Of a stretch of 64,000 nucleotides of DNA, positions 1 to 64,000 are shown piece by piece. The notes under the pieces were generated by a model. It saw nothing but the letters and a program-made list of their open reading frames with translations, searched no databases and was not told the origin of the DNA. This DNA comes from Escherichia phage vB_EcoM_PTE-Eco09. How positions within the stretch are numbered: the stretch's first letter is position 1; each line of letters starts with the position of its first letter. The DNA lies in sequence record PQ306574.1. One strand, written 5' to 3'. Position numbers and translations under genes: made by a program.

Positions 1-17
1 GCTTTCGCCCCCTTTAA

Positions 18-3000
18 TTAGTCTTCCCAGATAAAGTCTACGGTACGAGTCAGATTATTGGCGATGATTTTAACATTACCAACCTTGATCCAGTCACGAA
101 CCGTCATAGAGTTCATTAAACCACCTTCTGCAACAACTGCCCCGATTTCCTGAGCGGTAGGCTTATTCTGTTTGGTGTAAATTTCACCCCATGCGGTCCA
201 TTGACCACCAGTACCGGAACGGATATAATGTTTATGAGTACCATCAGGGGACCAAAGCTGGGTAAGCCCGTCCGCGTCAGTACCCCATTGCATCAGAGTA
301 CCGTTTTTCTTCTCTGGATAAGTTTCTTTGATGTTCTGGGTAGTAACTCGCATATTCCAGAAACCGATGTTACCGATTGCCGGAGCGGTTGCCGCGCTAG
401 CTTCATGCTTAACAGAAACAATAGGCGCATTATCCATAGTCAGCTTGCCGACCATTGTATCGCCAGCATTCTTAACAAACCGACGGTTAAGAACTTCGTC
501 GGCGTTTCCTGCGTGTACGATCTGATATTTCTGTCCGGCGATCTCTGTAGTTAACGTTTGAGAACCTGCCTTGATGTTAACACTTCCACCGTGACCGATA
601 TTCAGCGTACCATCTGGGGAACGAGTCATTGCCGGATTAGACTGGTCAACAATGTATAAACCGCCTTGTTTCGCATACAGGTTACGACCTGCAATAAAGT
701 CTCTATATGCTGTCGCGTCGCCATTGTGTTTCATAGCAAAGGCGTAATGCTCAACGACTCCACCATCATTGATTTTACCGAAAGAGATAGCATCACTATC
801 AACAACTTGCGCTGTTCCAGTACCACCAACGATAATAGACCAAGAGTTTTTCATTCCTTCCGATGCGGTTGTGCCATGCAGAGTAATTCCGGTGTGACCG
901 TCAACTCCACGATCACCCAACACCAGATGACCATTACTCGGAACATCGGTCGAGTTCTTAGTCACAGACAGAGTTTCAAAGGAACCTGATTTTAAGCACT
1001 CTAAATCGCCCTTCACGTTAACGTTTTTATTAAACGTGTAATTGCTCTCTATGGTCTGATCAATGTCTCTACGCGCCCATTTAGAGGCCTCTACGTTACC
1101 CAATTTCAAACTATTCTGAGCGGTTGCCATCTTAGGTAAGAAATTAGCAAGTGCGTAGTTTAATCCTTTAGGGGTAACAGCAATTCCGTCATGCTGGTAG
1201 TTTCCTAGTTCTTGAGTAGAACCTTGCAGATTATCACCAACAAAACAGTTTTCCTGAGTAGCAACTTTCAAGAATCCACGACGCGCTTCGGTTGCTTTCC
1301 ATGTATCCTCTGTCTGAACAACATATTTGAAGTTCTTCGGAGAAATTGCTACATTGTCCATAATACCAGCCACGGTTTCGGCGTGAGTACCAACTCGGAT
1401 AATACCTTCTTTACCTTCGGTGGCCTTTTTGCCTTGCAGCTTTTTAGGCGTGATGATTGTAGTATCATCTTGACCAGCGTCAGTAAGCTGAGTAGTCGCA
1501 ACTTTAGCGACACCTTTTGTATCTTCGGTTGCATCCAGACCGCTGATCATGATACCTTGCCACAAATCACCAGTAAGGTTAAGCCCCTGAGTCGGATCTA
1601 CTTTCAAACGCTGTGCATTCTCAAAGAAGGTTTTAATCTTCAATGGGGTAGAAATGCGATCATCGTCACGACCTGCGTCAAATTCCGGCTGAGTTGCAAT
1701 TTCTGCTAAACCGTGTAAAGTTTCCGTTGCGCGGCGAGTATGCAACTTTTTAGGCGTGATGATATGGTTATCACTTTGACCTAAGTTTGTTTCTTCCTGA
1801 GTTGCAATTTCAGCGATACCAGTGCGCGATTCGGTAGCAGTACGTTTCGTTAGCGTGCGAGTCGTGATTAGTAAAGCATCTTGCGGGGTTGATTCTGTAG
1901 CCCCTTGCACTTCCGCGTCAGTTGCCAGATAGCCAACACCACGGGAAGTTTCGGTCGCCTTGACTTCGTTGATGTTTTGTGGCGTAACAATTTTAGCATG
2001 GTCGTTGATGTTATAGATCCCTGTACCAGCTTCGCCACGTCGAGCGGCAGCACTACCGCCAACCTGAACAATTTCAGCAATACCAGCGAGATCTTCGGAA
2101 GCGCGACGTTCTTCTAATTTCTTAGGAGTTATTGCGCGAGTATCGTCTAAACCTTCATTGGTTTCGTGCTGGGTTGCAATTTCCATCACACCACGACGGG
2201 CTTCGGTAGCAACACAGTCATTTAACTTTTTGGGTGTAACGATAACATCATCCAGGAAGTTGGAACCAGTATCTTGATGCGTTTCCGCTTGAGTCGCAAT
2301 GCGAGCAATACCGCGTCGAGTTTCGTTGGCTGTTTTATTAGACAGCATTTTTGGTGTTACAGCAACTTCGTCGCTAGGATTCTCTTCATGGTTTTTATTC
2401 GTTTCAGTCTGGGTAGCCAGTGCAATTACACCAACACGATCTTTACGAGTCGGATCTACTCGTTCTACAATCGGGTGAGCATGTGCCACCAACCAGTATT
2501 TCTTACCATCATCACCTTCTGAATAAGAGAACTCCAGATAAGGTACATAATCATTTGCAGCGTTGAAAGACAATTCAGACACTCCAGTCCATGTATCGGT
2601 CCCATTGAATGGGTACTCGCTACGCTTAGGAAACTGAACCATGTTTTTCTGCATAAGGATTTTTGTATCCTCTTCTGAGGTAATGATTCGGCAAGTCTGG
2701 TTTCCGTGCATATACTGCATAGAAACTTGAATACGATCACCCGGCTCGACATTGGTCGGCAGCGTCAGAGTAACATCACGACCACCAAATACAGCAACAT
2801 AGCTATTAGGTTGCAAGCGAGTGTCATTGATGATCGGTTTAAGACGAACAGACTGATCACCATCCCACAAACGCCATAAGTTTTCCGTCTTGTCAAAGAT
2901 GAATACACCATGACCGCTACGCTTACCGATAATCTCTTTTAGACCGGACGTGCCAATTGATTGTTCTTCTGCGTGCTCATGAACTTTAACCGTAACGTGG

Positions 3001-3758
3001 TTGGTTGCGGTTAATCCGTCAAGGTCTGTAGTCTGGATCATGTCGCCATTGTTGGCAAACTTAGGAAGCACTAAGGTAATATTACCCAACGAACTACGAC
3101 GAAATACCTGATCACCATTCTGCATTTGAATAGCATCAATCGCTGGCTGTGCGTACACACCGCGTGGCTCTGTTCCTGTCTGATAAACATGCCAACGATT
3201 ACGAACAAAGATGAAATAGTTCATTGCATACGGGGTAGTGCAATACCATTTTCGGTTGTACACATTACCGTTATGGTAAAACTCATGTCCTGTACTCAAA
3301 AACGATAATTCGTTAACACCACACTTGCCACCGATATCTTTTACTGTTATAGTGTCTCCCTCTGCTGGTTTAGTTGGCATAGAGAAAGTCAAGTTTGCAA
3401 ATTGACCATCTGCTGCGATATAATCACCAGACTGTAAAGGAGTATCACCGGAAGTTGCTGCAATATAATCCCAACGTGGGTCCGTGCGCAGTGCTTGCCA
3501 TTTAGTCGGGTCAAAATCACCTGCTGGCTTTGTGATATCTTCTTTTGCATAATACGGACGGTTTTGATAGATTGTAGTTCCGTATTGATCATAACCGCGA
3601 GTTGTGTCATACTGAGTAATGCCATTATGGTAATTGAAAAATTCAACGTTGACCGCATCCGTTGATGTGTTTTTATCTGCGTATGCTACATTGACGACCT
3701 TTTCATTACCAGCGTCAAAGCCAAATGTGGCCTTGAAATGTTGAGAAAAATCTGCCAT
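18..3758 (-). CDS. 34: long tail fiber proximal subunit (gp34-like)
   Basis: 1246-aa ORF; motifs IGGKxGVN, LPKFANNGD, ENLWRLWDGD, VQFPKRSEYP and C-terminal ...NVKIIANNLTRTVDFIWED match the T4 gp34 pattern as recalled; divergent from rnh as in T4. Confidence 0.85.
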   Translation of the reverse strand: MADFSQHFKATFGFDAGNEKVVNVAYADKNTSTDAVNVEFFNYHNGITQYDTTRGYDQYGTTIYQNRPYYAKEDITKPAGDFDPTKWQALRTDPRWDYIAATSGDTPLQSGDYIAADGQFANLTFSMPTKPAEGDTITVKDIGGKCGVNELSFLSTGHEFYHNGNVYNRKWYCTTPYAMNYFIFVRNRWHVYQTGTEPRGVYAQPAIDAIQMQNGDQVFRRSSLGNITLVLPKFANNGDMIQTTDLDGLTATNHVTVKVHEHAEEQSIGTSGLKEIIGKRSGHGVFIFDKTENLWRLWDGDQSVRLKPIINDTRLQPNSYVAVFGGRDVTLTLPTNVEPGDRIQVSMQYMHGNQTCRIITSEEDTKILMQKNMVQFPKRSEYPFNGTDTWTGVSELSFNAANDYVPYLEFSYSEGDDGKKYWLVAHAHPIVERVDPTRKDRVGVIALATQTETNKNHEENPSDEVAVTPKMLSNKTANETRRGIARIATQAETHQDTGSNFLDDVIVTPKKLNDCVATEARRGVMEIATQHETNEGLDDTRAITPKKLEERRASEDLAGIAEIVQVGGSAAARRGEAGTGIYNINDHAKIVTPQNINEVKATETSRGVGYLATDAEVQGATESTPQDALLITTRTLTKRTATESRTGIAEIATQEETNLGQSDNHIITPKKLHTRRATETLHGLAEIATQPEFDAGRDDDRISTPLKIKTFFENAQRLKVDPTQGLNLTGDLWQGIMISGLDATEDTKGVAKVATTQLTDAGQDDTTIITPKKLQGKKATEGKEGIIRVGTHAETVAGIMDNVAISPKNFKYVVQTEDTWKATEARRGFLKVATQENCFVGDNLQGSTQELGNYQHDGIAVTPKGLNYALANFLPKMATAQNSLKLGNVEASKWARRDIDQTIESNYTFNKNVNVKGDLECLKSGSFETLSVTKNSTDVPSNGHLVLGDRGVDGHTGITLHGTTASEGMKNSWSIIVGGTGTAQVVDSDAISFGKINDGGVVEHYAFAMKHNGDATAYRDFIAGRNLYAKQGGLYIVDQSNPAMTRSPDGTLNIGHGGSVNIKAGSQTLTTEIAGQKYQIVHAGNADEVLNRRFVKNAGDTMVGKLTMDNAPIVSVKHEASAATAPAIGNIGFWNMRVTTQNIKETYPEKKNGTLMQWGTDADGLTQLWSPDGTHKHYIRSGTGGQWTAWGEIYTKQNKPTAQEIGAVVAEGGLMNSMTVRDWIKVGNVKIIANNLTRTVDFIWED

Positions 3759-3792
3759 TATTGGGTCTCCTGTTATAATATGAAATTATTTA

Positions 3793-4374
3793 TTGTGTGA
3801 GGTGTTTGTTGTGGCAAAAACAAAATTTTGGGATATCGAGACACAGAAAGCGATAAAAGGTAGATTCTATCATGTCGATGGAATATTATACCATTTAAAG
3901 GATTCTGTAGCTGCTGGATTCCGAAAAGAAGGGTCCATATACAAAAAAGGTGATGTGGTAAGGGTATGTCTCCATAAAGAAGGATATTTATACTTTACAT
4001 TTTACAACAATGGTCATAAACTTAATCTGTTTGTACATAGAGTTGTCTGGTTTTTAGAGTATGGTACTCAGGTTGAACGAATAGATCACATAGACCAAGA
4101 CAAAACTAACAATAGACCGTCAAACATGAGAGAAGCAACCGAACAGCAAAATCAGTTTAACGTCTCAAAGAAAAAGGCTTGCCATAGCAAATATAAAGGT
4201 GTATCATTATCACCAAGCAAGAAAAAGCCGTGGAAGGCGTATATTGTTATCAATCGAAAGAATATACATCTAGGATACTTTGAGACAGAAGTTGAGGCGG
4301 CTAAGGCTTATGACCGTGCAGCACATGAAATAGTTGGCGAGTATGCTTATTTAAATTTTCCAAAAAGAGGATGA
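3793..4374 (+). CDS. HNH homing-endonuclease-like protein with AP2-type DNA-binding domain
   Basis: HNH-like block (IDHIDQDKTNNRPSNMRE) followed by AP2-like block (KPWKAYIVINRKNIHLGYFETEVEAAKAYDRAA); no in-frame ATG at 5' end, probable TTG/GTG start (3793/3802/3811) after SD GAGGTG. Confidence 0.55.
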   Translation: MCEVFVVAKTKFWDIETQKAIKGRFYHVDGILYHLKDSVAAGFRKEGSIYKKGDVVRVCLHKEGYLYFTFYNNGHKLNLFVHRVVWFLEYGTQVERIDHIDQDKTNNRPSNMREATEQQNQFNVSKKKACHSKYKGVSLSPSKKKPWKAYIVINRKNIHLGYFETEVEAAKAYDRAAHEIVGEYAYLNFPKRG

Positions 4375-4380
4375 TATATT

Positions 4381-4566
4381 ATGGTTAAAGTTGATTTGTC
4401 AGAAGGTGCAAAATGGGTAGTTGACAGAATCCCTGATAAGGATTACAATTATTTCCGCGCCGAATTAAACAATGCAATTCTGCGAGTTATGGAGAAGTAC
4501 GGGTATGACCGTGAAGTATCTAACTCGTTTGGCGAATATGTTGTTGTGAGAGTGGAGAGAACTTAA
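4381..4566 (+). CDS. hypothetical small protein
   Basis: 61-aa ORF tightly packed between HNH gene and rnh, ATG start; no recognisable domain. Confidence 0.4.
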   Translation: MVKVDLSEGAKWVVDRIPDKDYNYFRAELNNAILRVMEKYGYDREVSNSFGEYVVVRVERT

Positions 4567-4568
4567 TT

Positions 4569-5516
4569 ATGACGTATAACCCATTTACAAAAACGACCGC
4601 TACACTTAATGATTTCTTCGATGATCCAGAAGATAAACTGCCGGAAGGTGTGCATTTGATTGATATGTCGCAGCTTATGATTGCTACTATCTCACATACC
4701 TTTAAACCGGAAGATCCTATTAATGAAGGTATGATCCGTCATCTTATCCTTGACACCATGCGTTATAATATGACAAAATTCAAAGAGCAATACCCAATTA
4801 CGGTACTTGCCTTTGATTCAAGCAAAGGTTACTGGCGACGTGATATCGCCCCTTACTATAAACGCAACCGTAAGGAAAAACGAGACGCAGATCCGCGTGA
4901 TTGGGAGATGATCTTTGCTGCGATCAATAAGATCACCGAAGAGTTTAAAGAGAACATGCCTTATCACGTTATTAAGGTTGACAAAGTTGAAGCGGATGAT
5001 ATAATCGCTGTATTAACTAAAAAGTTTTCTGTAGAAGGTCGCCAGGTGCTAATCAACTCCGGCGATGGTGACTACACACAGTTGCACAAATACAAAAATG
5101 TGAAACAGTGGGCACCAGTACAGAAAGCGTGGAAGAAATGCAAATATGGTAGCCCTTACAAAGACCTTATGGTAAAATGTGTTAAGGGTGACGCAAAAGA
5201 CGGTGTAGCTTCTATCAAGTGCCGTAGTGATTTCATTATCTCACGACTGGAAGGAGAACGAGCTAAACCAATTGCAACCAAATGGTTAGAGCAAATTTTC
5301 GATGCCGAAGATCCAAAGTCTTTGATGACAGAGGAAGAAGCACGACGCTTTGACGAAAACCGCGAACTTATTGATTTTGAATTTATTCCTGATAACATCG
5401 AATATGAAATTTTGTTAGCATGGGAAAAATCTAAACCAGCACCACGCGGTAAAATTTATAACTATTTTGTAACAAATGCGTTAGTTAAAATGTTGCAGAA
5501 AATTGGTGAGTTCTAA
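4569..5516 (+). CDS. rnh: RNase H (5'-3' exonuclease / flap endonuclease)
   Basis: 315-aa ORF; strong similarity to recalled T4 RNase H (YWRRD..YYK.NR, MPY..., EADD.IAVL.KKFS.EG, GDGD(Y/F)TQLHKY.NVKQW, IPDNI, PPRGKIY.YFV). Confidence 0.9.
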   Translation: MTYNPFTKTTATLNDFFDDPEDKLPEGVHLIDMSQLMIATISHTFKPEDPINEGMIRHLILDTMRYNMTKFKEQYPITVLAFDSSKGYWRRDIAPYYKRNRKEKRDADPRDWEMIFAAINKITEEFKENMPYHVIKVDKVEADDIIAVLTKKFSVEGRQVLINSGDGDYTQLHKYKNVKQWAPVQKAWKKCKYGSPYKDLMVKCVKGDAKDGVASIKCRSDFIISRLEGERAKPIATKWLEQIFDAEDPKSLMTEEEARRFDENRELIDFEFIPDNIEYEILLAWEKSKPAPRGKIYNYFVTNALVKMLQKIGEF

Positions 5517-5526
5517 GGGTTGACAC

Positions 5527-6126
5527 ATGAAAGAACTTGAATTAAAATACTATGCACACTCACAAATTGGCGTCGAAACCATCTGTGATTTGTGGGTGGC
5601 AATGTATGACGGGTACAATCTCTTAGACCGAGATAACATATTAAAACACGAATTTTATTATGATACCGAAGATCATGCGCTACGTCAAAAAGGAATTTAT
5701 GCACGACTTGACTGTAGAAAATCAGAGATCATGGTCAAAATGGGTGATAATGAATCTGGACTATTCAACCGCGAGGAAATGACATTTTCAAATTGGGATG
5801 AGTTCGTCCATTTTATTGATAGTCTAGGGGTAAACTCCGACTATATCACTGCAATAATGCAAGTAATGACATATCGCAAGTCATTGACTCTAGATATGGG
5901 TTGTGGTATAGTGGAAATGTGCAAAGACACTTTCTATTATGGCAAAGTAGGCGAAGGATTGGGAAACACTGCTCATTATGAACTTGAGTTCGAGTTAAAA
6001 TCAGGTGATGAAAAAGCACTTGACATTATCCGAGAAATGATGCTAGAATATGTTGGTGACGATTTAAGTCCTAGCGAAATTTCAAAAGCTGAACGTGGTT
6101 TTCAATTAATGACGAAAGAGGGTTAA
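5527..6126 (+). CDS. CYTH-like (triphosphate tunnel metalloenzyme) domain protein
   Basis: 199-aa ORF beginning MKELELKYY (ExExK signature) with C-terminal acidic HYELEFELK motif; inserted between rnh and dsbA-like gene relative to T4 order. Confidence 0.45.
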   Translation: MKELELKYYAHSQIGVETICDLWVAMYDGYNLLDRDNILKHEFYYDTEDHALRQKGIYARLDCRKSEIMVKMGDNESGLFNREEMTFSNWDEFVHFIDSLGVNSDYITAIMQVMTYRKSLTLDMGCGIVEMCKDTFYYGKVGEGLGNTAHYELEFELKSGDEKALDIIREMMLEYVGDDLSPSEISKAERGFQLMTKEG

Positions 6127-6131
6127 ATATT

Positions 6132-6407
6132 ATGACTGAACAGAAAAAAGAAAAAGTAGTATTCGATGAAAATGTACACGGAAATACCCTGGCACAACTG
6201 ATTAAAGAAGCCAGCGATCAGAAAACCATTCAAGAAGCATATGGCGATAAGATCAAAGAGATCAAACAGCGTGCTAAAGAAGAATTAGGCGTAGATGGTA
6301 AAATGTGGGGCATTCTGTTTAAACTGTATCACCAGCAACAGCGCGAAACCTTCGAAGCAGAACGCGACGAAGCGGTAGAACTCTATGATCGGGTGTTCAA
6401 TGCTTAA
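6132..6407 (+). CDS. dsbA: DsbA-like dsDNA-binding protein (by synteny)
   Basis: 91-aa basic/acidic ORF in the position of T4 dsbA between rnh and 59; assignment by size and synteny only. Confidence 0.35.
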   Translation: MTEQKKEKVVFDENVHGNTLAQLIKEASDQKTIQEAYGDKIKEIKQRAKEELGVDGKMWGILFKLYHQQQRETFEAERDEAVELYDRVFNA

Positions 6408-6654
6408 TGAACATGCGGTAAAAGCCGCGAATAAAACAGCAAACGGTCTTGCAATCGAAAAACTGGTTGTTGAAGAGGGATTGACTTATCTTGAAGCGAC
6501 AACGCAGTTTGTAGAGGAAAACTCTATCGAATATGGTCACTATCAGAAGTATATTCCGGTGTCCATTATTGACAAGATCACACAAGAATGTATAGTAAAT
6601 AGAACACTCAGGAAGGGAGTGATCGACGAACCAACCAACACTCTCGATATTTAA
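6400..6654 (+). CDS. 33: gp33-like late transcription accessory protein (by synteny)
   Basis: ORF immediately upstream of gene 59, overlapping previous ORF; alternative start 6385; assignment by position only. Confidence 0.3.
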   Translation: MLNEHAVKAANKTANGLAIEKLVVEEGLTYLEATTQFVEENSIEYGHYQKYIPVSIIDKITQECIVNRTLRKGVIDEPTNTLDI

Positions 6655-6663
6655 GGGGTATGT

Positions 6664-7344
6664 ATGATCAGAAACCGTCTTCCTCCAGATCCAGATATGC
6701 GAATTAATGCTAAATCTGTGTATATGTTATATTGCATGATGAAAGCTCATATGAACGGGCGTTATGATTGCGTAAAATACAATTGGAGGATGCGGTTGTC
6801 TGATGCCGCATTCAATAAACGCAGAGATAAGTATTATTTCGCAAAATTAGCGGAAAAGTACAATCTAAGAGAATTATACTTCCTATTCCTAAGCAATCTG
6901 GTAGCTAATACCGATGCATGGGTAGGTGAAATCACCGATGTTGACGCATACGGGTTTTACATGGAGTACATCGGTAAAATCACTGATGCGGCAACACGAT
7001 TTGACGATGACATTAAAAGTCTTGTATACTTCTCAGAGAAACGCGGGGTTACTCTTAAAGAGCTAATTACATATAATCCCGCAACCGAAACTAGCGGTAT
7101 CTTTAAACTACTGCAAAATCGGATTATATCGTTTGAGTCGTTTATGTTGTTAGATAGCTTTCTAAATATAATCGACGAACACGACAAGGTAGCCAAAGAC
7201 TTGATTTGGCAAACTTATAGTGTTAAAATGAAGGCGTACAAGAAACTACTTGTTATTGACGCCGCAAAAGCAAGAGCATTATTTGTTAAAGTAGTTAAAG
7301 AGTGTAAAGAAATATCTCAATTAAAAGCCGAAACAAATAGTTGA
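6664..7344 (+). CDS. 59: helicase loader gp59
   Basis: 226-aa ORF; N-terminus (GKSVYxLYxMxKxHMNGxYDxxKYNWxMRxSDAAxxKRRDKYxFxKLxEKYxLxEL...SNLVANxDAWxG) matches recalled T4 gp59. Confidence 0.85.
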   Translation: MIRNRLPPDPDMRINAKSVYMLYCMMKAHMNGRYDCVKYNWRMRLSDAAFNKRRDKYYFAKLAEKYNLRELYFLFLSNLVANTDAWVGEITDVDAYGFYMEYIGKITDAATRFDDDIKSLVYFSEKRGVTLKELITYNPATETSGIFKLLQNRIISFESFMLLDSFLNIIDEHDKVAKDLIWQTYSVKMKAYKKLLVIDAAKARALFVKVVKECKEISQLKAETNS

Positions 7345-7368
7345 CAAGTAAATTTAAATCTGTATAAT
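7341..7368 (+). promoter_or_regulatory. sigma70-like promoter (TTGACA-16-TATAAT) upstream of gene 32
   Basis: TTGACA at 7341-7346, TATAAT at 7363-7368, followed by AT-rich leader before gene 32 (possible translational operator region). Confidence 0.5.
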
Positions 7369-7404
7369 AGTCTAGTAAATTAATCAAAAGAAGGAATAGT
7401 GAAT

Positions 7405-8373
7405 ATGTTTAAACGCCAAGATTCTTCCAAACTGCAAGCTCAACTGGCCGCACTGAAAGGTGGCAACGGTTTCTCCAAAGAAGATCCGAAAGAGTGGAAG
7501 ATTAAGACTGATGCAGCAGGTAACGGTGAAGCCCTGATTCGCTTCCTGCCGTCTAAGACAGAAGACGGTCTGCCGATTGTGAAACTGGTAAACCATTCCT
7601 TCAAAGTTAATGGCAAATGGTATTGGGAAAACTGCTCCAGCACCCACGGTGATTTTGATTCTTGCCCTGTGTGCAAATATATTAACGAAAAAGACTTGTA
7701 CAATACCGATAAAACCGAATGGCAACTGATTAAGCGTAAAGCGTCTTACTACGCAAACATTCTGGTACTGAAAGATCCTCAAGCACCAGAAAATGAAGGT
7801 AAGGTATTCAAATTCCGCTTCGGTCAGAAAATTTATGATAAGATCGTTGCAATGGTGAACGTGAATACCGATATGGGCGAAGTTCCGGTCGATGTAACTT
7901 GTGTGTTCTCTGGTGCTAACTTCCTCCTGAAAGCTAAGAAGGTTGATAAACACCAGAACTATGATGATTCTCGTTTCATGCAGCAATCACAGCTTCCGAA
8001 AATTGAAGACGAAGCATATCAGAAATATCTGATGGAAAACATGGTTGATCTGAGTGAGATTGTAGCGCCTAGCCAGTTTAAACCGTTCGATGAACTGGAA
8101 ACCAAATTTAAGAAAACTATGGGCGTTTCTATGGTAGCTGGTGCTGCGGCTTCCAGTGCTGCGGCAGCGATTAACAGCCAGCTTGACGATTTTGACGCAC
8201 AGATGAATGCATTCGATTCTGGTATGACCGCAGCTAACACTGTAGTTGGTATTAACGCAGCTAGCACGGCGTTAGATTCTTCCGCTGATGACCTGATGGC
8301 ATCTCTGGACCTGGGTGGCGGTACTTCCTCCGCTTCTGATCTGGATGATCTTGACGCTCTGTTAGGGATGTAA
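7405..8373 (+). CDS. 32: single-stranded DNA-binding protein gp32
   Basis: Strong match to recalled T4 gp32 (LPSKxEDG, VNHxFKxNGKWYxExCSSTHGDxDSCPVCxYI, [29 protein letters not shown]); ATG at 7405 preceded by SD AAGGAA. Confidence 0.95.
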
Positions 8374-8384
8374 TGAATTTTACA

Positions 8385-8408
8385 GCCTCCCTCCGGGAGG
8401 CTTTTTTA
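8385..8408 (+). terminator. intrinsic terminator after gene 32
   Basis: GCCTCCC-TCC-GGGAGGC hairpin followed by TTTTTTA. Confidence 0.7.
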
Positions 8409-8433
8409 TTGCCTAAAATTTTATGAAAAGGTG

Positions 8434-8461
8434 TTGACATGCTTATGTGGTAATGTATAAT
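8434..8461 (+). promoter_or_regulatory. early sigma70-like promoter (TTGACA-16-TATAAT) with conserved leader
   Basis: TTGACA 8434-8439, TATAAT 8456-8461, then conserved GCACACATCGAAACA leader and SD. Confidence 0.6.
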
Positions 8462-8491
8462 GCACACATCGAAACAATGGAGGATAAAAAT

Positions 8492-9706
8492 ATGTTAGTA
8501 CGTCAAGCGCATGAAATTGAATGGACTAAGGAGAAACATAATTGTAGAGCGAAAAGCCCAACAGATTTTTATGGTAAAATTTTAGAAATATGTAAAACAG
8601 AAAATTTAGTTTTTGTCGGCTTTGTTGGGGAATGGGAAGGAAACAAAACAAAAATAAAACTTATCTGCGAACATGGTCATGAATGGATATGTTCGATAGA
8701 TAAATTTGTAAGTAAAGGAACAAGATGTTCTCATAAACAATGTAAAGGTAAACGAATATCTAAAAAATTGTCTATATCCGAAACGGAATACAAAACGAGA
8801 ATTTTAGAAATATGTGAAACTGAAAATCTAATTTTCTTAGGTTTTGTTGGTGAATGGAAAGGGTGTGATACTAAAATTCGCATAAAATGCAAATACGGTC
8901 ATGAATGGGATGTATCTATATATAGCTTCACAAAAATGAATACCAGATGCCCTACATGCGCAGGACAGAACAGGACAAAAGACGAATACAAAACGAGAAT
9001 TTTAGAAATATGTGAAACTGAAAATATAATTTTCTTAGGTTTTGTTGGTGAATGGAAAGGATGCCGCACAAAAATAAAACTTAGCTGCAAACACGGTCAT
9101 GAATGGATATCTTCCATATTATGTTTTGTGTATCAAAATACTCGCTGTCCTGTATGTGTTGGTAGATTGTCTATCGACGATAGAATGATACAGATTAATC
9201 AAGTTTGCAATTCTTTAGGTTATGTAATAATTAAGATCCACGAAGAATGGAAAAACACAGAAACTAAAATTGATGTTAAATGTTTATGTGATTATATATG
9301 GACAACAACAATACATAGAGTCATACATGGGACTACAGGTTGCAGAAAGTGTGCTACACATGGATACAATACAAAAAAATCGGGGACTCTTTATATACAG
9401 AAATTAACCAACGATGATTCCTTTGTTGGTGTGAAATTTGGAATAACAAACAGAGACACGAATGAACGAATGAAAAACCAATCATCAAAGTCTAAATTCG
9501 ACCATGAGATCTTTTATGAATTGACTTTACAAGACGGTCAAAAGATCTTAGAATTAGAGAACAAGATCAAGAAAGCGATGAAAGGTAAAACTTCCTATAT
9601 CTCAAAAGAAGATATGCCGGATGGCTGGACCGAAACAGTAGCGCCGTCTGAATTGAGCACTATCATGTATATCGTAAAAACTTTTGAAAAAGAGTTGACA
9701 GCGTAA
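8492..9706 (+). CDS. protein with three tandem Cys/His zinc-ribbon-like repeats and C-terminal T5orf172/GIY-YIG-superfamily-like domain
   Basis: Repeated block YKTRILEICETENxIFLGFVGEWKGCxTKIxxxCKxGHEW...TRCPxC three times; C-terminus LYIQKL...FVGVKFGITNRDTNERMK resembles T5orf172; occupies the segG position between 32 and frd. Confidence 0.5.
   Translation: MLVRQAHEIEWTKEKHNCRAKSPTDFYGKILEICKTENLVFVGFVGEWEGNKTKIKLICEHGHEWICSIDKFVSKGTRCSHKQCKGKRISKKLSISETEYKTRILEICETENLIFLGFVGEWKGCDTKIRIKCKYGHEWDVSIYSFTKMNTRCPTCAGQNRTKDEYKTRILEICETENIIFLGFVGEWKGCRTKIKLSCKHGHEWISSILCFVYQNTRCPVCVGRLSIDDRMIQINQVCNSLGYVIIKIHEEWKNTETKIDVKCLCDYIWTTTIHRVIHGTTGCRKCATHGYNTKKSGTLYIQKLTNDDSFVGVKFGITNRDTNERMKNQSSKSKFDHEIFYELTLQDGQKILELENKIKKAMKGKTSYISKEDMPDGWTETVAPSELSTIMYIVKTFEKELTA
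8578..9150 (+). repeat. intragenic tandem repeats (about 200-225 bp units, 3 copies)
   Basis: Near-identical stretches such as ACGAGAATTTTAGAAATATGTGAAACTGAAAAT...TTTCTTAGGTTTTGTTGGTGAATGGAAAGG at about 8801 and 8999, and a diverged copy at about 8578. Confidence 0.7.
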
Positions 9707-9722
9707 CGCAATAGTGTATAAT
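9695..9722 (+). promoter_or_regulatory. early sigma70-like promoter
   Basis: TTGACA 9695-9700 (inside 3' end of upstream CDS), TATAAT 9717-9722, conserved GCACATATCGAAACA leader. Confidence 0.55.
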
Positions 9723-9751
9723 GCACATATCGAAACAACGGAGGATTAACA

Positions 9752-10081
9752 ATGTTTTTGAATGCCACCCTTTCCCAGAAAAGTGATAAAATCGAACTTC
9801 TGTATGTCATTGCTGATGTGGACGTACAACGAAGAAATATAGATTTAAAAATTCACAAATATTATACTATGAGCGAATATCATGAAATAGAGATCCCACA
9901 TAGTGTGTATCCTGCATTATTGTTAGGAAAAGGAAATCTAAGTGAATATTCTTTGAAAGTCATCAAAGATTCTAAATCAATGCTTGCTCATATGGAAAAA
10001 GATTTTCTTGATGAAGTTTCCGCGCTAGTTATTAAACTGAAAGAAGAAACAGCACCGCTTTTCATGGAACAAAAAGGTTGA
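9752..10081 (+). CDS. hypothetical protein
   Basis: 109-aa ORF with own promoter and SD GGAGGA; no recognisable domain. Confidence 0.45.
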   Translation: MFLNATLSQKSDKIELLYVIADVDVQRRNIDLKIHKYYTMSEYHEIEIPHSVYPALLLGKGNLSEYSLKVIKDSKSMLAHMEKDFLDEVSALVIKLKEETAPLFMEQKG

Positions 10082-10105
10082 CGCCGAACACAGATGATGT
10101 ATAAT
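10078..10105 (+). promoter_or_regulatory. early sigma70-like promoter
   Basis: TTGACG 10078-10083, 16-bp spacer, TATAAT 10100-10105, leader ACAAACATCGAAACA. Confidence 0.55.
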
Positions 10106-10136
10106 ACAAACATCGAAACAAAGAGAGGACTATATT

Positions 10137-10466
10137 ATGTGGACAGTAGAAAAAATCGTTGACGAATCAACCGAAATTGTCTCGTGTGGCACTATTGAAG
10201 AATGTCTTAAAGCCGCTAACCGTGAATGTATTACGGTTTATGAATCCCGTCGCGGTGATGGTAGCTTGATTCAAAGTGATTATCGTTACACCGCACATAA
10301 AATTGTATTCCGTTTCTGGGAAAACGGTGTCAATGTCGGTGTCAGCTTACTGAAAATGTGGCGTGATTATTCCGAACGCTACTATGTTTCTCCTGATGAT
10401 GGTAATGAATTTAAGACAGCAATCACAGAAGAAAATGTAAACGAAAACTATTTCAAACTGATTTGA
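10137..10466 (+). CDS. hypothetical protein
   Basis: 109-aa ORF downstream of promoter; no recognisable domain. Confidence 0.45.
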   Translation: MWTVEKIVDESTEIVSCGTIEECLKAANRECITVYESRRGDGSLIQSDYRYTAHKIVFRFWENGVNVGVSLLKMWRDYSERYYVSPDDGNEFKTAITEENVNENYFKLI

Positions 10467-10481
10467 TGGGAGATTTATATT

Positions 10482-11051
10482 ATGATTCAATGTGTATTTG
10501 CTATTGGTGACACTAAAATGTCAGATGAAAATTGGGCTTTTGGTTTTAAAGGCGGTTTACCGTGGGGGCGTCCAATTAAAAAGGACATGGAAAACTTTAA
10601 AATGCGCACTATGGGAGATGTTGATCTTGCGGCGGTTGTAATGGGACGTAATACCTTTGAAAGTCTGCCTAAAGCACTGGAAGGTCGTCTTAATGTGGTT
10701 ATTAGTACCGATGCCAGCAAGCCGACACCGAAAGCCAAAAACGGCGACCAGCCTAATGTGTATACTGGAATTGAATTAAAGGATCTGTTAAAAGTCCTGG
10801 AGAAAACGCAAGGTTTGGTAAGTGTTATCGGTGGACCTTCCCTGATTGAAAAAGCGGTTGACTTTGCGGATCGTATTGTGTTAACATATGTTCAACGAGC
10901 AGGAATTAATGATCCGTTCGAATATGATGTTGGTATCTCTAAGGAAATGATTCAGGAATTATATTTTGACTTTGCAACAAAAGAAGAACATAATTACTTC
11001 CTTGATGATTACCTGATCAGCGAACAAATTTTAGAACGTAAGAAGGCGTAA
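10482..11051 (+). CDS. frd: dihydrofolate reductase
   Basis: 189-aa ORF in frd position before td; N-terminal region resembles recalled T4 Frd / DHFR fold (GLPWGR, MGRNTFESLP, GRLNVVIS). Confidence 0.8.
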   Translation: MIQCVFAIGDTKMSDENWAFGFKGGLPWGRPIKKDMENFKMRTMGDVDLAAVVMGRNTFESLPKALEGRLNVVISTDASKPTPKAKNGDQPNVYTGIELKDLLKVLEKTQGLVSVIGGPSLIEKAVDFADRIVLTYVQRAGINDPFEYDVGISKEMIQELYFDFATKEEHNYFLDDYLISEQILERKKA

Positions 11052-11144
11052 CATGAAAATTCTGACAGATTATGAGTGCAAACATTGTGGTGAATCTTTG
11101 ATGTTTGCTGGTAGTCGGTGCTTACATTGCGGACGGGAACAATA

Positions 11145-11414
11145 ATGAAAGTCGGTATTATTCAATTATGGACGGCTACCAGTGAAAACTACGCAGTAGC
11201 CGTAGATTATTACGGTTTACAATATCTCTATGATGAAGCGAGCGCATCATGGCTTCCTGTGCAAGAAAATAGCGATATCTCAAGACCTGCTACTATATTC
11301 GACCGTGGCGTTGTCTTTATCGATATTGACGAGACAGTAGCAAAACTGCGTAAGAAAGCAATCAACAAGAAAAAGGTGATGTGGGATGAAAGAATATTTG
11401 AAACTATTGCGTGA
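11145..11414 (+). CDS. hypothetical protein (frd-td intergenic ORF)
   Basis: ORF with ATG at 11145 overlapping td start; no recognisable domain. Confidence 0.35.
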   Translation: MKVGIIQLWTATSENYAVAVDYYGLQYLYDEASASWLPVQENSDISRPATIFDRGVVFIDIDETVAKLRKKAINKKKVMWDERIFETIA

Positions 11415-12606
11415 TGTTCTCGATAATGGCTGGCCTCGTGAAGATCGAACGGGGGTAGGTACGCTCTCTAAATTCGGCGCAGAGATGCGAATTGACTTAA
11501 GCAAGGGTTTCCCATTACTGACCACTAAAAAGATGGCTACAGCCTCTGTAATTGGCGAATTGCTATGGTTTATGGAGGGATCACTTGACCGCCGTCGCTT
11601 ACAGGAAATTACACGCGGTAAGTTTGACGAAGAAGCCTTCGACATTTGGCGCGGCAACTGTCTTGATATGAAAGAAAAGAATCCTTTGCGATTCAATGGT
11701 TATAATGTCGGCAATATGTATGGTATGGCGTGGCGACGCAAACCGATTCATCCACACGGTGAAATCAAAATTAAGCGCGTTAAGAGCAAATATACACATA
11801 CATTTAAGCACCCGTGGGTAGAAGACTTTACGCCAACCAATGAAACAGAAGACCGTTTATGTGCTATCTGGCGTGGTATGCGTTATGAAGAGTTTGATTA
11901 TATTCTGGTAGCAGACCACTGGAAGACTCAATCTAATTTTGTTAATGATGCATATTGCTTGTGGGGATTCCAGGAATGGGTAGATGATGGTTATTTCGGT
12001 TATCTGCTTGATAGTGATTATCTGGGTGGGGATATTATAGCACCGGATACCACGATGTTTGTTAGTATGGACGTAGACACATCAAGCACTAAAGACGATG
12101 AAGAATATGTCTATCGCCCGAAGATTTGGGAAGACCAGTTACAAAACGTGATCGAACAAATTAAAAACAATCCAACGGATCGCCGGATCATTATTGACTC
12201 ATGGAACGTACAAGGAACACATAATGCTGTATTAGGTGTATGTCATCCTTTCGTGCAATTCTACGTCAATGAAGGTAAACTGTCTTGTATGTGGTTTCAG
12301 CGAAGCGTAGACAGCTTTTTAGGCTTGCCCTTTAACGTCGCCAGCTATGCGCTGTTAACTCACATCATAGCGAAAATGTGTGATCTTGAGGTAGGAGAAC
12401 TGATTTTCTCTGGTGGAGATACTCACATTTACAAAAACCATTTTGATCAAGTCATGGAACAGTTAAGCCGTGTTCCGTTTGATAAACCAACAATTGAGTT
12501 GCCGGAATTTAAATCTTTAGATGAGGTATTGACAAAGACTCCGAAAGACTTTAAAATTCACAACTATCAAAGCCATCCAGCGATCACCGCTCAAATGGCA
12601 GTATAA
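11386..12606 (+). CDS. td: thymidylate synthase with large in-frame insertion
   Basis: Canonical ThyA blocks (DRTGVGT, FPLLTTKK, ELLWF, DRRIIIDSWN, CHPFVQFYV, LSCMWFQRSVD, FLGLPFNVASYALL, GDTHIYKNH) but 406 aa versus about 264-286 aa for typical enzymes. Confidence 0.9.
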   Translation: MKEYLKLLRDVLDNGWPREDRTGVGTLSKFGAEMRIDLSKGFPLLTTKKMATASVIGELLWFMEGSLDRRRLQEITRGKFDEEAFDIWRGNCLDMKEKNPLRFNGYNVGNMYGMAWRRKPIHPHGEIKIKRVKSKYTHTFKHPWVEDFTPTNETEDRLCAIWRGMRYEEFDYILVADHWKTQSNFVNDAYCLWGFQEWVDDGYFGYLLDSDYLGGDIIAPDTTMFVSMDVDTSSTKDDEEYVYRPKIWEDQLQNVIEQIKNNPTDRRIIIDSWNVQGTHNAVLGVCHPFVQFYVNEGKLSCMWFQRSVDSFLGLPFNVASYALLTHIIAKMCDLEVGELIFSGGDTHIYKNHFDQVMEQLSRVPFDKPTIELPEFKSLDEVLTKTPKDFKIHNYQSHPAITAQMAV

Positions 12607-12609
12607 ACA

Positions 12610-12629
12610 AAGGGGGCGAAAGCCCCCAA
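12610..12629 (+). other. GC-rich hairpin with GAAA loop (GGGGGCGAAAGCCCCC) between td and nrdA
   Basis: Perfect 6-bp G/C stem with GNRA-type loop; no U-tract on + strand, T-tract on - strand. Confidence 0.5.
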
Positions 12630-12674
12630 TATGGAGGATAAACTTGTTCCTGCTAAAATATGAAGTGAGGTAAT

Positions 12675-14918
12675 ATGATTAAAAATGTTGTTAAGTCTTC
12701 CGGTCTGACTGTTCCGTTTGAAAAAGAAAAAGTAATGAAAATTCTGGAAGCGGCAGCCGAAGGTCATAACGTTGATCCATATGAATTGTTTGATATGGTT
12801 GAACCACTTCTGACAGAAGGTATGTCTACCAATGATATCCAGAAAGTATTGATTAAGGTCGCCGCAGATAACATCACGGTAGAAACACCCGATTATCAAT
12901 ATGTAGCAAGTAACCTTGCAATGTTCGCGCTTCGTAAATCAGTATACGGTCAATTCCAACCTATTGATTTTTATAGCCATATTGAGCGTAATATTGCAAC
13001 CGGAAAATATGATCGCGAAATTCTGCAAAAATATTCCCGTGAAGAAGTGGAATATCTGGAGAAATTCATCGACCATAAACTTGATTTTAAAATGACCTAT
13101 GCTGGTGCGATGCAGTTAAAAGAGAAATATCTTGTTCAGGATCGCAGCACTAAGAAAATCATCGAAACACCGCAATTTGCGTATATGCTGATCGGTATGT
13201 GCTTGCATCAAGAAGAGACCGAAAATCGACTTGAACATGTGATTGATTTTTATAATGCGGTTGCGAATAAGCAAATCTCTCTGCCTACTCCGATTATGGC
13301 AGGTGTGCGTACCCCAACACGCCAATTTAGTTCGTGTGTGGTGATTGAAAGTGATGACTCATTGCAGGGTATTAATGAAACCGCAAATGCAATCATCAAG
13401 TATATTAGCAAGCGTGCTGGTATCGGTATCAACGCTGGCATGATTCGCGCGGAAGGATCTAAGATCGGGCATGGTGAAGTTCGTCATACTGGAGTTATCC
13501 CATTCTGGAAACATTTTCAGACTGCCGTTAAGTCATGCTCACAAGGCGGTATTCGTGGCGGGGCGGCGACTCTCTATTACCCAATGTGGCATTTAGAGTT
13601 TGAAAGTCTGATTGTGTTAAAGAACAATAAGGGGGTGGAAGATAACCGCATTCGTCATCTTGATTACGGCGTACAGATTAATAACCTGATGGTAGAGCGA
13701 TTCCTTAAACGGGATTACATTACTCTGTTTAGTCCAGATGTTGCAGGTGGCTTGTTGTGGGATCTATACTTCCGAGATGAGGAAGGTTTCCGCCAGCTTT
13801 ACGAAAAACTGGAAAAAGATCCGAGTGTTCGTAAAACTCGTGTTAAAGCCGAAGACCTGTTTTTAGCGGTGGCAATTGAACGTTTTAACACTGGTCGAAT
13901 CTACCCAACGTTCACAGACAACATGAACAATCACGGGGCGTTTATTCGTAATGTAGCACCGATTAAACAATCTAACCTGTGTTGTGAAATTGCTCTGCCA
14001 ACAAAACCGATGGGTCGTGATGATTCAGAGATCAGCCTATGCACTTTGGCAGCATATGTTTTAGGTAATTTCGATATCGAAAATATGGAAGAAGTAGAAC
14101 GCATTGCTATGGTTATGGTGCGTGCACTTGACAACCTGTTAGATTATCAGGATTATCCTGTAGAACAAGCTCTGACAGCCAAAAAACGTCGCTCTCTGGG
14201 TGTTGGTGTGACTAACTTTGCATCGTATCTAGCAGATAATTTCTTCACATATGAAGACGCTAGCGAGTTTACGCATAAAACGTTTGAACGCTTGCAATAT
14301 GCTCTGATTAAGGCTAGTGTGCGACTGGCTAAAGAGAAGGGTGCTTGCGAACTGATGCACGAAACACGCTATGGTCGCGGTGAACTTCCTATCGACTGGT
14401 ACAAAAAGACAGTAGATGAACTGGTTGATCCGGTGTATGAGATGGATTGGGAAGAACTGCGCGAAGACCTGAAAAAATATGGCATTCGTAACAGTACGCT
14501 TTCGGCGCTGATGCCCTGTGAGTCATCTTCTCAGGTGTCTAACAGCACAAACGGTATTGAACCGCCTCGCGGGATTGTATCGGTTAAAGGATCGAAAGAA
14601 GGGCAATTTAATCAGGTTATTCCGAACGTAGAGAATAATGCTGATGTTATTGACCTGCTTTGGACACTGATCAAGAAAGGTAACAAGCCCTATCTGACAC
14701 TGGCAGCGATCATGCAGAAGTTTGTAGATCAGGCGATTAGTTCCAATACATCCTATGATCCAAGCACTTATAAGACTGGTAAAGTCGATATTGCTGATGT
14801 GTTAGATGATATGTTGTTCGCTCAACATTACGGTCTGAAAACCCTGTATTATGCGAACGTTCGCGACGGTGCAGATGGTACGGAAGACGCTAGCGAGTGC
14901 TCATCTTGCAAGCTGTAA
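12675..14918 (+). CDS. nrdA: aerobic ribonucleotide reductase large subunit
   Basis: 747-aa ORF with class I RNR alpha features and C-terminal Cys pair (ECSSCKL). Confidence 0.95.
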   Translation: MIKNVVKSSGLTVPFEKEKVMKILEAAAEGHNVDPYELFDMVEPLLTEGMSTNDIQKVLIKVAADNITVETPDYQYVASNLAMFALRKSVYGQFQPIDFYSHIERNIATGKYDREILQKYSREEVEYLEKFIDHKLDFKMTYAGAMQLKEKYLVQDRSTKKIIETPQFAYMLIGMCLHQEETENRLEHVIDFYNAVANKQISLPTPIMAGVRTPTRQFSSCVVIESDDSLQGINETANAIIKYISKRAGIGINAGMIRAEGSKIGHGEVRHTGVIPFWKHFQTAVKSCSQGGIRGGAATLYYPMWHLEFESLIVLKNNKGVEDNRIRHLDYGVQINNLMVERFLKRDYITLFSPDVAGGLLWDLYFRDEEGFRQLYEKLEKDPSVRKTRVKAEDLFLAVAIERFNTGRIYPTFTDNMNNHGAFIRNVAPIKQSNLCCEIALPTKPMGRDDSEISLCTLAAYVLGNFDIENMEEVERIAMVMVRALDNLLDYQDYPVEQALTAKKRRSLGVGVTNFASYLADNFFTYEDASEFTHKTFERLQYALIKASVRLAKEKGACELMHETRYGRGELPIDWYKKTVDELVDPVYEMDWEELREDLKKYGIRNSTLSALMPCESSSQVSNSTNGIEPPRGIVSVKGSKEGQFNQVIPNVENNADVIDLLWTLIKKGNKPYLTLAAIMQKFVDQAISSNTSYDPSTYKTGKVDIADVLDDMLFAQHYGLKTLYYANVRDGADGTEDASECSSCKL

Positions 14919-14926
14919 AATAAGTG

Positions 14927-14955
14927 TTGACGCGGGGAGAAATCCCCGCTATAAT
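14927..14955 (+). promoter_or_regulatory. PeSL-type early promoter (stem-loop in spacer)
   Basis: TTGACG 14927-14932, spacer CGGGGAGAAATCCCCGC (palindrome), TATAAT 14950-14955. Confidence 0.6.
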
Positions 14956-14986
14956 ACAACCATCAAAAACAAGTGAGGATTTTATT

Positions 14987-15154
14987 ATGACCAAATTAAA
15001 ATGTGTTGCTGTAGATTTTGAGCTAGCTGATAGCTTTGTTGTTGGTGATGAATATGATGCTCGACATGATGGGACTTGCTACTACGTCGAGGATGAATAC
15101 GGTGTAGAATGGGCGATTCTTCCTGATGATAAATGTTTTGAGGTTGTCGGATAA
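14987..15154 (+). CDS. hypothetical small acidic protein
   Basis: 55-aa ORF after PeSL promoter and SD GTGAGGA. Confidence 0.4.
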   Translation: MTKLKCVAVDFELADSFVVGDEYDARHDGTCYYVEDEYGVEWAILPDDKCFEVVG

Positions 15155-15330
15155 TGGCTACTGTATGGTTATTGATTGCAATAAGCAATTCAATGTATAA
15201 TTACGGAAATATGTCAAGCATTGAGTTTGCAACAAAGCAGGATTGCGTTAAAGCTCGCGAGATTATCCGCGAAGACAATAAACGCTTTATGAATCTATAT
15301 TGCGTTGAAAAACAAAAGGTGAACTAATGG
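15154..15330 (+). CDS. hypothetical small protein with N-terminal hydrophobic segment (paralog 1)
   Basis: MATVWLLIAISNSMYNYGNMSSIEFATKQDC...; start overlaps upstream stop. Confidence 0.3.
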
Positions 15331-15494
15331 CTACATTATGGTTATTGCTTTCCGTTAGCGTAGGCGTATATAATAAAGGAACTGTTACCAGCGTAGAGTT
15401 TTCATCATATCAAAATTGTTTTGAAGCTGTGCAGGAATTGCAGCAGGATAGCGAAATAAACAGAAATACTAAGTTCTTTTGTGTTAAAAAGTGA
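15327..15494 (+). CDS. hypothetical small protein with N-terminal hydrophobic segment (paralog 2)
   Basis: MATLWLLLSVSVGVYNKGTVTSVEFSSYQNC...; tandem paralog of previous ORF, start overlaps its stop. Confidence 0.3.
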   Translation: MATLWLLLSVSVGVYNKGTVTSVEFSSYQNCFEAVQELQQDSEINRNTKFFCVKK

Positions 15495-15502
15495 TAGTGA
15501 GG

Positions 15503-15562
15503 TGAATTAATCCTTCTTCTGGATACCTGATAAATAATGGTATACAGAAAAGAGGATTAATT
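15503..15562 (+). promoter_or_regulatory. inverted repeat sequestering the RBS of the downstream HNH gene
   Basis: GAATTAATCCT (15503-15513) pairs with AGGATTAATTC (15552-15562); 3' arm contains SD GAGGA, ATG at 15564. Confidence 0.5.
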
Positions 15563-15563
15563 C

Positions 15564-16211
15564 ATGAACTTACAAAAACTACATGACGCAATCATAGAAA
15601 AAGCAAAGACGAGAGGAACCGTTGAAGGGTATAAGGAAACACATCATATTTTACCGCGATCTATGGGTGGCGGTGATGAAGTTGATAACCTGATTGAGTT
15701 GACAGCAAAAGAACATTTCGTGATTCATCATCTGCTAGCAAAAATTCATGGTGGACCTATGGCACAAGCATTTGGTATGATGTGTTTAGCAAAAAATGCG
15801 AAGACCAATAAAAGAGATTATATTGTTTCGTCTAGGGTATATGAACAAGCTAGGGTACTTATCTCTGAACAAAGAAAGGGCAAACCTATGAAAGAAGAAA
15901 CGCGAAGAAAGATTAGCGAATCTTCGAAAGGTGTGTTGAAATCAGAAGAGACAAAAGCTAAAATGCGTAAGCCAAAAACAAAGGAGCACGCGTTAAACAT
16001 TTCAAAAGCTAGAATGGGCAGTAAAAATCCTATGTTTGGGAAACCATCGCCAACTAAAGGAATACCACATAGTGAGGAAATGAGAAAGCTGATTGCACAA
16101 AGGACAAAGGAAGCAACAATGGCAGATCCTTGTCCGCATTGCGGTAAAATTACCAATAAAGGCAATTCTCTACGATGGCACTTTGATAACTGTAAAATGA
16201 GGAATATGTGA
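15564..16211 (+). CDS. mobE: HNH homing endonuclease with NUMOD3-like repeats (mobE-like position)
   Basis: HNH motif (THHILPRSMGGGDEVDNLIELTAKEHFVIHH) and repeated K/R-rich NUMOD-like motifs; located between nrdA and nrdB as T4 mobE. Confidence 0.7.
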   Translation: MNLQKLHDAIIEKAKTRGTVEGYKETHHILPRSMGGGDEVDNLIELTAKEHFVIHHLLAKIHGGPMAQAFGMMCLAKNAKTNKRDYIVSSRVYEQARVLISEQRKGKPMKEETRRKISESSKGVLKSEETKAKMRKPKTKEHALNISKARMGSKNPMFGKPSPTKGIPHSEEMRKLIAQRTKEATMADPCPHCGKITNKGNSLRWHFDNCKMRNM

Positions 16212-17378
16212 ATGGGAAATACGGTATTTAATCGTGAACACGTTGATATTATGAATGAACCGATGTTTCTGGGCAGCGGTTTAGGTATCGCTCGTTATGA
16301 CATTCAGCGTCATCAAGTATTTGAAGAATTAATTGAAAAATCTCTGTCATTTTTTTGGCGCCCCGAAGAAATTTCACTTGCAACCGACCGCATTCAATAT
16401 CTTAATATGGGTGACGTTGAAAAGCGTTTCTTTACTGAAAACTTGAAGTATCAGACATTACTTGATTCTATTCAAGGTCGCGCACCGTCCGCAGCATTTG
16501 GTCCAATTGTATCTGATCCAACTCTCGATACATGGTTGCAAACATGGACATTCAGCGAAACGATTCATAGCCGAAGCTATACACACATTATGCGTAACTG
16601 TTTCATTGATCCGGCTAGTGAGTTCGACCAGATCATCGATAACCCTGCTATCATGAAGCGAGCGGAATCTATCGGGAAATATTATGATGATGTTCTTTAT
16701 TGGATTCGTAAGTATGAGAATGCAAAAGAAGATCTCCGCTATTGGGAAGAACGAGACGACCAGACAGCATTAGATGATGCAAGAAGATTTTTTGAAGATA
16801 CAAAACGAGATCTGATGGCTTCGATTTATCTGTGTGCACACTGCGTAAATGCACTGGAAGCAATCCGTTTTTATGTGTCCTTTGCATGTACTTTCAGCTT
16901 TGCCGAACGTGGTTTACTGGAAGGTAACGCGAAGATCATGAAATTTATTGCGCGTGATGAACAACTTCACTTAAAAGGAACACAATACATTATTCGTCAA
17001 TGGCAAACGGGGGTTGATGGTGATGAGTGGAAACAGATTGCGGAAGAACTTGAAGGCGAAGCAACGAAAATCTTTCTGGATGTTGTCGAGCAAGAAAAAG
17101 AATGGGTAGACCACCTATTCGCAATGGGGGCAATTCCTAACCTGTCACCGGAAATTCTGAAAACCTATGTAGAATACCTGGCAGATTCCCGTATGCGTGC
17201 TGCCGGACTGAAAAGCCCGTTTAGTGTTCGTCGTCATCCGTTACCGTGGATGCGTAAATGGTTGAACTCTGACGAAGTACAGAATGCAGCGCAGGAAGTA
17301 GAGATTATGTATCTGGTATCTCAGGTTAATACCGATTTAACAGACGACGACTACAACCGATTCGGGAAATATCTATGA
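16212..17378 (+). CDS. nrdB: aerobic ribonucleotide reductase small subunit
   Basis: 388-aa ORF with class I RNR beta di-iron/tyrosyl-radical-type fold features; position after nrdA. Confidence 0.9.
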   Translation: MGNTVFNREHVDIMNEPMFLGSGLGIARYDIQRHQVFEELIEKSLSFFWRPEEISLATDRIQYLNMGDVEKRFFTENLKYQTLLDSIQGRAPSAAFGPIVSDPTLDTWLQTWTFSETIHSRSYTHIMRNCFIDPASEFDQIIDNPAIMKRAESIGKYYDDVLYWIRKYENAKEDLRYWEERDDQTALDDARRFFEDTKRDLMASIYLCAHCVNALEAIRFYVSFACTFSFAERGLLEGNAKIMKFIARDEQLHLKGTQYIIRQWQTGVDGDEWKQIAEELEGEATKIFLDVVEQEKEWVDHLFAMGAIPNLSPEILKTYVEYLADSRMRAAGLKSPFSVRRHPLPWMRKWLNSDEVQNAAQEVEIMYLVSQVNTDLTDDDYNRFGKYL

Positions 17379-17851
17379 TATATTTTGTCGATTTAGATTT
17401 TACGATCACAGATCCAACGCATCGACTAGCAAAGATGCCAACCGAAAATCTTGATAAAGTCGAGTCATGGATCGAATATAACAAAGCATGTGGGGGAGAT
17501 TCCCCCATTTACGATGTAATTCGTGTTATTAATGCTCTTTCCGACAACGGGCATTTGATTTACATCCTCACAGGACGAAGTTCACATGCTTACATGGAAA
17601 CAATTGATTGGTTAATTTCTAACGGGGTGTGTTTTGATAAAATCTTTATGAGAGGCCGTACCGATTCCCGTAAAGACTATCACATCAAATTAGAGGTAAT
17701 TAAATCCTTTGATAAAGATGAAGTTGTCGGAGTCTTTGAGGATAACCCAGAAGTGATTAAAGTTTTGCGTGAAAATGGTTATCGTGTCTTTGACGTAGGA
17801 AATCACAAAGATAAGACGCGAGCGGATATTGCAAATCACGGTCATGATTAA
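17375..17851 (+). CDS. HAD-superfamily phosphatase (nucleotidase / 3'-phosphatase-like)
   Basis: N-terminal DxDxT motif (FVDLDFTIT), later ILTGRS and EDNPEV blocks typical of HAD hydrolases; start overlaps nrdB stop. Confidence 0.55.
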   Translation: MIYFVDLDFTITDPTHRLAKMPTENLDKVESWIEYNKACGGDSPIYDVIRVINALSDNGHLIYILTGRSSHAYMETIDWLISNGVCFDKIFMRGRTDSRKDYHIKLEVIKSFDKDEVVGVFEDNPEVIKVLRENGYRVFDVGNHKDKTRADIANHGHD

Positions 17852-17863
17852 TGTTTGTTCAAA

Positions 17864-17888
17864 GTCGCCCATAGTGGCGACTTTTTTG
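17864..17888 (+). terminator. intrinsic terminator
   Basis: GTCGCC-CATAGT-GGCGAC hairpin followed by TTTTTTG. Confidence 0.7.
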
Positions 17889-17898
17889 TTATTGGGTG

Positions 17899-17927
17899 TT
17901 GACAATCGGATCGGGGTATAGCATAAT
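17899..17927 (+). promoter_or_regulatory. PeSL-type early promoter
   Basis: TTGACA 17899-17904, 17-bp spacer, CATAAT 17922-17927, leader GCACCCATCGAAACGGAGG. Confidence 0.55.
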
Positions 17928-17951
17928 GCACCCATCGAAACGGAGGAACAT

Positions 17952-18170
17952 ATGGAAACAGAAGAACAAGTCATTGCATATTTTCATCGTAAAAAGATGA
18001 AACTTAGAATCGAAAAGCAGTACATCAATCACTACATTGACCGAGTTCACTTAACAAGTACACCTTACCTATTCCGGTTGATAAACCCTAGAAAACGGTG
18101 GGAGAAGTTGGATAGAAACACAAAAATAATTGATAAGCTCACCCAGTGGTGGAATGAATACAACAAGTAA
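17952..18170 (+). CDS. hypothetical protein
   Basis: 72-aa ORF after PeSL promoter. Confidence 0.4.
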   Translation: METEEQVIAYFHRKKMKLRIEKQYINHYIDRVHLTSTPYLFRLINPRKRWEKLDRNTKIIDKLTQWWNEYNK

Positions 18171-18177
18171 AAAGTAG

Positions 18178-18206
18178 TTGACACTGAATAACTGGGGTAG
18201 TAAGAT
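18178..18206 (+). promoter_or_regulatory. PeSL-type early promoter
   Basis: TTGACA 18178-18183, 17-bp spacer, TAAGAT, leader ACTCCCATCGAAACGAAA, SD GGAGAATCAAA. Confidence 0.5.
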
Positions 18207-18239
18207 ACTCCCATCGAAACGAAACAAAGGAGAATCAAA

Positions 18240-18458
18240 ATGAAATTTACTTGCACCGACTCTATCAGCAAGCACTTTGTAGTAGGCGAAGTATACGAAT
18301 CTACTACCATTCGCCAGCGTGACCTGATGGGTCGCCTTTACAATCAGCCAGTATTCATTATTGGCGAAGAATTGTTCTACATTGAAAACCGTCCGTGGGT
18401 TGCTTTCAATAAACGAGGACGCAAGGTAGCAAAATTCGAACTTGTCATTAAAAAGTAG
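18240..18458 (+). CDS. hypothetical protein
   Basis: 72-aa ORF after promoter/leader/SD cassette. Confidence 0.4.
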   Translation: MKFTCTDSISKHFVVGEVYESTTIRQRDLMGRLYNQPVFIIGEELFYIENRPWVAFNKRGRKVAKFELVIKK

Positions 18459-18487
18459 TTGACAGCATGAAACGGGGGTAGTAATAT
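18459..18487 (+). promoter_or_regulatory. PeSL-type early promoter
   Basis: TTGACA 18459-18464, spacer with GGGGGTA...TACCCCC palindrome spanning the -10 (TAATAT), conserved leader. Confidence 0.5.
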
Positions 18488-18525
18488 ACCCCCATCGAAA
18501 CGAAATACACTTTAAGGAGAATCAA

Positions 18526-18675
18526 ATGAACAACTTTGACGCGGTACTGAAAATGGCAATCGAAACTTACGCGGAGATCTCCGGCGAGAAAGTAGAGGAC
18601 ATTATCAAAGAATGTCAGAACTTTGAAAGCCAGACAGCCAAGAATGTTCAAATGTTGATGTTTGCGGTTGCATAA
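18526..18675 (+). CDS. hypothetical small protein
   Basis: 49-aa ORF (MNNFDAVLKMAIETYAEISGEK...) after SD GGAGAATCAA. Confidence 0.3.
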   Translation: MNNFDAVLKMAIETYAEISGEKVEDIIKECQNFESQTAKNVQMLMFAVA

Positions 18676-18683
18676 AAAAGCAG

Positions 18684-18712
18684 TTGACAGCATATCACGG
18701 GAGTAGTAAGAT
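18684..18712 (+). promoter_or_regulatory. PeSL-type early promoter
   Basis: TTGACA 18684-18689, 17-bp spacer, TAAGAT 18707-18712. Confidence 0.5.
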
Positions 18713-18745
18713 ACTCCCATCCCAAAACAACTAAGGAGTATCAAG

Positions 18746-19144
18746 ATGATTAAATTTCAAACTCGCAAAGACGTTCTGGACTTCGTTAAAGTTTTCGGTT
18801 ACGCTGCATTGCAACATGCAATGGACAAAATGACCATCTCCCCAGATCAGACTATGCTGATCCGTATGGTTAAAGCAACCGCCTACAAAAACGACATTAC
18901 CCTCTCAGAAATCAACGACGGTAATACTGTCCGCGAGGTAATTGTTTCTTTCGAATCACCGAAAATTGGAGGTTTTCATACCACGATGTTAGGTGAAATC
19001 ACTGTCACTGTATACGGGCAAGGTGGCGGAGTGTTTACCGTCAAAGAAGCAATGGAAAACGGAACACTGAACAAAGAAAAACTGGAATTTGTCCTGAAAA
19101 TCATCAATGAGCGTAACGAAGCTCGCGATATTCTGGAAAGTTAA
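18746..19144 (+). CDS. hypothetical protein
   Basis: 132-aa ORF after promoter cassette; followed by terminator. Confidence 0.45.
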   Translation: MIKFQTRKDVLDFVKVFGYAALQHAMDKMTISPDQTMLIRMVKATAYKNDITLSEINDGNTVREVIVSFESPKIGGFHTTMLGEITVTVYGQGGGVFTVKEAMENGTLNKEKLEFVLKIINERNEARDILES

Positions 19145-19150
19145 TAAGGT

Positions 19151-19176
19151 GGGCGGGAGAAATCCCGCCTTTGTTG
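19151..19176 (+). terminator. intrinsic terminator
   Basis: GGCGGGA-GAAA-TCCCGCC hairpin followed by TTTGTTG. Confidence 0.65.
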
Positions 19177-19194
19177 TGACGTGAGGAAAGGATA

Positions 19195-19656
19195 ATGATT
19201 AATGAGCTAATAGAAAACTATGGATTCGTTAAATATTCATGTTTAGAGTGTAAAGATGGTGACGTGATTCTACCGCCTCAGAAGAACCGTTTAAATGTTC
19301 TTTACGCTATTTCGGTTGATGATGAACTGGTATACATTGGTCAGACTGTCAATCTCAGAAAGCGGATCAATTATTAACGGACTAGCATTAACAGACAAAC
19401 ACCAACAGCGGATACTCGCAAGAGTAAGAATATTCATAAGGCGCTAGAGGAAGGTAAGACAGTAACATTCTATTACCGCCAGTGCTTTGAGTTATATATT
19501 GAGAATCCAACGGGTAAAGATATTATAAGCACTGCCGATATCGAAGAACCTGTTTTGATCACCAAATTTAAACCAGAATGGAACACAAATTATGTCAACA
19601 AAAGAAAACAACAAAAAAGTTTTAGCATTGTTCAAAAATCTGATGGCACTATGTGA
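19195..19656 (+). pseudogene. GIY-YIG endonuclease-like ORF interrupted by an in-frame TAA
   Basis: First 60 codons contain LYAIS...LVYIGQT...LRKRINY; TAA at 19375-19377; same frame stays open another 92 codons containing ...EEPVLITKFKPEWN (GIY-YIG C-terminal Glu/Asn region). Confidence 0.45.
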
Positions 19657-20761
19657 CGGATCTGATACGTTCTATTACAAAGATGAAATTACGGCGATGC
19701 AAACCCGTATGCGCATTTTTAGCTATCTGTACTTGAGCAAACCTGAAATGTGGAATAAACCAGATGCGTTAGAGTGTCGCGGGATCATGTTTGAAATTGA
19801 CGATAAAGGTCGTCCGGTCCGCATCGCATCTCGTCCTATGGAGAAGTTTTTTAATTTGGGTGAGAATGATCGCGCTCGCTTTAAGCCGGAAGATGTGGAA
19901 ATGGTCATGGACAAAATGGACGGTAGTCTAGTAAGCACATACATTGATAACGGCTATGTTCAGTTGAAGTCTAAAGCGGCCTTGTACTCAAGCCAGGCAG
20001 AGAGAGCAAACGGTCTTCTGTATTCAGAGAAGTATGCGGATCTACGCGCTAAGATTGCTGATATTGGGTCTGATTATACTTTCAACTTTGAATATACAGC
20101 GCCCAGCAACCGAATTGTTGTAGAATATTCTGAACCGTCGCTAACACTTCTGAATGTACGCCATAACGTCACAGGAGAGTACGTACCGCATCAAATGCTA
20201 TTTTCTGACGCAATCCTACGTCCTCATCTGGTAAATGCGTTACAGGTTGATTCAGCGCGTTTTAGCAATATTCTTGATGAAGTTCGGACCGCAGAAGGTA
20301 TCGAAGGAATTGTTGCACGCACTAAAGACGGTCAAATGTTCAAAGTGAAGAGTGAATGGTATATTGGTGTGCATAACATTAAAAACACATCGATGTTTCC
20401 TAATAACCTGATCTACTATGTCGTAGAAAGCGAAACCGATGATTTGCGTGCTGCATATGAAGGCGAACCGGAAGCACTGGAACGAATCGAGCTATTCGAG
20501 GAAGCATTCAGGTCTATTCTTCGCAATGCCTTCACGACAGCAACAGAATTTTATAACGCACACGCGGGAGAAGACAGAAAGACATATGCATCAAATGCGA
20601 CTATCGAATCACGTAAACATGGTGATGCACAAGCATATATTTTCATGTGTCTGATGATTGCATTTGATGGTCTTGATTATGACCGTATTCTGGATTCAAT
20701 GAAAACTTACTATCTACGGAATTATAAGAAACTTATTCCGGCTGATAAGATTGATTGGTAA
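19592..20761 (+). CDS. rnlA: RNA ligase 1
   Basis: Strong match to recalled T4 Rnl1/gp63 (PDALECRGIMFE, PVRIASRPMEKFFNL, DGSLVSTY, NFE(F/Y), NRIV, LLNVR.N.TGEY, LRP.LV, NIEG.VA, DGS/Q.FK.KS.WY, DRKTYA, FLKNYKK.IP). Confidence 0.9.
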   Translation: MSTKENNKKVLALFKNLMALCDGSDTFYYKDEITAMQTRMRIFSYLYLSKPEMWNKPDALECRGIMFEIDDKGRPVRIASRPMEKFFNLGENDRARFKPEDVEMVMDKMDGSLVSTYIDNGYVQLKSKAALYSSQAERANGLLYSEKYADLRAKIADIGSDYTFNFEYTAPSNRIVVEYSEPSLTLLNVRHNVTGEYVPHQMLFSDAILRPHLVNALQVDSARFSNILDEVRTAEGIEGIVARTKDGQMFKVKSEWYIGVHNIKNTSMFPNNLIYYVVESETDDLRAAYEGEPEALERIELFEEAFRSILRNAFTTATEFYNAHAGEDRKTYASNATIESRKHGDAQAYIFMCLMIAFDGLDYDRILDSMKTYYLRNYKKLIPADKIDW

Positions 20762-20767
20762 TAATAA

Positions 20768-20791
20768 GCGGGGCTAGTTCCCCGCCTTTTG
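20768..20791 (+). terminator. intrinsic terminator
   Basis: GCGGGG-CTAGTT-CCCCGC hairpin followed by CTTTTG. Confidence 0.6.
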
Positions 20792-20805
20792 TCGTTGGGG
20801 GTAAT

Positions 20806-21129
20806 ATGTCAAAGCTGATATACATTGTTATCATCTCTGTGTTGCTAGGGGTAGGTGGTAATATGTGGTGGGAAAATAAAAAGGAGGTAGATCGACTGAA
20901 TCAGGAATTTACAGAGTATAAGAAAAAGACAGATGAAAAGATGAAGGTCGTAGACTCACTACAAAAGGAGATGTACGGAATAAGAACTAAGTTTGCAGAA
21001 GAACAAAACAAAGCAATGAAAGACGCTACACGAGGCTATGTAGTAGCACAAAAACCAAAGTTGGTAGAGAAACAGCTTAATGATTCATTTAAGGAGTTTA
21101 CCGAAGAATTAAAGGAGGCTACTAAATGA
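20806..21129 (+). CDS. hypothetical membrane/coiled-coil protein
   Basis: N-terminal hydrophobic segment (LIYIVIISVLLGVGGNMWW) then charged coiled-coil-like region. Confidence 0.4.
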   Translation: MSKLIYIVIISVLLGVGGNMWWENKKEVDRLNQEFTEYKKKTDEKMKVVDSLQKEMYGIRTKFAEEQNKAMKDATRGYVVAQKPKLVEKQLNDSFKEFTEELKEATK

Positions 21130-21578
21130 GCATAGAAATATTGCCTACACAAGAGCAGATAAGCAATTTTAATCTGGTTGATTATCTGTGGATAGGTGCA
21201 AGCATTATTATCCTGATGGTGTTTTCAATTTTCGTGATACACTGGATGTTTAAGAAAGCACATAAGAATTTTCAGACCTCCATAATCCATGTCTTCGCTT
21301 TGCCTATTGTATTTGCGCTTTCTTCGTGTACAATGGACCATTATTCACAGGAACCGAAAGTACATCCTCCACTACCAGCACCAATAGAAAAAGTTGACAT
21401 TGACCTGAAAGTGGATACAATAGACGGTAAACCTAGAGTTTCTATGTCGTGGGAGGACTCCCAAAAATTCAGAGTCTGGCTTGCGGATATTAAGAGATAT
21501 ACACTTGAAAGTAAGTTGATCATGTGTTATTATCGAAAAGAACTTAATGAGGAACGGTGCAAACCGAAGGAGAAATAA
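21126..21578 (+). CDS. hypothetical membrane protein
   Basis: 150-aa ORF with hydrophobic helices near N-terminus; start overlaps upstream stop. Confidence 0.4.
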   Translation: MSIEILPTQEQISNFNLVDYLWIGASIIILMVFSIFVIHWMFKKAHKNFQTSIIHVFALPIVFALSSCTMDHYSQEPKVHPPLPAPIEKVDIDLKVDTIDGKPRVSMSWEDSQKFRVWLADIKRYTLESKLIMCYYRKELNEERCKPKEK

Positions 21579-22456
21579 TGCCGAAATGTGAAGTGATTTT
21601 AACCGTTGGTTGTTCTGGGTCCGGTAAAACTACATGGGCGATGGAAACATGTAAACGGTTTAGTAATTATCGTAATGTGAATCGTGATGATCTTCGTCTT
21701 ATGTTGTTTGGTGTTGACTCACATTTGAAATACAAGTATACTAAGGAAAAAGAAAAGCTGGTAGAGTCTATTCAGAGAATGATTGCTCGTGAGACTCTAT
21801 CACGCGGATTGAGTATCATTATCTCCGATACCAACCTGAAAGAAAAACATCGTGTATTCTACAAAGAACTTGCAAAAGAATTTAACGCGGTGTATACTGA
21901 ACAAGTGTTCAATGAATCATTTGAGACACTAAAGAAACGTAATTTCTATCGCGGTGAGAAAGCAATTCCACTTTCTCATTTGCGCAACCAATTTTATCTG
22001 ATGCAGGAATATATGGGTCAAGAAGTATACAAACCGAATACCATGCTGCCAAAGGCAGTGATCTTTGATATTGATGGGACATTAGCGGATAAGGGCGGTC
22101 GTCATCCGTTTGACTGGACAAAGGTCAAAGAAGATAAACCTCGTCCGCAAGTGGTCGAAATGCTTAAACTGTATCGTGATAATGGTTATCGTATCATTAC
22201 ATGCTCAGGGCGTGAGGATGTTTGCGAAGAAGATACTCTGCAATGGTTGCGTGAACAGGGTATTGAACCGAGTGATCACTTTCAACGTGAAACTAATGAT
22301 CGTCGTCCTGATCATGAAGTGAAGAAAGAGATCTTCTTCTCTGAAATTGCACCGCGTTATCATGTTGTTTTGGCGGTAGATGACCGTGATCAAGTGGTTG
22401 ACATGTATCGCTCAATTGGTGTAGAATGTTTTCAGGTTAACTACGGAGACTTTTAA
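21578..22456 (+). CDS. pseT: polynucleotide 5'-kinase / 3'-phosphatase
   Basis: P-loop GCSGSGKTTWA, NRDD, SDTNL, AVPL..LR.Q, HAD-type AVIFDIDGTLA, VVEM, VSGRE, VKKEIF, AVDDRDQVVDMYRSIGVECFQV...GDF match recalled T4 Pnk. Confidence 0.9.
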   Translation: MPKCEVILTVGCSGSGKTTWAMETCKRFSNYRNVNRDDLRLMLFGVDSHLKYKYTKEKEKLVESIQRMIARETLSRGLSIIISDTNLKEKHRVFYKELAKEFNAVYTEQVFNESFETLKKRNFYRGEKAIPLSHLRNQFYLMQEYMGQEVYKPNTMLPKAVIFDIDGTLADKGGRHPFDWTKVKEDKPRPQVVEMLKLYRDNGYRIITCSGREDVCEEDTLQWLREQGIEPSDHFQRETNDRRPDHEVKKEIFFSEIAPRYHVVLAVDDRDQVVDMYRSIGVECFQVNYGDF

Positions 22457-22659
22457 TGTTTACCGATAAACTCAAGCAATTAGGCGAAGCACTTGCTAAA
22501 CGTGGTTTTAGTGTTGATATTGAACCAGCGCCAGTTATGCCGTTTAGCGATGAACGTCGCAGTGTATATGTCATCATGAGAAATAATCATGGTGTGAATA
22601 CATTCAATGTAAAACAGTATAGCGACGGATCAGTAGAATACTTTCGCGTATACGGTTAA
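22456..22659 (+). CDS. hypothetical protein
   Basis: 67-aa ORF, start overlaps pseT stop. Confidence 0.35.
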   Translation: MFTDKLKQLGEALAKRGFSVDIEPAPVMPFSDERRSVYVIMRNNHGVNTFNVKQYSDGSVEYFRVYG

Positions 22660-22680
22660 TTAATATGTGAGGATTATATT

Positions 22681-23187
22681 ATGTTGTCACAAACTTACAT
22701 GCAGATCGCCTATCTGATCGCAAAGAACTCTAAATGTGTTTCGTGGAAGGTAGGCGCACTGATCGAAAAAGACGGGCGAATCATTTCTACTGGATTTAAC
22801 GGAACTCCAGCAGGGCAAGTAAATTGTAGCTGTCATGCACATAAAAACGGTTGGCTGGATGATGACGGCAAAATGATCCCAGAAAAACGACCAGAGCATA
22901 GTGCATGGTCACAGAAAAACGAGATCCACGCTGAATTAAATGCTATTTTGTTTGCTGCCCGTAGCGGTGTATCGATTGAAGGCGCTAGTATGTGGTGTAC
23001 TGCTTCACCGTGTCCAGATTGCGCTAAAGCAATTGCAAACAGTGGAATTAAATATCTATACTATTGCGACACATATGATCGAAATGGTGGGCGTGATTGG
23101 GCTGATATTCTGAATAATGCAGATATTACAATCACGCGTATTCCAAAAGCATTATTGACTGATTTGAAGGGTATTGATAATGACTGA
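22681..23187 (+). CDS. cd: dCMP deaminase
   Basis: CCSWKVGA.IEK.GRIISTG(Y/F)NG.PAG, SEWS.KNEIHAELNAILFAAR.G.SIEGA.M, SPCPDCAKAIA.SGIK match recalled T4 Cd and cytidine/dCMP deaminase zinc motifs. Confidence 0.9.
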   Translation: MLSQTYMQIAYLIAKNSKCVSWKVGALIEKDGRIISTGFNGTPAGQVNCSCHAHKNGWLDDDGKMIPEKRPEHSAWSQKNEIHAELNAILFAARSGVSIEGASMWCTASPCPDCAKAIANSGIKYLYYCDTYDRNGGRDWADILNNADITITRIPKALLTDLKGIDND

Positions 23188-23494
23188 ACAAGTTGATAAT
23201 ATCGCACTTCGTGAAGCACTAAAGAAAATGTTTTCGGTCGGTACTCACTCTTTTCAGTTTACTAAGAAAGATGGTACTGTCCGTGAGATGATCGCCACGC
23301 GAGATCCGGCACTGATGCCGTTTGAAACATACGAAAAGTGGTTAGTTCCGAATGTTGAAAAACCGCGTAAAGAATCAGAAACATCTTTGCCAGTATATGA
23401 AATTGCAGTTGAAGGTTTCCGTAGTTTTGGGCTTGATAGTCTGATTAATGTAGACGGGCTGACTCCAGCGCAGATCGTCGAAATTTATAAATAA
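23174..23494 (+). CDS. hypothetical protein
   Basis: 106-aa ORF overlapping cd stop. Confidence 0.4.
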   Translation: MIMTEQVDNIALREALKKMFSVGTHSFQFTKKDGTVREMIATRDPALMPFETYEKWLVPNVEKPRKESETSLPVYEIAVEGFRSFGLDSLINVDGLTPAQIVEIYK

Positions 23495-23535
23495 TTCATC
23501 ATTAAACTGTATTGATTTGAAGAGGTAATAAAATT

Positions 23536-23859
23536 ATGACCGTTAAAACTCCTAAAGCACTTGGTGACTATGTGATCATTGAAGCTAAAGCAGAAAGCGC
23601 AGGGACAGAAGTAAAAAGCTCTATGGGGATCATTATTGAGCAAAAGCGCACTATGGGCGAGATTCCGCTGGTAGGTAAGATTATTGATATCGGTGAAACG
23701 GTAGATAAAGAATTGCTGGGTAAAACTGTTTTACTGCCACATGGCAAGATGAATAAAGTTCCTCATCCAGACGTTATTAACGGCGTTAAGAAGGAAGAAG
23801 AGATCGACCTGAAATGGACTGTAACACACAAACAGAATATTGTGGTAGTTTACGGTTAA
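23536..23859 (+). CDS. 31: head assembly co-chaperonin (gp31-like)
   Basis: 107-aa ORF; GDYVIIEAK...GIII..K...GEIP..GKII..G..V and KVPHPD resemble recalled T4 gp31; position after cd. Confidence 0.7.
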   Translation: MTVKTPKALGDYVIIEAKAESAGTEVKSSMGIIIEQKRTMGEIPLVGKIIDIGETVDKELLGKTVLLPHGKMNKVPHPDVINGVKKEEEIDLKWTVTHKQNIVVVYG

Positions 23860-23870
23860 TGATTTTAAAC

Positions 23871-23899
23871 GGCGGGAAATAATCCCGCCTATATTTTGG
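23871..23899 (+). terminator. intrinsic terminator
   Basis: GGCGGGA-AATAA-TCCCGCC hairpin followed by T-rich tract. Confidence 0.6.
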
Positions 23900-23940
23900 C
23901 TATATGATTTTGTAAGTTATTGATTATTAAGGAATTTTAT

Positions 23941-24108
23941 TATGAAAACTATGAATGTAAACATCCACGAAATCCATACCGAAGTATTCACCGAAGAAGA
24001 CCAGTTTGGTGTATGGGTAAATCCTCATTCGATTACTATCGATATTCCTAATGACGATTATGATCCGTTCTCTCTGATTAGCGAGATTAGTTTTAATGAC
24101 TTCTGAAA
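23941..24108 (+). CDS. hypothetical small acidic protein
   Basis: 55-aa ORF with SD; overlaps start of next gene. Confidence 0.25.
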
Positions 24109-24575
24109 TTGATATCTATGCGGGTGGACCTTATCCATCGGGTGAATTGAGTAATTTCAATAAAAGACCATTCCGTCTATTTGGTTGCGATATTAACAGC
24201 ACAGAAGGATTTTTACAGGGGCTAAGATTTAAGAACCCTCAGAGACAAAGAGAAATCTTTTTGATGCACGGTGGCAAAGCAAAAAGAACCGGAAGAACTG
24301 AAAAGATTGAGAATCACCTGTTATATTTTCAGGGTCGCCAGATTCATCGAATGAGTGAGCATTATTACAGACTGGTACATCTGGCATTTGTTACGATGGC
24401 ACGGAATAACCCAGAATTTTGTAAAGCATTACTCGCTACCGGAAATAAGAAATTACGTCATAGTATAGGTGGAACTGATCCGTTAAAGACTATATTGACT
24501 GAATCGGAATTTTGTAGTATCCTCAATGATATTCGTGAACGTTTAACAAAACGAGGTGAAAATGTCAATTCTTAA
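24096..24575 (+). CDS. NADAR-domain protein (YbiA-like)
   Basis: GGPYPSGELSNFNKRPF...STEGFLQGLRF...MHGGKAKRTGR...CKALLATGNKKLRHSIGG resembles NADAR/YbiA signature blocks (SNF, SEHYFQAxKF, LLAT). Confidence 0.6.
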   Translation: MTSEIDIYAGGPYPSGELSNFNKRPFRLFGCDINSTEGFLQGLRFKNPQRQREIFLMHGGKAKRTGRTEKIENHLLYFQGRQIHRMSEHYYRLVHLAFVTMARNNPEFCKALLATGNKKLRHSIGGTDPLKTILTESEFCSILNDIRERLTKRGENVNS

Positions 24576-26058
24576 TATCATTAATCAGCTTGCAGCAACA
24601 GACAAAACATCGCTGAAAGAAAAGATTCTGAAAGAATCAGCAAGCAATGAAACGCTGAAAGAATGCTTTTATCTGGCATATTGCAAACAGGTTACGTTTG
24701 GCGTAAAGAAATACGATAAACCGTCTCGCTATTCGTCTGTATTGTCTTTATCCGGTGCATTACAGGTCTTTAAAAATAAACTTGCCACGCGTCAAGTAAC
24801 TGGTAATGCAGCATTACAACTAGTTACCGATACTCTGACTTGCTTGTCAGAGGATGATGCTAAAGTTGCAATGATGGTCCTGAATCGTGATCTGGAATGC
24901 GGCTGTTCCGCTACCACTGCAAACAAGGTATGGAAGAAACTGATCCCCCAGCAACCGTGCCACCTTGCATCGTCATGTTCTGATAAGACTATTGCTAATA
25001 TCAAGTATCCGGCGTATGCACAACTTAAAAGCGATGGCGCTCGTGGTATGGCTGATATTGACGGGGAAACATTAGCAATCTATACCCGCTCAGGTAATAC
25101 CTATCAAGGGCTTGATGATTTGTTTGCGGTTTTAGAGCGTCTACGAGGCCGTGGAATTGTTCTAGATGGCGAATTGGTATATATGCCTACCCTTTCGCAA
25201 ACACCAGCGCAGAACTTCGTTGAAAGCGTTTATGATGGTACTCTGTCATGGATATTTGAAGAAGAGGAAATGCCATTAACGCCAGTAGCGGAAGCAGTGA
25301 AAGAATCCGTTGTTGCAGATCGTCAGACCGGAAATGGTATCCTCAACAAATCACTTAAAGGAACTATTCCAAAAGAAGAAGCCCAATGTATTGTTTACAC
25401 TGTCTGGGATGTTATCGACCGTGATGTGTATTACGGAAACGAGAAAGCAACGAAGCAATATAAAGATCGATTCGAAGAACTAAAACAGATTGTTGAAGAA
25501 CTTAACGATCCTCGTGTTCAGATCATCGAAAACACTGTAGTTAACAATATCGATGAAGCTCGCGAAGTATATCATCGTTATGTCAACATGGGCTTAGAAG
25601 GTATTATCCTTAAAAATTTACATGGTGTATTTGAAGATCGCCGTAGTAAAGATCAGGTTAAATTTAAAGAAGTGATTGACTTCGACGCGGAAATTGTTGA
25701 TGTATATCCGCATAGTAAAGACCCCAATAAGGTAGGCGGTTTTACTGTCCGTAGTGCGTGCGGACGAATGATGACTAACACCGGATCGGGATTAACCGAC
25801 ACTACAACCGAAAAAGGTGATGATGGTATCGAACGTGTAATTCCGTTCGATCGTCGAAATGAACTCGACCGAGAAATGTTATGGGCTGACCGTCATAACC
25901 TGATTGGAAAAGTCATTGAGATGACATGCAACGGGTATATCCGCAGCAAATCACGTAAAGAAGATGAACCGGAGTTCTCTTTATTTCTCCCAATCATCAA
26001 ACGTATTCGCTACGACAAGACCACTGCAAATACAGTAAAAGAGGTATTCGATGTGTGA
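24562..26058 (+). CDS. 30: ATP-dependent DNA ligase
   Basis: Long matches to recalled T4 ligase (LTGNAA, RDLECG, ANKVW..LIP.QP..LASS, PAYAQLKADGAR, GIVLDGELVY, ASNGI.NKSLKGTI.KEEAQC, IENQVVNN.DEA, GLEGIILKN, RSK..FKEVID.D..IV..YPH.KDP.K.GGF, GSGL, LFLPI..R.R.DKT.ANT). Confidence 0.9.
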   Translation: MSILNIINQLAATDKTSLKEKILKESASNETLKECFYLAYCKQVTFGVKKYDKPSRYSSVLSLSGALQVFKNKLATRQVTGNAALQLVTDTLTCLSEDDAKVAMMVLNRDLECGCSATTANKVWKKLIPQQPCHLASSCSDKTIANIKYPAYAQLKSDGARGMADIDGETLAIYTRSGNTYQGLDDLFAVLERLRGRGIVLDGELVYMPTLSQTPAQNFVESVYDGTLSWIFEEEEMPLTPVAEAVKESVVADRQTGNGILNKSLKGTIPKEEAQCIVYTVWDVIDRDVYYGNEKATKQYKDRFEELKQIVEELNDPRVQIIENTVVNNIDEAREVYHRYVNMGLEGIILKNLHGVFEDRRSKDQVKFKEVIDFDAEIVDVYPHSKDPNKVGGFTVRSACGRMMTNTGSGLTDTTTEKGDDGIERVIPFDRRNELDREMLWADRHNLIGKVIEMTCNGYIRSKSRKEDEPEFSLFLPIIKRIRYDKTTANTVKEVFDV

Positions 26059-26527
26059 TAATGAAGGGGCGAAAGCCCCTAAACCTAAAAAATTGTCAAA
26101 GAAAGAGCAACGCCAGATCCTGAAAATGAAATATGGTGGACGTTGTGCCTATTGTGGCGAGGAACTAGGGGATCGCTGGCACGCGGACCACATCAAACCA
26201 GTATTGCGACGCTCAAAGGTAGTCTATGATGAAAATGGACGAATTGCCCGTAATGATGATGGATCATGGAAATATAAGGTTGTAGGAATGCATAAACCGG
26301 AGCATGATATACTTGATAACATGAATCCGGCGTGTGTGCAATGCAATCTTTATAAAAGCTGTATGGGCTTAGAATACTGGCGTAAGTGTATACGCGAGAA
26401 CTTCCAGAAGTACATTCAGCGCAATATGGGATTGCGAGCGGCTAAACGCTTTGGCTTGCTGTCAATCCACGACCAGCCAGTAGAATTTTATTTCGAAAAG
26501 TACGATCGCGAGCATCAAGAAAAATAA
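26051..26527 (+). CDS. HNH endonuclease
   Basis: Cys pairs and HNH core: CAYCG...WHADHIKP...N...CVQCN. Confidence 0.65.
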   Translation: MCDNEGAKAPKPKKLSKKEQRQILKMKYGGRCAYCGEELGDRWHADHIKPVLRRSKVVYDENGRIARNDDGSWKYKVVGMHKPEHDILDNMNPACVQCNLYKSCMGLEYWRKCIRENFQKYIQRNMGLRAAKRFGLLSIHDQPVEFYFEKYDREHQEK

Positions 26528-26539
26528 TTCAAAAAGTTG

Positions 26540-26568
26540 TTGACAGGGGATCGGTGATCCCCTATACT
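26540..26568 (+). promoter_or_regulatory. PeSL-type early promoter
   Basis: TTGACA, spacer GGGGATCGGTGATCCCC (perfect palindrome), TATACT, leader ACACACATCAAAACGAAACA, SD GGAGAATCAAAA. Confidence 0.6.
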
Positions 26569-26613
26569 ACACACATCAAAACGAAACACACTTTCTTAAA
26601 CGGAGAATCAAAA

Positions 26614-26925
26614 ATGAAATACATCGTAACGCTGCCAATGATTGACTTCGACGGAACCATGAACACCCAGAAGACCATGAGCGCGGAGAACCAACTGAAA
26701 AACGCTACCCTGATTCGTGAAGTTCGCAAGGCACTGGCAAAAGAATTTAACACCAAAATTCATTCTGTAACTGGCGAACGTTTCGCGGATCATCTTGATA
26801 TCAACATCAAACCAGTGCGCAACGGTGTTATCTCTGTAACAACCAGCCGCCCACATGCTGACGCTGATAATCTGACCGCTCGCGCAGAAGATGTAATTAT
26901 GACCGTTATCATGGAAAAACTTTAA
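26614..26925 (+). CDS. hypothetical protein
   Basis: 103-aa ORF after PeSL cassette. Confidence 0.45.
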   Translation: MKYIVTLPMIDFDGTMNTQKTMSAENQLKNATLIREVRKALAKEFNTKIHSVTGERFADHLDINIKPVRNGVISVTTSRPHADADNLTARAEDVIMTVIMEKL

Positions 26926-26933
26926 AAAAGTTG

Positions 26934-26962
26934 TTGACAGGGGATCACCGATCCCCTATACT
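26934..26962 (+). promoter_or_regulatory. PeSL-type early promoter
   Basis: TTGACA, spacer GGGGATCACCGATCCCC, TATACT. Confidence 0.6.
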
Positions 26963-26996
26963 ACACACATACCAACGAGATATAGGAGAATCAAAA

Positions 26997-27164
26997 ATGT
27001 TCCAGACTAAAGCAGAATGCGAAGCATACATTGTAGCAAACCACGGCGAAGATTATCTGAAATTTGACATTGTAGTAGCACAGAAGATCACCGGAATGGT
27101 TGCAAAATATCTGGGTGTTAAAGAAGGTTACTATCCGAGCAACGCACCGGAAATCAACAAATAA
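26997..27164 (+). CDS. hypothetical small protein (duplicated family, copy 1)
   Basis: MFQTKAECEAYIVANHGEDYLKFDIVVAQKITGMVAKYLGVKEGYYPSNAPEINK; near-identical copy at 30281. Confidence 0.5.
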   Translation: MFQTKAECEAYIVANHGEDYLKFDIVVAQKITGMVAKYLGVKEGYYPSNAPEINK

Positions 27165-27167
27165 TAG

Positions 27168-27196
27168 TTGACAATGATTAAAGGGAGTAGTAAGAT
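27168..27196 (+). promoter_or_regulatory. PeSL-type early promoter
   Basis: TTGACA 27168-27173, 17-bp spacer, TAAGAT, leader ACTCCCATCAAGACAACAAAC, SD GGAGAATCAAA. Confidence 0.5.
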
Positions 27197-27228
27197 ACTC
27201 CCATCAAGACAACAAACGGAGAATCAAA

Positions 27229-27408
27229 ATGAAAGCTATCGAAGTTCAGAAGTACATGGAAATCATCGTTGAAGGTAAAGCACATACAGTATTGACTACC
27301 CACGTAGGATATGATAAAAATGTGCATATGCTGGTAGACAATATCGGCTGGATGAAGTTTAATCCTAACGAGAACGTACAAGCTCAAGAAATGACCATCC
27401 CTTTCTAA
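27229..27408 (+). CDS. hypothetical small protein
   Basis: 59-aa ORF (MKAIEVQKYMEIIVEGKAHTVLTTHVGYDKNVHMLVDNIGWMKF...) after cassette. Confidence 0.4.
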   Translation: MKAIEVQKYMEIIVEGKAHTVLTTHVGYDKNVHMLVDNIGWMKFNPNENVQAQEMTIPF

Positions 27409-27420
27409 GAGGAATATATT

Positions 27421-27699
27421 ATGATGCGAATTACTGCAACGCTGGATAAGACACACAAAGAAAGATTTTTCGGTATGATCTTAAAAACGCCGATTTTCGA
27501 TAATTACCTTTATGTTGACTATGAAGGTCACATTAGCTATAAATGTAAAAATGATATTCGTGATTCCTTTGGTGATAAATCACAATCTGATATTCATGAC
27601 CACTGGTGGAACCATGACGAACCTTTACGAGTTATCGCAGTTGATGTAAAAACAACAAAAGAAGCTGATAAGGTAGTGAATGATTATGAGCAAATTTAA
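27421..27699 (+). CDS. hypothetical protein, HxxHW-motif family member 1
   Basis: 92 aa; shares YLYVDYEG...IxY, HDHWW and VIAVDV blocks with ORFs at 28123, 28446 and 29147. Confidence 0.45.
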   Translation: MMRITATLDKTHKERFFGMILKTPIFDNYLYVDYEGHISYKCKNDIRDSFGDKSQSDIHDHWWNHDEPLRVIAVDVKTTKEADKVVNDYEQI

Positions 27700-27943
27700 A
27701 GAATACAAAGCATATCAACAGATCCTGCGAGTATACGCACCAGAGTTCGCCGAAAAGATGATGGAAGATGCATCAAAATGCCCGTCCTTTTCTGGAAACA
27801 AAAACCATTATTCTACTCGTATTGTATCATGGAAAGAAACATGCTACACTCAACAGTGGATAAACGTTTTCTCAAAAACAATTGGTTGGAATGGTGTTAA
27901 TTATGGGTATTCAGAGTCAATTCAAAGATTATCGAGTGTATAA
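27680..27943 (+). CDS. hypothetical protein (FKxY...ADKMMxEASxCxSF family, copy 1)
   Basis: 87 aa; paralogous to following ORF. Confidence 0.4.
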   Translation: MIMSKFKEYKAYQQILRVYAPEFAEKMMEDASKCPSFSGNKNHYSTRIVSWKETCYTQQWINVFSKTIGWNGVNYGYSESIQRLSSV

Positions 27944-28121
27944 AGAAATCTGTGCTGTATTTGATGAGAAAACAGCAGATAAAATGATGAAAGAAGCGTC
28001 ACAATGTTCATCTTTTGTTGATAACAAAGATTTAAGAGTAAATGAGATCGTGTGCTGGAGCGACACGAAACATGAAATTGTATGGCGTACCGTGTACTAT
28101 AGCCGCGACCGAGGATTATAA
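27903..28121 (+). CDS. hypothetical protein (FKxY...ADKMMxEASxCxSF family, copy 2)
   Basis: 72 aa from ATG 27903; MGIQSQFKDYRVYKEICAVFDEKTADKMMKEASQCSSF parallels previous ORF. Confidence 0.4.
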   Translation: MGIQSQFKDYRVYKEICAVFDEKTADKMMKEASQCSSFVDNKDLRVNEIVCWSDTKHEIVWRTVYYSRDRGL

Positions 28122-28122
28122 A

Positions 28123-28431
28123 ATGAAATTAACTAAAAAGATTTTCCCAGAATTGCGTAACTGTCTGTTACTGGTTACTGAATATAAGCCGTATACGATC
28201 TACTTGTACGTTGATGAAAATCTGAAAATCCGTTACTATGATTATACGTCTCCAGTGATGCAATCATTTTCTCACTCGATAGCAAATAACTGTATGAATC
28301 ACAATCATTGGGTATCAAAAACGGATGACGATGCGTCAGAAGTTGTAGTGGTTGCATGGAATCTATCACCAGCGGAAGCAGATCAAGCACGCATTCAGCA
28401 TTACGCGAAAAACAACGGTCAAACTTTATAA
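28123..28431 (+). CDS. hypothetical protein, HxxHW-motif family member 2
   Basis: YTIYLYVDENLKIRYYDY...NHNHW...VVVVAWNL; SD GAGGA. Confidence 0.45.
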   Translation: MKLTKKIFPELRNCLLLVTEYKPYTIYLYVDENLKIRYYDYTSPVMQSFSHSIANNCMNHNHWVSKTDDDASEVVVVAWNLSPAEADQARIQHYAKNNGQTL

Positions 28432-28445
28432 GTGAGGAAAATATT

Positions 28446-28724
28446 ATGTTCAAAGTAGGTGATAAGTTTATTCTTAGTCGTGATATTCTCCCTAATCTGA
28501 AAGGTTGTATCATCAATCCTAGTAAAAATTCATGGTTTTATCTGTTTATCGACGACAAACTGAATGTACGCGCAGAATATAAAGAAGGTCTTCGTACTGG
28601 TCTAGGTTTCTTTCACGATCATGATCATAGCCATTGGCTAAACGGTGGATTCGAAGCAACGGTGCTAGCGGTTGATGTGACTTACACGAACATCATAGAA
28701 AAATATCAAAAAATTATTTTATAA
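28446..28724 (+). CDS. hypothetical protein, HxxHW-motif family member 3
   Basis: WFYLFIDDKLNVRAEY...HDHDHSHW...VLAVDVT; SD GTGAGGA. Confidence 0.45.
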   Translation: MFKVGDKFILSRDILPNLKGCIINPSKNSWFYLFIDDKLNVRAEYKEGLRTGLGFFHDHDHSHWLNGGFEATVLAVDVTYTNIIEKYQKIIL

Positions 28725-28730
28725 AAAGTA

Positions 28731-28759
28731 TTGACACCGGATCGGGGATATAGCATAAT
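28731..28759 (+). promoter_or_regulatory. PeSL-type early promoter
   Basis: TTGACA, spacer CCGGATCGGGGATATAG, CATAAT with GGGGATAT/ATATCCCC palindrome spanning -10. Confidence 0.55.
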
Positions 28760-28805
28760 ATCCCCATCGAAACGAGATACACTTTCTAACTAGGAGAATC
28801 AAATT

Positions 28806-29093
28806 ATGGCATACATTACTATCACTCTGAAAGTTAACAAATTCGCTCACGCTGCACACGAAACCGATAATGCAATCCGTAACAACAAGTTCGCACGTCT
28901 GGTACGCGATGCGGTAGCTAAAGAGTTCAACTTCAAATTTGCAGATGGTAAAGTTATCACTAAATGGACTCATGACGGCGAAACTAAAGTAGAACTTGCT
29001 GATAACTTCGCAAATCAGGAATATGCACACCGTCGCATTAATGAAATTATCAGCGATGAACTCTACTACGGTGTACAGGAAGGACTGTTTTAA
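28806..29093 (+). CDS. hypothetical protein
   Basis: 95-aa ORF after PeSL cassette; followed by terminator. Confidence 0.45.
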   Translation: MAYITITLKVNKFAHAAHETDNAIRNNKFARLVRDAVAKEFNFKFADGKVITKWTHDGETKVELADNFANQEYAHRRINEIISDELYYGVQEGLF

Positions 29094-29098
29094 TATAC

Positions 29099-29124
29099 GG
29101 GGCGTTAAGCCCCACCCCTTTTCA
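29099..29124 (+). terminator. intrinsic terminator
   Basis: GGGGC-GTTAA-GCCCC hairpin then CCCTTTTC. Confidence 0.55.
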
Positions 29125-29146
29125 TCCAACTATTGAGGATAATACT

Positions 29147-29455
29147 ATGAAAGATAATATCTTTGAATTTACCCGCGAAAATCTCCCAATGTTCCGAAAG
29201 TCTCTGCTTAAACTAGAGAACAGTAATTATGATGTATATTTTTACATCACCGAAGACCTAGAGATCCTTTACGCAGATTATCCAGGTCCGATCCGTACCT
29301 TCGAAGAAGCATCGCAGTATAAAAATGTTCACGGTCATGAGCACTGGTTACGAGAAAACCCAGGTCGCAAGAAAGCACGCGTTAAAGTGATTGCGATTGA
29401 CGTAACACCAGCATACGCCGACCGGATTGCACTGAATGATTATTTGTCTAAATGA
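29147..29455 (+). CDS. hypothetical protein, HxxHW-motif family member 4
   Basis: YDVYFYITEDLEILYADY...HGHEHW...VIAIDVT. Confidence 0.45.
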   Translation: MKDNIFEFTRENLPMFRKSLLKLENSNYDVYFYITEDLEILYADYPGPIRTFEEASQYKNVHGHEHWLRENPGRKKARVKVIAIDVTPAYADRIALNDYLSK

Positions 29456-29462
29456 TTTTATT

Positions 29463-29487
29463 AGCCGACCTTAGTGTCGGCTTTTTT
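29463..29487 (+). terminator. intrinsic terminator
   Basis: AGCCGAC-CTTAGT-GTCGGCT hairpin followed by TTTTTTA. Confidence 0.7.
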
Positions 29488-29512
29488 ATTGCATAAAATT
29501 TTAAAAAAGTTG

Positions 29513-29541
29513 TTGACACCAGATCACGCCTATAGCATAAT
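29513..29541 (+). promoter_or_regulatory. PeSL-type early promoter
   Basis: TTGACA 29513-29518, 17-bp spacer, CATAAT 29536-29541, conserved leader and SD. Confidence 0.55.
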
Positions 29542-29581
29542 ACACCCATCGAAACGAGATACCACTTAGGAGAATCAAACA

Positions 29582-29851
29582 ATGGCGCTGACTAAAACCA
29601 CTACCAACTTTGCAAAACGTCACGGCTTCGACCTTGAAATCAATAGCTTTAACGATTACACCCTTCTGTGTGTATATGAAATCGAAAATGATTGCGAGTG
29701 GATGTTCAGCTATCGCGTAAACGAAGACGGATCTTTCACTTGGAACGGAAATATCTATCTTGCACAGGAAGTAAAAGAAGAACTACCGGCGACTATCAAA
29801 GATGAGAAGCATTTACGTCAAGTTTTAAAATTTATTTCTGAAAATATCTAA
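29582..29851 (+). CDS. hypothetical protein
   Basis: 89-aa ORF after cassette. Confidence 0.45.
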   Translation: MALTKTTTNFAKRHGFDLEINSFNDYTLLCVYEIENDCEWMFSYRVNEDGSFTWNGNIYLAQEVKEELPATIKDEKHLRQVLKFISENI

Positions 29852-29859
29852 AAAAGTTG

Positions 29860-29888
29860 TTGACACCAAAGTAAGAACATAGCATAAT
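29860..29888 (+). promoter_or_regulatory. PeSL-type early promoter
   Basis: TTGACA 29860-29865, 17-bp spacer, CATAAT 29883-29888. Confidence 0.55.
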
Positions 29889-29921
29889 ACACACATACCG
29901 AAACGAACTGGAGAATCAAAA

Positions 29922-30203
29922 ATGAAATTCATCAAAGCAACCGAAATCCTGAAAAACAAAGAAGCATACATCGGAAACATCGTTGGTATGAACATTCGCG
30001 GCGCTGGTAGCCAGTGGACCAAACTGGTTGATGTTAAAGCTAAAGGCGATAAAATTGAGTTCACTGTAAAAATGCTTACTCATAACGCACATATGGGTAT
30101 CAAGACAAAAACGATGGCAGCAGATAAAAGCATCAACTATCAGGATCTGGGCGATTGGCTGAACTGGTGCAAAATACACAACATCGAAACTAATCACGAA
30201 TAA
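29922..30203 (+). CDS. hypothetical protein
   Basis: 93-aa ORF after cassette. Confidence 0.45.
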   Translation: MKFIKATEILKNKEAYIGNIVGMNIRGAGSQWTKLVDVKAKGDKIEFTVKMLTHNAHMGIKTKTMAADKSINYQDLGDWLNWCKIHNIETNHE

Positions 30204-30217
30204 TTTTAAAAAAGTTG

Positions 30218-30246
30218 TTGACGGGGATCGGGAGATCCCCTATAAT
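30218..30246 (+). promoter_or_regulatory. PeSL-type early promoter
   Basis: TTGACG, spacer GGGATCGGGAGATCCCC, TATAAT. Confidence 0.6.
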
Positions 30247-30280
30247 GCACACATACCAACGAGATATAGGAGAATCAAAA

Positions 30281-30448
30281 ATGTTCCAGACTAAAGCAGA
30301 ATGCGAAGCATATATCATTGAAACCCACGGCGAAGATTATCTGAAATTTGACATTGTAGTAGCACAGAAGATTGTAGGGATGGTTGCGAAATACCTCGGA
30401 GTTAAAGAAGGTTACTATCCTAGCAACGCACCAGAAATTAACAAATAA
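30281..30448 (+). CDS. hypothetical small protein (duplicated family, copy 2)
   Basis: MFQTKAECEAYIIETHGEDYLKFDIVVAQKIVGMVAKYLGVKEGYYPSNAPEINK; differs from 26997 copy at a few residues. Confidence 0.5.
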   Translation: MFQTKAECEAYIIETHGEDYLKFDIVVAQKIVGMVAKYLGVKEGYYPSNAPEINK

Positions 30449-30462
30449 TTTTATAAAAAGTG

Positions 30463-30491
30463 TTGACAGGGGAGGATAACTCCCCTACAAT
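30463..30491 (+). promoter_or_regulatory. PeSL-type early promoter
   Basis: TTGACA, spacer GGGGAGGATAACTCCCC, TACAAT. Confidence 0.55.
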
Positions 30492-30531
30492 ACAACCATC
30501 AAGACGAGATACCACTTAGGAGAATCAAACA

Positions 30532-30783
30532 ATGGCTAACATCGAAACCGCAAAGAAAATCGCTAAAGACCTGAACGTTAAAGGCTTCCGTAAACTGAAA
30601 TTACAGCGTGTACGCTACACCATCGGCAAACAGTGCTCTTTCATGAGCGAAGAAGTTGCTAACAGCCTGATTGATAACCTGATTGCGGCTGGCTGGGAAG
30701 TTGCGGATCTGAAAACTTGCCGCGAACTGGCTAAAAAAGGTCTTTTAGATTCTGTTACTATCAAACCAATGGGGGCAGCGTGA
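30532..30783 (+). CDS. hypothetical protein (first gene of coupled operon)
   Basis: 83-aa ORF after cassette. Confidence 0.45.
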   Translation: MANIETAKKIAKDLNVKGFRKLKLQRVRYTIGKQCSFMSEEVANSLIDNLIAAGWEVADLKTCRELAKKGLLDSVTIKPMGAA

Positions 30784-31025
30784 AAAGAAAATTAATTAAA
30801 CGCAATAAGGAATTTCTTAATAACTGCATTAAGGCCGCTAATGGTTGGCCTTTGTGCCTCTTCCTTTATGATTGGTATTCTAAACAATCAGTTGAGGAAG
30901 CACGACACTATAAGAAGATCAGAAAAGAATCACACACAAAACAAGGTCGCATTAACGGACTTTACTTAATGTGGCACGGTAAAGAACCGACTAAAATCTG
31001 TGCTGGGTTAAAGGGTCGTATATGA
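30780..31025 (+). CDS. hypothetical basic protein
   Basis: 81-aa ORF, GTG start overlapping upstream stop. Confidence 0.35.
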   Translation: MKRKLIKRNKEFLNNCIKAANGWPLCLFLYDWYSKQSVEEARHYKKIRKESHTKQGRINGLYLMWHGKEPTKICAGLKGRI

Positions 31026-31738
31026 AACAAAAATTAATATTCTGCAACTTTGACGGATCGGGAATAATGGGGCTAGAATGGGCTAAAGCAGGTCATAAGG
31101 TAGTCTGCTTTAATGCGGATGACGCCGACCACGGTACATACAAAAAGTATAATACCAGATTTGAACATCCAAACATTACCTATGTAAACACATGGATTGA
31201 TTTGAATTGGCTGGAAAGAGCAATGGACCTTGAATGGGGGAAACCGGATATTATCTTTGCATTCCCACCGTGCACCAATTTAGCTGTTAGTGGCGCTGCG
31301 CACTTTGAACGAAAGAAACTAGAACAAGGACCATTGATTCAAGTTCATGATGTAAGGGCAGCTAAAATAACCGCTTATTTGGGTGAATGGCTAGGAGTTC
31401 CCTACATGATAGAGAATCCTGTAAGCGTTATCTCTAGTATGTGGCGTAAGCCTGATTACATGTTCCATCCGTGGGAATATGGCGGTTATTTGCCGGAAGA
31501 TGATAAACATCCTACTTTTCCTGAGTATATCGCCGCCCGTGATATGTACCCGAAAAAGACTTGCTTATGGACCGGACAAGGCTTTATAATGCCAGAAAAG
31601 AAACCGTTGCAGATTAATAAAGGGTACAGTAAACAGCATTCTAAGCTAGGCGGGAAAGGAACGAAAACAAAGACTATCAGGTCACTTACCCCGCGAGGAT
31701 TCGCAAAGGCAGTATTTGAAGCCAATAAGGATCTATGA
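31022..31738 (+). CDS. short DNA (cytosine-5)-methyltransferase-like protein
   Basis: Motif I-like FCNFDGSG, motif IV-like FPPCTNLAVSGA (PC catalytic dipeptide, T instead of Q), motif VI-like IENPVS; only 238 aa, no obvious target-recognition domain. Confidence 0.5.
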   Translation: MKQKLIFCNFDGSGIMGLEWAKAGHKVVCFNADDADHGTYKKYNTRFEHPNITYVNTWIDLNWLERAMDLEWGKPDIIFAFPPCTNLAVSGAAHFERKKLEQGPLIQVHDVRAAKITAYLGEWLGVPYMIENPVSVISSMWRKPDYMFHPWEYGGYLPEDDKHPTFPEYIAARDMYPKKTCLWTGQGFIMPEKKPLQINKGYSKQHSKLGGKGTKTKTIRSLTPRGFAKAVFEANKDL

Positions 31739-32067
31739 TGAGATTGTTTAAGTATTCGCTAACGTCAAATTACGATAAACAAGGTCATTGCATCCGTTGC
31801 CCTGATTGTCATAGCCATAACATCGAAAGCAAGATCACCGATCATATTGATGGACTTTGGTCGCCAGCAAGTGAAATAGAATACTATTGCGCTGATTGTG
31901 GAATTGTAGTAGCATATTGGGCATACGGATCATATGATCCATACTTCCAGATGGGAGAGCGTTCAATCCCTGCGCTTATCTGGAGAATTAAGAACAATAT
32001 CCGGCATTCATGGGATGAGTTCTTAAAAGATATTGATTTACGTGATGACCCATTCAGGAGACTATAA
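31735..32067 (+). CDS. zinc-ribbon protein
   Basis: CIRCPDCHSHN...CADCG Cys4 arrangement; start overlaps upstream stop (ATGA). Confidence 0.4.
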   Translation: MMRLFKYSLTSNYDKQGHCIRCPDCHSHNIESKITDHIDGLWSPASEIEYYCADCGIVVAYWAYGSYDPYFQMGERSIPALIWRIKNNIRHSWDEFLKDIDLRDDPFRRL

Positions 32068-32068
32068 C

Positions 32069-32587
32069 ATGAACCGTTTAACGCCTAAACGCCGTTACTA
32101 TACCAATACTAAAAACTTTGTCATCTCTGTTTATGATGCATGGTTAGAAGATGGCTATATCAACATGAACCCAGATTATCAGCGTCCTTTAGTATGGGAC
32201 ACCGAAAACAAACGTATGTTTATTGAAAACCTGATTAATGATTTTCCGGTTGGTGCTATCGCAATGGCTAAGATTGATGATGGCTCTCGCTATGAGATCG
32301 AAATCGTGGACGGTAAACAGCGTTTAAACGCAATATTCTCCTTTATGAAGGATGAGTTTAGCATTGCTTGTAATGATGATTCTATGTTGTATTACAGTGA
32401 TTTTACGCCAGCAGAAAAGCGACGTTTCCGAAATCTCGGACTACCCGCGATCATGATGGAAGAGAGCACACGAGAAGACCGATTAGAGTATTTCTACAAA
32501 ACAAACTTTTTCGGTGTACCTCAATCGGAAGAACATCGCCAGCATGTGATTGCATTATTGCAAGATGAACAATTAAAAAATAACTAA
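32069..32587 (+). CDS. DUF262 / ParB-like nucleotide-binding domain protein
   Basis: NPDYQRPLVW and VDGKQRL (DGQQR-type) motifs typical of DUF262/ParB-Srx fold; ATG 1 nt after upstream stop. Confidence 0.5.
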   Translation: MNRLTPKRRYYTNTKNFVISVYDAWLEDGYINMNPDYQRPLVWDTENKRMFIENLINDFPVGAIAMAKIDDGSRYEIEIVDGKQRLNAIFSFMKDEFSIACNDDSMLYYSDFTPAEKRRFRNLGLPAIMMEESTREDRLEYFYKTNFFGVPQSEEHRQHVIALLQDEQLKNN

Positions 32588-32594
32588 AAAGTTG

Positions 32595-32623
32595 TTGACA
32601 GGGGATCGGTGATCCCCTATAAT
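32595..32623 (+). promoter_or_regulatory. PeSL-type early promoter
   Basis: TTGACA, spacer GGGGATCGGTGATCCCC (identical to 26546 copy), TATAAT. Confidence 0.6.
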
Positions 32624-32659
32624 GCACACATACCGAAACGAACTACTAAGGAGTATCAA

Positions 32660-32872
32660 ATGGCTAACATCGAAATCATCATTACCGACGTAACTTATGA
32701 CCGCATTAACGAAATCGGTACTGCATTACTGGAAGATGGAACAACTCGTACCATCAACTACGCAGAATACGTTGAAATGCGTGGTTGTATTAAACGAGTA
32801 GGAAAATATATCCTGATTGAAAAAGACTATTCAGGATACACCTTAGAGCAATTGCTTGATGGTGCATTATAA
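32660..32872 (+). CDS. hypothetical small protein
   Basis: 70-aa ORF (MANIEIIITDVTYDRINEIG...) after cassette; followed by terminator. Confidence 0.4.
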   Translation: MANIEIIITDVTYDRINEIGTALLEDGTTRTINYAEYVEMRGCIKRVGKYILIEKDYSGYTLEQLLDGAL

Positions 32873-32878
32873 TAAAAA

Positions 32879-32900
32879 GGGGCGTTAAGCCCCGTTTTCA
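32879..32900 (+). terminator. intrinsic terminator
   Basis: GGGGC-GTTAA-GCCCC hairpin followed by GTTTTCA. Confidence 0.6.
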
Positions 32901-32939
32901 TAAATATAGGTTTATAGGTTATCAACTAGAGGATATAAA

Positions 32940-34991
32940 ATGTTTAACTTAGAAATCGACGATCTAATGATTGAATCTTTCGAGAAATGGCTGTTGACGG
33001 AAGAGGAAGAAAACTTTGGCAGTATTGCTCCTGTACAGTGCTTAAAGCCTAAGCAGAATCCTAAACAGCTTTTTGCAGTACAGACACGCGATAAAGATGT
33101 GATTGTCCGTCTTTGCAACTTCACCAACAAAACACCTAAAATCATTCGTATGGGTGACAAGACCGCACATGTTGTACTGTGCGAAATGAACAAAAGCGGT
33201 CGTATTGTACAGCTTAAAAATGGTCTAGGCGATAACCCGATTGCAGTTATGTCAAGTGCTTTTGATGTGGTTATGGAAACAGCCCGTAAAGCGCAATTAG
33301 ACGCTGTTATGTTCCGTTTTAACGTATCCCGCATGAAAGGTAAGACCGAACTGGTTAAGCGCGTTATAGAGCGTTTGGTGCGTCGTACACCGAAGTTTGA
33401 AGTATTCCAGCAGGAAGTAATGACCAGCAAAAAGATCGCTTTAGTTGTTGTCAAGCGTCGCGGTATGGCGATTGATAAGATTAAAGGGATTAAACTTGAT
33501 GATTCCTTGTTCACTAAAGTAGAAAGTGATTTAGGTGATCGCTGGGTATCTAAGGCTACTGGTGAATCTCTGACTAAAGATGAGGCATATGCGGCTAGTC
33601 TTGTGTCAGAAGAAGAACGAAACGCGGAAGCGGAACAACGCGTAGCGGCTAAATCTCGTTTGACTAAAGAAGAAATGCTGAAAACTCAAGCGACCTATAA
33701 CAGCGACTATGTGAATCATCCAGAAAAAATTAATCTTAAACCGGAAGAAGATATCACCGAAGCCGAACCTAAGAAACAGTTTAATACTCTGATTGATCGT
33801 CAAGCCTTAGAACGTTCAACCGCCCGTTCTCTGAATGACTGGACAAGTGATATTATCACTCGCTATGGTTTCATGCGTACTATTTTTGAAAGCGAAGCCG
33901 ATGCAAAATACGCAGTAAGCGAACTGGTAAAAGTTCAGGATCAATATGATCCGTTGTCTGCGGAAGTTATCGCAGCATCAATCAAACGCTTAAAAGAAAT
34001 CATGAGCGAGGAAGTATTCGAAAACAAGATCACCGCCCGGGCAATGGATCGAGTAGACCAGTCTATGCCAGCAGATGTAAAAGCTGAAATGCTGCGTAGT
34101 CATATCACCCAGATTAAAACCGATGCCCTACGTAATGTTGCGTCCGGTATGTTTGAAGCAATTGCTAGCAACATGGGTGAAATGATGGCAGATATTGATC
34201 TTGATCTGCCAGGCGCGGAAGGTTTTGTGTTGAGCGAATATGCCGATGCAGCATACATCAATATGAACAACTTCCTAACTGATCGTAAGCTGGAAGAGTT
34301 TGAAGGCATCGCAGATCCAGAAGAATTGGTCAAGATGTGCGATGCACTGGATAATGCCTTCTCCAACTATGGCGTTAAACTTGATCCGGGTACTATTCTG
34401 TATCGTGGTATGGACTTCCGGTCGCAAATGTGGGAAACTGCACGTAAGCAAAAAGCGTTTTACTTTAAAAACTATGTGAGCACTTCCCTTGCACCTAACA
34501 TTTTTGGCGGCTGGAATGCAAACGTGGCTAGTGCCGTTGCTGGTGTTGATTCTATGGCTGGCTCTCGCGGTGAAGGTGGCGCTAATGTTGCTTTCTCCAT
34601 TGCTGGCGCGGAAAACATCCCTGTATTGCCAGTAGGTAACAAAGCATTTGCTTACAAAGAATGCGAGATTTTACTTCCTCGCGGTGTTGTGTTATCCTTT
34701 GATACGGTAACTCGTGCTACGGCATCGACGGATTCACAAGAAACTTATTACATTGAGGCACATATTATGAACAAAAATGAACTGGCAGCATTACAAGAAT
34801 CTGGCGAGATGATCGCGGACGGTGATGCATTCATCCGTGAAGGTGTTATTAAACCTGCTTCTGACCTGTCTTTCTCCAGCTTTATTACCGAAGCTAAAAC
34901 CGAACGTAAGAAAGCAGATAAGGCAACTCTACGTCAGCTTATCGCTGATCTGGTATCTGTAGACGCAATGCCAGATAAATTTAAAATGTAA
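32940..34991 (+). CDS. alt: ADP-ribosyltransferase Alt-like
   Basis: 683 aa (T4 Alt about 682); C-terminal ART triad R (LYRGMDFR), STS (YVSTSL), ExE (KECEILLPRG); position next to baseplate gene 54. Confidence 0.8.
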   Translation: MFNLEIDDLMIESFEKWLLTEEEENFGSIAPVQCLKPKQNPKQLFAVQTRDKDVIVRLCNFTNKTPKIIRMGDKTAHVVLCEMNKSGRIVQLKNGLGDNPIAVMSSAFDVVMETARKAQLDAVMFRFNVSRMKGKTELVKRVIERLVRRTPKFEVFQQEVMTSKKIALVVVKRRGMAIDKIKGIKLDDSLFTKVESDLGDRWVSKATGESLTKDEAYAASLVSEEERNAEAEQRVAAKSRLTKEEMLKTQATYNSDYVNHPEKINLKPEEDITEAEPKKQFNTLIDRQALERSTARSLNDWTSDIITRYGFMRTIFESEADAKYAVSELVKVQDQYDPLSAEVIAASIKRLKEIMSEEVFENKITARAMDRVDQSMPADVKAEMLRSHITQIKTDALRNVASGMFEAIASNMGEMMADIDLDLPGAEGFVLSEYADAAYINMNNFLTDRKLEEFEGIADPEELVKMCDALDNAFSNYGVKLDPGTILYRGMDFRSQMWETARKQKAFYFKNYVSTSLAPNIFGGWNANVASAVAGVDSMAGSRGEGGANVAFSIAGAENIPVLPVGNKAFAYKECEILLPRGVVLSFDTVTRATASTDSQETYYIEAHIMNKNELAALQESGEMIADGDAFIREGVIKPASDLSFSSFITEAKTERKKADKATLRQLIADLVSVDAMPDKFKM

Positions 34992-35007
34992 TTTTAAGAA
35001 ATAATGG

Positions 35008-35036
35008 TTGACTCAAACGGGGACTAGTTTTATACT
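35008..35036 (+). promoter_or_regulatory. PeSL-type promoter doubling as terminator hairpin for alt
   Basis: TTGACT, spacer CAAACGGGGACTAGTTT, TATACT; stem AAACGGGGACTAGT/ACTAGCCCCGTTT followed by TCTG. Confidence 0.5.
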
Positions 35037-35068
35037 AGCCCCGTTTTCTGTTATATGGGAGGCTTAAA

Positions 35069-35893
35069 ATGTTCAAGAAATTACAGGATTTTCGTATTTC
35101 AGAAGAATCACGCGAATCAATGATGGAACGTATGGATAATTACATCGAAACATATGACATTGAGGGGATTAATGGTTACATGATCACTGAGATGATCAGT
35201 GATCAGATTAACTTTGATGATTATGTGAAGGTTATCCGCTTCCTTGAGCGCGAGACACAAGATTATGGATTTGTCAAGAAAATCATTAATGTGATGTATG
35301 AAGTACACTCCGAAGAATTTGGAGATAATGTATTCAAACATTACAAACATAACAACATAACCCCAGCAGAATATAATGCAATCTGTGATTATGTGTCTGA
35401 ACAATACGAATGGGTAAATGGTGCTCTCTTAGGGGAAGAAGACATGACCGATGAGATATCAGAGATTGTCGATTTGATGGATTGCGTCATGGATAAAACC
35501 GAAAAGTTAAACGGTACTCTTTATCGAGGTCAACATCTTGACATTCAGACAATAGAGCGTATCATTGAAGATAAGGAGTTTACCTTTAAAAACTTTGTAT
35601 CTACCAGCATGACACCGATCATATTTGGAGGATGGCTATCAAACAGCACTAGCCTTTATTGTGAGAATCGATATGAATCAATGACCGGAAAGATGCAACA
35701 TTCTTGTAATGTATCATGGGTAATTGACGTAAAAGATCATAAAGGTTTTGTTGTTGGGTCAATTGCATGGAACCCTTGCGAATGTGAAGTAATTTTACCG
35801 CGAGGGACTTGCGTCAAGGTAAACGACGTAGTAGAATCTTTCGGCGATGAGAATCGTAGACAATTTACAATTTTCGGTGAGGTGACTAAATGA
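35069..35893 (+). CDS. second ADP-ribosyltransferase (Alt/Mod-like paralog)
   Basis: 274 aa; R (LYRGQHL), STS (FVSTSM), ExE (CECEVILPRG); catalytic region similar to C-terminus of upstream Alt. Confidence 0.7.
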   Translation: MFKKLQDFRISEESRESMMERMDNYIETYDIEGINGYMITEMISDQINFDDYVKVIRFLERETQDYGFVKKIINVMYEVHSEEFGDNVFKHYKHNNITPAEYNAICDYVSEQYEWVNGALLGEEDMTDEISEIVDLMDCVMDKTEKLNGTLYRGQHLDIQTIERIIEDKEFTFKNFVSTSMTPIIFGGWLSNSTSLYCENRYESMTGKMQHSCNVSWVIDVKDHKGFVVGSIAWNPCECEVILPRGTCVKVNDVVESFGDENRRQFTIFGEVTK

Positions 35894-36402
35894 AAATGAT
35901 TAAACTGATTGGTCTTGCGGCTTTGGTTGCTATGCTTAATGGGTGCGCTGTACATGAACTGGCACTGGCATCTAAGAATACACACGAGTTTGTACGGTCA
36001 TGTGAACGATGGCAGAAAGAGTCACGTTTTCCATTTAATAGCGTTGAAGATTGCGTGATTGACTACCTTGAAAAGAAAGACGCCTCATTACAGCGTTTAG
36101 GTCGTCAACCGGAATCAGCAGAACAGATCGCAAAGATTAAGGCAGATAAAGAAGCAGAGAAGAAACGCATTTACGAATATTATTATGGTCGTGAAAATTC
36201 AATTGAAGAAATGAATCGCAAAGCAATGGAAGATGCCGACCGTCGTAGACAATTTGGAGTATGTGTAATCGGGACGGAAGCAGCATATCAAGATGATCTT
36301 AATAGTGCGTATGATAACGGAGACTACGAAAAAGTTAAAATGCTGCGGTCTAAAGAATACCGTTATAAGCTACGTAAACAATGCGAACAGTTATTAAAAT
36401 AA
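35890..36402 (+). CDS. putative lipoprotein
   Basis: Signal peptide with lipobox-like LNGC (MKMIKLIGLAALVAMLNGC), charged remainder. Confidence 0.5.
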   Translation: MKMIKLIGLAALVAMLNGCAVHELALASKNTHEFVRSCERWQKESRFPFNSVEDCVIDYLEKKDASLQRLGRQPESAEQIAKIKADKEAEKKRIYEYYYGRENSIEEMNRKAMEDADRRRQFGVCVIGTEAAYQDDLNSAYDNGDYEKVKMLRSKEYRYKLRKQCEQLLK

Positions 36403-36403
36403 T

Positions 36404-36432
36404 AAAAGGGGGTATAATCCCCCTTTACATTT
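36404..36432. terminator. bidirectional terminator between convergent genes
   Basis: GGGGGTATAATCCCCC hairpin flanked by AAAA upstream and TTTACATTT downstream. Confidence 0.6.
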
Positions 36433-37360
36433 AGAATAACCTAGTAATAGAGTTGACTATCCTACCACCAACACCCTGTAATCTTGACAATGCACTACCA
36501 GCAAAGGTCAACGAACTTTTTTTACCCTCACCAACAGTATTTTGAATAAGATTTATTGCCTTATCCTCAATCCATTCTCGCGCGGCTTGCTCTCCTACTG
36601 CACCAGTTTGCATAGAACGATATGCGAAAGTAACATCGAATGTTGTGATCTCGTTGTTATTTTCATAACTCAATTCAGGAGAACTAACACCAACTGGAAT
36701 ACATCCACTAAACATCATAATTGTATGTGGTACACCCATTCGGTTATGTAAGTTAACCTGAATATCGGCTTCAACGTCAACAGGAAGCGCACGAAGCCCT
36801 GTAACGGGGTCTTCTACTGAGTTAACCCAATCCTGCATCGCACGGTAATTTGATGCGCTAGCGTCCATTCTAAAGCTCAACACAATCGGATCAAAATCAC
36901 GTCCGGTAATTCGAATGTTTGGCGCATTGTGGTTACGGTCCATTTCATAATTCAATCTGTTTTCTGGAACCTTAACAGCATACACCAGAAGACCGCTTGT
37001 CTTATATGCCATATTGAACCAATCCATGACATATGTACCAACTTCAAATTGCCCCAAAAGAGATTGAACTACTCGTGATGACATTGCACCCAACAAATAT
37101 TTTTTAACACCGGACGAGCTAACAGCTTTACGCACACCACCAATAGCAAGATTTGCTACCGCGTCAGTATAATCCCCACGAGTAATACCAAAATAATCAT
37201 TTAGTTTACCTGGTATAATATCATATACAGCACCACCAAAATTTTCTAGAATTTGCTGCGTCTTGCTACTAGGAACGGTGGCAAACGCCACCGAAAATAG
37301 ATTAGAACGCTGGAAGTCTAGATTAGCGGCTTGTTCATTGAAATCGTTTAAATCAAACAT
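36431..37360 (-). CDS. 54: baseplate tail tube initiator (gp54-like)
   Basis: 309 aa (T4 gp54 about 320); first gene of the 54-48-29-28-27-51 block adjacent to alt; assignment mainly by synteny and size. Confidence 0.65.
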   Translation of the reverse strand: MFDLNDFNEQAANLDFQRSNLFSVAFATVPSSKTQQILENFGGAVYDIIPGKLNDYFGITRGDYTDAVANLAIGGVRKAVSSSGVKKYLLGAMSSRVVQSLLGQFEVGTYVMDWFNMAYKTSGLLVYAVKVPENRLNYEMDRNHNAPNIRITGRDFDPIVLSFRMDASASNYRAMQDWVNSVEDPVTGLRALPVDVEADIQVNLHNRMGVPHTIMMFSGCIPVGVSSPELSYENNNEITTFDVTFAYRSMQTGAVGEQAAREWIEDKAINLIQNTVGEGKKSSLTFAGSALSRLQGVGGRIVNSITRLF

Positions 37361-38418
37361 TATAATTGACTCCCAAATACAGTACCACGGGAAAGAGTAA
37401 GAATCTCCCTGAACGATACTTCCAAAACAAAAGTGCTCGGTAAATTAGGAGATATTGCAAGCCCACCAAATTTACCATCTGGGGATTTATCAAGTCTTAC
37501 GTTAGAAATTTGCGCTGGTCCGAAAACATCACTTCTTCCCTCATATTCAGAACGTTTTCCAAAGTTTGATATCATCCATATAGTAGGATTCGATACAGTG
37601 GTTACGTTTGTCAAAAAGTCAGTTATTCCCTCAAATACAGTACCCGTTGTATCAGCACCTTCTGGAACCGTTTTAGAAAGAATTGTCTTTTTATACCATG
37701 CGTCAACTTCCGCTTTTAATTGTTTTGCGGTACTGGAAATACCACTAGACCCATAAGATAACTCTACAAACGTCTCATAGATAATCAGGATATTTCGTAG
37801 GTCTTCAATACTGCGTGGGGTTAAGTTCCAAACATAGTTTTTAGTTCTAGGATCTGCCCCAGCATACATGCTACGAGCGGTATTATAGATTTGCTCGTTT
37901 TTATCCGCAAGATAACCACCCGTCAAACTTTCCAACCCACCAAATACTGCGGTCGATGCCATAGTAGATAATGCGCCAGAAATAGTGCCACCGCCACGCG
38001 TAACGAGAGATTCACCAACATCATTAAACTTGTGACTTACCGCATCAACATCTGATTGACTACGAGGAAGTAGAATATTAGCAACGGCCTCACGTTCAAA
38101 TCCAACTCCCCTATTACTCGTATATTCTGCCTTACCACCATTAGAAATAGATAGACCAAACCCCTTGATCGTGTTTCCTTTATTTCTGAAATCTCGTAGA
38201 GAGTCGGTAACACGACTTTTATAATCATAGGCAGTAAACAACAAGCCGTTATTATAAAGGTCATTTATGTATATACCAGATGAATCATTGCCGCTAGCTC
38301 GTTCAGATGGAAATTGAGCGGTTAAAGTTGACTTGTCTTGTTTTTGAGTAAAACCAGCAGACGCTTTGACGCCTTTGTTAAAGGCGTCTTTAGCATCATC
38401 CAAAATTTGAATTTTCAT
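37360..38418 (-). CDS. 48: baseplate tail tube cap (gp48-like)
   Basis: 352 aa (T4 about 364); synteny. Confidence 0.6.
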   Translation of the reverse strand: MKIQILDDAKDAFNKGVKASAGFTQKQDKSTLTAQFPSERASGNDSSGIYINDLYNNGLLFTAYDYKSRVTDSLRDFRNKGNTIKGFGLSISNGGKAEYTSNRGVGFEREAVANILLPRSQSDVDAVSHKFNDVGESLVTRGGGTISGALSTMASTAVFGGLESLTGGYLADKNEQIYNTARSMYAGADPRTKNYVWNLTPRSIEDLRNILIIYETFVELSYGSSGISSTAKQLKAEVDAWYKKTILSKTVPEGADTTGTVFEGITDFLTNVTTVSNPTIWMISNFGKRSEYEGRSDVFGPAQISNVRLDKSPDGKFGGLAISPNLPSTFVLEVSFREILTLSRGTVFGSQL

Positions 38419-38419
38419 A

Positions 38420-40105
38420 TTAAACTATTCCTTTCTGTAATAGACCGGGAGAAGGTGTACTAGTTTGAGGTCTGGTTATCTGAACCGTTCTATTATTGTT
38501 ATAGATCTGCGTGTTTGCAACGTTGGCAGTATTAGTAACAGTATTATCGTTTCTAATATTTTGTAGCTGACCTTGTTCTATAGACTTAGCTTGTTTTGCT
38601 GTATCGGTTTCATCCGGTGGCGGTGGAGTAACAGCAGGTGCGTTCTTAGTAATACGAATCTTGTCGTATTGGTCAAGAAGTTCTTTAATTTTCTGTCTGT
38701 CTGTAGAAAGAAGGTCTGGATTGTCCAACACTTTACGCTGTTCATTAACATCATTATCAAGCGCAGCTAATTTATCTGGAAGAGTACCCGGTTTTACGGT
38801 CTTTAACATAGAGATATTTCGAACCATGTCACCCTCAACGTCAATAGTGATATTGCTACTCTTTCTATAGGCATCATCACTAACAGATTTTAGCTCTTTC
38901 ATCCTAGTAACTTCATATTTTTCCTGTTCAGTTAAAATAGGCTCTACTTGCATACTTGCCATACTGCTATATTGCTGATTAGCAAGTTTTGCTTGAGTCT
39001 GCATACCTTTCTGAATTTCTTCTTCTTTCTTCATACGGGCGTACAACTCTTTTTCTCGTTCATCCATTTTAACACCGCTACGCGCTTGTGCTTGTTTTAA
39101 AGCACCATATTCCAGAGTATCAGCCAACGAACCCATACCAGGAATAGAACGAAGTACCGACGCAAGACCTTTAGTTATTATTCTATCAAGCTGAAAAAAC
39201 GCATCAACCAACACATCAGCCAAACCACTAACAAGCTCGGTTACAAGTTCACCATATTCTTTATTTTCCCAATAGTTTTGTATACTTTCAACGGAAGTTA
39301 AAACTTTATCTAATGTAGAACCCCAATTTCCTGCCTTCCTCATAAACTCGCCAAAGTTCTCGTCAAACTGCTTACTCCAGTATCTAAAATGAATCATTAG
39401 AGTATCAACAGCAACAACGATCCCCAGAAGAATAGCTCCCCATTTGACAACCTCAAACATTGCGGTCACCGTCATTTTAAACAGCATAGAGAATATCTTG
39501 TTGGATACACCAACAGTCTCTTTAAATCCACCGCGAACCGCTTTGAGTAGCAGTTGCATATTATTGTCACGGTCGCTATTCTTATCTTTCTTTTTCTTTT
39601 TATTATCGTCTTTAGGCTTCTTAGGTAACGTAGGGTAGTTATCGTTATTTTGTTGTTCCGGTACACTCGGCAAAACTGGTTGCGGTGATGGCATAGTTTG
39701 TTCCGGCTGTTTATCATCCTTGATGGCATTTTCGATTGCATCGAGACCACTGGTGATCTTAGAAACGACGCTGAATCGACGTTCCATCATGACACCAAAA
39801 CCGCGTAATTTCTCATTCATTTGAGAAGAAAAGCTATTCAACTTCTGCAATTCTTCATAGGTTTTTTGAGTATTGCCAGCGGTAGATTGTGTGTTTTCTG
39901 CCGTTAATTCGTTGGCTGCGGTGTTATCCTCCACCGCTCCAATAACTTCATTAGATTTTTGTTCTACTGTCTCCGCCACCAATTCACTTGCAGCTTGAAG
40001 ATTATCAATAGAATCAAGTTTATCTAATTTGTTAAGTTTATCAATCGGGTTTTCTTCCGCTTCCTTGCGCATCCCGCGAAATGATGTTAATGCGTCATTA
40101 TTCAT
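38420..40105 (-). CDS. 29: baseplate hub / tail length determinator (gp29-like)
   Basis: 561 aa (T4 about 590), coiled-coil-rich with hydrophobic central segment; synteny. Confidence 0.6.
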   Translation of the reverse strand: MNNDALTSFRGMRKEAEENPIDKLNKLDKLDSIDNLQAASELVAETVEQKSNEVIGAVEDNTAANELTAENTQSTAGNTQKTYEELQKLNSFSSQMNEKLRGFGVMMERRFSVVSKITSGLDAIENAIKDDKQPEQTMPSPQPVLPSVPEQQNNDNYPTLPKKPKDDNKKKKKDKNSDRDNNMQLLLKAVRGGFKETVGVSNKIFSMLFKMTVTAMFEVVKWGAILLGIVVAVDTLMIHFRYWSKQFDENFGEFMRKAGNWGSTLDKVLTSVESIQNYWENKEYGELVTELVSGLADVLVDAFFQLDRIITKGLASVLRSIPGMGSLADTLEYGALKQAQARSGVKMDEREKELYARMKKEEEIQKGMQTQAKLANQQYSSMASMQVEPILTEQEKYEVTRMKELKSVSDDAYRKSSNITIDVEGDMVRNISMLKTVKPGTLPDKLAALDNDVNEQRKVLDNPDLLSTDRQKIKELLDQYDKIRITKNAPAVTPPPPDETDTAKQAKSIEQGQLQNIRNDNTVTNTANVANTQIYNNNRTVQITRPQTSTPSPGLLQKGIV

Positions 40106-40623
40106 GATAGGAGATCCAATATGTTAATGCCACCATAGATAGTACCTTCTGGAGTATCTAAGGCAACGGTTTTTCTTAATCCTGTAGCCCAATTCATAAT
40201 AAACGCTGGGAATTTATGAAAGTCTACACTAGGATCGTGATAGTGATTGCTTAGGAAATTTGCATCATCATGTGTATATTCAGAAGAGAGCATAGGAGGC
40301 GTGAACTTGAATTTCTCGCCATTAAATTCAAACTCCGATTCTGTACAGATATAAACATCATCCAATCGCAAACCATCTTTTTCTTCTAGGCATTTGCCAT
40401 TAAAAGAGCATAAGTGAAGCATAACATATTCTGCTTCGGCTGCATTTAGTCCTGGGTGAATGGAATCAAGTAGAATTTTTAAAGTATCTTCACAGCTACG
40501 AACATCTTTTAATAATCTGTGCTGTTTGATCCCCATTTTAGGGATCTTGATATGTTTCCCGTTAACGGTAATATTTTTAACAGGAACAACAAATTTTAGA
40601 GATGGTTTAGTATCAGTCATCAT
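40102..40623 (-). CDS. 28: baseplate hub distal subunit (gp28-like)
   Basis: 173 aa (T4 about 177); synteny. Confidence 0.55.
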   Translation of the reverse strand: MMTDTKPSLKFVVPVKNITVNGKHIKIPKMGIKQHRLLKDVRSCEDTLKILLDSIHPGLNAAEAEYVMLHLCSFNGKCLEEKDGLRLDDVYICTESEFEFNGEKFKFTPPMLSSEYTHDDANFLSNHYHDPSVDFHKFPAFIMNWATGLRKTVALDTPEGTIYGGINILDLLS

Positions 40624-41729
40624 ATTTTACCTTCAAATTGTACATCTTTCAAAATCTCACTATGACTAAACATGTGAATATGTGTTAATGATTGTTCTCG
40701 ACAAATTTCATGAACAACTTCATCGACAATAAAATCGGTGCGAATTTGCTGTTTAGCATCAAAGAATCTTAGCTTTTGTGCTGGACGTAGAGAGAAATTA
40801 CCATGACACACCGCGCTGGCATAGGAATCAAATTGTCCAAAAGTTGCCAGTTTAGAACCTTCAAGATACGCGTTTTTATATGTCAAATTACCATAAGCGC
40901 CACCATGAGCAAAATGAGCTATGTTATCACCATTACCCACTACAATCTTGTTATACTGCTTCGTGATGAAATCAATTGTTGTGTAAGTGACATTAGCGAA
41001 TGAGTTTTTTGTTACCGCATTACTCTTAGTATCCCACTCAAAGTTAAACACCATCAAATATTCGCTCATATCCATGAATTGTCCTGTTAGGGTAGGCTCG
41101 GTGACGATAGCAGGAATTGGATCACCCTGCATCAGTAGTTTATGATCGGTGATCTTGATCCCGTCAAAGTCCTCCCAACAATAAACGAACGATTCGTTGT
41201 CTACACTCTGACCATGCGTTCTCACATATTCAAAATAATCGTTAACGGTGTTCACCCACGGACACTTAGGAATGAATACGTTTACTCCCGTAATGGCAGG
41301 TTTCCACAATGGAACATTTTTATAGATCGCGTCTATCATACTGGTGATGTTATTCACCGCGTTAGTGTCGGTAGCGCGAGAAAACTTTAGATTCAGCGTT
41401 TCATGGTAGCTCTTTAACTGGAAGGTTATTATATTATCGGCCTTAGAGTCAACCGTCACATTACTATGCGCGATACCATATATCCGGTTGAATACTTGTT
41501 CAGTATTAGCCGTTGATAATGAAATTTGTATAATCTCTGTTCCTGCTAATTTCGTATGAAGCGCCTTAGAATCATATATTTGTAACAATCCTTCATTGAC
41601 ACCACGAAGAGAATCACGTAATGTCATTGTAATGAAGGTAGCACCCAATTCAACAAATCTATTTTCCAAAAATGCTTCATAATCTTGATATAGCTTTATA
41701 GAGACGTTAGGAAATCCGGGTCTTTGCAT
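40620..41729 (-). CDS. 27: baseplate hub subunit (gp27-like)
   Basis: 369 aa (T4 about 391); synteny. Confidence 0.6.
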   Translation of the reverse strand: MQRPGFPNVSIKLYQDYEAFLENRFVELGATFITMTLRDSLRGVNEGLLQIYDSKALHTKLAGTEIIQISLSTANTEQVFNRIYGIAHSNVTVDSKADNIITFQLKSYHETLNLKFSRATDTNAVNNITSMIDAIYKNVPLWKPAITGVNVFIPKCPWVNTVNDYFEYVRTHGQSVDNESFVYCWEDFDGIKITDHKLLMQGDPIPAIVTEPTLTGQFMDMSEYLMVFNFEWDTKSNAVTKNSFANVTYTTIDFITKQYNKIVVGNGDNIAHFAHGGAYGNLTYKNAYLEGSKLATFGQFDSYASAVCHGNFSLRPAQKLRFFDAKQQIRTDFIVDEVVHEICREQSLTHIHMFSHSEILKDVQFEGKI

Positions 41730-42480
41730 TATTTGCCTCTTTAACGTCTTTTTCTACTAATGTTAGGGCGATATTTCTTTCTACTGGCAACATATCCATT
41801 AGATCACCAAACGAATAACTACTTTTCACAAGCAGATGATTAATCCTATAAAAAGTAAAAAGCTCATCTGGATTAAGGATTAGTTTATATAACCCCAACA
41901 AATCGGTATATCTTAATTCGTGTGTATCACAGCATTTGATCTTCTGCTCAATCAAAATGGTGTGCATTTTCTTTACTATGGTTTCAAATTCTGAGAAGGA
42001 TATCGAATCTATAACCTGATCGCGCACTTCCTCCGGCAATTCGGTCCATGCATACTCATTATCACCATCAGAAACGCTCTCAATCGCTTCTAGAAACGTT
42101 TTTGCGTAGTCGGTTGATGGTTTCACATACTTAAACTTAATTTTAAGTCCAGCCGTTTCTAGGACGATTGGTTGCAGTGCCGGAACAGCAAGGTTTAACA
42201 ATATTCGCTTTTCCTTACCGCAGGTCGGACACTTAAAAGAAAGTGGTAATTTTGTTTTACCTATTGAGCTAGTAAAAACGTTCAGGAAAATATATTCTCG
42301 GAATATCGGGTCCACATCAGGGTATAATTCCTCCAACAATTCATCTAGAATCAATTGTTCCTCCGATGGATTGCCCTTCATATCAGCCGAAACTAAAAGA
42401 AAATCACGATAATCTTTTACAGTGAATGGCTTAAAACGTTTAGCCCCGCCATCTGGCATTTTAATTCGTATAACATTCAT
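41707..42480 (-). CDS. 51: baseplate hub assembly catalyst (gp51-like)
   Basis: 257 aa (T4 about 249); synteny; TATAAATA late promoter 21 nt upstream. Confidence 0.55.
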   Translation of the reverse strand: MNVIRIKMPDGGAKRFKPFTVKDYRDFLLVSADMKGNPSEEQLILDELLEELYPDVDPIFREYIFLNVFTSSIGKTKLPLSFKCPTCGKEKRILLNLAVPALQPIVLETAGLKIKFKYVKPSTDYAKTFLEAIESVSDGDNEYAWTELPEEVRDQVIDSISFSEFETIVKKMHTILIEQKIKCCDTHELRYTDLLGLYKLILNPDELFTFYRINHLLVKSSYSFGDLMDMLPVERNIALTLVEKDVKEANNAKTRIS

Positions 42481-42500
42481 AATACAATCCCCCTTTCGGG

Positions 42501-42508
42501 TATTTATA
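42501..42508 (-). promoter_or_regulatory. T4-type late promoter (TATAAATA) for gene 51
   Basis: TATTTATA on + strand = TATAAATA on - strand just upstream of gene 51 start. Confidence 0.55.
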
Positions 42509-42540
42509 AAATACTAAATAATTTCTATGTATCATAAGAG

Positions 42541-43179
42541 GTGTATACTATGCAACATATTTTCAAGATTAAGTTAGGTGATAAGACGATCACCGCTAGA
42601 GCATTCACCTATGAAGAATTTCAGAAACTAGTAGAATATAAGAGCACCGGACGTCTTAAGGAAGCGGTATTAGACATTATCAATGATTGCACAGGAATTA
42701 ACGCATTAGAGTTAGAGAAATGCGAGGCTGAATACCTATTCCTTATGCTATGGTGTCATAGCCTAGCAAAAGAAAATTTCAAATCTACGTGGGTGTGTGG
42801 AGTATGTAACAAAGAGAAAGAATATAATCTTAATGTTGAACGGACACAGATCCCAGACACAGAACCATATCTGTTAGATTTAGGAGGGGTTAAAATCAAA
42901 TTCCGTCCTCCGCGTTTTACAGAAGATGACGATATCATGCAGATGGTAATTGCTTGTATTGATTATATTGTCATTGATAATCAGGAATTTGATATTCATG
43001 ACCTAAACGAACAAGACTTCGACACCATACTAAGTATGTTGACAACAGAACACGTAGAGACTATCATCGATGAATTGACAGGTCCACAAATCACACTGGC
43101 AGTACCGATCAAGTGTGATTGCGGGGAGTCCGGTATTCATTCGATCAGGGGTCTTAATGAATTTCTGACGATCCTTTGA
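42541..43179 (+). CDS. 26: baseplate hub subunit (gp26-like)
   Basis: 212 aa (T4 about 208), divergent from gene 51 and directly upstream of confirmed gene 25. Confidence 0.6.
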   Translation: MYTMQHIFKIKLGDKTITARAFTYEEFQKLVEYKSTGRLKEAVLDIINDCTGINALELEKCEAEYLFLMLWCHSLAKENFKSTWVCGVCNKEKEYNLNVERTQIPDTEPYLLDLGGVKIKFRPPRFTEDDDIMQMVIACIDYIVIDNQEFDIHDLNEQDFDTILSMLTTEHVETIIDELTGPQITLAVPIKCDCGESGIHSIRGLNEFLTIL

Positions 43180-43186
43180 GGTAGTT

Positions 43187-43573
43187 ATGACAACAGTTAA
43201 CCAGATGTACACTGACTTAAACCTAGAGTTTAAGCTAGCATGGAACAACGATATTAAAAAGAACACAGGGATTAAAGCGATTAAAGATTCCATATTGCTG
43301 ATCATAACCACGGCTAAGGGATCTCGCCCGTTTGATCCGAACTTTGGATGCGATCTAAACCGCGCACTATTCGAAAACATCAACCCATTGACTGTGGATA
43401 CCTTGTCTAAGAACATAACCGAATCGATAAGAAACTACGAACCACGAGTAAAAAGGCTTGACGTAGACGTCACTCCGCAGTATGATGAGAACTCGATTAT
43501 AGTAACGGTTTATTTTTCTGTTATAGACAATCCAGATGAGTTAGAACAACTTAGAGTTAGATTGTCTAAATGA
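43187..43573 (+). CDS. 25: baseplate wedge subunit gp25
   Basis: Strong match to recalled T4 gp25 (IITT.KGSRPFDP.FGCDL...LFEN..PLT.DT....I..S.RNYEPR...L.V.V.P.YD...I.V...FSVIDNPD..EQ). Confidence 0.9.
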   Translation: MTTVNQMYTDLNLEFKLAWNNDIKKNTGIKAIKDSILLIITTAKGSRPFDPNFGCDLNRALFENINPLTVDTLSKNITESIRNYEPRVKRLDVDVTPQYDENSIIVTVYFSVIDNPDELEQLRVRLSK

Positions 43574-43588
43574 TTGAGGTGTTTTATT

Positions 43589-43996
43589 ATGGATCTGAAT
43601 GAACTAAAAGACCAGCTTGACGCTGACGTCAAGATCGACGCAACAAAGCTACAATGGGAAGCACTTAATAACCCTGTAGTTTACTCTAAATGGCTGCGTG
43701 TGTATAGTGAAGCAAAGCGCGAGATCATTGCGCTGGAAGCAAAGAAAAAGAAAGCCACAAAAAATAAACTTGACTTTTACACTAATCGTAGTGATGAATG
43801 GTGTAGAGTGGAGTACGCCACATCAGAATTGAAAGTTGTGATGGCGGCAGATGATGATATCCTACCATTGGATACAAAAATTGCTTATTATCAAATGGTT
43901 ATGGATTTTGCTGGCAAGGCTCTTGATATAATCAAATCACGAGGATTCGCGATCAAGAATGCTATAGAGTTGCGTATGCTTGAGTCTGGAAAGTAA
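43589..43996 (+). CDS. uvsY: recombination mediator UvsY
   Basis: Matches recalled T4 UvsY (D.TKLQ.EA.NN...YSKWL, DEW, LDF...ALD.IKSRGFAIK, E.GK at C-terminus); ATG 43589 after SD GAGGTG. Confidence 0.85.
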   Translation: MDLNELKDQLDADVKIDATKLQWEALNNPVVYSKWLRVYSEAKREIIALEAKKKKATKNKLDFYTNRSDEWCRVEYATSELKVVMAADDDILPLDTKIAYYQMVMDFAGKALDIIKSRGFAIKNAIELRMLESGK

Positions 43997-44008
43997 GACA
44001 CTAAATAT

Positions 44009-44200
44009 ATGCAGGAGGAAGGATTTATGACTTGTATTTGTGCTGTATGTAAACAGCCAATCGAAATGGCGTTGGCTGTTAAAATCGAAAATCATGTTGT
44101 TCATCCGGGATATTGCGAAGAATTTGCAAGCCGGAATCATTTGAGCGAATCAAGTGCAGAAGAACAAGAACAACTGGTAGAAACTACTTTGATTCTCTAA
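44009..44200 (+). CDS. hypothetical Cys-rich small protein
   Basis: 63-aa ORF with CICAVCKQ...C motif after uvsY. Confidence 0.35.
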   Translation: MQEEGFMTCICAVCKQPIEMALAVKIENHVVHPGYCEEFASRNHLSESSAEEQEQLVETTLIL

Positions 44201-44238
44201 AGGAATTTGTTGATAACCGATTTTAATTGGTTTATTTC

Positions 44239-44264
44239 GCCCCATCAATGATGGGGCTTTTTTG
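44239..44264 (+). terminator. intrinsic terminator
   Basis: GCCCCAT-CAATG-ATGGGGC hairpin followed by TTTTTTG. Confidence 0.7.
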
Positions 44265-44278
44265 TATCCGATGATTTA

Positions 44279-44515
44279 TTAAAAATCCTCTTCCGGCTCC
44301 TCTTCCGGCTCATTTTCACTCTCTAACTGTTTTCTTCGACCTGCGATTGCATCACGAATAGAGATATCATCTGACGGTTTGAGATCGGTCTCTTTCTTGC
44401 GCTTTTCATAATATTTTTCAAGCTCGTCCAAACCTTCCATAGTATTACAAGAATAGATTTTATTCATGAAACCATCAATAACCGCCTCGGCTAAGAATCG
44501 TTTAAAACTAATCAT
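44279..44515 (-). CDS. uvsW.1: UvsW.1-like small acidic protein
   Basis: 78-aa ORF immediately downstream of uvsW (T4 UvsW.1 about 76 aa); assignment by position and size. Confidence 0.4.
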   Translation of the reverse strand: MISFKRFLAEAVIDGFMNKIYSCNTMEGLDELEKYYEKRKKETDLKPSDDISIRDAIAGRRKQLESENEPEEEPEEDF

Positions 44516-44536
44516 TTTTAATCTCCGTAAAAATAA

Positions 44537-44556
44537 GGGGCATACAGCCCCTATTT
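44537..44556 (-). terminator. hairpin/attenuator between uvsW and uvsW.1
   Basis: GGGGC-ATACA-GCCCC hairpin with T-rich flank on - strand. Confidence 0.45.
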
Positions 44557-44557
44557 A

Positions 44558-46060
44558 TTAAATTTCGATTGTTTTGGTTGAATAATCGAATTTATCTTCG
44601 TTGTACACTCGAACCCTTTCTATGCCGTGCTTAGTTGCGTAATTGAGATGACTATATTGCTTCTTAGCGGTCTTACTCTTTGTCTTTATACCCAACAAAT
44701 CAATAATATCCCATACATAAGCAATATCCTTAGAACCATGCTTACGCAATGCACGACCAATACTTTGACGAACAATAGTAGACTCTTTGACAGGATGACC
44801 GAAAATTACATGGTGTAAGTTCTTGATAGAAACGCCAGTAGAGAAAACGCCGTAGGAGGCGACGCAAATGATCCCGGTCTCTCCTTCCGCTAATTTTTTG
44901 AACTCGTCTCGTTCCGCAGTCTTAACCCCACCATCAATGTAGTAAACCTTATCATGTACCTTCTGTAAGGCTTCATACATCATTTTTCCGTGTTTAGTGT
45001 TGCGAAACATTAAAAAGACGTTTTCGTTCTTCTTAGCGAGTTTTAGTGCCAAATTACACACAAACTTATTCCGTCTGCCGTGTGAAGTTATATATTTGAT
45101 CTCTTCCGCGTATTCTTTCCCCTTAATAGCCGCGCATTCATCATCAGCATATTTTAGGAATAGACAGTTGATTTTCAGTTTTGTAACTTGTCCTTCATCC
45201 ATAAGACGATCAATACTTACGATCCTAGATATATCTCCAAACAATCCAACGTATTGCAAAGCATTACACTTACCCTCACGAGGTGAACCAGTCATACCAA
45301 TCTTAAATTGGCAATGAGTCATATCATTTACAATATTTTGAAGGTTTTTAGCGGTTGCTTTGTGACATTCATCGACAATAACCATTCCGTATTGCTGGAA
45401 CCACTCTTTAGGCATCTTACATGCAGATTGCCAAGTTGAAACAGTTATCAATCGTTCCCCCGGATGTTTTTGGCTACCACTCATCATTGTATGGATAGCC
45501 TCAAAAGGGAATAGCCTATAATCAATGAAGTCATCACGCATCTGGAGAACAAGAGAAGTAGTTGGAACAATGATTAACACCTTTCCCTCGTAGTTTTCCA
45601 GATACCATCGAGATAATAAACAAGCAATCAAACTTTTACCAGCAGAAGTAGGCAAAACTAACATTCTACGACGATTATGTATACCCTGAAATACAGCTTC
45701 ACTTTGATACCAGTGAGGGGTGATCTTATTAGCGCCAGAATATATCGCCAACGAACCGATCCAACTGTCAATGTCTTCTTTAGTGATTTTCTCCTTTTCC
45801 AGAAGACGGGGATCAATCCAAACAGAATAGCTCATATTCTTAGCAAAGATACCCAAAGTTTTGATCAGTCCGATAGGAAGAGTGTTTTCATAGGTAAATA
45901 GCCGGATTCGCCCATCCCATTGCCCGTAGCGATAACGAGGATTAAATCTTGCACCTTCAATCTCAAAAGAAAAATAGTCTCGTAGTTCCATAGATATTGA
46001 ATCAGAGCATTCAATTTTAACAAAACTATAATTCATAAAATGCACATGAATATCTTGCAT
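44558..46060 (-). CDS. uvsW: DNA helicase UvsW
   Basis: Extensive match to recalled T4 UvsW (HWYQ, NRRR.L.LPTSAGKSLI, YLENYEGK.LIIVPTT, DEC, GSPR.GK.N..QYVG.FG.I, KLKIN, HG..NK..., VASYGVFSTG.S.KNLHHV, KHGSK.IA.VWD.ID, Y.HLNY..KHGI.R). Confidence 0.9.
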   Translation of the reverse strand: MQDIHVHFMNYSFVKIECSDSISMELRDYFSFEIEGARFNPRYRYGQWDGRIRLFTYENTLPIGLIKTLGIFAKNMSYSVWIDPRLLEKEKITKEDIDSWIGSLAIYSGANKITPHWYQSEAVFQGIHNRRRMLVLPTSAGKSLIACLLSRWYLENYEGKVLIIVPTTSLVLQMRDDFIDYRLFPFEAIHTMMSGSQKHPGERLITVSTWQSACKMPKEWFQQYGMVIVDECHKATAKNLQNIVNDMTHCQFKIGMTGSPREGKCNALQYVGLFGDISRIVSIDRLMDEGQVTKLKINCLFLKYADDECAAIKGKEYAEEIKYITSHGRRNKFVCNLALKLAKKNENVFLMFRNTKHGKMMYEALQKVHDKVYYIDGGVKTAERDEFKKLAEGETGIICVASYGVFSTGVSIKNLHHVIFGHPVKESTIVRQSIGRALRKHGSKDIAYVWDIIDLLGIKTKSKTAKKQYSHLNYATKHGIERVRVYNEDKFDYSTKTIEI

Positions 46061-46064
46061 CACA

Positions 46065-46796
46065 TCACCTTTTAACAAGTTTTCCAAGAACAAAACCATC
46101 AGGAGGGGTGTCACCGCGTTTCACGACCTTATTAACTACCCCGTTGTTATACCACTTACTACCAGTATGAAAATCGTTAAGCCTTGCTACACGCTCGGCG
46201 AGAGCACCGGACTCACGATCCTTTTGGACTTGTCTTAGACACATTTCCCTGTTAGCGGCTTTGCGTTCCTCCGTCCATTCTATATGGTCCCACCCAACAT
46301 GTAAATTACCCTTGACGAATCCGTCAGGTGGAGTTTCTCCATCTCGAACTCGTATAGATTTAACACCGTCGTTGTACCATGTGCTGCCGGAAACACTATC
46401 TCGCATACCTACTATTGCTTTTTTTAGTTTTCCAGTTTTCATATCACGTTCTACGCGCTCTTTGGCAGAAGAAGACATTTTAGCGCGTACAGAGTCTGAG
46501 TATACCTGGTCTCCGTCATAACGACCGCCAGTAACTACATTATAATAATTGGGATCTTTTACAATGTCAACAGTGACAAGTTCTTTTTCGTATAGGTAAG
46601 CATCTTGCTCGGTATCAAACATTTTTAATATGCGCTTCTCGAAGTTCTCAATGCCATATTTTTCAAATGCAGCACGAAGAAGGTCACCAGACCCCATATA
46701 TCCATCATGCATATTGTTAGTAGAATGTTTACCTATATACAATTTGCCGTTTACAAGATTCTTTATCTCATAAACATAATGAAATCTTTTAGCCAT
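46065..46796 (-). CDS. GIY-YIG homing endonuclease (Seg-like)
   Basis: N-terminal FHYVYEIKNLVNGKLYIGKHS GIY-YIG motif; C-terminal repeated DNA-binding modules (GSTWYNDGVKSIRVRDGETPPDGFVKG / GSKWYNNGVVNKVVKRGDTPPDGFVLG). Confidence 0.75.
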   Translation of the reverse strand: MAKRFHYVYEIKNLVNGKLYIGKHSTNNMHDGYMGSGDLLRAAFEKYGIENFEKRILKMFDTEQDAYLYEKELVTVDIVKDPNYYNVVTGGRYDGDQVYSDSVRAKMSSSAKERVERDMKTGKLKKAIVGMRDSVSGSTWYNDGVKSIRVRDGETPPDGFVKGNLHVGWDHIEWTEERKAANREMCLRQVQKDRESGALAERVARLNDFHTGSKWYNNGVVNKVVKRGDTPPDGFVLGKLVKR

Positions 46797-46868
46797 AGTA
46801 AAAATCTCCGTATGCAATAAATACAGTATACAAATATTTATACAAACACCCCCAATCAGGAGAATAAC

Positions 46869-47597
46869 ATGTTTGATAAAGAATATTTCGAAGAACTCCG
46901 CGCTATTGCGGCGTCCGACGACAAAGAATCACAGAAAGCCACTAAAACAGAATTAGCGGACTACGCAAAACAATTTGATATAAAGGTCAAAAAGACGCTC
47001 TCGCTAGAGAACATGATCGAGTTCGTAGAAACAGAATTAACTAAACTGGCTTCCGAAATGGAAGAAGAAACTCCGGCAGAAGGAACCAGTATTAACGATC
47101 TTATTCTGGCAGCAGACACCGCAGATGATAAAGTGGTATTCGACGAAGTTGATCCGTCTCTGGTTGAAGCAATGAAAGAACCAGAACAAAAAGAAGAACC
47201 AATTACAATTGAAGTTGTAGAAGAAGCCAAACCACACACAGTACCAGTTACAATTGAAGTTGTAGATGTACCGGAAGTTAAAGTGGAATCTCCGGTAGCC
47301 AACCTTTTCTCTGACGAAGCAGATCATCGTTCCCCAGCACATGACACTGATTCATTTTGCGATCTTACTGGCTTCCGTCCGACCATTTGCTTGATCGGTG
47401 GCGGTCGTGGTTACTACTCCTGCCCGTGGTGGATTTTCGACTGGATCGTTAATACTCCAGATTGGAAGAAGTATCCAGAGCGTTTCCCGCACGCGTATGT
47501 ACACGACACCCTCAAGTCACTGATCTATTATATCAAACGCGATGGGTCTGTCAAGGTGCGAGAGACTAAACATAGCCAATTCCACACACTCAAGTAA
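46869..47597 (+). CDS. acidic repeat protein with Hoc-like C-terminal WW(I/V)FD motif (possible Inh-like capsid protein)
   Basis: 242 aa; internal repeat PITIEVVEEAKP/VPVTIEVVDVPEV; C-terminal GYYSCPWWIFDWIVN resembles Hoc C-terminal IGWWVFDEIVK; occupies the inh position between uvsW side and hoc. Confidence 0.4.
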   Translation: MFDKEYFEELRAIAASDDKESQKATKTELADYAKQFDIKVKKTLSLENMIEFVETELTKLASEMEEETPAEGTSINDLILAADTADDKVVFDEVDPSLVEAMKEPEQKEEPITIEVVEEAKPHTVPVTIEVVDVPEVKVESPVANLFSDEADHRSPAHDTDSFCDLTGFRPTICLIGGGRGYYSCPWWIFDWIVNTPDWKKYPERFPHAYVHDTLKSLIYYIKRDGSVKVRETKHSQFHTLK

Positions 47598-47862
47598 TTT
47601 TTGGGTGATAAAAGTTGTGAAATATTTGTTATAATTTTAATTGTAGTTCCGTTATGCAATTAAAAAGAGGATACTACATGTCTAACAAAATCAATGTATT
47701 ACATCAAACAGAACAAATACCCAGACGAGATCGATACTATTTCGGCCTCGTTGCATCACTATTCTAATACTCATGTATTGGAATCTCGCAATGGTTATCT
47801 GGTTGATGGCAATCAACTATTTCAATTAATTAAATTCGGATTTTCTATGGGAGTGGCTTTAT

Positions 47863-49077
47863 ATGGCTTTCACAGTATCAATTAAATCTGACAAAAGATG
47901 TTTTCTTGCTGGAGATGGTTTCACCTTAACGGCGACTGTAGCGGGTGACGAACCATTACCCAGCAATTTGACATATACATGGACAAAAGACGACCAACCA
48001 CATGAAAATAGCACAGCTACGCTATCTGTAGTAGGTGCAACAAGTGAAAATGCGGGTAGCTATAAAGTAACGGTACAGGATACCGATACGATGGAATCAG
48101 TAGAATCTGAAGTTTTCCTCATGGAAGAAGCTGAATTAATCGTAAATATCACCGAACCGCAGCATTTCTACGTATCATCACAAACAGACGTAGAATTACA
48201 TGCAACAGTAAAATTTTCTGGTGGGAAGACTCCAGCAGACAACTATGAACTACATTATAGTTGGAGTAAGGGCGAAGACGTTATAGACACAACACAGGAT
48301 ATTACGATCCAAAAATTTACAGCAGATAAAAACGGCGTGTATACTGTAAAAGTGTGGGGTGAGTCGGAAGATTCAGCCGCTAGCGCATCGACTAAAATCA
48401 TGCTGGCAACAATGAACGTAGATCAGGATGTGGTGGAATCAAAGACCGTGGCACTAGGTAAGGAGATCTTACTTAATTATGTTGTGTCAGAGGACATTGT
48501 AGGCGATTCTAGCGGTATGCCTAAATTGACGATCAAACATAACTGGTATTTGCAGCGCGAAGGGCAACCGTCACCGACTCTGATCGGTAGTGAGGACGGC
48601 GAAGCACTGGAAGGATTTTCTATCATGCCAGACGGTCATCTGTTCAAAGAGAGTGCTACTTACGATGACACAGCCAAATTCTGGTGTGTTGCTAAACTAT
48701 ATCAACAGATTGAAGATGAACCAGTAGAAGTTGCAACAAGTACAAGTAGAAAATGTTCAATGGAAGTTGTTAAAATGTTTCGTTACGTACACCCGATCCC
48801 GTGGCGCAAAACTTCATTTATCTACATTGGATGGTGGGTATTTGACGAGATTGTTAAATTCAATGAGGCTGGGTTAGAGTGGCGTGACCGAGAAGTTTAT
48901 TCTACCAGCAAGTACGCCAAAGATCTGGAGACAATCGCGGCAGCGGAAGAAAAATATAGTGATTGCACTTGCATGGAATCTCGCAATGGTTTCATGTATC
49001 ATTCCAAAGAGTTACATAAACTGGACCGAGATACGTTAGAGCGAGTTCTACGCATTCGTGAAACGCATCCTGCTTAA
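47863..49077 (+). CDS. hoc: highly immunogenic outer capsid protein Hoc
   Basis: Ig-like repeat signatures (LTYTWTKDD...AGSYKVTVQD) and C-terminal capsid-binding region matching recalled T4 Hoc (YVHP.P.R.S..YI.GWWV.DEI.K..E.G..W......ESRNG...H). Confidence 0.8.
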   Translation: MAFTVSIKSDKRCFLAGDGFTLTATVAGDEPLPSNLTYTWTKDDQPHENSTATLSVVGATSENAGSYKVTVQDTDTMESVESEVFLMEEAELIVNITEPQHFYVSSQTDVELHATVKFSGGKTPADNYELHYSWSKGEDVIDTTQDITIQKFTADKNGVYTVKVWGESEDSAASASTKIMLATMNVDQDVVESKTVALGKEILLNYVVSEDIVGDSSGMPKLTIKHNWYLQREGQPSPTLIGSEDGEALEGFSIMPDGHLFKESATYDDTAKFWCVAKLYQQIEDEPVEVATSTSRKCSMEVVKMFRYVHPIPWRKTSFIYIGWWVFDEIVKFNEAGLEWRDREVYSTSKYAKDLETIAAAEEKYSDCTCMESRNGFMYHSKELHKLDRDTLERVLRIRETHPA

Positions 49078-49088
49078 TGAAATCTATC

Positions 49089-49115
49089 AGCCATCCTTCG
49101 GGGTGGCTTTTTTGT
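49089..49115 (+). terminator. intrinsic terminator after hoc
   Basis: GCCATCC-TTCG-GGGTGGC hairpin (UUCG loop) followed by TTTTTTGTTTTT. Confidence 0.7.
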
Positions 49116-49124
49116 TTTTAGTGC

Positions 49125-49152
49125 TTGACAGAGCGATTTAGATGCCTATAAT
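49125..49152 (+). promoter_or_regulatory. sigma70-like promoter (TTGACA-16-TATAAT)
   Basis: TTGACA 49125-49130, TATAAT 49147-49152. Confidence 0.5.
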
Positions 49153-49279
49153 GGCACGCATCGACATGCTACTGTCCATAGTGAGGCGAATAAAATATTA
49201 TGAATATGGGGGTTGAAATGGCGTTGATAACTGTTACTGTATTATTCGTTGTTGTGTTTATGAATGTATGAGGTGAAGT

Positions 49280-49477
49280 ATGAATGAGATTGTACGATTG
49301 ATCAAAGAAGCACCAATCGAGATGTATTTTCTGGCTTTGGTTGCAACAATGGTCTATCAGCTAGTCGCATGTCATGTGTGGAAGTCGGAAAATGCTTTTA
49401 TCCGGTTTTTTGGTACTGTCATGATCCAGTTTCCGGTACTGATCACTATCCTGTTAATCGTCAATGGGGCGAAGTGA
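49280..49477 (+). CDS. hypothetical small membrane protein
   Basis: 65-aa ORF with two hydrophobic segments. Confidence 0.4.
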   Translation: MNEIVRLIKEAPIEMYFLALVATMVYQLVACHVWKSENAFIRFFGTVMIQFPVLITILLIVNGAK

Positions 49478-49752
49478 TGGACAAGAAAACAGCGTTAATG
49501 GTTTACATGCTACGAGAAGACCACGGTCTTAATTTTGTTGATATTGCTAAAAAGATTGGCGGGATCAGCGGACAAGATGCGGCTAAGGCATGGTTGATGG
49601 TAAAAGATGCACGCGAGGCTTACGCCAGCCGCGAAAAGGTTGTTTATCGTAAACACCATATCAACAAAAAATTTAAAAATAAAGTTCAAAAACGTGTTGA
49701 CAAGCCAAATAACACTGTTATAATGGACGCATTCAAACGGGCAATGTCCTGA
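49477..49752 (+). CDS. hypothetical basic protein
   Basis: 91-aa ORF, ATG overlapping upstream stop (TGATG). Confidence 0.4.
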   Translation: MDKKTALMVYMLREDHGLNFVDIAKKIGGISGQDAAKAWLMVKDAREAYASREKVVYRKHHINKKFKNKVQKRVDKPNNTVIMDAFKRAMS

Positions 49753-49798
49753 TTTGTAATTAATATTCTGAATAACTAATCAATAGAGGTGACTAATT

Positions 49799-50236
49799 AT
49801 GAAATTCCGTAAAAACCACGTAGCAATGAAAAAGGCAATGTTCGAAGCATTCAAAGCAGTTGATCAGGGCGGTGTTACTCTGATTGAGCAAATTAATGTT
49901 GATGTTTGGCAATCTCCGGCGATCACCTGCTCCCGTCTTGCTACGGCTGGCCTTCTGAAAGTTCACAGCTCTACCGCATACGACGAAGCATTGCAAGTCA
50001 TTAAGGCTTTTGCGGGAGACGTTACCAGCAAGTGGGTCTATGTGAATAAAGGTGAAATTGCGGTTGCTCACGTAGGCAACAATATTCAGATGGAAATCAA
50101 GATTAAGGAAGGGTCTAAACGCAATCAGATGCTTGTTCGATTCCAACCATACAAAACTAACGTAGTGCCGGATGATCTGATCATCTCTAAGAGTAATGTT
50201 ACCATTCGCCGAAATCAGATCGTTATCAACAAATAA
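49799..50236 (+). CDS. hypothetical protein
   Basis: 145-aa ORF with SD GAGGTG; followed by terminator. Confidence 0.45.
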   Translation: MKFRKNHVAMKKAMFEAFKAVDQGGVTLIEQINVDVWQSPAITCSRLATAGLLKVHSSTAYDEALQVIKAFAGDVTSKWVYVNKGEIAVAHVGNNIQMEIKIKEGSKRNQMLVRFQPYKTNVVPDDLIISKSNVTIRRNQIVINK

Positions 50237-50244
50237 TTAACATT

Positions 50245-50271
50245 AGCCGTCCTTCGGGGCGGCTTTTTTGT
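50245..50271 (+). terminator. intrinsic terminator
   Basis: AGCCGTCC-TTCG-GGGCGGCT hairpin followed by TTTTTTG. Confidence 0.7.
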
Positions 50272-50322
50272 ATATGTTATTAACATAATTTTAGTTTACA
50301 TGTGCACAATATTAATACTGTT

Positions 50323-50497
50323 TGATTAAATTATGATCAAAACGAAGAAAGATCTTTAGAACATAGAAAATGTATCTTTGGTTAATTATTAATCACTACA
50401 TATTGTAACACAAATGTTATACTCCGTAGGAGTTCGCGAAGCGATATCCTTTTGTGTAGTTTTTACATGTATGATTAAATTATGATCAAAACGAAGA
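50323..50497 (+). repeat. pair of 26-bp direct repeats in a 380-bp non-coding region
   Basis: TGATTAAATTATGATCAAAACGAAGA at 50323-50348 and 50472-50497, each preceded by TTTACATGT and containing TGAT/ATCA dyad elements. Confidence 0.7.
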
Positions 50498-50650
50498 CTT
50501 ATCTTATAGAATAATAAAAATTTGTTTCGAACATTTATTAATCAATTACTGGAAGTGTTTTTAATGCTCGCTGTGCTCGCTTCCGCTACGCGGATACTTG
50601 TATTTGTTATTAACTTGTAGTATGATATTGCTTTCTATGGAGGAAATATT

Positions 50651-51238
50651 ATGTTTGACCAGTTACAAGATCTATTTGGAGTAAAACCACTTCGTAGATG
50701 TGCTTTAATCGGCTCTAGAAAAGCGCCTAGCGACATTTTGATAATGGCTAGTACCATTGGGAGGGTATTGTCAGAAAATCGCGTTGTAGCGCATTCTGGA
50801 GGGGCTTACGGTATGGACAATGCTTTCATGAAGTATTACGATCCAGAGTATAGAAAAATTTTCATTCCAAATTGGAAGTTTTATGACCACAAGCATAACG
50901 GTCATGATGTGATTGCATGGCAAACCTTAGAACAAAAAAATCTGGCGATGGATGAATTAGAACACGTTTATGATAATCCTCGTTCTATACCGTTATACAT
51001 GCAAAATCTGTTTTCTAGAAATGTTGCTCAAGTCTTAGGTGAGACACTTGATGATCCTGTAGATTGTGTGATATTCTGGGCGAAAGAAGTTAATGGAATC
51101 GTTTCTGGAGGAACTAGAATTGCTGTTTATGTTGCCCGTAGACATGGGATACCATGTTTTAACTTATATCATCAAGAAAATAGATCCGCCGTCGAAAAAA
51201 TCTTGGGCGGATCTGACTTGTCTTGGTTAGATATTTAG
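50651..51238 (+). CDS. DprA/Smf-like Rossmann-fold (SLOG superfamily) protein
   Basis: ALIGSRKAP, VAHSGGAYGMDNA, LFSRNVAQVLG and IVSGGTRIAVYVARRHGIPCF blocks parallel DprA signature (GSR ... SGxAxGxD ... FxxRN ... SGxxxTAxxA ... G). Confidence 0.5.
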   Translation: MFDQLQDLFGVKPLRRCALIGSRKAPSDILIMASTIGRVLSENRVVAHSGGAYGMDNAFMKYYDPEYRKIFIPNWKFYDHKHNGHDVIAWQTLEQKNLAMDELEHVYDNPRSIPLYMQNLFSRNVAQVLGETLDDPVDCVIFWAKEVNGIVSGGTRIAVYVARRHGIPCFNLYHQENRSAVEKILGGSDLSWLDI

Positions 51239-52480
51239 TTAAGCGTTGTCAATCTCAAGCGGTGGCAGTTCGATTCCTAAAATGTAGGACATTTCTGAAC
51301 GTCCAGCCATTTTACCCCAATCGTCACCCTTGATGACCTGGTGTTCTTCCTGATCAACTTTTGATGTATATGGGTTGACAGAGAGTGAATAACGATTCAT
51401 AATAGCTACATGATGCTGGAAGCTATTAGGGTCAATTACACTCTTATACGCGCCAGCGCCGTCGGCTTCTGTATATGGGGAGTAGAACAGAGAACCTACA
51501 CTCTCCATATCACCGATCATGTGCTTACAACCAACGAGCATATAATCGAAAGGTGTTGTCGTGTCTGCGTACACTTCCAGACCGCAACGTAGACGACCTT
51601 CGCTTAGAGCATTGTCGGTTTCTTCCATCCAACCGGAAGATTGCAGGAGGCCAACCACGCGAGAAGACGCCAAAACGTATGTACCAGCAAAGGAGGAAGT
51701 CCGCAACATTTGATTGCTCATTTCGCAAGCATAGCGGTAAAGTTCACGCGCTTGTGTTGGTGCATCCTGAACGCTAACGAGAGAAAGTACGCCATCAGGG
51801 GTGATCCCTTTAATTTTATAGCGAGATGATACAGTGATCAACTTCTGAATAATATCTTTGTTGATCTCTTCGGAAGCAACAGTAGCCAGAAGATCAATTA
51901 CAGAGTTTTCAGAGTTGATTTGGCTTGCCTCAAGATCCTGCATCAATTCGGTCGTGAATGAGGTTTTCAGTTTACGAGAACCTACATTAACTTGCCACTT
52001 GTCAAACTGCATAGAGGTAGACGCAATTTCGGTGTTTTTATCTTCAAAGTATTCTACCGATGCACAATCGCTATAGAAACGAATTTTGTTTGTCATTACG
52101 CCTTTAAAGATCGCAGCTTCTGGAGTTGCGGCATCTTCACCGACTGTACCAGCGGTCACAACTTCGTATACAACATCGCCTGATTTGAATAGTGCGCCTT
52201 CGTCATAAGATTTTTCTTTTGAAAACTCTTCAATCTCTGTGCGATCACCAACCGCGCCACCGTAGGTTGCAGCAGTTCGGAAAGTCATCTGACCATCATG
52301 ATTAAGATAACGTAGGCCGTACAATGCAGATACTGGTTGATCCGTTGGCTGGATTGCTACCAGATCAGAGAAAATCAGGTTGTTTACCGCGCGAGTTAAT
52401 GATAATAGTTGCGGTCGCGCTGTCTGGTTAGCTACTGAGGAAGTAGATTCCCGCAACAGTTCAGTAAAAATATGAGTCAT
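51239..52480 (-). CDS. 24: head vertex protein gp24
   Basis: Matches recalled T4 gp24 (ELLRESTS...RP.L..LTRA...LI.SD.VA.Q.T.QPV.A.YG..YLN, KWQ..V.SRKLKT..T.EL.QDLEA, DLLAT....EINKDI.Q.LITVS.RYK..GIT, LYR..CEM, SIFY.PYTE, NPYT, DKMAGRS); ATG taken at MTHIF (52480). Confidence 0.85.
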   Translation of the reverse strand: MTHIFTELLRESTSSVANQTARPQLLSLTRAVNNLIFSDLVAIQPTDQPVSALYGLRYLNHDGQMTFRTAATYGGAVGDRTEIEEFSKEKSYDEGALFKSGDVVYEVVTAGTVGEDAATPEAAIFKGVMTNKIRFYSDCASVEYFEDKNTEIASTSMQFDKWQVNVGSRKLKTSFTTELMQDLEASQINSENSVIDLLATVASEEINKDIIQKLITVSSRYKIKGITPDGVLSLVSVQDAPTQARELYRYACEMSNQMLRTSSFAGTYVLASSRVVGLLQSSGWMEETDNALSEGRLRCGLEVYADTTTPFDYMLVGCKHMIGDMESVGSLFYSPYTEADGAGAYKSVIDPNSFQHHVAIMNRYSLSVNPYTSKVDQEEHQVIKGDDWGKMAGRSEMSYILGIELPPLEIDNA

Positions 52481-52517
52481 GTTTATGAATCCTGTATTTG
52501 CCTTAATGGATATATCA

Positions 52518-52525
52518 TATTTATA
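52518..52525 (-). promoter_or_regulatory. T4-type late promoter (TATAAATA) for gene 24
   Basis: TATTTATA on + strand about 40 nt upstream of gene 24 ATG on - strand. Confidence 0.55.
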
Positions 52526-52564
52526 CAAAAAGAAAAAGGAATCCAAAGGATTCCAAAAATAAAC

Positions 52565-52717
52565 TTACTTCTTCCTAGAAACATTATCAACGCTACGGTT
52601 AACTTTGTTTACCAGATTAATTGCATGATCAGAACGAATAATTGCATAAGCTAATGCTAACATCAATTCGTTGTATTCCTTACGAGTCATAACATAGCTG
52701 TTTTCTTTCTTACTCAT
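52565..52717 (-). CDS. hypothetical small protein
   Basis: 50-codon ORF (MSKKENSYVMTRKEYNELMLALAYAIIRSDH...) with strong SD AAGGAGG 5 nt upstream of ATG. Confidence 0.35.
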   Translation of the reverse strand: MSKKENSYVMTRKEYNELMLALAYAIIRSDHAINLVNKVNRSVDNVSRKK

Positions 52718-52974
52718 GCATTCCTCCTTATGGAGAATTTTGGGTTAGTTCAGGGAACAGCGTACCAAAACCAAAAATTACCGCTAGCGTCACGCTGGAA
52801 TGCCATAACAAGGTCCGTCATACACCAGATCTTGTATATCTATCAAATCTATCCGACCCAACATCAGCATGAACGCTCATTTCATTCATTGGTCCCTTTG
52901 CCATGCAGTTACTACGAAAATTGGTGGAATTGTTTGTTGTGTGTATCTATTTTCGCTCCCAATAGAATATAGGC

Positions 52975-53108
52975 TTGCAACCTTATTTATGACGGGTTAT
53001 AATACGCAAAAAGGGAAGACCCTTTCGAGTCTTCCCTTTGGAATTAACACTTTACACTGTCATAAGGTTTATGATAGGTCGGGTATTGCACCCGACCGGA
53101 GTTTTTCA
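52975..53108 (+). ncRNA. candidate small RNA (promoter to terminator unit, antisense to gene 23 3' region)
   Basis: TTGCAA (52975-52980)-17 bp-TATAAT (52998-53003), then about 95 nt with two stable hairpins, the second (GGTCGGGT...ACCCGACC) followed by GGAGTTTTT; no ORF with RBS inside. Confidence 0.3.
53005..53036 (-). terminator. intrinsic terminator downstream of gene 23
   Basis: GGGAAGAC...GTCTTCCC hairpin followed on - strand by TTTTTGCG. Confidence 0.6.
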
Positions 53109-53121
53109 GGAATTGCTTATA

Positions 53122-54705
53122 TTAGCAACCTTTAACCCAAACACGACGGAAGTATGCGTTTTTACCTACGCTGTCTTTGCTCAACATACCGGAGGTGATG
53201 CGAGCGGACGGTGACTGGGATTTGCTGTCTGCAAACGGGTTAATACCGATGCCGTAGCGAGTCTTGAAGCCAAGAACCGGGTGGAAAGACTGCGGGTCAG
53301 TTGCACGCAGCGGAGTCAGAGCAACATACGGAGCATAGTAGATACCAGCATCCATTTCGTTATCGCCTTTGTAACCTACGGTGAAGTAGTCCTGACGAGC
53401 ATACTGGTCGATGAATACTTTGTACTTACCAGCCAGAACACCAGCGAAAACAGCTTTAGTGGTGTCGGTATTCAGACCCTGTGCAGCACCCTGCATAGCA
53501 AGACTGATACCCTGATCAGCAGAAGCCAGAATGTTTACAACGTTACGGGAAGCGATAATAAAGTTACCAGCACCGCGACCAGTCTGACGAGCGATTTCAG
53601 CAGCTTCTTTGTCGATCTGGTAGATCAGAGATTTGAAGGATTCACCAGCCCAACGAGCACCGCGAGTATCGATCGGGTCTTGCAGGTCAAATACACCAGC
53701 TTTAGAACCAACGGTCTGAGTCATACCAGTCTTACCAACCTGAGCGGTAAAGTTGATCACATCAACGATTTCGCGGTTGATTTCCAGCAGAACTTCGTTA
53801 GCCAGGATAGCATTCAGTTCGGCATCAGCATCCATACCGTGTACAGCACGCAGATCCTGCGCAACTTCGATAGAGTAACGAGCTTTCAGTTGGCGAGATT
53901 TCGCTTCAACAACCTGTTTGTCAATACGCATTGACATTTCGTTCCACGGGTTATTCTGAGAACCATTAAACCCTTGCTGCAATTCAGCGATGGAAGTAGC
54001 CATACCAGCAGCAATTTCAGCCAGTTCGCCTTTTTCGATCAGCTTCATTACGCATTCATCAAGGGTATCTCCCGCCTGAGTAGGTGTTACGGTAGAACCT
54101 TTAACGTTTTGCAGATATGCAATACCAGTCTGTTCGAATACGTGATATACAATATCACCTTCGTTGATTGCTTGGCTGTTTTGCAGTTTCTGGAATGCAG
54201 TACCAGTCGGAGAGCTTGCGGTTGCGTCTTTAGCGGCAAGAGAGCTATGATATACATCCGGCGCAAACATCGGGTGGAATGCTTCGCGAGCATCGGATTT
54301 CAGCGGATCGCCACCGTATACAGAACGGATTGCAAAGATCTGGCTAGTCGGAGTGCTCATCGGCTGAACGCCACAAATATCAAATGCGATCAGGTTAGGG
54401 ATAGCACGGCGAACCATACCGATAACAGCCGGACCTACGTTGGTGATTGCACCAGTGGTCTGACCTGCGGCGATTTTGGATGCATCGTAACCGTGGTCGC
54501 CAGCAACTTCTGCTTCGGTGATAAAGCCACCAAATGCTTCAACAACTTTTTCATCCTTATAGATCGGGTCTACAGCAAAATCCGCTTCCTGAGATTCCAG
54601 AATTTTAGCAACCAGTTTCTGCTTAGACGCAGTTGCGATTTCCGGCAGTTTTTCGTTCTCCAGCAGCGGGGACCATTTTTCCATCAGTTCTTTGGTAGTT
54701 TTCAT
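53122..54705 (-). CDS. 23: major capsid protein gp23
   Basis: Strong match to recalled T4 gp23 (KW.PLLE.E.LPEIA, GGDHGY.A..IAAGQT.GA.T..GPAV.GMVRRAIPNLIAFDICGVQPM..PT.Q.FA.R.VYG.DP). Confidence 0.95.
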   Translation of the reverse strand: MKTTKELMEKWSPLLENEKLPEIATASKQKLVAKILESQEADFAVDPIYKDEKVVEAFGGFITEAEVAGDHGYDASKIAAGQTTGAITNVGPAVIGMVRRAIPNLIAFDICGVQPMSTPTSQIFAIRSVYGGDPLKSDAREAFHPMFAPDVYHSSLAAKDATASSPTGTAFQKLQNSQAINEGDIVYHVFEQTGIAYLQNVKGSTVTPTQAGDTLDECVMKLIEKGELAEIAAGMATSIAELQQGFNGSQNNPWNEMSMRIDKQVVEAKSRQLKARYSIEVAQDLRAVHGMDADAELNAILANEVLLEINREIVDVINFTAQVGKTGMTQTVGSKAGVFDLQDPIDTRGARWAGESFKSLIYQIDKEAAEIARQTGRGAGNFIIASRNVVNILASADQGISLAMQGAAQGLNTDTTKAVFAGVLAGKYKVFIDQYARQDYFTVGYKGDNEMDAGIYYAPYVALTPLRATDPQSFHPVLGFKTRYGIGINPFADSKSQSPSARITSGMLSKDSVGKNAYFRRVWVKGC

Positions 54706-54738
54706 GTTCTTTAAACCTTGTTTGTTGTTAACCTAAAG

Positions 54739-54746
54739 TATTTATA
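54739..54746 (-). promoter_or_regulatory. T4-type late promoter (TATAAATA) for gene 23
   Basis: TATTTATA on + strand about 34 nt upstream of gene 23 ATG. Confidence 0.6.
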
Positions 54747-54764
54747 AAGTAGATTTGAATTACA

Positions 54765-55559
54765 TTAGATGAAATTCAGGTAGCGGGATACGCCGGAATC
54801 TACAGTTGCCTTTTTCTCTGATTCTTCGACAGCTTCTGCAATAACATTCAGCTTGTCGGCATCAGTATTTAGTGATTCTTCAATCTTCGCTGGTTTGTCT
54901 TCTTTCTTAGCAACCATTTCGACAATTGCAGTTAATTTCTTATCGAAAGTTTCGCTATATTCCAGACCTTCAATCAGCGCGGTTACTTTTTCTTTCTGAG
55001 TATCGGAAAGATCACGAGTGCTTTCATTGATCGCTTGTTCTCGCTTCATGCCACGAATTTCGCTTTCAAGTTGCAGTTTGGCATCAAAGAGTTCAGAGGT
55101 TTTTTCTTTTTCTTCTTTGAGTGCTTCGTCAAGTTCAGCAACAACGTCTACAGATTCTTCCGGTACTACAACATTGTGAGTAACGAAAACATCTTTCAGA
55201 GAACCAATCAGGGATTCGCACAGATCCGCTTTAATATTACGGGTGACGGCTTCTTTATTTTCTGCCAGCCATTTAGCGCCTAAGTGATTCAGGAATTTGT
55301 CTGCATCTTCGTACAGTTTGGTTTCAATCTCGGTGCGTGCTTCTTCGACCTTTGATTCTACCAGTTCATCGGCTTTAGCGGCGATTTTTTCAATGTGGCT
55401 TTCTGCCAGAGCAACAGCATTAGCTTTTACCGCCTGAGCGTAGATAGTACCAAAATTTTCTTTTACTTCCGGCGACAGTTCGACGGATTCAAACAGGTCA
55501 TCGAGAGCAACGTCTACGGTGATCTGTTTTGCTTCTTCGAGCAGCATTTCTTTAAGCAT
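54765..55559 (-). CDS. 22: prohead core scaffold protein gp22
   Basis: 264-aa Glu/Lys/Ala-rich coiled-coil protein (T4 gp22 about 269 aa) between 21 and 23. Confidence 0.75.
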   Translation of the reverse strand: MLKEMLLEEAKQITVDVALDDLFESVELSPEVKENFGTIYAQAVKANAVALAESHIEKIAAKADELVESKVEEARTEIETKLYEDADKFLNHLGAKWLAENKEAVTRNIKADLCESLIGSLKDVFVTHNVVVPEESVDVVAELDEALKEEKEKTSELFDAKLQLESEIRGMKREQAINESTRDLSDTQKEKVTALIEGLEYSETFDKKLTAIVEMVAKKEDKPAKIEESLNTDADKLNVIAEAVEESEKKATVDSGVSRYLNFI

Positions 55560-55590
55560 GGTTATAACCTTCTTGTTGATAACGACGTTA

Positions 55591-56286
55591 TTATTTATAG
55601 CGTTTAGATAACGCTTCTGCGAGCGCCATAAACGCGCTATTATTCGATTCTACGATGTTTTGTTGTGAGGCTGTAGGGTTAGTCACTTTTTCGGTTTTGT
55701 CGCTTTCTGGTGCGTCTGACGAGCTAGAATCGCTATCCGTTGACTCAACCACCGGAGTTACCCACGCATCAGGTGCGCTCGGACCCCATACAACATCAAC
55801 ACCAACCGTCAACACAAAACCTTCCTGTACAATATTGTATCCGCGACCGGAGTCTTTCAACCGACCCAACCCACGGGAGGAAACGCCAGGAATCCAGCCA
55901 GCGCGAATCAGTGCAGCAAGTTTATCACCTGCGCCTTTATCCCCTTCAATAACACGGGCTTTACCCATCACGTTATTACCTTCCCACCATAATTTTTCAA
56001 TTATGATGCAAGCATTAGATGGATCTGGCATTGCTCTTGCTGGGTGATTAAGTTCGCCTAGAGCTTGATGTGTCTCAACTTGTTCATGTATGTATTTAGT
56101 AACCGCATTTTCTAGAACACTGCGAGGATACCAGCGTTTATTGCGGTTTACTGTTTCGGCTTGCAGGAAAATCCCTTGAATATAGAGATTTCCTGTAGCC
56201 TTATCATCAAATGATTCAAGCAATGACGAACTACCGCGAGCACAAGGAACGCCCCATTGTTCGATCAGTAATTCGTTCTTTTCCAT
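55591..56286 (-). CDS. 21: prohead core protease gp21
   Basis: LLIE.WG, N.NKR.YP, GELNHP blocks match recalled T4 gp21; position between 68 and 22. Confidence 0.8.
   Translation of the reverse strand: MEKNELLIEQWGVPCARGSSSLLESFDDKATGNLYIQGIFLQAETVNRNKRWYPRSVLENAVTKYIHEQVETHQALGELNHPARAMPDPSNACIIIEKLWWEGNNVMGKARVIEGDKGAGDKLAALIRAGWIPGVSSRGLGRLKDSGRGYNIVQEGFVLTVGVDVVWGPSAPDAWVTPVVESTDSDSSSSDAPESDKTEKVTNPTASQQNIVESNNSAFMALAEALSKRYK
55592..55599 (-). promoter_or_regulatory. T4-type late promoter (TATAAATA) for gene 22
   Basis: TATTTATA on + strand about 33 nt upstream of gene 22 ATG, within the 3' end of gene 21. Confidence 0.5.
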
Positions 56287-56297
56287 GTTGTTTCCTG

Positions 56298-56705
56298 TTA
56301 TAATCCTAACGCCTTACGTTTACGCATTGCTTTTTTGCGCTTACGTTCCGCATGACGTTCGATAGATGGATTTGCACGTTTGGTTTTTGCAGCACGACGG
56401 GCAATTTGACGGCGTTTAGCTTTGCTTAGGCCAGTAGTCATGTAAGCATTACGCTCACGGGTTTTGCGATCTTTCTTACGTGCAACTTCCCCGCGTGCGT
56501 TTACATGTTTAACCATTGCTTCATTTACAGTAATTCCGTCGATGATAGACAGCATTGCTACCGCCAGTTCCGGCTCATCCTCGGAGATACCTTCAACGAT
56601 TTTCAATAGTTCTTCTGACTCAAACATAGCCAACATGTCCAATTTTTCCTGTGCTTCCGGCAGAAAAGTTTCTAAGTCAGCTTTAGGAGTAAAATCTTTA
56701 ATCAT
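56298..56705 (-). CDS. 68: prohead core protein gp68-like
   Basis: 135 aa (T4 about 141), basic C-terminus; synteny. Confidence 0.6.
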   Translation of the reverse strand: MIKDFTPKADLETFLPEAQEKLDMLAMFESEELLKIVEGISEDEPELAVAMLSIIDGITVNEAMVKHVNARGEVARKKDRKTRERNAYMTTGLSKAKRRQIARRAAKTKRANPSIERHAERKRKKAMRKRKALGL

Positions 56706-56717
56706 GTTGGCTTCCTA

Positions 56718-56957
56718 TTATTCGTCGTCTTCTTTATCTTTTTTATCGTCTTTGCGATCTTCGTCTTCGTCGTCCTCATAATCCATATCTTCATCATCGC
56801 GGTCTTTTTCTTCTTCGCCTTCGATCATGATACTGGATGCGATTTCGACACGCTGAGATTCGATGATCTGGGCTTTTTTAGCCTCCATGATCTTATCAAA
56901 TTCTTTTTCGATCAGCGTTAGATCGCGAGTTTTAATTGCTTCGATAAATTGTTTCAT
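56718..56957 (-). CDS. 67: prohead core protein gp67-like
   Basis: 79-aa ORF with highly acidic C-terminal tail (T4 gp67 about 80 aa); synteny. Confidence 0.6.
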   Translation of the reverse strand: MKQFIEAIKTRDLTLIEKEFDKIMEAKKAQIIESQRVEIASSIMIEGEEEKDRDDEDMDYEDDEDEDRKDDKKDKEDDE

Positions 56958-58523
56958 TTAAAAATCCTCTATTTCATCGGGAGTTTGTTTAAAGCGCGGA
57001 TCGTTCGCTTCTTCTTCGATCTGTTTCTTCTCGGTGTCCATCTGGTCATCGGTATATTTCAGAATGTCACGCATCACTGTCTGGTTAGAGAAATATTTAC
57101 CAATGTAAGGTGTAATACGTTCGATTAGACCGATTCGACGTTCTAAAATTTCCGCGTCTTTAACTTCTGTATAATAAGAGTCCCGATGGAAAACCACCTT
57201 GATATTATTTATTTCACGATCCCAATCGTCTTCCGTAATTACATTTTTGAGAATCAGATTATATTTCAGAGGATCGCGCAATACTTCCGAAAACTGTGAT
57301 TGCAGAGTTCTAATGAATTTCGAAAATTCCAACTCATCGCGAGTAATTTCTGAACCGTCACCACCGATCACCATATTAGCATCGGAGAGATTACTGCGTG
57401 ACAATGGCACACGCAACGCTTCATACAATTTACGGTTAAAGTAGCGAATATCATCGATATCACTCATACCGGATGCACCGGGTAAAGTAGTAACGTCGGT
57501 GATTGCTTTACCATCTCGACGCTGTAACCAGTAGTCCTCTGTCATTGATAGATTTGCTTGCTGGTTTTTAAGTTTACCAGTCGATGCATCATAAACAACG
57601 CGGTTTTTAAAAGACTGTGCCACTGAGTTCATGTGCTGTGCAGCCTTGCGGTTGTTCATGTTTCCGGTATCAATAAAGAACACTCGGCGTTCCGGTGCAC
57701 GCGTGATACGATAAACGACCATTGCGTCTTCCAACAATTTAAGCTGGTTTGCTGGCTTAACAGCCCGATGCAAATAACCAATGATATATTTATCATCGCA
57801 ATCCATCAAGCCGCTGTGAGCGTATGTAATAGCACTACGCGGGATTTTAACGCGACTATTAGGAGAGAATACTTGACCACCTGCGCAATAAGAGCTATTG
57901 CCTACAGTGTAAATGAAATATTCTTTCGTTGCTTTATAAATTTTACCTTCCGGTGTGTCTTCTGTAATGATCTCTCGAACGTATTCAAGATTACGTGGGT
58001 CAAGCTGGCGTAATTCTACGATACCATCTTTTGGATTTTTGCCGATGATTTTATGGAAGAAAATACGCGAATCGACATACCAGCGACGGAACATATCCTG
58101 ACCGCGCCTATCAAACTGGATAGTGTTTAAAAGATCTTTAAATTCTTCATGAATGCGCTCTTTTACAGATTCACTAAAGCCAGTCGCCTCAAGATTTAAT
58201 GAAACAACTTCATGACCTTCTTCAAATACAATCGCATCGTTAACGATATTTTGTACAGCGTTTTCGACTTCATGGTTATTCATCAAACCGCGATATGTGT
58301 TAACTAATTGCTTAGTTGTGCTGATTTTCTGGTCGGTGCTGTAAAATTGCTGGGTAAGAGAGTTCCACGCGCTAGCAGGTAAATTATCATTAATTTCTAC
58401 TTCCGTAGCACCATCATTGTTTTTAGGTGCGGCGATAGACTCTGCTTTATCTTTAATTTGTTCTTCGTATTTGTCGTTGTCAAAATCAGCCCAACGCGCA
58501 AGCATTTTTAATCTACTAAACAT
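56958..58523 (-). CDS. 20: portal vertex protein gp20
   Basis: 521 aa (T4 about 524); position upstream of 67/68/21; portal-sized acidic protein. Confidence 0.8.
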   Translation of the reverse strand: MFSRLKMLARWADFDNDKYEEQIKDKAESIAAPKNNDGATEVEINDNLPASAWNSLTQQFYSTDQKISTTKQLVNTYRGLMNNHEVENAVQNIVNDAIVFEEGHEVVSLNLEATGFSESVKERIHEEFKDLLNTIQFDRRGQDMFRRWYVDSRIFFHKIIGKNPKDGIVELRQLDPRNLEYVREIITEDTPEGKIYKATKEYFIYTVGNSSYCAGGQVFSPNSRVKIPRSAITYAHSGLMDCDDKYIIGYLHRAVKPANQLKLLEDAMVVYRITRAPERRVFFIDTGNMNNRKAAQHMNSVAQSFKNRVVYDASTGKLKNQQANLSMTEDYWLQRRDGKAITDVTTLPGASGMSDIDDIRYFNRKLYEALRVPLSRSNLSDANMVIGGDGSEITRDELEFSKFIRTLQSQFSEVLRDPLKYNLILKNVITEDDWDREINNIKVVFHRDSYYTEVKDAEILERRIGLIERITPYIGKYFSNQTVMRDILKYTDDQMDTEKKQIEEEANDPRFKQTPDEIEDF

Positions 58524-58539
58524 TATTCACCTCGAATTG

Positions 58540-58562
58540 GGAGAAATTAGGCGGGGAACTTC
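58540..58562 (-). terminator. hairpin between gene 19 and gene 20
   Basis: GCGGGGA-ACTTC-TCCCCGC hairpin. Confidence 0.4.
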
Positions 58563-58581
58563 TCCCCGCATGATAATATAT

Positions 58582-59076
58582 TTATTCTACCCAATCGATA
58601 GCAAAAGTAACTTCAAACGTTTCAACTTCGTTGTTTTGTTCCCAATCGAGGGTTACTTCACCAACGTTGGTCGGGAAAATACCGTACAATGTTTTTTCGC
58701 TAGTTGATTCGGTGTTACGGTTAAGTTGACGAACAATAGCTTGTTTCTTATATTGTGCAGGAGTTGCACCAGTGATCGCCGAACCAGTGCCGTGTGTCTG
58801 ATCGCTCCATGCAACGATAGCATCACGGATCTTGTGTGCGTCATCGTTGAATACAGTGATGGTCCAGTCGTCGTATACACGGTCGCCAGCGATGTTAATT
58901 TTACGGTTTTGATAGCCTATAGCAATTTTTTCTACGGTAGCAGCCGGGACAGTCGCAGCCTTACACATCAGCTTAAAGTTTTGCCCCAGATACGGGATCT
59001 CAACTTCAAACAGGTTAGGACGAGCAAAATCGCCAGACTCGAAACCGCGTGTAATATCATTCAAATCGAGTGCCAT
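58582..59076 (-). CDS. 19: tail tube protein gp19
   Basis: Strong match to recalled T4 gp19 (FESGDFARPNLF.VEI.YLGQNF...CKA...PA..VEKI..G..NRKIN.AGDR..DDWT.TV.ND.AH, AEYKK.AIVRQ, WPTNVGE..LDW..NNE..TFEVT). Confidence 0.9.
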   Translation of the reverse strand: MALDLNDITRGFESGDFARPNLFEVEIPYLGQNFKLMCKAATVPAATVEKIAIGYQNRKINIAGDRVYDDWTITVFNDDAHKIRDAIVAWSDQTHGTGSAITGATPAQYKKQAIVRQLNRNTESTSEKTLYGIFPTNVGEVTLDWEQNNEVETFEVTFAIDWVE

Positions 59077-59096
59077 AATTGATATTCCTTAATAGA

Positions 59097-59120
59097 GCGG
59101 GGATTTTCTCCCCGCTTGAT
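59097..59120 (-). terminator. hairpin/attenuator between gene 18 and gene 19
   Basis: GAGCGGGGA-TTTTC-TCCCCGCTT hairpin downstream of gene 18 stop. Confidence 0.45.
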
Positions 59121-59149
59121 TTAACTTTTAATCTATGCTAATTTACTGA

Positions 59150-61153
59150 TTATGCCTGGTTAGCTGGACCGATAATTTCGTCAAAATCAGAACCAGTTGC
59201 AACAGCAGTGAAATTGAGCATGATATAGTTGATCGATTTTGCTGGTTTGATGAACATACTAGCAACAAATTCGTTACGATCAATTACATCCGGCGTGTTA
59301 TTCGTGGTGTCGCATTGTACTCGGAAGTCATAAATGCCACCCAGAGAGCGAATCGTGCTGAGATATTGCGAAACCTCCATACGGAAGGAAGCGCGAGTAA
59401 AGTTATCGTTGTTTTCAAACAGTTTGTATTTGCTTGAATCGCCGATATTCTTTTTCAGCATGTTAAACAGACGACGAACGTTAATGCGGTCAAACGGGCT
59501 AGGAACAGTCGTAGCGGTTTTATCACCCATCAGGATAAAACCTTCACCACCAGCACCGATTACCGGGTTAATTGCGGCCTGATACAGACGATCGCGGTGC
59601 GCCTTGCGAGGCTCAATTGCCAGTTTAACCACGTTCATGATCTGACCACGGTTATAACCTGCCGGACTCATCCACGGCTGGGATACAGCATCAGTACGAG
59701 CGCACAAACCAGCAATATCAGCAGCCAACGGAACCCAACGGTTTACGTCGTTGTATTTGTCATACTGATATTTGTAGTTACCATCAATAACCGCGTAAGT
59801 GGTATTAATGTTCATGTTGTTTTCATTATAGTTTCCTGAACCTTCGCGCCATGCAATCAGGTTATCAATTGCGGTAGTCACCGGAATATTAACAACAGTG
59901 CTACGCGGCGGAGAAACCATTACTAAGCAATCCTGACGCTCATCACCGATGGAAACAGCATGTTTCTGTACGGTAGAGAACGCATCGCCTTCGCCAGCAC
60001 ATGCACCAGCGATCAACAGGTTTACGTGAATAGATTCTCGTTCAGCAAACAGATCCCAACCTTGCATCATCGCACCGATGAACGGATCAGCACCAACTCC
60101 ACCAGTCGTTGCTTCGTTAGCAGAAACACCACCAGCAAGAGAGATAATACCACTGAAACCATCTACCCACCCTTGAGCGGTTGCATAGATGTACTGGCTA
60201 GAACCACGAGCAAAGAAGTCGTCCATGTAGATAGAATTGCCGTATACGTCTTTATCCCCTTTCAGAGTAGACAGTACATAGGATTCTACCACAACACCAT
60301 CACGACGAACAATAAATGCATATTGATTATCATTCTGCGGTGCATATGGAATCAGGTTGCGTGCTGCGGCACGAGTTCCGCCGAACGGATACATAGTTAA
60401 TTCAGGTGCTACCGCGCCACTGAACGCGCTACGTGCCAGAATTTCAACTTCCAGCGAGTTGCCAATCTCACCAGCATAGATCGCGCTTACCGCTGGCATA
60501 TCATACTTCTGGAGTTTAGTCAAGAAAGTCTGATTTGTGATATTGGCGCGGGAAGTTTCCAGATCCGTTAACAGAAGACCGGAATCAGTAACAATTTTAG
60601 TTACTGACAGCGCCGCACTACCGTTACCTGACGAAGAAGTGAACTCTGCCGTCCAACCGCCATCAAGTTCTGGATATACACCGATTGCTTTAGCGTGAGC
60701 GATAATTTTACCAGATGGGATAAATACGCCCTTAACTTTACCATCACCATCAACTTTAGTTACTTTACCAGCAGTTTCAATATCTTGACGGTTATGTTTA
60801 ATCTTGATGGTATCGCCTACTTCATAGTTTGAACCTTCGTTTGTGATTTCAAACTCGATGTTACCAGCTAGGGCAGTTGCGTTTTTCGCTTTTTCTTTAT
60901 TCAATACACGAACAACACGCAGGTCATTGCCATACTGGAGGAAGTTAGCCCCGCTCATGAAATAGTCTGCGGTGTTATTATCCGGCTGACCAAATTTATT
61001 AACTAATTCAACTTCATTAGTTACTTGAATAATCTGGAAAGCTGGACCCCATTGGAATTTACCTACCAGTGCAGCGCGACCAGTCGCAGATTGCACAATG
61101 GTAGTGGAGAGAGTAGTTTCTTTCGTTTCGAAACCCGGTGATAATAGAGTCAT
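59150..61153 (-). CDS. 18: tail sheath protein gp18
   Basis: 667 aa (T4 about 659); position between 17 and 19. Confidence 0.85.
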   Translation of the reverse strand: MTLLSPGFETKETTLSTTIVQSATGRAALVGKFQWGPAFQIIQVTNEVELVNKFGQPDNNTADYFMSGANFLQYGNDLRVVRVLNKEKAKNATALAGNIEFEITNEGSNYEVGDTIKIKHNRQDIETAGKVTKVDGDGKVKGVFIPSGKIIAHAKAIGVYPELDGGWTAEFTSSSGNGSAALSVTKIVTDSGLLLTDLETSRANITNQTFLTKLQKYDMPAVSAIYAGEIGNSLEVEILARSAFSGAVAPELTMYPFGGTRAAARNLIPYAPQNDNQYAFIVRRDGVVVESYVLSTLKGDKDVYGNSIYMDDFFARGSSQYIYATAQGWVDGFSGIISLAGGVSANEATTGGVGADPFIGAMMQGWDLFAERESIHVNLLIAGACAGEGDAFSTVQKHAVSIGDERQDCLVMVSPPRSTVVNIPVTTAIDNLIAWREGSGNYNENNMNINTTYAVIDGNYKYQYDKYNDVNRWVPLAADIAGLCARTDAVSQPWMSPAGYNRGQIMNVVKLAIEPRKAHRDRLYQAAINPVIGAGGEGFILMGDKTATTVPSPFDRINVRRLFNMLKKNIGDSSKYKLFENNDNFTRASFRMEVSQYLSTIRSLGGIYDFRVQCDTTNNTPDVIDRNEFVASMFIKPAKSINYIMLNFTAVATGSDFDEIIGPANQA

Positions 61154-61184
61154 TAGAATTTCCTCATCTTTTTATGCATTATCG

Positions 61185-64000
<2,816 letters not shown>

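Follow-up and report, generated by a model that had tools for sequence, protein, structure and literature searches.

The DNA analysed here is a 64,000-nucleotide stretch (hereafter the window) from Escherichia phage vB_EcoM_PTE-Eco09 (PQ306574.1), a T4-like phage belonging to the genus Krischvirus, the RB49/JSE group. Within it, a homing endonuclease ORF lies directly 5' of nrdB (16212-17378) and downstream of nrdA (12675-14918), with all three genes on the same strand. The original prediction, which had placed the endonuclease gene between nrdA and nrdB, was correct for the nrdB side, but passed over three small ORFs that intervene after nrdA. The interval contains the following features:

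14927..14955, + strand: sigma-70-type early promoter, TTGACG-cggggagaaatccccgc-TATAAT, matching 11 of 12 consensus positions and holding an internal, PeSL-like GGGG...CCCC stem-loop
14987-15154, 15154-15327 and 15327-15494, + strand: three small ORFs of unknown function, the latter two tandem paralogues
15497..15511, + strand: GTGAGGTGAATTAAT, relic of the former nrdB translation-initiation region, comprising an SD (GAGG), a spacer and the AT of the earlier ATG
15512..16223, + strand: 712-nt segment of endonuclease-positive genomes, replacing GAGC of endonuclease-negative genomes
15564..16211, + strand: gene for a MobE-type HNH/NUMOD3 free-standing homing endonuclease of 215 aa (PHROG 655, Pfam NUMOD3, T4 MobE homology)
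16199..16214, + strand: new nrdB start region, with SD GAGGA (16199-16203) within the last codons of the endonuclease ORF, TGA at 16209-16211 and ATG at 16212

Identification of the product as an HNH homing endonuclease, made originally from the sequence, is upheld by matches to PHROG 655 'homing endonuclease' (1.8e-55) and Pfam NUMOD3 (2.7e-09), by 49% full-length identity to T4 MobE (E 2e-77), and by an HNH motif, ETHHILPRSMGGGDEVDNL...EH..IHH. The Pfam HNH score of 21.0 bits falls slightly below the 21.4 cut-off, and HNH domains in the PDB match the ORF at E 0.02-0.05; in a family alignment of 14 homologues, residues H27, H28, N42, H51 and H55 are invariant, as are C190, P191, C193, G194, H206 and C210 of a C-terminal CPHCG...H..C motif. 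Thirteen copies of the ORF differ at 35 synonymous and 8 nonsynonymous sites (per-site ratio ~0.06), and the gene is intact and under purifying selection, a state compatible with activity. The ORF properly begins with the ATG at 15564. An A-to-T variant at 15559, present in five deposited genomes, abolishes an in-frame TAA, and for this reason the annotated ORF is 27 nt too long in three of them (FL15, SSG23 and SFHK24). Some annotators place the start at an upstream ATG, 15537; this codon has no SD, is followed in the window by the in-frame TAA, and is missing from the predicted late RNA described below.

Early transcripts running through the small ORFs, the leader hairpin, the endonuclease gene and nrdB probably originate at the 14927-14955 promoter. 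Sites of the form TTGAC-N18-TATAAT occur four times in the window against 0.11 expected, three of them with G-run/C-run stems, and PeSL elements have been described for RB49-type phages (PMC2839356). A terminator scan found no terminator-like site on the + strand between this promoter and the endonuclease gene, which appears to sit in an early polycistronic unit reading through the leader. The small ORFs between nrdA and the hairpin belong to PHROG 16302 and then, twice, to PHROG 5579, and are annotated as hypothetical proteins in Phi1, phiS and SSG23; the two paralogues (15154-15494) are deleted in JSE, AV108 and FL15.

Alignment with the endonuclease-negative phages Phi1 and LF73P4, in which the start of nrdB reads ...GAATTA-ATG-AGC-GTA-TTT, gives identity through 15511 and divergence thereafter. 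The relic at 15497-15511 is identical in endonuclease-negative phages, and the hairpin takes the outer part of its 5' arm from the last 9 nt of this relic. The 712-nt segment that follows brings in the endonuclease gene together with its leader, and supplies nrdB with a new SD and new first codons; NrdB begins MGNTVFNREH in the window and MSVFNREH in endonuclease-negative phages. The nrdB start region of the endonuclease-negative phages is unstructured (z +1.4).

The leader hairpin and the motif in its loop

The start of the endonuclease ORF forms one side of a perfect inverted repeat of 12 nt (100% complementary), TGAATTAATCCT at 15503-15514 and AGGATTAATTCA at 15553-15564, with 38 nt between the arms. 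In the RNA, the elements are:

15503..15514, + strand: hairpin 5' arm, UGAAUUAAUCCU, ending in an anti-SD-like UCCU; invariant in 13 of 13 copies
15515..15552, + strand: hairpin interior, made up of an 11-nt apical loop and two short helices, CUUCUG/CAGAA and AUACC/GGUAU
15529..15536, + strand: late-promoter-like GATAAATA, matching T4-type TATAAATA at 7 of 8 positions, with G at -13
15552..15556, + strand: endonuclease SD GAGGA, separated by 7 nt from the ATG; base-paired in both the MFE and the centroid structure
15553..15564, + strand: hairpin 3' arm, AGGAUUAAUUCA, spanning SD bases 2-5, the entire spacer and the A of the AUG

The last base of the 3' arm is thus the A of the endonuclease ATG (15564-15566). 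The original prediction described a perfect repeat of 11 bp with the SD in its 3' arm, two nucleotides before the ATG. The repeat is present and perfect, but its length is 12 bp; the gap between SD and ATG is 7 nt; and the arm holds four of the five SD bases, since G15552 lies outside the perfect repeat and forms a G.U pair with U15515 in the predicted fold. The hairpin interior folds identically in the MFE and centroid structures, and the composite stem reaches ~23 base pairs.

This structure is exceptionally stable. By energies that are, here and below, predictions for isolated RNA, the segment 15495-15580 folds at -31.8 kcal/mol as compared to -11.6 +/- 2.8 kcal/mol for dinucleotide shuffles (z -7.27, with 0 of 200 shuffles as stable), and for a 121-nt context the value is -40 kcal/mol (z -7.8). 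In a scan covering every 86-nt window of either strand of the 64 kb (mean -14.7, sd 4.8), the hairpin came 8th among distinct sites by fold energy. Of 20,000 shuffles, 1 gave 12 nt in the upstream 67 nt that were perfectly complementary to the start region. In an early-transcript context, opening of 15551-15566 would require 17.3-18.7 kcal/mol, the highest value among 82 candidate start regions of the window (median 4.9); for RNAs beginning at 15540-15544, which have lost the 5' arm, the predicted cost is 3.7-3.8 kcal/mol. Folding of the 5' UTR beyond shuffled controls and sequestration of the ribosome-binding site had both been anticipated in the original prediction, and both fared well: the modelled energies support occlusion of the endonuclease SD and AUG by the hairpin.

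Other starts with high opening energies (30245, 34309, 59960 and 747) trace to a promoter stem-loop or to spurious antisense ORFs and are not further examples. The hairpin was also considered as a rho-independent terminator, a reading rejected on its AT-rich stem, the absence of a U-tract, in whose place AUGAACUUACAAAAA follows, and a terminator scan without a match.

Between the hairpin arms, 27 nt 5' of the endonuclease ATG, lies GATAAATA, by its sequence a likely late promoter. Transcription from it is predicted to start at ~15542, ~6 nt past the motif, and such an RNA would lack the 5' arm. The core ATAAATA occurs five times on the + strand of the 64-kb window; the loop copy is the sole one between 1 and 23485, with its nearest + strand counterpart ~8 kb downstream and none upstream in the window. 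Canonical TATAAATA sites in the window are found 20-45 nt 5' of start codons, a spacing with which the distance from GATAAATA to the ATG agrees. The -13 position is poorly conserved in RB49-type phages, where A or T, not G, has been reported (PMC1524935); because of its G at -13, the candidate promoter may be weak or inactive.

Variation within Krischvirus and recurrence in metagenomic relatives

The flanks of the locus were matched in 58 Krischvirus records, 7 of which, representing 6 phages (JSE is listed twice), contain the endonuclease gene. The gene therefore shows a presence/absence polymorphism, with few relatives having it and most lacking it. Only the window, JSE and six metagenomic contigs (Logan) have the perfect repeat. 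Stem variation is limited to position 15559, which is A in the window and JSE and T in the five other endonuclease-carrying phages, where it leaves one U.U mismatch and a fold of -27.9 kcal/mol. Since 5 of 7 sequenced gene-carrying phages have this mismatch with no compensating change, maximal stem stability is not required; covariation in the stem was not seen within Krischvirus. The leader is conserved: 2 of its 67 nt vary, against 35 of ~133 synonymous sites in the neighbouring ORF (Fisher p 1.5e-5). Among 13 copies no loop position differs, while ~26% of ORF synonymous sites vary. The polymorphism, the GATAAATA in the loop and the overlap of part of the 5' arm with the former nrdB start region are all additions to the original prediction.

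A second difference between endonuclease-positive and endonuclease-negative genomes lies within nrdB:

16232..16301, + strand: nrdB 5' synonymous tract; nine differences (16232, 16235, 16241, 16256, 16277, 16280, 16283, 16295 and 16301) split endonuclease-positive from endonuclease-negative Krischvirus, eight of them fixed and one broken by phiS

The tract represents either donor flank that was co-converted or sequence conferring target-site immunity. It covers nrdB nt ~21-90, whereas the T4 MobE-dependent nick falls at nrdB nt 122-126. Downstream of 16301, nrdB polymorphisms showed no linkage to the endonuclease, the FFWRPEE codons included; these codons, which correspond to the T4 MobE nick region, were tried as an endonuclease-linked site and rejected, as JSE (positive) and KFS-EC (negative) are the same there.

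The protein database supplied two homologues with which covariation could be assessed, P0004 (on L026) and P0002 (on L030), both uncharacterised, metagenomic and 53% identical as proteins; a third, P0003, comes without DNA. The L026 gene is located between nrdA and nrdB, and that of L030, on a short contig, comes after an nrdA-like ORF; both occupy a short gap directly after nrdA, whereas the window gene is inserted at the start of nrdB. In each relative the start region pairs with an upstream arm (CATAAACCTTCTTTT/AAGAGGAAGGTTTATG in L026 and TTATGGAGTCCT/AGGACTCCATAA in L030) by sequences unlike those of the window, and perfect complements of the lengths observed, 11 and 12 nt, arose in 0 of 20,000 shuffles each. 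Canonical TATAAATA stands between the arms in both, at a position homologous to that of GATAAATA in the window. The three leaders thus have in common the core C[CA]TTCTT.TG.A..CCTGATA, an SD-to-AUG segment paired upstream, and a late-promoter motif between the arms; the relatives differ from the window in bearing TATAAATA rather than GATAAATA and in the sequences and positions of their arms.

As the arms of L026 and L030 are not position-for-position homologous with those of the window, the support that these relatives lend is recurrence of a design, not classical compensatory change. RNAalifold, applied to a MAFFT alignment of the three leaders, gave 6 weak pairs only; the alignment tracks primary-sequence homology (CCTTCTT..TG.A..CCTGATA) and sets the 5' arms at differing places. 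More distant homologues (L047, L101, L039 and L051) carry TATAAATA within the 5' arm of an SD-pairing hairpin. Searches for close relatives of the endonuclease protein found none in IMG/VR (protein alone), and the best matches in a JGI metagenome scan were 38-47% identical, with none closer.

A proposed temporal switch and competing explanations

We consider it probable that the locus holds a MobE-family cassette, inserted at the nrdB start codon, whose expression is gated by a temporal translational switch. Early transcripts, both from the 14927-14955 promoter and by read-through from nrdA, would carry the whole leader, and in these RNAs 15503-15514 would pair with 15553-15564 (SD, spacer and first base of the AUG) to block ribosomes from the endonuclease ORF; nrdB would still be translated from its own SD inside the end of that ORF. 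After the onset of DNA replication, a phage late sigma factor of the gp55 type would initiate at the loop GATAAATA, producing late RNAs from ~15542 that would lack the 5' arm, expose the SD and be translated. Krischvirus has no middle mode, being without motA (PMC1524935), so the switch would operate between early and late only. Because just the late RNAs would expose the SD, the endonuclease would be made late only; we infer both the firing of the promoter and the difference in translation between the two RNA forms.

A hairpin with an internal late promoter is an established switch, known since 1988 and, for a mobE gene, since 2009; the window would provide a new example of it, not a new mechanism. 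RBS-sequestering hairpins combined with late promoters, whose late transcripts are free of the 5' arm, are described for I-TevI, I-TevII, I-TevIII and Aeh1 mobE, and the same mechanism is implicated for segB; the T4 precedent of hairpin-silenced homing endonucleases that the original prediction invoked is thus documented (PMC2988022, section 12; PMC3014915). Aeromonas phage Aeh1 mobE resembles the window gene in being a free-standing MobE-family HNH gene at the aerobic ribonucleotide reductase locus (PMC2988022; PMC3014915), and it has an RBS-sequestering hairpin and a late promoter that lets late transcripts escape (Gibb & Edgell 2007, 2009, via PMC2988022, PMC3014915), as proposed for the window. 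Aeh1 mobE splits nrdA, whereas the window gene sits at the start of nrdB, and Aeh1 has a divergent late promoter, CTAAATA (PMC1524935). The I-TevI-type leaders work as that of the window is predicted to work: a stable helix holds the SD and/or AUG closed on early/middle read-through transcripts, and a nearby late promoter (TATAAATA there) yields a shorter, translatable RNA. The enzymes themselves differ, being GIY-YIG (I-TevI, I-TevII) or intron-borne, and one rationale offered for them, protection of intron folding, is inapplicable to the window gene.

The closest characterised protein, T4 MobE, is encoded in the same nrdA/mobE/nrdB neighbourhood by a gene whose stop abuts the nrdB start, through an ATGA overlap in T4 and a similarly tight junction in the window. 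The two genes diverge at their 5' ends: T4 mobE overlaps the nrdA stop and has no leader, RBS hairpin or promoter (Wilson & Edgell 2009, PMC2790892), whereas the window gene follows a 69-nt intergenic leader. What limits T4 mobE instead is a terminator lying 27 nt inside its ORF (PMC2790892), which is visible in the T4 fold and has no counterpart in the window, where the terminator scan found no terminator-like site on the + strand of 15564-16211; regulation of the T4 mobE type was not found there. Within the MobE family, the switch would accompany the gene in several lineages, with T4 mobE relying on a different brake, and its range would extend to the RB49/JSE group, in which transcription is early and late only.

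Other explanations of the repeat deserve weighing. Repression might be constitutive, with no functional late promoter and a trickle of synthesis through stem breathing that limits toxicity, making the hairpin a functional analogue of the internal terminator of T4 mobE. The off-consensus -13 position of the loop motif agrees with this account, as does T4 mobE, itself promoterless and down-regulated by another device (PMC2790892), and the mismatch allele of five phages would fit selection for some leak. We nevertheless judge it unlikely, given that both relatives with readable upstream DNA have canonical TATAAATA at the homologous place, that the motif is otherwise very rare on the + strand, and that the loop does not vary among the 13 copies despite ~26% variation at synonymous sites of the ORF.

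Action at another level, be it RNase III/RNase E processing, nrdB-message stability, attenuation of transcription or binding of the endonuclease to a DNA operator, strikes us as very unlikely: it gives no account of the exact match, in three lineages, between the 3' arm and the SD-to-AUG segment. Although a composite stem of ~23 base pairs is within the reach of RNase III, and autorepression by I-TevI, through an operator over its own late promoter, sets a precedent (PMC2988022, section 10), no U-tract follows the stem, the terminator scan is empty here, and a test for an I-TevI-like operator found no similarity between the leader and the endonuclease-negative nrdB 5' region beyond the arm 9-mer. 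Also very unlikely, and the least probable by a small margin, is that the repeat is an insertion by-product with no selected function, assembled from a leftover nrdB ribosome-binding region and an AT-rich palindromic core. Phages without the gene do share 9 of 12 bases of the 5' arm, ATTAAT occurs in both arms and is its own reverse complement, so that complementarity is easily obtained, and most carriers tolerate a mismatch. A chance origin is nonetheless hard to square with a 12-nt complement found in just 1 of 20,000 shuffles, a fold z of -7.3, start-site occlusion at the top of 82, a significantly conserved leader, and relatives that have equivalent hairpins of other sequence in other contexts.

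The regulatory hairpin may have been rebuilt from host sequence at each insertion site, an idea that we offer tentatively and with some doubt. On this view the displaced nrdB ribosome-binding region would make up the outer 4-9 bp of the 5' arm; either the TTCA before the endonuclease ATG would have been fitted to it after insertion, or the cassette would have landed there via microhomology of its own anti-SD arm with the nrdB start region. Were such rebuilding general, cassettes would bring the promoter and the SD-side half only and recruit the other half locally, which would explain why the arms are wholly different between lineages and the design constant. Krischvirus relatives are studied for phage therapy, and the cassette may be useful for engineering these phages as a compact, probably late-only and self-contained expression unit.

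Endonuclease gene and its insertion at the start of nrdB

Three small ORFs stand between nrdA (12675-14918) and the endonuclease ORF. The features considered here are as follows.

14927-14955, + strand: sigma-70-type promoter TTGACG-cggggagaaatccccgc-TATAAT, 11 of 12 consensus bases, directly after nrdA
14927-14955, 30218-30246 and 32595-32623, + strand: promoters of the TTGAC-N18-TATAAT pattern with stem-loop spacers
15503-15514 and 15553-15564, + strand: hairpin arms, 12 nt and 100% complementary by repeat finder, 38 nt between them
15529-15536, + strand: late-promoter-like motif GATAAATA, 7 of 8 bases of the T4-type late promoter consensus TATAAATA, ending 27 nt before the ATG
15564-16211, + strand: endonuclease ORF, 215 aa, abutting nrdB (16212-17378)
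16199-16203: new nrdB SD GAGGA, within the 3' end of the endonuclease ORF

The original prediction of an HNH homing endonuclease gene between nrdA and nrdB is borne out: the protein matches Pfam NUMOD3 (2.7e-09), is assigned to PHROGs family 655 'homing endonuclease' (1.8e-55), and is 49% identical over its full length to T4 mobE, the gene between nrdA and nrdB in that phage (E 2e-77). Its N-terminal HNH motif scores 21.0 bits against Pfam HNH, under the 21.4 cut-off, when the isolated N-terminal 79 residues are searched, and HNH domains of solved structures match the protein at E 0.02-0.05; H27, H28, N42, H51, H55 and a C-terminal CPHCG...H..C are invariant in 14 homologues. Variable sites in the ORF among 13 copies number 35 synonymous and 8 nonsynonymous (per-site ratio ~0.06), indicating that the protein is under purifying selection. 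A sigma-70-like match (TTGAAA-17-TAAAAT, 10/12; 15936-15964, + strand) in the 3' half of the ORF, ~250 nt before nrdB, is reminiscent of the nrdB promoter that lies inside T4 mobE; sigma-70-like matches in the region do not exceed shuffle expectation (13 vs 14.4).

The window belongs to Krischvirus, the RB49/Phi1/JSE group of T4-like coliphages. Seven of 58 flank-matching phage records, representing six distinct phages (JSE, under two accessions, AV108, FL15, phiS, SSG23 and SFHK24), carry the gene, and in the remainder the small ORFs are followed directly by nrdB; the gene thus shows the kind of presence/absence polymorphism that a homing endonuclease gene would be expected to show. Ten metagenome-assembled contigs also hold it, with an identical encoded protein. 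In non-carriers, GTGAGGTGAATTA-ATG-AGC-GTA-TTT-AAC comprises the SD, spacer and start of nrdB. The window is identical to these genomes up to GAATTAAT (15511) and homology returns at GTATTTAA (16224), such that 712 nt (15512-16223) replace the GAGC of non-carriers. This insert contains the leader, the endonuclease gene, a new nrdB SD and new first nrdB codons, and NrdB begins MGNTVFN in the window vs MSVFN in non-carriers. The left junction resembles microhomology.

Beyond the insert, nine synonymous differences (16232-16301) divide carriers from non-carriers; eight are fixed, and at 16301 the carrier phiS has the non-carrier base. Polymorphisms deeper in nrdB, including the FFWRPEE codons, do not track the endonuclease gene. 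The 16232-16301 tract represents donor flank acquired by co-conversion, substitutions guarding the carrier against its own enzyme, or both. T4 MobE-dependent nicks map to nrdB nt 122-126, the region of the FFWRPEE codons (PMC2790892). Within that region, at the position of window ~16355-16365, the deposited nrdB of phage Cognac differs by one base in the length of its FFW-codon T-run and is annotated as two ORFs, through a sequencing error or a genuine frameshift.

Other features were seen nearby. Two tandem paralogous small ORFs (15154-15327 and 15327-15494, + strand; 57 and 55 aa, both PHROG 5579), which both start MAT(V/L)WLL and adjoin through ATGA-type overlaps, are kept in phiS, SSG23 and SFHK24; JSE, AV108 and FL15 have clean deletions of both. 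Krischvirus LF73P4 has another polymorphic insertion at the same hot spot, directly after nrdA (574-1423 of locus L003), consisting of a reading frame that resembles a DNA cytosine-methyltransferase and seems to be divided between two frames; a DNA-cytosine methyltransferase is annotated at the same place in phage KMB43. In the thymidylate synthase ORF (11386-12606, + strand; 406 aa), Pfam Thymidylat_synt matches as two separate pieces, residues 250-406 aligning to profile positions 110-266; the enzyme thus has ~120-140 extra residues at its middle, which match no Pfam family.

The hairpin over the endonuclease start

The region reads AAAAAGTGATAGTGAGG-TGAATTAATCCT-38 nt-AGGATTAATTCA-TGAAC. 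The inverted repeat described originally as 11 bp and perfect is real and one pair longer, and the SD (GAGGA, 15552-15556), which had been placed two nucleotides before the ATG, is in fact separated from it by a 7-nt spacer; the description is otherwise correct. The 3' arm covers four of the five SD bases, the entire spacer and the A of the ATG at 15564. RNA from 15495-15580 folds as one extended hairpin, in which wobble pairs lengthen the 12-bp stem, two short helices follow further in, and the apical loop has 11 nt. Compared with 200 dinucleotide shuffles, as the original prediction had proposed, the fold is far more stable (-31.8 vs -11.6 +/- 2.8 kcal/mol; z -7.27, 0/200 as good), and widening the context to 121 nt yields -40 kcal/mol (z -7.8). 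When every 86-nt window of either strand of the 64 kb is considered (background mean -14.7, sd 4.8), the hairpin ranks as the eighth most stable distinct site. Opening 15551-15566 costs 17.3-18.7 kcal/mol with 80-120 nt of upstream RNA, the highest value among 82 candidate SD-preceded starts in the window (median 4.9, 95th percentile 9.6), and a 12-nt perfect complement of the start region arose within the upstream 67 nt in 1/20,000 shuffles. Other long single hairpins at least as stable (-32 to -34 kcal/mol in 86 nt) lie at 26790-26875 (-), 8116-8201 (+), 755-840 (-) and 2010-2095 (-).

The leader is also constrained. Across 13 copies its 67 nt vary at two positions, 15551 (A/C, unpaired) and 15559 (A/T), vs 35 variable among ~133 synonymous sites in the ORF next to it (Fisher p 1.5e-5); no variation was seen in the 5' arm, loop or promoter motif. 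The T allele at 15559, present in five of seven gene-carrying phages (window counted), introduces one U.U mismatch and lowers stability to -27.9 kcal/mol, with no compensating change. Because this allele abolishes an in-frame TAA, the ORF of FL15, SSG23 and SFHK24 is annotated from an ATG at the position of 15537, which lacks an SD and would be absent from the predicted late RNA.

The same design recurs in independent lineages. Beyond the near-identical copies, the protein database contains a gap down to relatives at 53% identity, two of which could be compared at the DNA level. In the first (L026, P0004), another T4-like phage carries the gene between its nrdA and nrdB; the partner of the arm CATAAACCTTCTTTT is AAGAGGAAGGTTTATG, from the SD through the AUG, TATAAATA lies between the arms, and the leader folds at -29 kcal/mol (z -5.9). 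In the second (L030, P0002), a short contig, the gene follows a 348-residue ORF that has no family assignment on record and is taken as nrdA; the partner of TTATGGAGTCCT is AGGACTCCATAA, which stops at the A of the AUG, just as the 3' arm of the window does, with GATATAAATA between the arms (-24.5 kcal/mol, z -4.9). Their perfect complements of 11 and 12 nt were found in 0/20,000 shuffles each. Among 86 homologues surveyed, four members from T4-like phages (L047, L101, L039 and L051) place TATAAATA inside the 5' arm of an SD-pairing hairpin, which is the I-TevI and gene e arrangement.

Predicted promoters and probable control of the endonuclease gene

TTGAC-N18-TATAAT occurs four times in the window vs 0.11 expected, and three of these sites have G-run/C-run stem-loops; they resemble the early promoter cassettes termed 'PeSL' in RB49 and Phi1 (PMC2839356). 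A terminator scan found no terminator-like site on the + strand from the 14927-14955 promoter, the likely source of early transcripts, to the endonuclease gene. In the apical part of the hairpin sits GATAAATA, which had been overlooked in the original prediction. ATAAATA is rare on the + strand, occurring five times in the 64 kb, with none upstream of the loop copy and the next at 23486; canonical TATAAATA sites of the window lie 20-45 nt upstream of SD-preceded start codons. The T4 late promoter motif occupies -13 to -6. RB49-type phages, which have neither middle promoters nor motA, show little conservation of the T at -13, where A or T is common (PMC1524935). Variant motifs (CATAAATA, AATAAATA) at 32899 (+), 46816 (+) and 3794 (-) lie 29-40 nt upstream of SD-preceded start codons, which suggests that non-T bases at -13 may serve elsewhere in this phage.

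The best-supported explanation, and a likely one, is the classical temporal switch. Early read-through RNA would have its endonuclease start region locked, and a late promoter inside the hairpin would yield a shorter RNA with an open one; nrdB, having its own SD, would be independent of endonuclease translation. What the analysis shows is the structure and how it ranks, its geometry, the constrained leader and a design that recurs independently; activity of the loop promoter, whose motif is a 7/8 match, and the translational outcome are inferred. An RNA initiated at the predicted start of ~15542 would be missing the 5' arm together with the 5' half of each inner helix; its fold, at -4.3 kcal/mol, is indistinguishable from shuffles, and opening the start region then costs 3.8 kcal/mol, under the window median.

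Constitutive damping of translation by the hairpin, with no working promoter in the loop, is an unlikely reading, and a different role at the RNA or DNA level, for instance in RNase III processing or as an operator, is less probable again: no operator-like similarity was found, and the terminator scan detected no terminator features at the hairpin. That the structure is an unselected by-product of insertion is slightly more improbable still. The outer nine 5'-arm bases (TGAATTAAT) do coincide with the orphaned nrdB start region; against this reading stand the shuffle statistics, the relatives and the conservation of the leader. Leader alignment makes ATTAATCCTTCTTCTGGATACCTGATA of the window homologous to CATAAACCTTCTTTTGAAAACCTGATA in L026 and TTATTCATTCTTATGGAGTCCTGATA in L030, so the cassette evidently had its own arm, and the orphaned nrdB start is not the full origin of the 5' arm.

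Hairpin silencing of T4 homing endonucleases, the precedent originally invoked for the temporal switch, is documented, as is hairpin and late promoter control of T4 genes e, soc and 49 (PMC2988022 section 12; PMC3014915). Aeh1 mobE, which shares the protein family and metabolic locus, is the nearest parallel. The present hairpin is thus a well-supported, tidy example of a mechanism already known, not a new one. JSE is listed as having two mob-like genes (PMC2993671); we found no description of this leader in the literature searched.

T4 mobE itself differs, having no leader and an ATG that overlaps the nrdA stop, whereas the window gene has a leader hairpin. In T4-type mobE genes (T4, LF82-1, L031) the upstream complement is just 4-5 nt, no better than shuffles; the brake on T4 mobE is an internal terminator (PMC2790892), which is visible in its fold. 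Eight IMG/VR homologues at 31-36% identity (L037, L042, L048, L054, L080, L088, L099 and L106) form a distant MobE-like group, in which the ORF begins only 5 nt past NATAAATA, although start codons are automatic and may be off, and NATAAATA is preceded by a terminator and a TTGAC box. This layout looks like a sigma-70-type promoter producing a nearly leaderless mRNA, a strategy unlike the hairpin type.

Follow-up and report, generated by a model that had tools for sequence, protein, structure and literature searches.

Why would a T4-type phage that already carries a full-length Pnkp (kinase plus phosphatase) encode a second, kinase-less Pnkp-type phosphatase directly behind nrdB, its gene for the small subunit of ribonucleotide reductase? 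The question arises in a 64,000-nucleotide stretch of Escherichia phage vB_EcoM_PTE-Eco09 (PQ306574.1), the whole of which we call the window. The source phage is a Krischvirus, an RB49-like T4-type coliphage, and the phosphatase is 100% identical to RB49p229 (NP_891800), with four synonymous and no non-synonymous differences between the two genes. Public RB49-type/Krischvirus genome records already contain the gene together with its assignment to a family, and its discovery value is small. The explanation we arrive at is that of a Pnkp-branch phosphatase of foreign origin, co-expressed with NrdB and serving nucleotide recycling; taken as a whole, we consider it about evenly poised between right and wrong, and its parts carry different degrees of confidence, given below.

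The phosphatase gene and its junction with nrdB

Table 1. Features of the window around the stand-alone phosphatase gene.
Feature	Position	Strand	Basis or remark
nrdB (ribonucleotide reductase small subunit)	16212..17378	+	ORF; RB49 annotation; PF00268 match on the L006 orthologue
Stand-alone Pnkp-type HAD (DxDxT) phosphatase gene	17375..17851	+	158 aa; ATG at 17375, TAA at 17849-17851; corresponds to RB49p229
ATGA, overlap of nrdB stop (TGA) and phosphatase ATG	17375..17378	+	Sequence
Motif I, D6-L-D8-F-T10 (putative nucleophile Asp6, putative acid/base Asp8)	17390..17404	+	GAT TTA GAT TTT ACG
Intrinsic-terminator-like hairpin and T-run closing the putative nrdB-phosphatase unit	17861..17890	+	Terminator scan
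Early-type promoter TTGACA-17-CATAAT	17899..17927	+	First of four repeated PeSL-like promoter cassettes
rnlA (RNA ligase 1), sealing partner of pseT	19592..20761	+	ORF; annotated rnlA in RB49 and relatives
pseT, full-length Pnkp (kinase and phosphatase, 292 aa)	21578..22456	+	Comparison with T4 Pnkp 1LTQ

The initial annotation had pointed out that the start of the phosphatase gene overlaps the nrdB stop, and this is borne out by the ATGA at the junction (Table 1). The same junction with nrdB occurs in RB49, in L006 and in the 82%-identical L004 and L005, and the overlap is likely to couple translation of the two genes. A promoter scan of the junction found no promoter-like site between nrdB and the phosphatase gene, and a motif search found no late promoter TATAAATA near the latter. 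The next feature on its 3' side is a terminator-like hairpin (17861-17884), which the terminator scan describes as a 9-pair stem with 5 G-C pairs, followed by TTTGTTATTG. Beyond this hairpin, four repeated promoter cassettes start the next block of small ORFs; they resemble PeSLs, a concept set out in PMC2839356 and PMC4122927. Given the ATGA overlap, the lack of a promoter-like site between the genes and the terminator directly after them, we think it likely that the phosphatase gene is transcribed with nrdB as the final cistron of one unit and that its product is made together with NrdB. The co-expression suggested by the initial annotation fits the overlap and the scan of the junction. The linkage to nrdB may also mean no more than that a mobile gene landed there, on the border of a plastic region rich in PeSLs.

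Judged by its conservation, the ORF is a real, functional gene, far beyond what a chance ORF would display. Compared with relatives whose proteins are 96% and 82% identical, the gene gave dN/dS values of 0.06-0.08, and the catalytic residues are all kept in the 82%-identical relative. In 58 phage records there is a homologue at 95% or higher protein identity, and 58 also match the 5-kb region at 95-99%. A word-indexed protein search returned three near-identical proteins only; the wider family was reached by an exhaustive representative search across 1.84 billion proteins, which yielded 4539 cluster representatives at E <= 1e-3. Among the 152 best relatives of these 4539, 118 are 130-180 aa long, so a protein without a partner domain is the rule here rather than a shortened version. 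In one relative, a dGTP_diPhyd_N domain forms part of the same protein.

Assignment to the Pnkp branch of HAD phosphatases

The initial annotation had described the product as a stand-alone HAD protein with a DxDxT motif and proposed an HMM assignment to a HAD subfamily. That assignment is to PF25109 (HAD_PNKP), Pfam's family for Pnkp 3'-phosphatase domains; the score is 50.6 bits, above the gathering cut-off of 27.6 (E = 2.9e-13). In PHROGs, the protein matches phrog_415 (E = 2.9e-51), the fused Pnkp family phrog_505 (7e-20) and, more weakly, phrog_1238, which bears the name 'phosphoheptose isomerase'. PF03767 (class B acid phosphatase, HAD IIIB) fell just under its cut-off of 27 with 26.4 bits. 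No NCBIfam family scored above cut-off for the phosphatase, TIGR01675 reaching 19.7 against 264. PADLOC gave no defence-system family match (best E = 0.01), and a defence or anti-defence homology of the protein was dropped on this ground.

Structure prediction and alignment place the protein in the same family. The AF2 model (pLDDT 93.2) consists of alternating strands and helices and contains the Rossmann-like alpha/beta core fold of the HAD superfamily. When this predicted model was compared with the PDB using Foldseek, 59 matches were obtained at E <= 1e-3, and all of the 50 listed have the HAD fold. Ranks 1-6 are occupied by 4xrp, 5uj0, 4xru and 1ltq, which are Pnkp1 and T4 Pnkp phosphatase structures; the best matches, Pnkp1 4xrp and T4 Pnkp 5uj0/1ltq, reach TM 0.68-0.73. 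A single-sequence PDB search gave Pnkp1 as its sole and marginal match (E = 0.011), and the relation to T4 Pnkp rests on the alignment and the structure model, beyond that search.

Loss of the catalytic Asp residues on alignment would have refuted the initial annotation; both are present in our alignment with 81 relatives. Motif I aligns with T4 D165-V-D167-G-T169, and D6 is conserved in 81/81, D8 in 80/81 and T10 in 78/81 relatives. HAD motifs II-IV are also present, as T66, K105 (81/81) and E122-D123 (D123 81/81), which correspond to T4 S211, K258 and D277-D278. The remaining T4 residues R176, D187, R213, R246 and D254 map to R17, D42, R68 (each 80/81), R93 (invariant, 81/81) and D101 (67/81), so that the mapped catalytic positions are 83-100% conserved overall. 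In the T4 enzyme, R176, D187, R213 and D254 are reportedly essential for the 3'-phosphatase, and the arginine pair R246 and R279 has reportedly been suggested to grip a polynucleotide at its penultimate phosphodiester. Where T4 has R279, the phosphatase has Asn124, its closest clade Asn or Ser, and 42/81 relatives Arg. The roles of T4 D165, D167, S211, K258 and D278 are described in PMC3592404. By analogy with T4 Pnkp, Asp6 would attack the phosphate to form an aspartyl-phosphate intermediate, with Asp8 as general acid/base; the phosphate would be held by Thr66 and Lys105, and Mg2+ by Asp6, Asp123 and the main-chain carbonyl of Asp8. Together, sequence and structure model make it very likely that the protein is a Mg2+-dependent HAD (DxDxT) phosphomonoesterase of the Pnkp branch.

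The protein is also stand-alone, as the initial annotation had it. We detected no second domain, no Walker A and no kinase family match, and the nucleophile Asp already stands at residue 6. Because no kinase domain is discernible in the sequence, the database name 'polynucleotide kinase' for this 158-aa protein is wrong, as is the label of phrog_415. The proposed activity, a dNMP or 3'-phosphatase, divides into two halves: the 3'-phosphatase option is backed by homology because the HMM assignment is PF25109, whereas a 5'-dNMP phosphatase gained no specific support. Homology cannot tell polynucleotide from mononucleotide 3'-phosphate substrates, since the T4 Pnkp phosphatase is active on 3'-dTMP as well as on RNA ends (PMC3592404). 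As a separate observation, a 5'-dNMP phosphatase would drain precursors, not supply them.

The C-terminal 3'-phosphatase of T4 Pnkp/PseT (1LTQ, 2IA5, 5UJ0) belongs to the same PF25109 and has the same cap-less HAD fold (TM 0.66-0.70). Both share the catalytic set of nucleophile Asp, acid/base Asp, Thr/Ser, Lys and Mg2+-binding Asp, and R176, D187, R213, R246 and D254 are kept as well. In contrast to T4 Pnkp, the phosphatase is without the N-terminal P-loop kinase and shares 23% identity with the T4 domain. Behind motif I, an insertion of ~14 residues (P22 to A38; predicted helix 29-41) that T4 Pnkp does not have includes a near-invariant Trp32; the C-terminal tail of the phosphatase ends in HG, with Asn124 in place of R279, and its gene lies in the nrdB operon, not beside rnlA. 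The best structural match is Pnkp1 of the bacterial Pnkp1-Rnl6-Hen1 RNA repair complex (4XRP/4XRU; E = 5.7e-8, TM 0.73), which has the same HAD phosphatase module but, unlike the stand-alone protein, is kinase-fused and complexed with a ligase and a methyltransferase. Secondary structural matches (TM 0.60-0.64) are the class B/C acid phosphatases (AphA, e(P4); HAD IIIB, PF03767), which hydrolyse 5'- and 3'-mononucleotides. Their fold, of HAD subfamily III, is related and displays the same set of four motifs. Identity to these is 15-16%, and the acid phosphatases are larger and secreted, whereas the stand-alone phosphatase opens directly with its first core beta-strand and lacks a signal peptide.

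Co-resident pseT and the T1-like relatives

The pseT product matches T4 Pnkp (1LTQ) over its whole length (E = 4.2e-70) and keeps all phosphatase catalytic residues; from its sequence, it is apparently an intact, active Pnkp. Both pseT and rnlA lie within about 4 kb of the stand-alone phosphatase gene, with rnlA 1.7 kb downstream. The stand-alone phosphatase shares 27-28% identity with the co-resident pseT domain and 41-48% with its stand-alone counterparts in T1-like siphophages. By neighbour-joining it groups with Jk06, while pseT is 156th and T4 Pnkp 154th of 156 by distance. Because identity is 28% to pseT against 41-48% to the T1-like proteins, the gene appears to be a transferred one and no pseT duplicate, and we consider it probable that it was acquired from the T1-like siphophage phosphatase lineage. 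A recent duplication of pseT was rejected as its origin on the 28% identity and the neighbour-joining placement. Monophyly of the kinase-fused forms was not seen in this rough neighbour-joining tree.

The T1-like proteins of ~155 aa (Jk06 JK_61P, Q45PV5; phrog_415), named 'polynucleotide kinase' or '3'-phosphatase' in their records, have the same size and architecture as the Krischvirus phosphatase. Their predicted structures superpose on it at TM 0.92-0.95, and they share with it the motif H-R-L-x-x-x-P-x-x-N-L-x-x-x-E-S-W of the insertion as well as an Asn or Ser where T4 has R279. Their genomic setting differs. In T1-like phages the phosphatase gene is preceded by one for a metallophosphoesterase 'DNA repair exonuclease', and in Webervirus it is directly followed by a dNMP-kinase-like gene; the Krischvirus gene follows nrdB, and those partners are absent. 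Judged from sequence, Krischviruses have two Pnkp-type phosphatase sites, both apparently active and each with its own ancestry, which is relevant to pseT phosphatase knockouts. The complete pseT with rnlA nearby, the T1-like affinity and the existing Krischvirus annotation all go beyond the initial annotation.

Gene neighbourhoods and candidate roles

We surveyed gene neighbourhoods around the best 80 viral loci, a small and biased sample that forms 29 groups at 70% identity, using crude ORF finding. A dNMP-kinase-like or MazZ-like NTP pyrophosphohydrolase gene is directly adjacent in 9/29 groups, and a metallophosphoesterase 'DNA repair exonuclease' lies directly upstream in 5/29. A Pnk kinase domain is adjacent in only 1/29, and no group (0/29) has a T4-type ligase within three genes, as searched with T4-type queries only. 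One Autographiviridae relative has a DNA ligase two genes downstream of the phosphatase, and 19/29 groups are without an informative neighbour. The identity 'dNMP kinase' is a PHROG name: for the neighbouring P-loop gene of the T1-like, Webervirus and Autographiviridae relatives, a PDB profile search returned generic P-loop/adenylate-kinase matches, and the hhalign probabilities were 35% for the Pnk kinase domain and, over 45 columns, 60% for T4 gp1, with a gp1 query that may be approximate. The idea behind these comparisons, a split Pnkp in which that P-loop gene would supply the kinase to the phosphatase, received no clear backing from them, and the window contains no such gene. None of the relatives' partner genes (metallophosphoesterase, dNMP-kinase-like/P-loop or MazZ-like) was found in the 64,000-nt window. 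These neighbourhoods modestly favour a nucleotide-recycling 3'-phosphatase over RNA repair, and they lend only indirect support to the earlier idea that the enzyme augments precursor supply.

Nucleotide recycling is the role we tentatively prefer, while rating it somewhat short of an even chance. The most likely job of the enzyme would be to strip 3'-phosphates from host nucleic-acid breakdown products, with 3'-phosphate-ended oligonucleotides, nucleoside 3',5'-bisphosphates and 3'-(d)NMPs as candidate substrates. Once the 3'-phosphate is removed, further degradation could follow and lead into the NMP/NDP-to-dNDP precursor stream fed by NrdAB. Since T4 Arg246 reportedly contacts a second phosphate, the invariance of Arg93 fits substrates that carry another phosphate. 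Repair of tRNA and other RNA would be left to the separate pseT-rnlA pair.

The phosphatase could instead be a second end-healing enzyme, which we judge unlikely while giving it real weight. Host anticodon nucleases, toxin RNases or a phage RegB-type nuclease would cut RNA (or DNA), and the enzyme would clear the resulting ends of 3'-phosphates or 2',3'-cyclic phosphates. It would thereby back up or extend the pseT phosphatase, either for RnlA repair or, in mRNA decay, for opening RNA 3' ends to PNPase. Such a role is in keeping with the Pnkp family assignment by HMM, fold and catalytic residues, with the invariant Arg93, with the position of rnlA 1.7 kb downstream and with the DNA ligase near the phosphatase gene of one relative. 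The T4 Pnkp phosphatase itself heals RNA 3'-P, 2'-P and >p ends (PMC3592404) and, once RegB has cleaved an mRNA, favours its 3' decay (PMC3014915). However, a stand-alone protein without a kinase cannot complete healing alone, and an intact bifunctional pseT is already present in the phage. A terminator and four promoter cassettes separate the gene from rnlA, and its apparent coupling is to nrdB instead. The scarcity of adjacent Pnk kinase domains and T4-type ligases among the 29 groups, and the Asn124 at the T4 Arg279 position, also argue against end healing.

We find it improbable that the protein acts on small molecules and has nothing to do with nucleic-acid ends, be it as a nucleotidase for 5'-(d)NMPs, as a phosphatase of sugar phosphates or as one for signalling nucleotides with a 3'-phosphate, such as pGp, (p)ppGpp products or pAp. 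The near-threshold PF03767 score points this way, as do the next-best structural matches of the predicted model (AphA, e(P4) and class C acid phosphatases), the MazZ-like NTP pyrophosphohydrolase domains that relatives are fused with or lie next to, and the weaker phrog_1238 match. Nevertheless, the Pnkp family scores far above any small-molecule HAD family, the Pnkp-specific essential residues (T4 R176, D187, R213, R246, D254) are all kept, and a nucleotidase for 5'-dNMPs would squander precursors if it were coupled to ribonucleotide reductase. RB69p051, whose RefSeq name is also 'phosphoheptose isomerase', is a HAD protein with a 'PNK phosphatase domain' in a sugar-nucleotide cluster, that for arabinosyl-hmC (PMC8056088), but its similarity to the phosphatase is marginal (E = 1e-4 over 25 residues) and it was rejected as an analogue. 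RB49-type DNA is reported to be unmodified (PMC8056088), so no sugar-nucleotide pathway would be expected. Hardly tenable, in our view, is a decaying or functionless passenger, the remnant of a Pnkp minus its kinase. The short protein, the full-length paralogue in the same genome and the position at the edge of a plastic, PeSL-rich region would agree with decay, but the low dN/dS, the catalytic residues kept in the 82%-identical relative, the occurrence in 58 phage records, the 130-180-aa size of most of the best relatives and the confidently predicted fold all speak against it.

Literature searches found no biochemical study of kinase-less Pnkp-type phosphatases, the T1-like phage proteins included, and nothing specific on the RB49/Krischvirus phosphatase, kinase-less Pnkp or PF25109. 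Beyond nucleotide recycling in Krischviruses, a more speculative and rather doubtful proposal is that stand-alone Pnkp-type phosphatases in general are non-RNA-repair enzymes, which would either form the middle step of a scavenging module or act on 3'-phosphorylated regulatory nucleotides. A scavenging module would run from a nuclease or metallophosphoesterase through the 3'-phosphatase to a dNMP kinase, an NTP pyrophosphohydrolase or ribonucleotide reductase; the alternative regulatory substrates would be pGp, (p)ppGpp breakdown products, pAp and 2',3'-cNMP-derived 3'-NMPs. If this proposal is true, the Krischvirus copy would have been recruited to the nrdAB operon for scavenging or signalling, with pseT-rnlA keeping repair. 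The recurring linkage to nucleotide-metabolism genes offers a testable hypothesis for the function of a large family.

A Pnkp-type phosphatase gene overlapping the end of nrdB

The initial annotation had described a stand-alone HAD phosphatase with a DxDxT motif whose start overlaps the nrdB stop, and each element of this observation held: the ORF, the motif and the ATGA shared by the nrdB TGA (17376-17378) and the phosphatase ATG (17375-17377). We found no promoter-like site between nrdB and the phosphatase ORF, and no T4-type late promoter near the gene. The phosphatase gene is in an operon with nrdB, and we infer that its translation is coupled to that of nrdB.

Profile searching, proposed in the initial annotation as a way of assigning a HAD subfamily, placed the protein above the Pfam gathering score for PF25109 (HAD_PNKP, the phosphatase domain of polynucleotide kinase-phosphatase; 50.6 bits against 27.6), whereas it fell just under the threshold for class B acid phosphatases (PF03767; 26.4 against 27). 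Among PHROGs, phrog_415 spanned the whole protein (2.9e-51), and the bifunctional Pnkp family phrog_505 matched (7e-20) over the C-terminal part of the profile only (positions 165-292 of 295); NCBIfam and PADLOC searches returned nothing significant. An AlphaFold2 model built from an alignment of 81 relatives had a mean pLDDT of 93.2, dropping below 70 only in the last ~18 residues. Its best PDB matches were Pnkp1 (4xrp/4xru), the isolated phosphatase domain of T4 Pnkp (5uj0) and the full-length T4 enzyme (1ltq/1rc8/2ia5), at TM ~0.66-0.73, with acid phosphatases of classes B and C and further HAD proteins next; among predicted viral structures, T1-like phage proteins matched best (TM 0.92-0.95).

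We mapped active-site residues by aligning the protein with T4 Pnkp, the pseT product of the same phage and two T1-like homologues, with T4 numbering verified on the PDB alignment. T4 Pnkp D165, D167, T169, R176, D187, S211, R213, R246, D254, K258, D277 and D278 correspond to D6, D8, T10, R17, D42, T66, R68, R93, D101, K105, E122 and D123, respectively. These 12 positions are 83-100% conserved among the 81 relatives (D6, R93, K105 and D123 are invariant), and the catalytic Asp residues on which the initial annotation hung, D6 and D8, are kept. The sole departure is at T4 R279, which is Asn or Ser in this protein and its closest clade, whereas Arg is the family majority (42 of 81). In the T4 phosphatase, R176, D187, R213 and D254 are reportedly essential, S211T and D277E are said to be tolerated, and R246 and R279 reportedly coordinate a sulfate mimicking the penultimate phosphodiester. 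In T4 Pnkp, Asp165 is the covalent nucleophile and Asp167 serves as general acid/base; the phosphate is contacted by Ser211 and Lys258, and Mg2+ is bound by Asp165, Asp278 and the carbonyl of Asp167; substrates are 3'-dTMP and RNA 3'-P, 2'-P and 2',3'-cyclic phosphate ends (PMC3592404). The active site of the stand-alone phosphatase is intact, and its chemistry would follow an aspartyl-phosphate mechanism dependent on Mg2+. On every testable criterion, the protein belongs to the Pnkp-type HAD phosphatase domain family, and it would work as that family does.

Features around the phosphatase gene and cassette loci of its relatives
Feature	Coordinates	Strand	Description
Small paralogous ORF	15154-15327	+	57 aa
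Small paralogous ORF	15327-15494	+	55 aa
HNH-type ORF	15564-16211	+	215 aa, homing-endonuclease-like, immediately 5' of nrdB
nrdB	16212-17378	+	ORF upstream of phosphatase gene
Stand-alone phosphatase ORF	17375-17851	+	ATG 17375 to TAA 17849-17851, 158 aa
Motif D-L-D-F-T	17390-17404	+	Residues 6-10, window sequence
Hairpin with T-run	17861-17890	+	3' of phosphatase gene
Early-type promoter	17899-17927		Near-consensus, TTGACA-17-CATAAT, after hairpin
Early-promoter cassettes	~17889-17942, 18168-18246, 18449-18527, 18674-18752	+	Each before a small ORF
denA homologue	19195-19656	+	Premature stop 19375-19377 (codon 61, TAC to TAA)
rnlA	19592-20761		RNA ligase 1
pseT, full-length	21578-22456		292 aa, end-to-end match to T4 Pnkp, E = 4.2e-70
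Cassette, locus L007	2821-5052		Relative of phosphatase
Cassette, locus L010	2966-5948		Relative of phosphatase
Cassette, locus L003	3749-5474		Relative of phosphatase

Several other features mark this region. The two paralogous ORFs between nrdA and nrdB both start MAT(V/L)WLL and have a hydrophobic N-terminus. The HNH-type ORF is reminiscent of the mobile endonucleases in the nrd region of T4; RB49 and most Krischvirus relatives lack it, their matches starting at ~16224, and it is apparently present in FL15, phiS, JSE and AV108, all of which match from the query's first base. The early-promoter cassette occurs in four copies, the first of them after the terminator hairpin. Every copy has TTGACA-17-TAnnAT, a G-rich stem-loop covering its -10 region and, further on, CCCATCGAAACG followed by a Shine-Dalgarno sequence; the copies match the PeSL (promoter-early stem-loop) elements known from RB49/phi1 (PMC2839356, PMC4122927). 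The denA (endonuclease II) product is predicted at 60 aa, against 153 aa in RB49, with the remaining frame otherwise intact; because of this interruption, the vB_EcoM_PTE-Eco09 isolate probably lacks EndoII.

A second phosphatase site, probably of different ancestry

Neither a P-loop nor a kinase family match (Pfam, NCBIfam) was found in the protein, whose nucleophile Asp lies six residues from the N-terminus. Since the defining kinase domain is absent, the protein is outside the bifunctional Pnkp/PseT class. Standing alone, as had been claimed for it, is normal for the family: among the 152 best representatives, 118 measure 130-180 aa and ~13 carry an N-terminal P-loop kinase. Three relatives (P0021, P0144 and P0046) are unusual fusions, including one in which the phosphatase domain is duplicated in tandem. 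Unnoticed in the initial annotation, pseT lies ~3.7 kb downstream and keeps every phosphatase residue in the alignment. The phage thus apparently encodes two competent Pnkp-type phosphatase sites, which shifts the question from what the phosphatase does to why there is a second one.

The stand-alone protein shares only 28% identity with the phosphatase domain of the co-resident pseT, against 41-48% with ~155-aa stand-alone proteins of T1-like siphophages and Klebsiella Webervirus-type phages. Neighbour-joining of 157 phosphatase domains clustered it with Jk06 and a metagenomic relative, and of 156 domains ranked by distance from it, T4 Pnkp came 154th and pseT 156th. Close homologues within T4-type phages are confined to Krischvirus (at least 95% identity in 58 records, below 60% in all others). 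Judged by similarity ranks and a distance tree too rough for a rigorous phylogeny, horizontal acquisition is the best reading, which would make the gene a xenologue.

Over the surrounding 5 kb, 58 phage records match at 95-99% identity, and every one is from an RB49-like T4-type coliphage in the genus Krischvirus; RB49, JSE and FL15 are among them. RB49p229 (NP_891800) has the same protein sequence, and only four synonymous changes separate the two genes. Public records name the protein 'polynucleotide kinase', '3'-phosphatase', 'polynucleotide 5'-kinase and 3'-phosphatase', 'phosphatase' or 'hypothetical protein'. The family assignment already stands in public annotation; the finding is genuine and was described correctly, but it is an ordinary one. 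Literature searches turned up no experimental work on the kinase-less Pnkp phosphatase subfamily.

Gene context and candidate roles

In unrelated siphophages and an Autographiviridae phage, a conserved cassette runs from a metallophosphoesterase or 'DNA repair exonuclease' gene through the phosphatase to a phrog_139 P-loop 'dNMP kinase'-like gene (a PHROG name only) joined to it by an overlapping stop/start. The phosphatase gene follows a 'DNA repair exonuclease' gene in Jk06 (phrog_704 in the Webervirus orthologue), has, in one Webervirus, that gene on one side and on the other an overlapping gene of phrog_139 ('deoxynucleoside monophosphate kinase'), and lies in the Autographiviridae phage between a metallophosphoesterase gene and a phrog_139 gene followed by DNA ligase. 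In a small census with crude ORF calls, skewed to the closest clade (80 IMG/VR loci, 29 groups at 70% phosphatase identity), nine groups had as direct neighbour of the phosphatase either a dNMP-kinase-like gene or one with a MazZ-like dATP/dGTP pyrophosphohydrolase domain (phrog_801, or phrog_4889 in its C-terminal part), five had a metallophosphoesterase immediately upstream, and in one a Pnk kinase domain adjoined the phosphatase. No group had a T4-type RNA or DNA ligase within three genes. One representative is fused to PF18909 (dGTP_diPhyd_N, the MazZ-like dATP/dGTP diphosphohydrolase N-terminal domain) and another to a Prim-Pol primase-polymerase domain. None of the partner genes (dNMP-kinase-like, MazZ-like or metallophosphoesterase) occurs within the window.

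Given the gene context of relatives, the tie to ribonucleotide reductase and the separate pseT-rnlA repair pair, we tentatively favour the reading that the enzyme removes 3'-phosphates from products of nucleic-acid breakdown, so that these can be recycled into the precursor stream. Candidate substrates would be 3'-P oligonucleotides, pNp and 3'-(d)NMP, and invariant Arg93 would fit a substrate with a second phosphate. This role would come close to one of the two options in the initial annotation, a dNMP phosphatase or a 3'-phosphatase. The main rival, somewhat unlikely in our judgement, is that the protein provides a second activity for healing RNA or DNA ends, which could include opening RNA 3' ends for PNPase, as T4 PNK does following RegB cleavage (PMC3014915). 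A small-molecule phosphatase appears less probable still. For the recycling role, the caution applies that the gene may have come to lie behind nrdB by chance, having inserted where a plastic region begins.

That the gene is a decaying remnant is highly improbable, being contradicted by selection. Its dN/dS is 0.084 against L006, a 96% identical relative, and 0.058 against L004/L005, which are 82% identical and have synonymous sites near saturation. In these relatives the gene directly follows nrdB at the same TATCTATGA junction and keeps all catalytic residues. As judged from these sequence comparisons, the phosphatase is under purifying selection and is a working gene.

Together, this analysis corrects the 'kinase' label on the stand-alone phosphatase, recognises one phage with two phosphatase sites of different ancestry, and offers, for a phage family that is very large and uncharacterised, a nucleotide-recycling hypothesis that can be tested.

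Follow-up and report, generated by a model that had tools for sequence, protein, structure and literature searches.

A probable recent null allele of denA, the endonuclease II gene, in an RB49-like coliphage

Positions 19195-19656 (plus strand) of the window, the 64-kb stretch of the Escherichia phage vB_EcoM_PTE-Eco09 genome (PQ306574.1) analysed here, translate as a single 153-codon frame that is interrupted solely by a TAA at codon 61. Sixty sense codons are followed by the TAA (19375-19377), 92 further sense codons and a TGA (19654-19656). The truncated frame with its premature stop (19195-19377) carries VLY at codons 35-37, YIG at codons 47-49 and RKR at codons 55-57. The stranded 3' part, codons 62-153 plus the TGA (19378-19656), holds Lys76, Glu118 (GAA, 19546-19548) and Asn130, with EEPVLITKFKPEWN encoded by codons 117-130 in the same frame. 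This arrangement agrees with the earlier note on this DNA, which had described a GIY-YIG frame broken by a lone in-frame TAA that leaves the Glu/Asn region downstream and 92 codons open. The two halves jointly match phage T4 endonuclease II (EndoII) end to end, so chance is not at issue for the split frame. Sequence comparison identifies the interrupted gene as denA, orthologous to the gene for T4 EndoII, in an RB49-like coliphage of the genus Krischvirus (Straboviridae).

A terminator-like hairpin, eight pairs followed by TTTGTTG, lies between the upstream ORF and denA (19151-19170, plus strand), where relatives annotate the same terminator, and the denA Shine-Dalgarno sequence, GAGGAAAGG, is located 3' of the hairpin at about 19183-19191 on the same strand. 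At its other end denA runs into rnlA, the gene for RNA ligase 1 (19592-20761, plus strand; matches to PDB 2C5U, 9DO4 and 5TT6, E about 1e-90), which is intact and read in another frame. The overlap with the rnlA start that had been described earlier is thus present, measuring 65 nt if rnlA begins at ATG 19592 and 14 nt if it begins at ATG 19643. The first of these starts is annotated in RB49 and Phi1 and the second in kvi, G37-3, AV108 and KFS-EC; ATG 19592 is the likely start, since Met1 of T4 Rnl1 pairs with residue 10 of the ORF that opens there. GC-rich terminator-like hairpins with T tails (19151-19170 and 20768-20785) bracket the denA-rnlA pair, and a sigma-70-like match, TTGAGA-16-TATTAT, is found inside denA upstream of rnlA (19499-19526); all of these are consensus matches only.

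The assignment to denA draws on several lines of evidence. A 2.1-kb query around the site matched 58 phage genomes at 98-99.5% identity, every one of them RB49-like (Krischvirus, Straboviridae), and the gene sits at a fixed locus in all 58 Krischvirus records that cover at least 80% of the query. The coordinates of the frame equal exactly those of the annotated CDS (462 nt, denA / endonuclease II) in kvi, RB49 and G37-3. When Tyr61 was restored, a phmmer search against the PDB aligned residues 3-134 of the protein with residues 9-141 of 2WSH chain A (E=2.1e-38), a structure of the E118A mutant of T4 EndoII whose position 118 pairs with Glu118 of the window protein. The restored protein passed the Pfam cut-off for GIY-YIG (PF01541; 23.9 bits against a gathering score of 22.6) and stayed below that of PF19239. 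Gly49, Arg57, Lys76, Glu118 and Asn130, together with the GIY/YIG motifs, are all present under T4 numbering in the conceptual readthrough translation, and the DenA numbering coincides with that of T4 from residue 24 onward. Homologues were found by tblastn in 1150 phage records, and among the matches listed the annotation was endonuclease II or denA.

The gene neighbourhood agrees with this identification. In the window, nrdA is followed by a homing endonuclease gene, nrdB, a gene for a 3'-phosphatase, small ORFs, denA, rnlA, pseT.3, pseT.2, pseT and cd, and the order in T4 (NC_000866) is nrdA, mobE, nrdB, denA, rnlA, alc, pseT.3, pseT.2, pseT and, further on, cd, so that apart from the missing alc the window follows T4. 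The window protein and T4 EndoII (2WSH) thus share a fold family, the same numbered key residues and the same place between nrdB and rnlA, at about 50-55% identity between the T4-type and Krischvirus proteins. The Krischvirus version differs in a C-terminal tail of ~17 residues that overlaps rnlA, whereas denA and rnlA of T4 are about 50 nt apart without overlap. The genomic setting also differs from T4 in that the hmC pathway, denB, ndd and alc are all missing (PMC12115623, Table 4), so that the Krischvirus enzyme acts against a background of unmodified cytosine DNA. In the window, rnlA is directly followed by pseT.3 and pseT.2, which encode Rz-like spanins (20755-21578), and the absence of alc between them, unlike in T4, fits Krischviruses being without alc. 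A 150-aa ORF in the pseT.3/pseT.2 region contains LSSC, a lipobox-like motif.

A GIY-YIG motif alone would also suit a free-standing homing endonuclease of the Seg type in the course of decay, as T4-like phages carry many seg-type genes (PMC2993671) and SegA-G and I-TevI have the GIY-YIG catalytic motif in common with denA. The protein encoded here has 153 residues and one domain, and Pfam detects no C-terminal DNA-binding module, whereas proteins of the Seg/I-Tev type are about 200-250 aa long. Nor is the gene sporadic, as it occupies the same locus in 58/58 Krischvirus records, in synteny with denA of T4. The match to T4 EndoII at E=2e-38 and a pN/pS of 0.04, which reflects strong purifying selection and the upkeep of a cellular-type function as opposed to the decay of a selfish element, point the same way. 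We therefore assign the gene as the orthologue of T4 denA on the grounds of its single domain, its fixed locus and the lack of a DNA-binding module, and consider that a Seg-like origin, refuted by the 58/58 presence, the 2WSH match and the T4 synteny, can hardly apply. Of the two options in the earlier note, a decaying homing endonuclease or a gene requiring readthrough or suppression, the first comes nearer the truth in that the gene appears to be failing, but its homing part does not hold for a single-domain denA at a fixed locus.

The state of codon 61 before the stop arose is clear from the relatives. All nine that were aligned (kvi, RB49, G37-3, AV108, JSE, KFS-EC, Phi1, G2248 and one ECD7-like viral contig) have TAC (Tyr) at this codon and encode a full-length protein, which answers the earlier proposal to look for a sense codon there. 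The premature ochre codon (19375-19377) corresponds to a C>A transversion at 19377. Intact Krischvirus DenA (RB49 AAQ15449.1; kvi QHR71570.1) has identical coordinates and 98-100% protein identity, and one base, TAC versus TAA at codon 61, separates the intact gene from that in the window. With Tyr61 restored, the window protein and DenA of kvi are 100% identical, and this exact sequence is recorded on 17 contigs. The change from TAC to TAA is the only private change in the window denA, every other variable codon state being found in at least one other genome, and the part behind the stop has no private substitutions. Over ten sequences, pN/pS was 0.044 for the whole of denA and 0.018 for codons 62-138, low values that indicate that the relatives need full-length DenA. 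Given this strong purifying selection and the absence so far of any decay in the constrained part behind the stop, the lesion appears to be either very recent or an error. In JSE, denA (L009:260-691) has a 1-nt difference in an A-run near the 3' end and encodes a protein of 143 aa with a different tail, so that changes to the C-terminal extension past about residue 136 seem to be tolerated.

The favoured account is that a single recent C>A change turned TAC (Tyr61) into TAA. Translation would then end after 60 residues, in a product that keeps the Lys equivalent to T4 K12, the GIY/YIG hairpin (the GIY-like VLY and YIG with Gly49) and Arg57, and that has lost Lys76, which serves recognition and binding, the catalytic Glu118 and Asn130. 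In T4 EndoII, the E118A substitution abolishes catalysis (PMC2764454, also the source of the residue roles used here), and the 60-aa product should be inactive and unable to nick DNA. A restart product bearing the catalytic half can be ruled out, as no in-frame ATG, GTG or TTG lies between the stop and Glu118; the first such codon after the stop is the TTG at codon 121, beyond the catalytic residue. ARAGORN found no tRNA genes in the 64-kb window, and none are listed for RB49-type genomes (PMC2993671, Table 2). With Glu118 and Asn130 lost and neither a restart nor a suppressor route in the window, the phage is predicted to be DenA-null and the window to hold a null allele, that is, a pseudogene, of the DenA family, a reading to which we assign a probability of about 0.8. 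A conserved stand-alone gene for a protein of 60 residues, which the earlier note had named as an outcome that would count against a broken gene, is excluded, given that homologues measure 135-155 aa except for two frameshifted alleles and that the exact 60-aa product was found neither in the gene-position index nor in a 15-billion-protein collection.

The stop could be genuine and nevertheless bypassed, with full-length DenA made by UAA readthrough or with the help of a host suppressor tRNA; an ochre suppressor derived from tyrT would insert Tyr and give the exact wild-type protein. Some features of the locus suit this proposal: the 92 codons after the TAA are open and without further damage, the ancestral residue is the one that a tyrosine-inserting ochre suppressor would place, and the stop at codon 61 stands in the context UAA-C. 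In E. coli, termination at UAA-C is commonly regarded as weaker than at UAA-U or UAA-G. The undamaged downstream half is, however, equally expected from a very recent mutation. The stop is moreover not conserved, unlike in programmed readthrough genes; all relatives have a sense codon at this position, so nothing has evolved for recoding, and beyond the stop the sequence does not differ from that of the relatives with TAC, so there is no dedicated stimulatory element. The window encodes no suppressor tRNA, and the listed number of tRNA genes in RB49-type genomes is 0 (PMC2993671). A need for readthrough or suppression, as raised in the earlier note, thus finds no counterpart in the 9/9 sense codons and the absence of tRNA genes from the window, and we regard bypass of the stop as very improbable.

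If the stop exists only in the deposited sequence, through an error in base calling or consensus building, the phage would truly have TAC and an intact denA. This is the main rival to a real mutation, and a sequencing error was the other refuting outcome named in the earlier note. Only one base is changed, in the window alone and in none of the collections searched, the downstream half is as pristine as would be expected of an error in an intact gene, and denA is strongly conserved in all 58 relatives. A 33-mer containing the TAA had no match in IMG/VR or the JGI metagenomes, a search that had power, since the TAC version of the 33-mer matched an ECD7-like viral contig. No record identical at 100% over the 81-bp flank was present among 50,697 phage records, and none of 48 phage records contained an identical 81-mer. 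The absence of the TAA allele from other records and contigs fits a private recent mutation and an error alike.

Other properties of the window argue against an error. It has no ambiguous bases, and the TAA site lies outside any homopolymer. Systematic miscalling at a CCGG methylation motif was rejected, CCGG being replaced by ACGG at only 1 of 119 aligned sites; overall CCGG turnover relative to AV108 was 12/119, near the background rate. The 1192 substitutions relative to AV108 comprise 707 transitions and 485 transversions and resemble natural divergence. When 90 annotated AV108 proteins were searched against the window with tblastn and about 85 genes were compared, a single 45-aa hypothetical ORF was frameshifted and no other nonsense change or frameshift was seen in sizeable genes. 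A candidate second nonsense change, in the dCMP deaminase gene cd (22681-23187), proved to be merely a C-terminus that ends with GIDND, 3 codons before that of AV108 (171 aa), a trivial difference without disruption. Independent denA-null alleles in other strains, described below, further indicate that such variants are viable and do arise. Taken together, an error appears unlikely, and the allele is probably a real, ordinary and very recent loss of function of denA.

A protein search returned two short relatives, of 86 and 84 aa. Both are encoded by frameshifted denA genes on Logan contigs, one from ERR3588729 (L007:1501-1761) with a (TA)3 run expanded to (TA)7 (+8 nt), the other from SRR30645917 (L008:719-973) with (TA)3 expanded to (TA)4 (+2 nt). 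In RB49-type alleles the run reads GG-TATATA-TTGG across the YIG codons; at the equivalent position (19331-19336) the window reads TATACA, so the TA repeat is interrupted there. An origin of the two contigs from RB49 laboratory stock was rejected: their identity to RB49 is 98.9% and 99.2%, and as they also differ from each other they represent distinct wild strains. Viable denA-null Krischviruses thus seem to arise repeatedly, and such recurrent wild nulls raise the prior that the TAA in the window is real. They also hint that selection on denA is relaxed or conditional in Krischviruses.

A broader possibility is that denA is recurrently switched off in this genus, the ochre allele and the two TA-run frameshifts counting as three independent nulls. 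Under some conditions a phage with unmodified cytosine DNA and without denB, ndd and alc might find its own EndoII costly, and particular hosts, or propagation, could favour loss of denA, partly via a slippage-prone repeat. We consider recurrent switching-off doubtful; were it to hold, higher generalized transduction by therapy-candidate phages would be one implication. The observation itself, that denA appears to have been knocked out independently more than once in the genus, twice via a slippage-prone TA repeat, is the mildly new point of this analysis. Recurrent null alleles bear on how T4 relatives with cytosine DNA coexist with their own EndoII, the self-protection of such phages being an unresolved question (PMC8056088).

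The ochre allele as such is a known kind of feature, an ordinary loss-of-function allele. It resembles the T4 denA null mutants (e.g. nd28) in being a null allele within an otherwise intact phage genome, but those were made in the laboratory whereas the allele in the window would be a natural ochre mutation. In T4, EndoII is the first enzyme to cut the cytosine-containing DNA of the host, and so starts its breakdown and the scavenging of nucleotides (PMC2764454), and denA is classed as a quasi-core gene of auxiliary metabolism (PMC2993671). Krischviruses are without the hmC pathway, denB, ndd and alc and have kept denA (PMC12115623; PMC8056088), which is the only one that the genus retains among the four T4 genes for host-DNA degradation or shutoff that were scored, denA, denB, ndd and alc (PMC12115623).

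Extrapolating from T4 and from a review (PMC12115623), we expect that a denA-null isolate should be viable with less degradation of host DNA, leaving host and plasmid DNA more intact and fewer nucleotides scavenged. RB49 is a generalized transducer of plasmids (PMC12115623; PMC8056088), and in a Krischvirus that also lacks denB, ndd and alc the loss of DenA could make transduction more frequent. This may concern phage therapy, for which RB49-like phages are in use and under proposal, as inactivation of denA might make still more host and plasmid DNA available for packaging. In itself, a point-mutation knockout of a dispensable and well-characterised phage gene matters little. The appropriate annotation is that of a denA pseudogene (endonuclease II, Tyr61 to ochre), not of a 60-aa hypothetical protein or a homing endonuclease.

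The stop leaves a 214-nt untranslated stretch before rnlA. Rho-dependent polarity on rnlA is not predicted, as the stretch contains no C-rich, G-poor run, with C/G ratios of 0.63-1.15 in 78-nt windows across it. A polar effect through lost translational coupling is possible, given the weak Shine-Dalgarno match upstream of ATG 19592.

AV108 is the closest relative overall, with mosaic differences at about 26524-26961 and at 8492-9703 of the window. At 8492-9703, the ORF in the window shares only 47% identity with that of AV108, a sign that the gene may have been replaced. Four small AV108 ORFs (record positions 37899-38975) are missing from the window. The frameshifted 45-aa AV108 ORF (record positions 11700-11837), which lies between the genes for the major capsid and vertex proteins, is split over two frames in the window (52753-52889) and may not be a real gene. 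The counterparts of two annotated AV108 homing endonuclease genes are intact in the window (15564-16208 and 46068-46796); one of them has the place that mobE takes in T4, between nrdA and nrdB, and the other adjoins a DNA helicase (uvsW-like) gene.

Follow-up and report, generated by a model that had tools for sequence, protein, structure and literature searches.

Gene content and organization of the locus

The window analysed here is a stretch of 64,000 nucleotides from Escherichia phage vB_EcoM_PTE-Eco09 (PQ306574.1). At 24096-24575 on its plus strand lies an open reading frame (ORF) whose product is a predicted ADP-ribosyl-guanine DNA glycohydrolase. The genes and signals of the locus are listed by coordinates, strand and description.

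23536-23859, plus strand: gene 31, GroES-like head-assembly co-chaperonin (phrog_931, head morphogenesis / Cpn10-like, E=8.5e-37; RB49 annotation)
23871-23899, plus strand: terminator-like GC hairpin with T-run after gene 31 (consensus match only)
23942-24106, plus strand: 54-aa ORF, gp31.-1 or ORF215c of RB49 (phrog_15277, E=3.7e-42)
24096-24575, plus strand: gene 30.3, adfN ortholog, 159 aa, ATG start, single-domain phage-type NADAR
24562-26058, plus strand: gene 30, ATP-dependent DNA ligase (PF01068, E=2.8e-22; phrog_114, E=1.4e-141; start from the RB49 annotation)

The ATG at 24096 is backed as the start of gene 30.3 by the alignment with the N-terminus of T4 gp30.3 and by the GenBank record of RB49, in which gene 30.3 begins at the same position. 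This start overlaps the end of the upstream 54-aa ORF by 11 nt, and the 3' end of the gene overlaps the ligase gene by 14 nt when the latter is read from ATG 24562, as annotated in RB49; the ORF listing of the window gives GTG 24556 as the ligase start instead. The translation of gene 30.3 contains SNF at residues 19-21, STEGFLQGLRF at residues 35-45 and LLATG at residues 112-116.

Over a 2.6-kb segment that includes the ORF, 59 phage records match the window at 98-99.5% identity. All of them are RB49-like coliphages (Krischvirus, Straboviridae), among them RB49, JSE, Phi1 and Delraymugoa. A protein identical to the ORF product is encoded in one record, vB_ESM-pEJ01, and gp30.3 of RB49 differs from it at 2 of the 159 residues. 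The RB49 and JSE records list the ORF as gene 30.3 and its product as 'conserved hypothetical protein'; in RB49 the designation 30.3 goes back to the first record of that genome.

The genes around the ORF, all on the plus strand, follow the order pseT, cd.2, cd (dCMP deaminase), 31.1, 31, 54-aa ORF, 30.3, 30 and HNH endonuclease. The corresponding order in T4 is cd, 31.2/31.1, 31, rIII, 30.9 to 30.4, 30.3', 30.3, 30.2, 30.1, 30 and alt, and in Acinetobacter phage AM101 it is cd, 31.1, 31, rIII, three small ORFs, 30.3, 30.2 and 30. Because 30.3 holds the same place between genes 31 and 30 in T4, RB49 and AM101, it is regarded as standing at its ancestral position. An earlier note on this DNA had pointed out the ORF and its three sequence blocks, all of which are present in the ORF listing and the translation, and had described the gene as inserted in an accessory slot between gene 31 and ligase; the two flanking genes are as given there, whereas the insertion does not hold in view of the shared position. 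In T4, genes 30.2 and 30.1 precede the ligase gene, whereas here both are lacking and 30.3 directly abuts it. To judge from these gene orders, the Krischviruses have lost most of the other small ORFs of the interval and retained 30.3. The 30.3 homolog has a different location in two further phages, an Aeromonas T4-like phage and a Caulobacter jumbo phage.

Homologs of the 54-aa ORF were found only in the 59 Krischvirus-type records, and the ORF is probably co-translated with adfN. It was considered as the counterpart of T4 30.3', which has an analogous overlapping position, but the two show no similarity and are unrelated. As a phage cofactor has been proposed for T4 AdfN, the 54-aa ORF is a candidate partner of the NADAR. 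Little weight is given to the hairpin at 23871-23899, since such sites are no commoner in the region than in shuffles; in the promoter and terminator scan of the region the counts were not above those of the shuffles, and no promoter is claimed.

Several other genes of the window were noted. The HNH endonuclease gene (26051-26527, plus strand; PF01844; phrog_2118, E=7e-55) overlaps the ligase stop and looks like a free-standing homing-type endonuclease; at this place T4 has a small unrelated ORF, followed by alt. Two tandem ADP-ribosyltransferases (ARTs) are encoded in the early-gene block of the NADAR, about 8-11 kb downstream of 30.3. The first is Alt-like and has 683 aa (32940-34991, plus strand; phrog_802, E=9e-180); the second has 274 aa (35069-35893, plus strand; phrog_15144, E=3e-197). 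The thymidylate synthase ORF (11386-12606, plus strand, 406 aa) matches its Pfam model in two stretches, the best being residues 250-406 against profile positions 110-266, a pattern that points to more than 100 aa inserted in frame within the protein, as compared with the model; td of RB49 is similarly long (1233 nt). Between gene 32 and frd, a protein of 419 aa (8447-9706, plus strand) matches PF21817 (E=2.7e-31) in four CapR-homology stretches and also has a zinc-finger-like domain of the treble-clef type (DUF4379), and RB49 carries at this place the longer hypothetical ORF239c of 485 aa. Between rnh and gene 59 lies the gene of a CYTH-domain protein (5527-6126, plus strand; PF01928, E=8e-7).

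Family assignment and orthology

In the Pfam search the ORF product matches PF08010 (Phage_30_3, Bacteriophage protein GP30.3) with 129.6 bits against a cut-off of 36 (E=9.5e-38); the match spans residues 13-148 of the product and positions 2-138 of the 138 positions of the profile. PHROG 652 is matched with E=5.5e-45, and BLASTP aligns the product with gp30.3 from a T4 record along the whole length at 38% identity (E=1e-28). By these comparisons the resemblance to the gp30.3 family is judged to be far beyond chance, and given the PF08010, BLASTP and fold evidence it is very unlikely that the PF08010 and T4 alignments are artefactual. T4 gene 30.3 (adfN) has its Krischvirus (RB49-group) ortholog in ORF 24096-24575.

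A significant match to the general NADAR model PF08719 had been proposed beforehand as a check and was not reached, the ORF product scoring 16.7 bits (E=0.0093) in the Pfam search, below the gathering threshold of 35.1. The link to the NADARs is provided by PF08010 as a sister family, by the fold described below, and by A2, a profile built from the alignment of 81 single-domain members of the gp30.3 family, which finds YbiA (E=1.8e-4) and aligns the SNF and E..Q..K motifs correctly with each other. With PF08719 below threshold, the product is therefore filed at the level of the NADAR superfamily, via PF08010 and the fold, and not as a member of PF08719. A single-sequence search of PDB chains returned no NADAR match and only a spurious one to DltA (E=7e-4), and NCBIfam and PADLOC gave nothing usable, with NF053876 ('NADAR family anti-phage protein') scoring 14 bits against a cut-off of 240.

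Homologs of gp30.3 were detected by tblastn in 1509 phage records, mostly from T4-like phages of Escherichia, Klebsiella, Shigella, Aeromonas, Acinetobacter and Vibrio. A word-indexed homolog search yielded only 12 proteins; conservation was judged instead from an exhaustive search, in which 971 homologs at E<=1e-3 were recovered among 1.8 billion cluster representatives.

Fused or duplicated gp30.3-type NADARs occur among the metagenomic homologs (P0016, P0019, P0021, P0038, P0053, P0061, P0068, P0094, P0125, P0128 and P0157). Fusion partners include a calcineurin-like phosphoesterase (metallophosphatase), BspA-type LRRs and an alpha/beta hydrolase, as well as a prolipoprotein diacylglyceryl transferase (LGT) that is possibly a gene-call fusion. 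One architecture of about 470 aa recurs, with an N-terminal region of 310 aa that carries no annotation, and in tandem duplications the catalytic Glu is lost in one copy, where it is replaced by N, A or Q. Neither an ART nor a DarT is found among the domain-fusion partners of these metagenomic homologs, and the fusions are uninformative on function.

Active-site residues and predicted fold

Conservation was scored in 166 aligned rows, made up of the 150 best representatives and close relatives. The residues and elements discussed below are located as follows.

24150-24158, plus strand: SNF motif S19-N20-F21, NADAR N-terminal strand (S19 in 156 and N20 in 158 of 166 rows)
24204-24206, plus strand: E37 (GAA), catalytic Glu position, placed by pairwise alignment with T4 (Glu in 160 of 166 rows)
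24225-24227, plus strand: R44 (AGA), position of the phosphate-coordinating Lys (Lys in 151 and Arg in 10 of 166 rows)
24459-24461, plus strand: H122 (CAT), last-strand His that marks phage NADARs (His in 158 of 166 rows)
24501-24566, plus strand: C-terminal alpha-helix, residues 136-157 (DSSP on the model)

In the profile search the SNF of the ORF is aligned with the SNF of YbiA and of the P. nicotianae NADAR. E37 is equivalent to E36 of T4, E88 of the E. coli C7 NADAR and E43 of P. nicotianae; together with H122 it is invariant in alignment A2 (81 members), and Q41 is kept in 154 of the 166 aligned rows. R44 takes the place of K43 in T4, K95 in C7 and K50 in P. nicotianae. This assignment is unambiguous, since the Glu and the basic residue are spaced by seven, as in E36/K43, E88/K95 and E43/K50. 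Alignment of the catalytic residues, the other check named in the earlier note, thus gave a divided result: E37 and the phage-type H122 are kept, whereas the phosphate-binding Lys is replaced by Arg.

Arg at position 44 is also present in P0002, a relative of 69% identity, and in gp30.3 of Acinetobacter phage AM101. It occurs further in P0018, P0030, P0121, P0122 and P0141, which are 38-45% identical to the ORF product and retain the E, Q and H. Owing to this recurrence in relatives, the Arg looks like a tolerated lineage trait and not like a lesion.

The AlphaFold2 model, for which a 12-sequence alignment served as input, is confident (mean pLDDT 93.6, pTM 0.88), and its top three Foldseek matches are the three structures that the T4 AdfN study reported for its own model. 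As modelled, the ORF product takes the NADAR alpha+beta fold. The product can be aligned to T4 gp30.3 as far as the last T4 residue, and this alignment, with the helix modelled at residues 136-157, indicates that the helix missing from RB69 is present in the ORF product.

Published function and comparison with known NADARs

NADARs were described by Schuller et al. (2023) as antitoxins of DarT1, which ADP-ribosylates the N2 of guanine in DNA. The key residues given in that study are a Glu, a phosphate-coordinating Lys at +7 and, in the last strand, an acidic residue whose place is taken by His in phage NADARs. Its K95R variant of the E. coli C7 DarG1-NADAR kept hydrolysis in vitro and lost the rescue of cells from DarT1.

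The resistance of T-even phages to DarTG1 was mapped by phage crosses to gene 30.3 by Johannesman et al. (bioRxiv 2024; Nat Commun 2025; PMC11257639 / PMC11825919), and T4 gene 30.3 was renamed adfN, for 'anti-DarT factor NADAR'. In that work T4 adfN was necessary and sufficient against DarTG1 during infection, the substitutions E36A and K43A abolished counter-defence, and purified T4 AdfN stripped ADP-ribose from DarT1-modified DNA. The RB69 allele is inactive owing to a frameshift by which the last 15 residues, and with them the terminal helix, are lost, and RB69 is DarTG1-sensitive (PMC11257639 / PMC11825919). T4 AdfN is fully effective only in T-even infection and may need a putative T-even phage cofactor (Johannesman et al., Nat Commun 2025). 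In an independent transposon screen, T4 30.3 insertions were lost specifically on DarTG1 hosts. Purified T4 gp30.3 also hydrolysed guanine-ADPr DNA in vitro in a separate study, in which uninfected cells were not protected (Toxins 2024, PMC11125620); activity in vitro was shared by the NADARs, while their protection in vivo differed strongly (PMC11125620). All NADAR families tested also take G-ADPr off RNA. The panel used for DarTG1 resistance comprised T2, T4, T6, RB69 and Bas35-47, none of them identified as a Krischvirus in the text consulted, and the literature search turned up no paper in which a Krischvirus allele was tested on DarTG1.

T4 gp30.3/AdfN resembles the ORF product in its family membership (PF08010 and PHROG), its single-domain size (152 against 159 aa), its Glu, its His and its C-terminal helix, and differs at the phosphate-binding position, where K43 of T4 stands against Arg. 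The closest relatives outside Krischvirus are the gp30.3 proteins of Acinetobacter T4-like phages (e.g. Lazarusvirus AM101 orf204), with 45-49% identity. AM101 gp30.3 shares the STEGFLQGLR motif including the Arg, and its gene has the same 31 ... 30.3 ... 30 order, whereas in the Acinetobacter phages this interval still contains rIII, 30.2 and a number of small ORFs, and the host belongs to another genus.

The last-strand residue is His in the gp30.3 type, Glu in the YbiA type and Asp in the DarG1 type. DarG1 NADARs (BC4488-type; G. lovleyi 8bat, E. coli C7) have the Asp in place of the phage His, an N-terminal helix and beta-sheet extension, and an adjacent darT1. The ORF product, in contrast, has His, starts at the core and consists of the core domain only, and its gene has no adjacent toxin or ART gene, the neighbours being gp31.-1 and DNA ligase; it thus falls outside the DarG1 subfamily. 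T4 AdfN for its part is unable to replace DarG1 in uninfected cells. YbiA and the eukaryotic and standalone NADARs (PF08719) carry Glu in the last strand where the ORF product has His, which sets the latter apart from the YbiA type as well. YbiA has been described as an N-glycosidase of riboflavin intermediates and gave no protection from DarT1 in vivo (PMC11125620). NADAR-Bas32 of T5-like phages and NADAR-Bas60 of Vequintavirinae are, like AdfN, phage-encoded and directed against DarTG1, but they were acquired independently, fall outside the gp30.3 cluster and neutralise DarT1 even without infection, which T4 AdfN does not.

Predicted function and alternative explanations

We hold with good confidence that the ORF product is an AdfN ortholog that erases DarT1 guanine marks from phage DNA. 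Orthology, the NADAR fold, the retention of the Glu, the His and the C-terminal helix, and the syntenic position are demonstrated here, and from T4 we infer that the Arg-bearing Krischvirus allele would do the same job as T4 AdfN. Points against the full reading are the identity to T4 of no more than 38%, the sub-threshold score with PF08719, the Arg at the position of T4 K43 together with the in vivo failure of C7 K95R, and the possible need of T4 AdfN for a T-even cofactor.

The setting would be the infection of a host that carries the DarTG1 toxin-antitoxin defence. DarT1 would ADP-ribosylate the N2 amino group of guanines in the phage DNA, with a block of replication as the consequence. 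AdfN would then bind the ADP-ribose, with the pyrophosphate at R44 and the distal ribose between E37 and H122, and would hydrolyse the ribose-guanine bond, so that ADP-ribose would be released, the base restored and replication continued. The protein would act as an 'orphan antitoxin' that does not bind the toxin.

Krischvirus-type phages differ from T4 in their unmodified cytosine DNA; RB49 lacks the hydroxymethylase, and its cytosines were found to be unmodified by restriction digest. The suggestion that AdfN prefers hmC DNA was made by Johannesman et al. in bioRxiv 2024 and dropped in Nat Commun 2025 after an experiment with T4-GT7, in which adfN dependence persists on unmodified cytosine. 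A requirement of AdfN for hmC DNA was also considered here and is ruled out by the adfN dependence of T4-GT7 (Nat Commun 2025). Since a T4 with unmodified cytosine still needs adfN, unmodified DNA of the RB49 type is no obstacle to AdfN.

Among the alternatives, the one that survives best concerns R44: the product may be a true gp30.3/NADAR ortholog that is weakened or retuned by the Lys-to-Arg change at the phosphate-binding position. A retuned version may be poor against C7-type DarT1, or suited to another DarT1 lineage, to a pierisin/ScARP-like or YarT-like toxin, or to ADP-ribosylated RNA. The position is that of T4 K43, whose Ala mutant kills T4 AdfN, and Arg is found there in just 10 of the 166 aligned rows; C7 K95R works in vitro and fails as an antitoxin in vivo, NADARs that are alike in vitro differ strongly in in vivo protection, and the removal of G-ADPr from RNA by all NADAR families tested is consistent with a shifted target. 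We nevertheless consider a weakened or retuned enzyme unlikely. The charge at position 44 is conserved, the K95R data come from another NADAR subfamily with extra N-terminal elements, and the recurrence of Arg in AM101 gp30.3 and in the five relatives of 38-45% identity, all keeping E, Q and H, together with its presence in the 69%-identical P0002, fits a tolerated, selected state.

A main substrate other than DNA, namely a soluble ADP-ribose derivative or an RNA-repair by-product (NAD+/ADPr-derived immune signals), was proposed for phage NADARs on contextual grounds by Iyer et al., and 30.3 does lie in a block with the RNA-repair and nucleotide-metabolism genes pseT, rnlA and cd. This reading is highly improbable, as the proposal predates the T4 experiments on DNA de-ADP-ribosylation and the DarTG1-specific conditional essentiality, and the searched literature yielded no experimental support for it with a gp30.3-type protein. 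A housekeeping N-glycosidase like YbiA, with intermediates of the riboflavin pathway as substrates, or an enzyme that erases the marks set by ARTs of the phage itself (Alt and the second ART), is scarcely to be expected, since the last-strand Glu that defines YbiA is His in the ORF product, the reported NADAR activity is on base-linked ADP-ribose (guanine or cytosine N-glycosidic bonds) whereas Alt-type ARTs modify arginine in proteins, and the T4 deletion phenotype is specific to DarTG1.

Significance

The function of the gp30.3 family was published in 2024-2025 and is already known, so that the reading of this ORF as AdfN is a rediscovery. The earlier note, which had proposed a NADAR-like enzyme that reverses DarT-type guanine ADP-ribosylation as a phage counter-defence, recovered this published function from the sequence alone, and its proposal is upheld by the orthology with T4 gene 30.3/AdfN. 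What is gained is an annotation: adfN (phage NADAR, anti-DarTG1) replaces the 'hypothetical protein' of most related GenBank records, and past annotation the significance is little.

It is conceivable, if doubtful, that the natural Arg branch of the Krischvirus and Acinetobacter-phage proteins is a functionally distinct AdfN variant, differing in potency, target range or cofactor dependence. Such a variant could be directed at other DarT1 lineages, at other guanine- or cytosine-directed ARTs or at RNA. Its setting would be a phage whose DNA is unmodified and in which a clade-specific 54-aa partner ORF overlaps the adfN start. Because K95R in C7 splits in vitro activity from in vivo protection, the natural Arg allele of the Krischviruses would be a convenient probe of the efficacy of NADARs in the cell.
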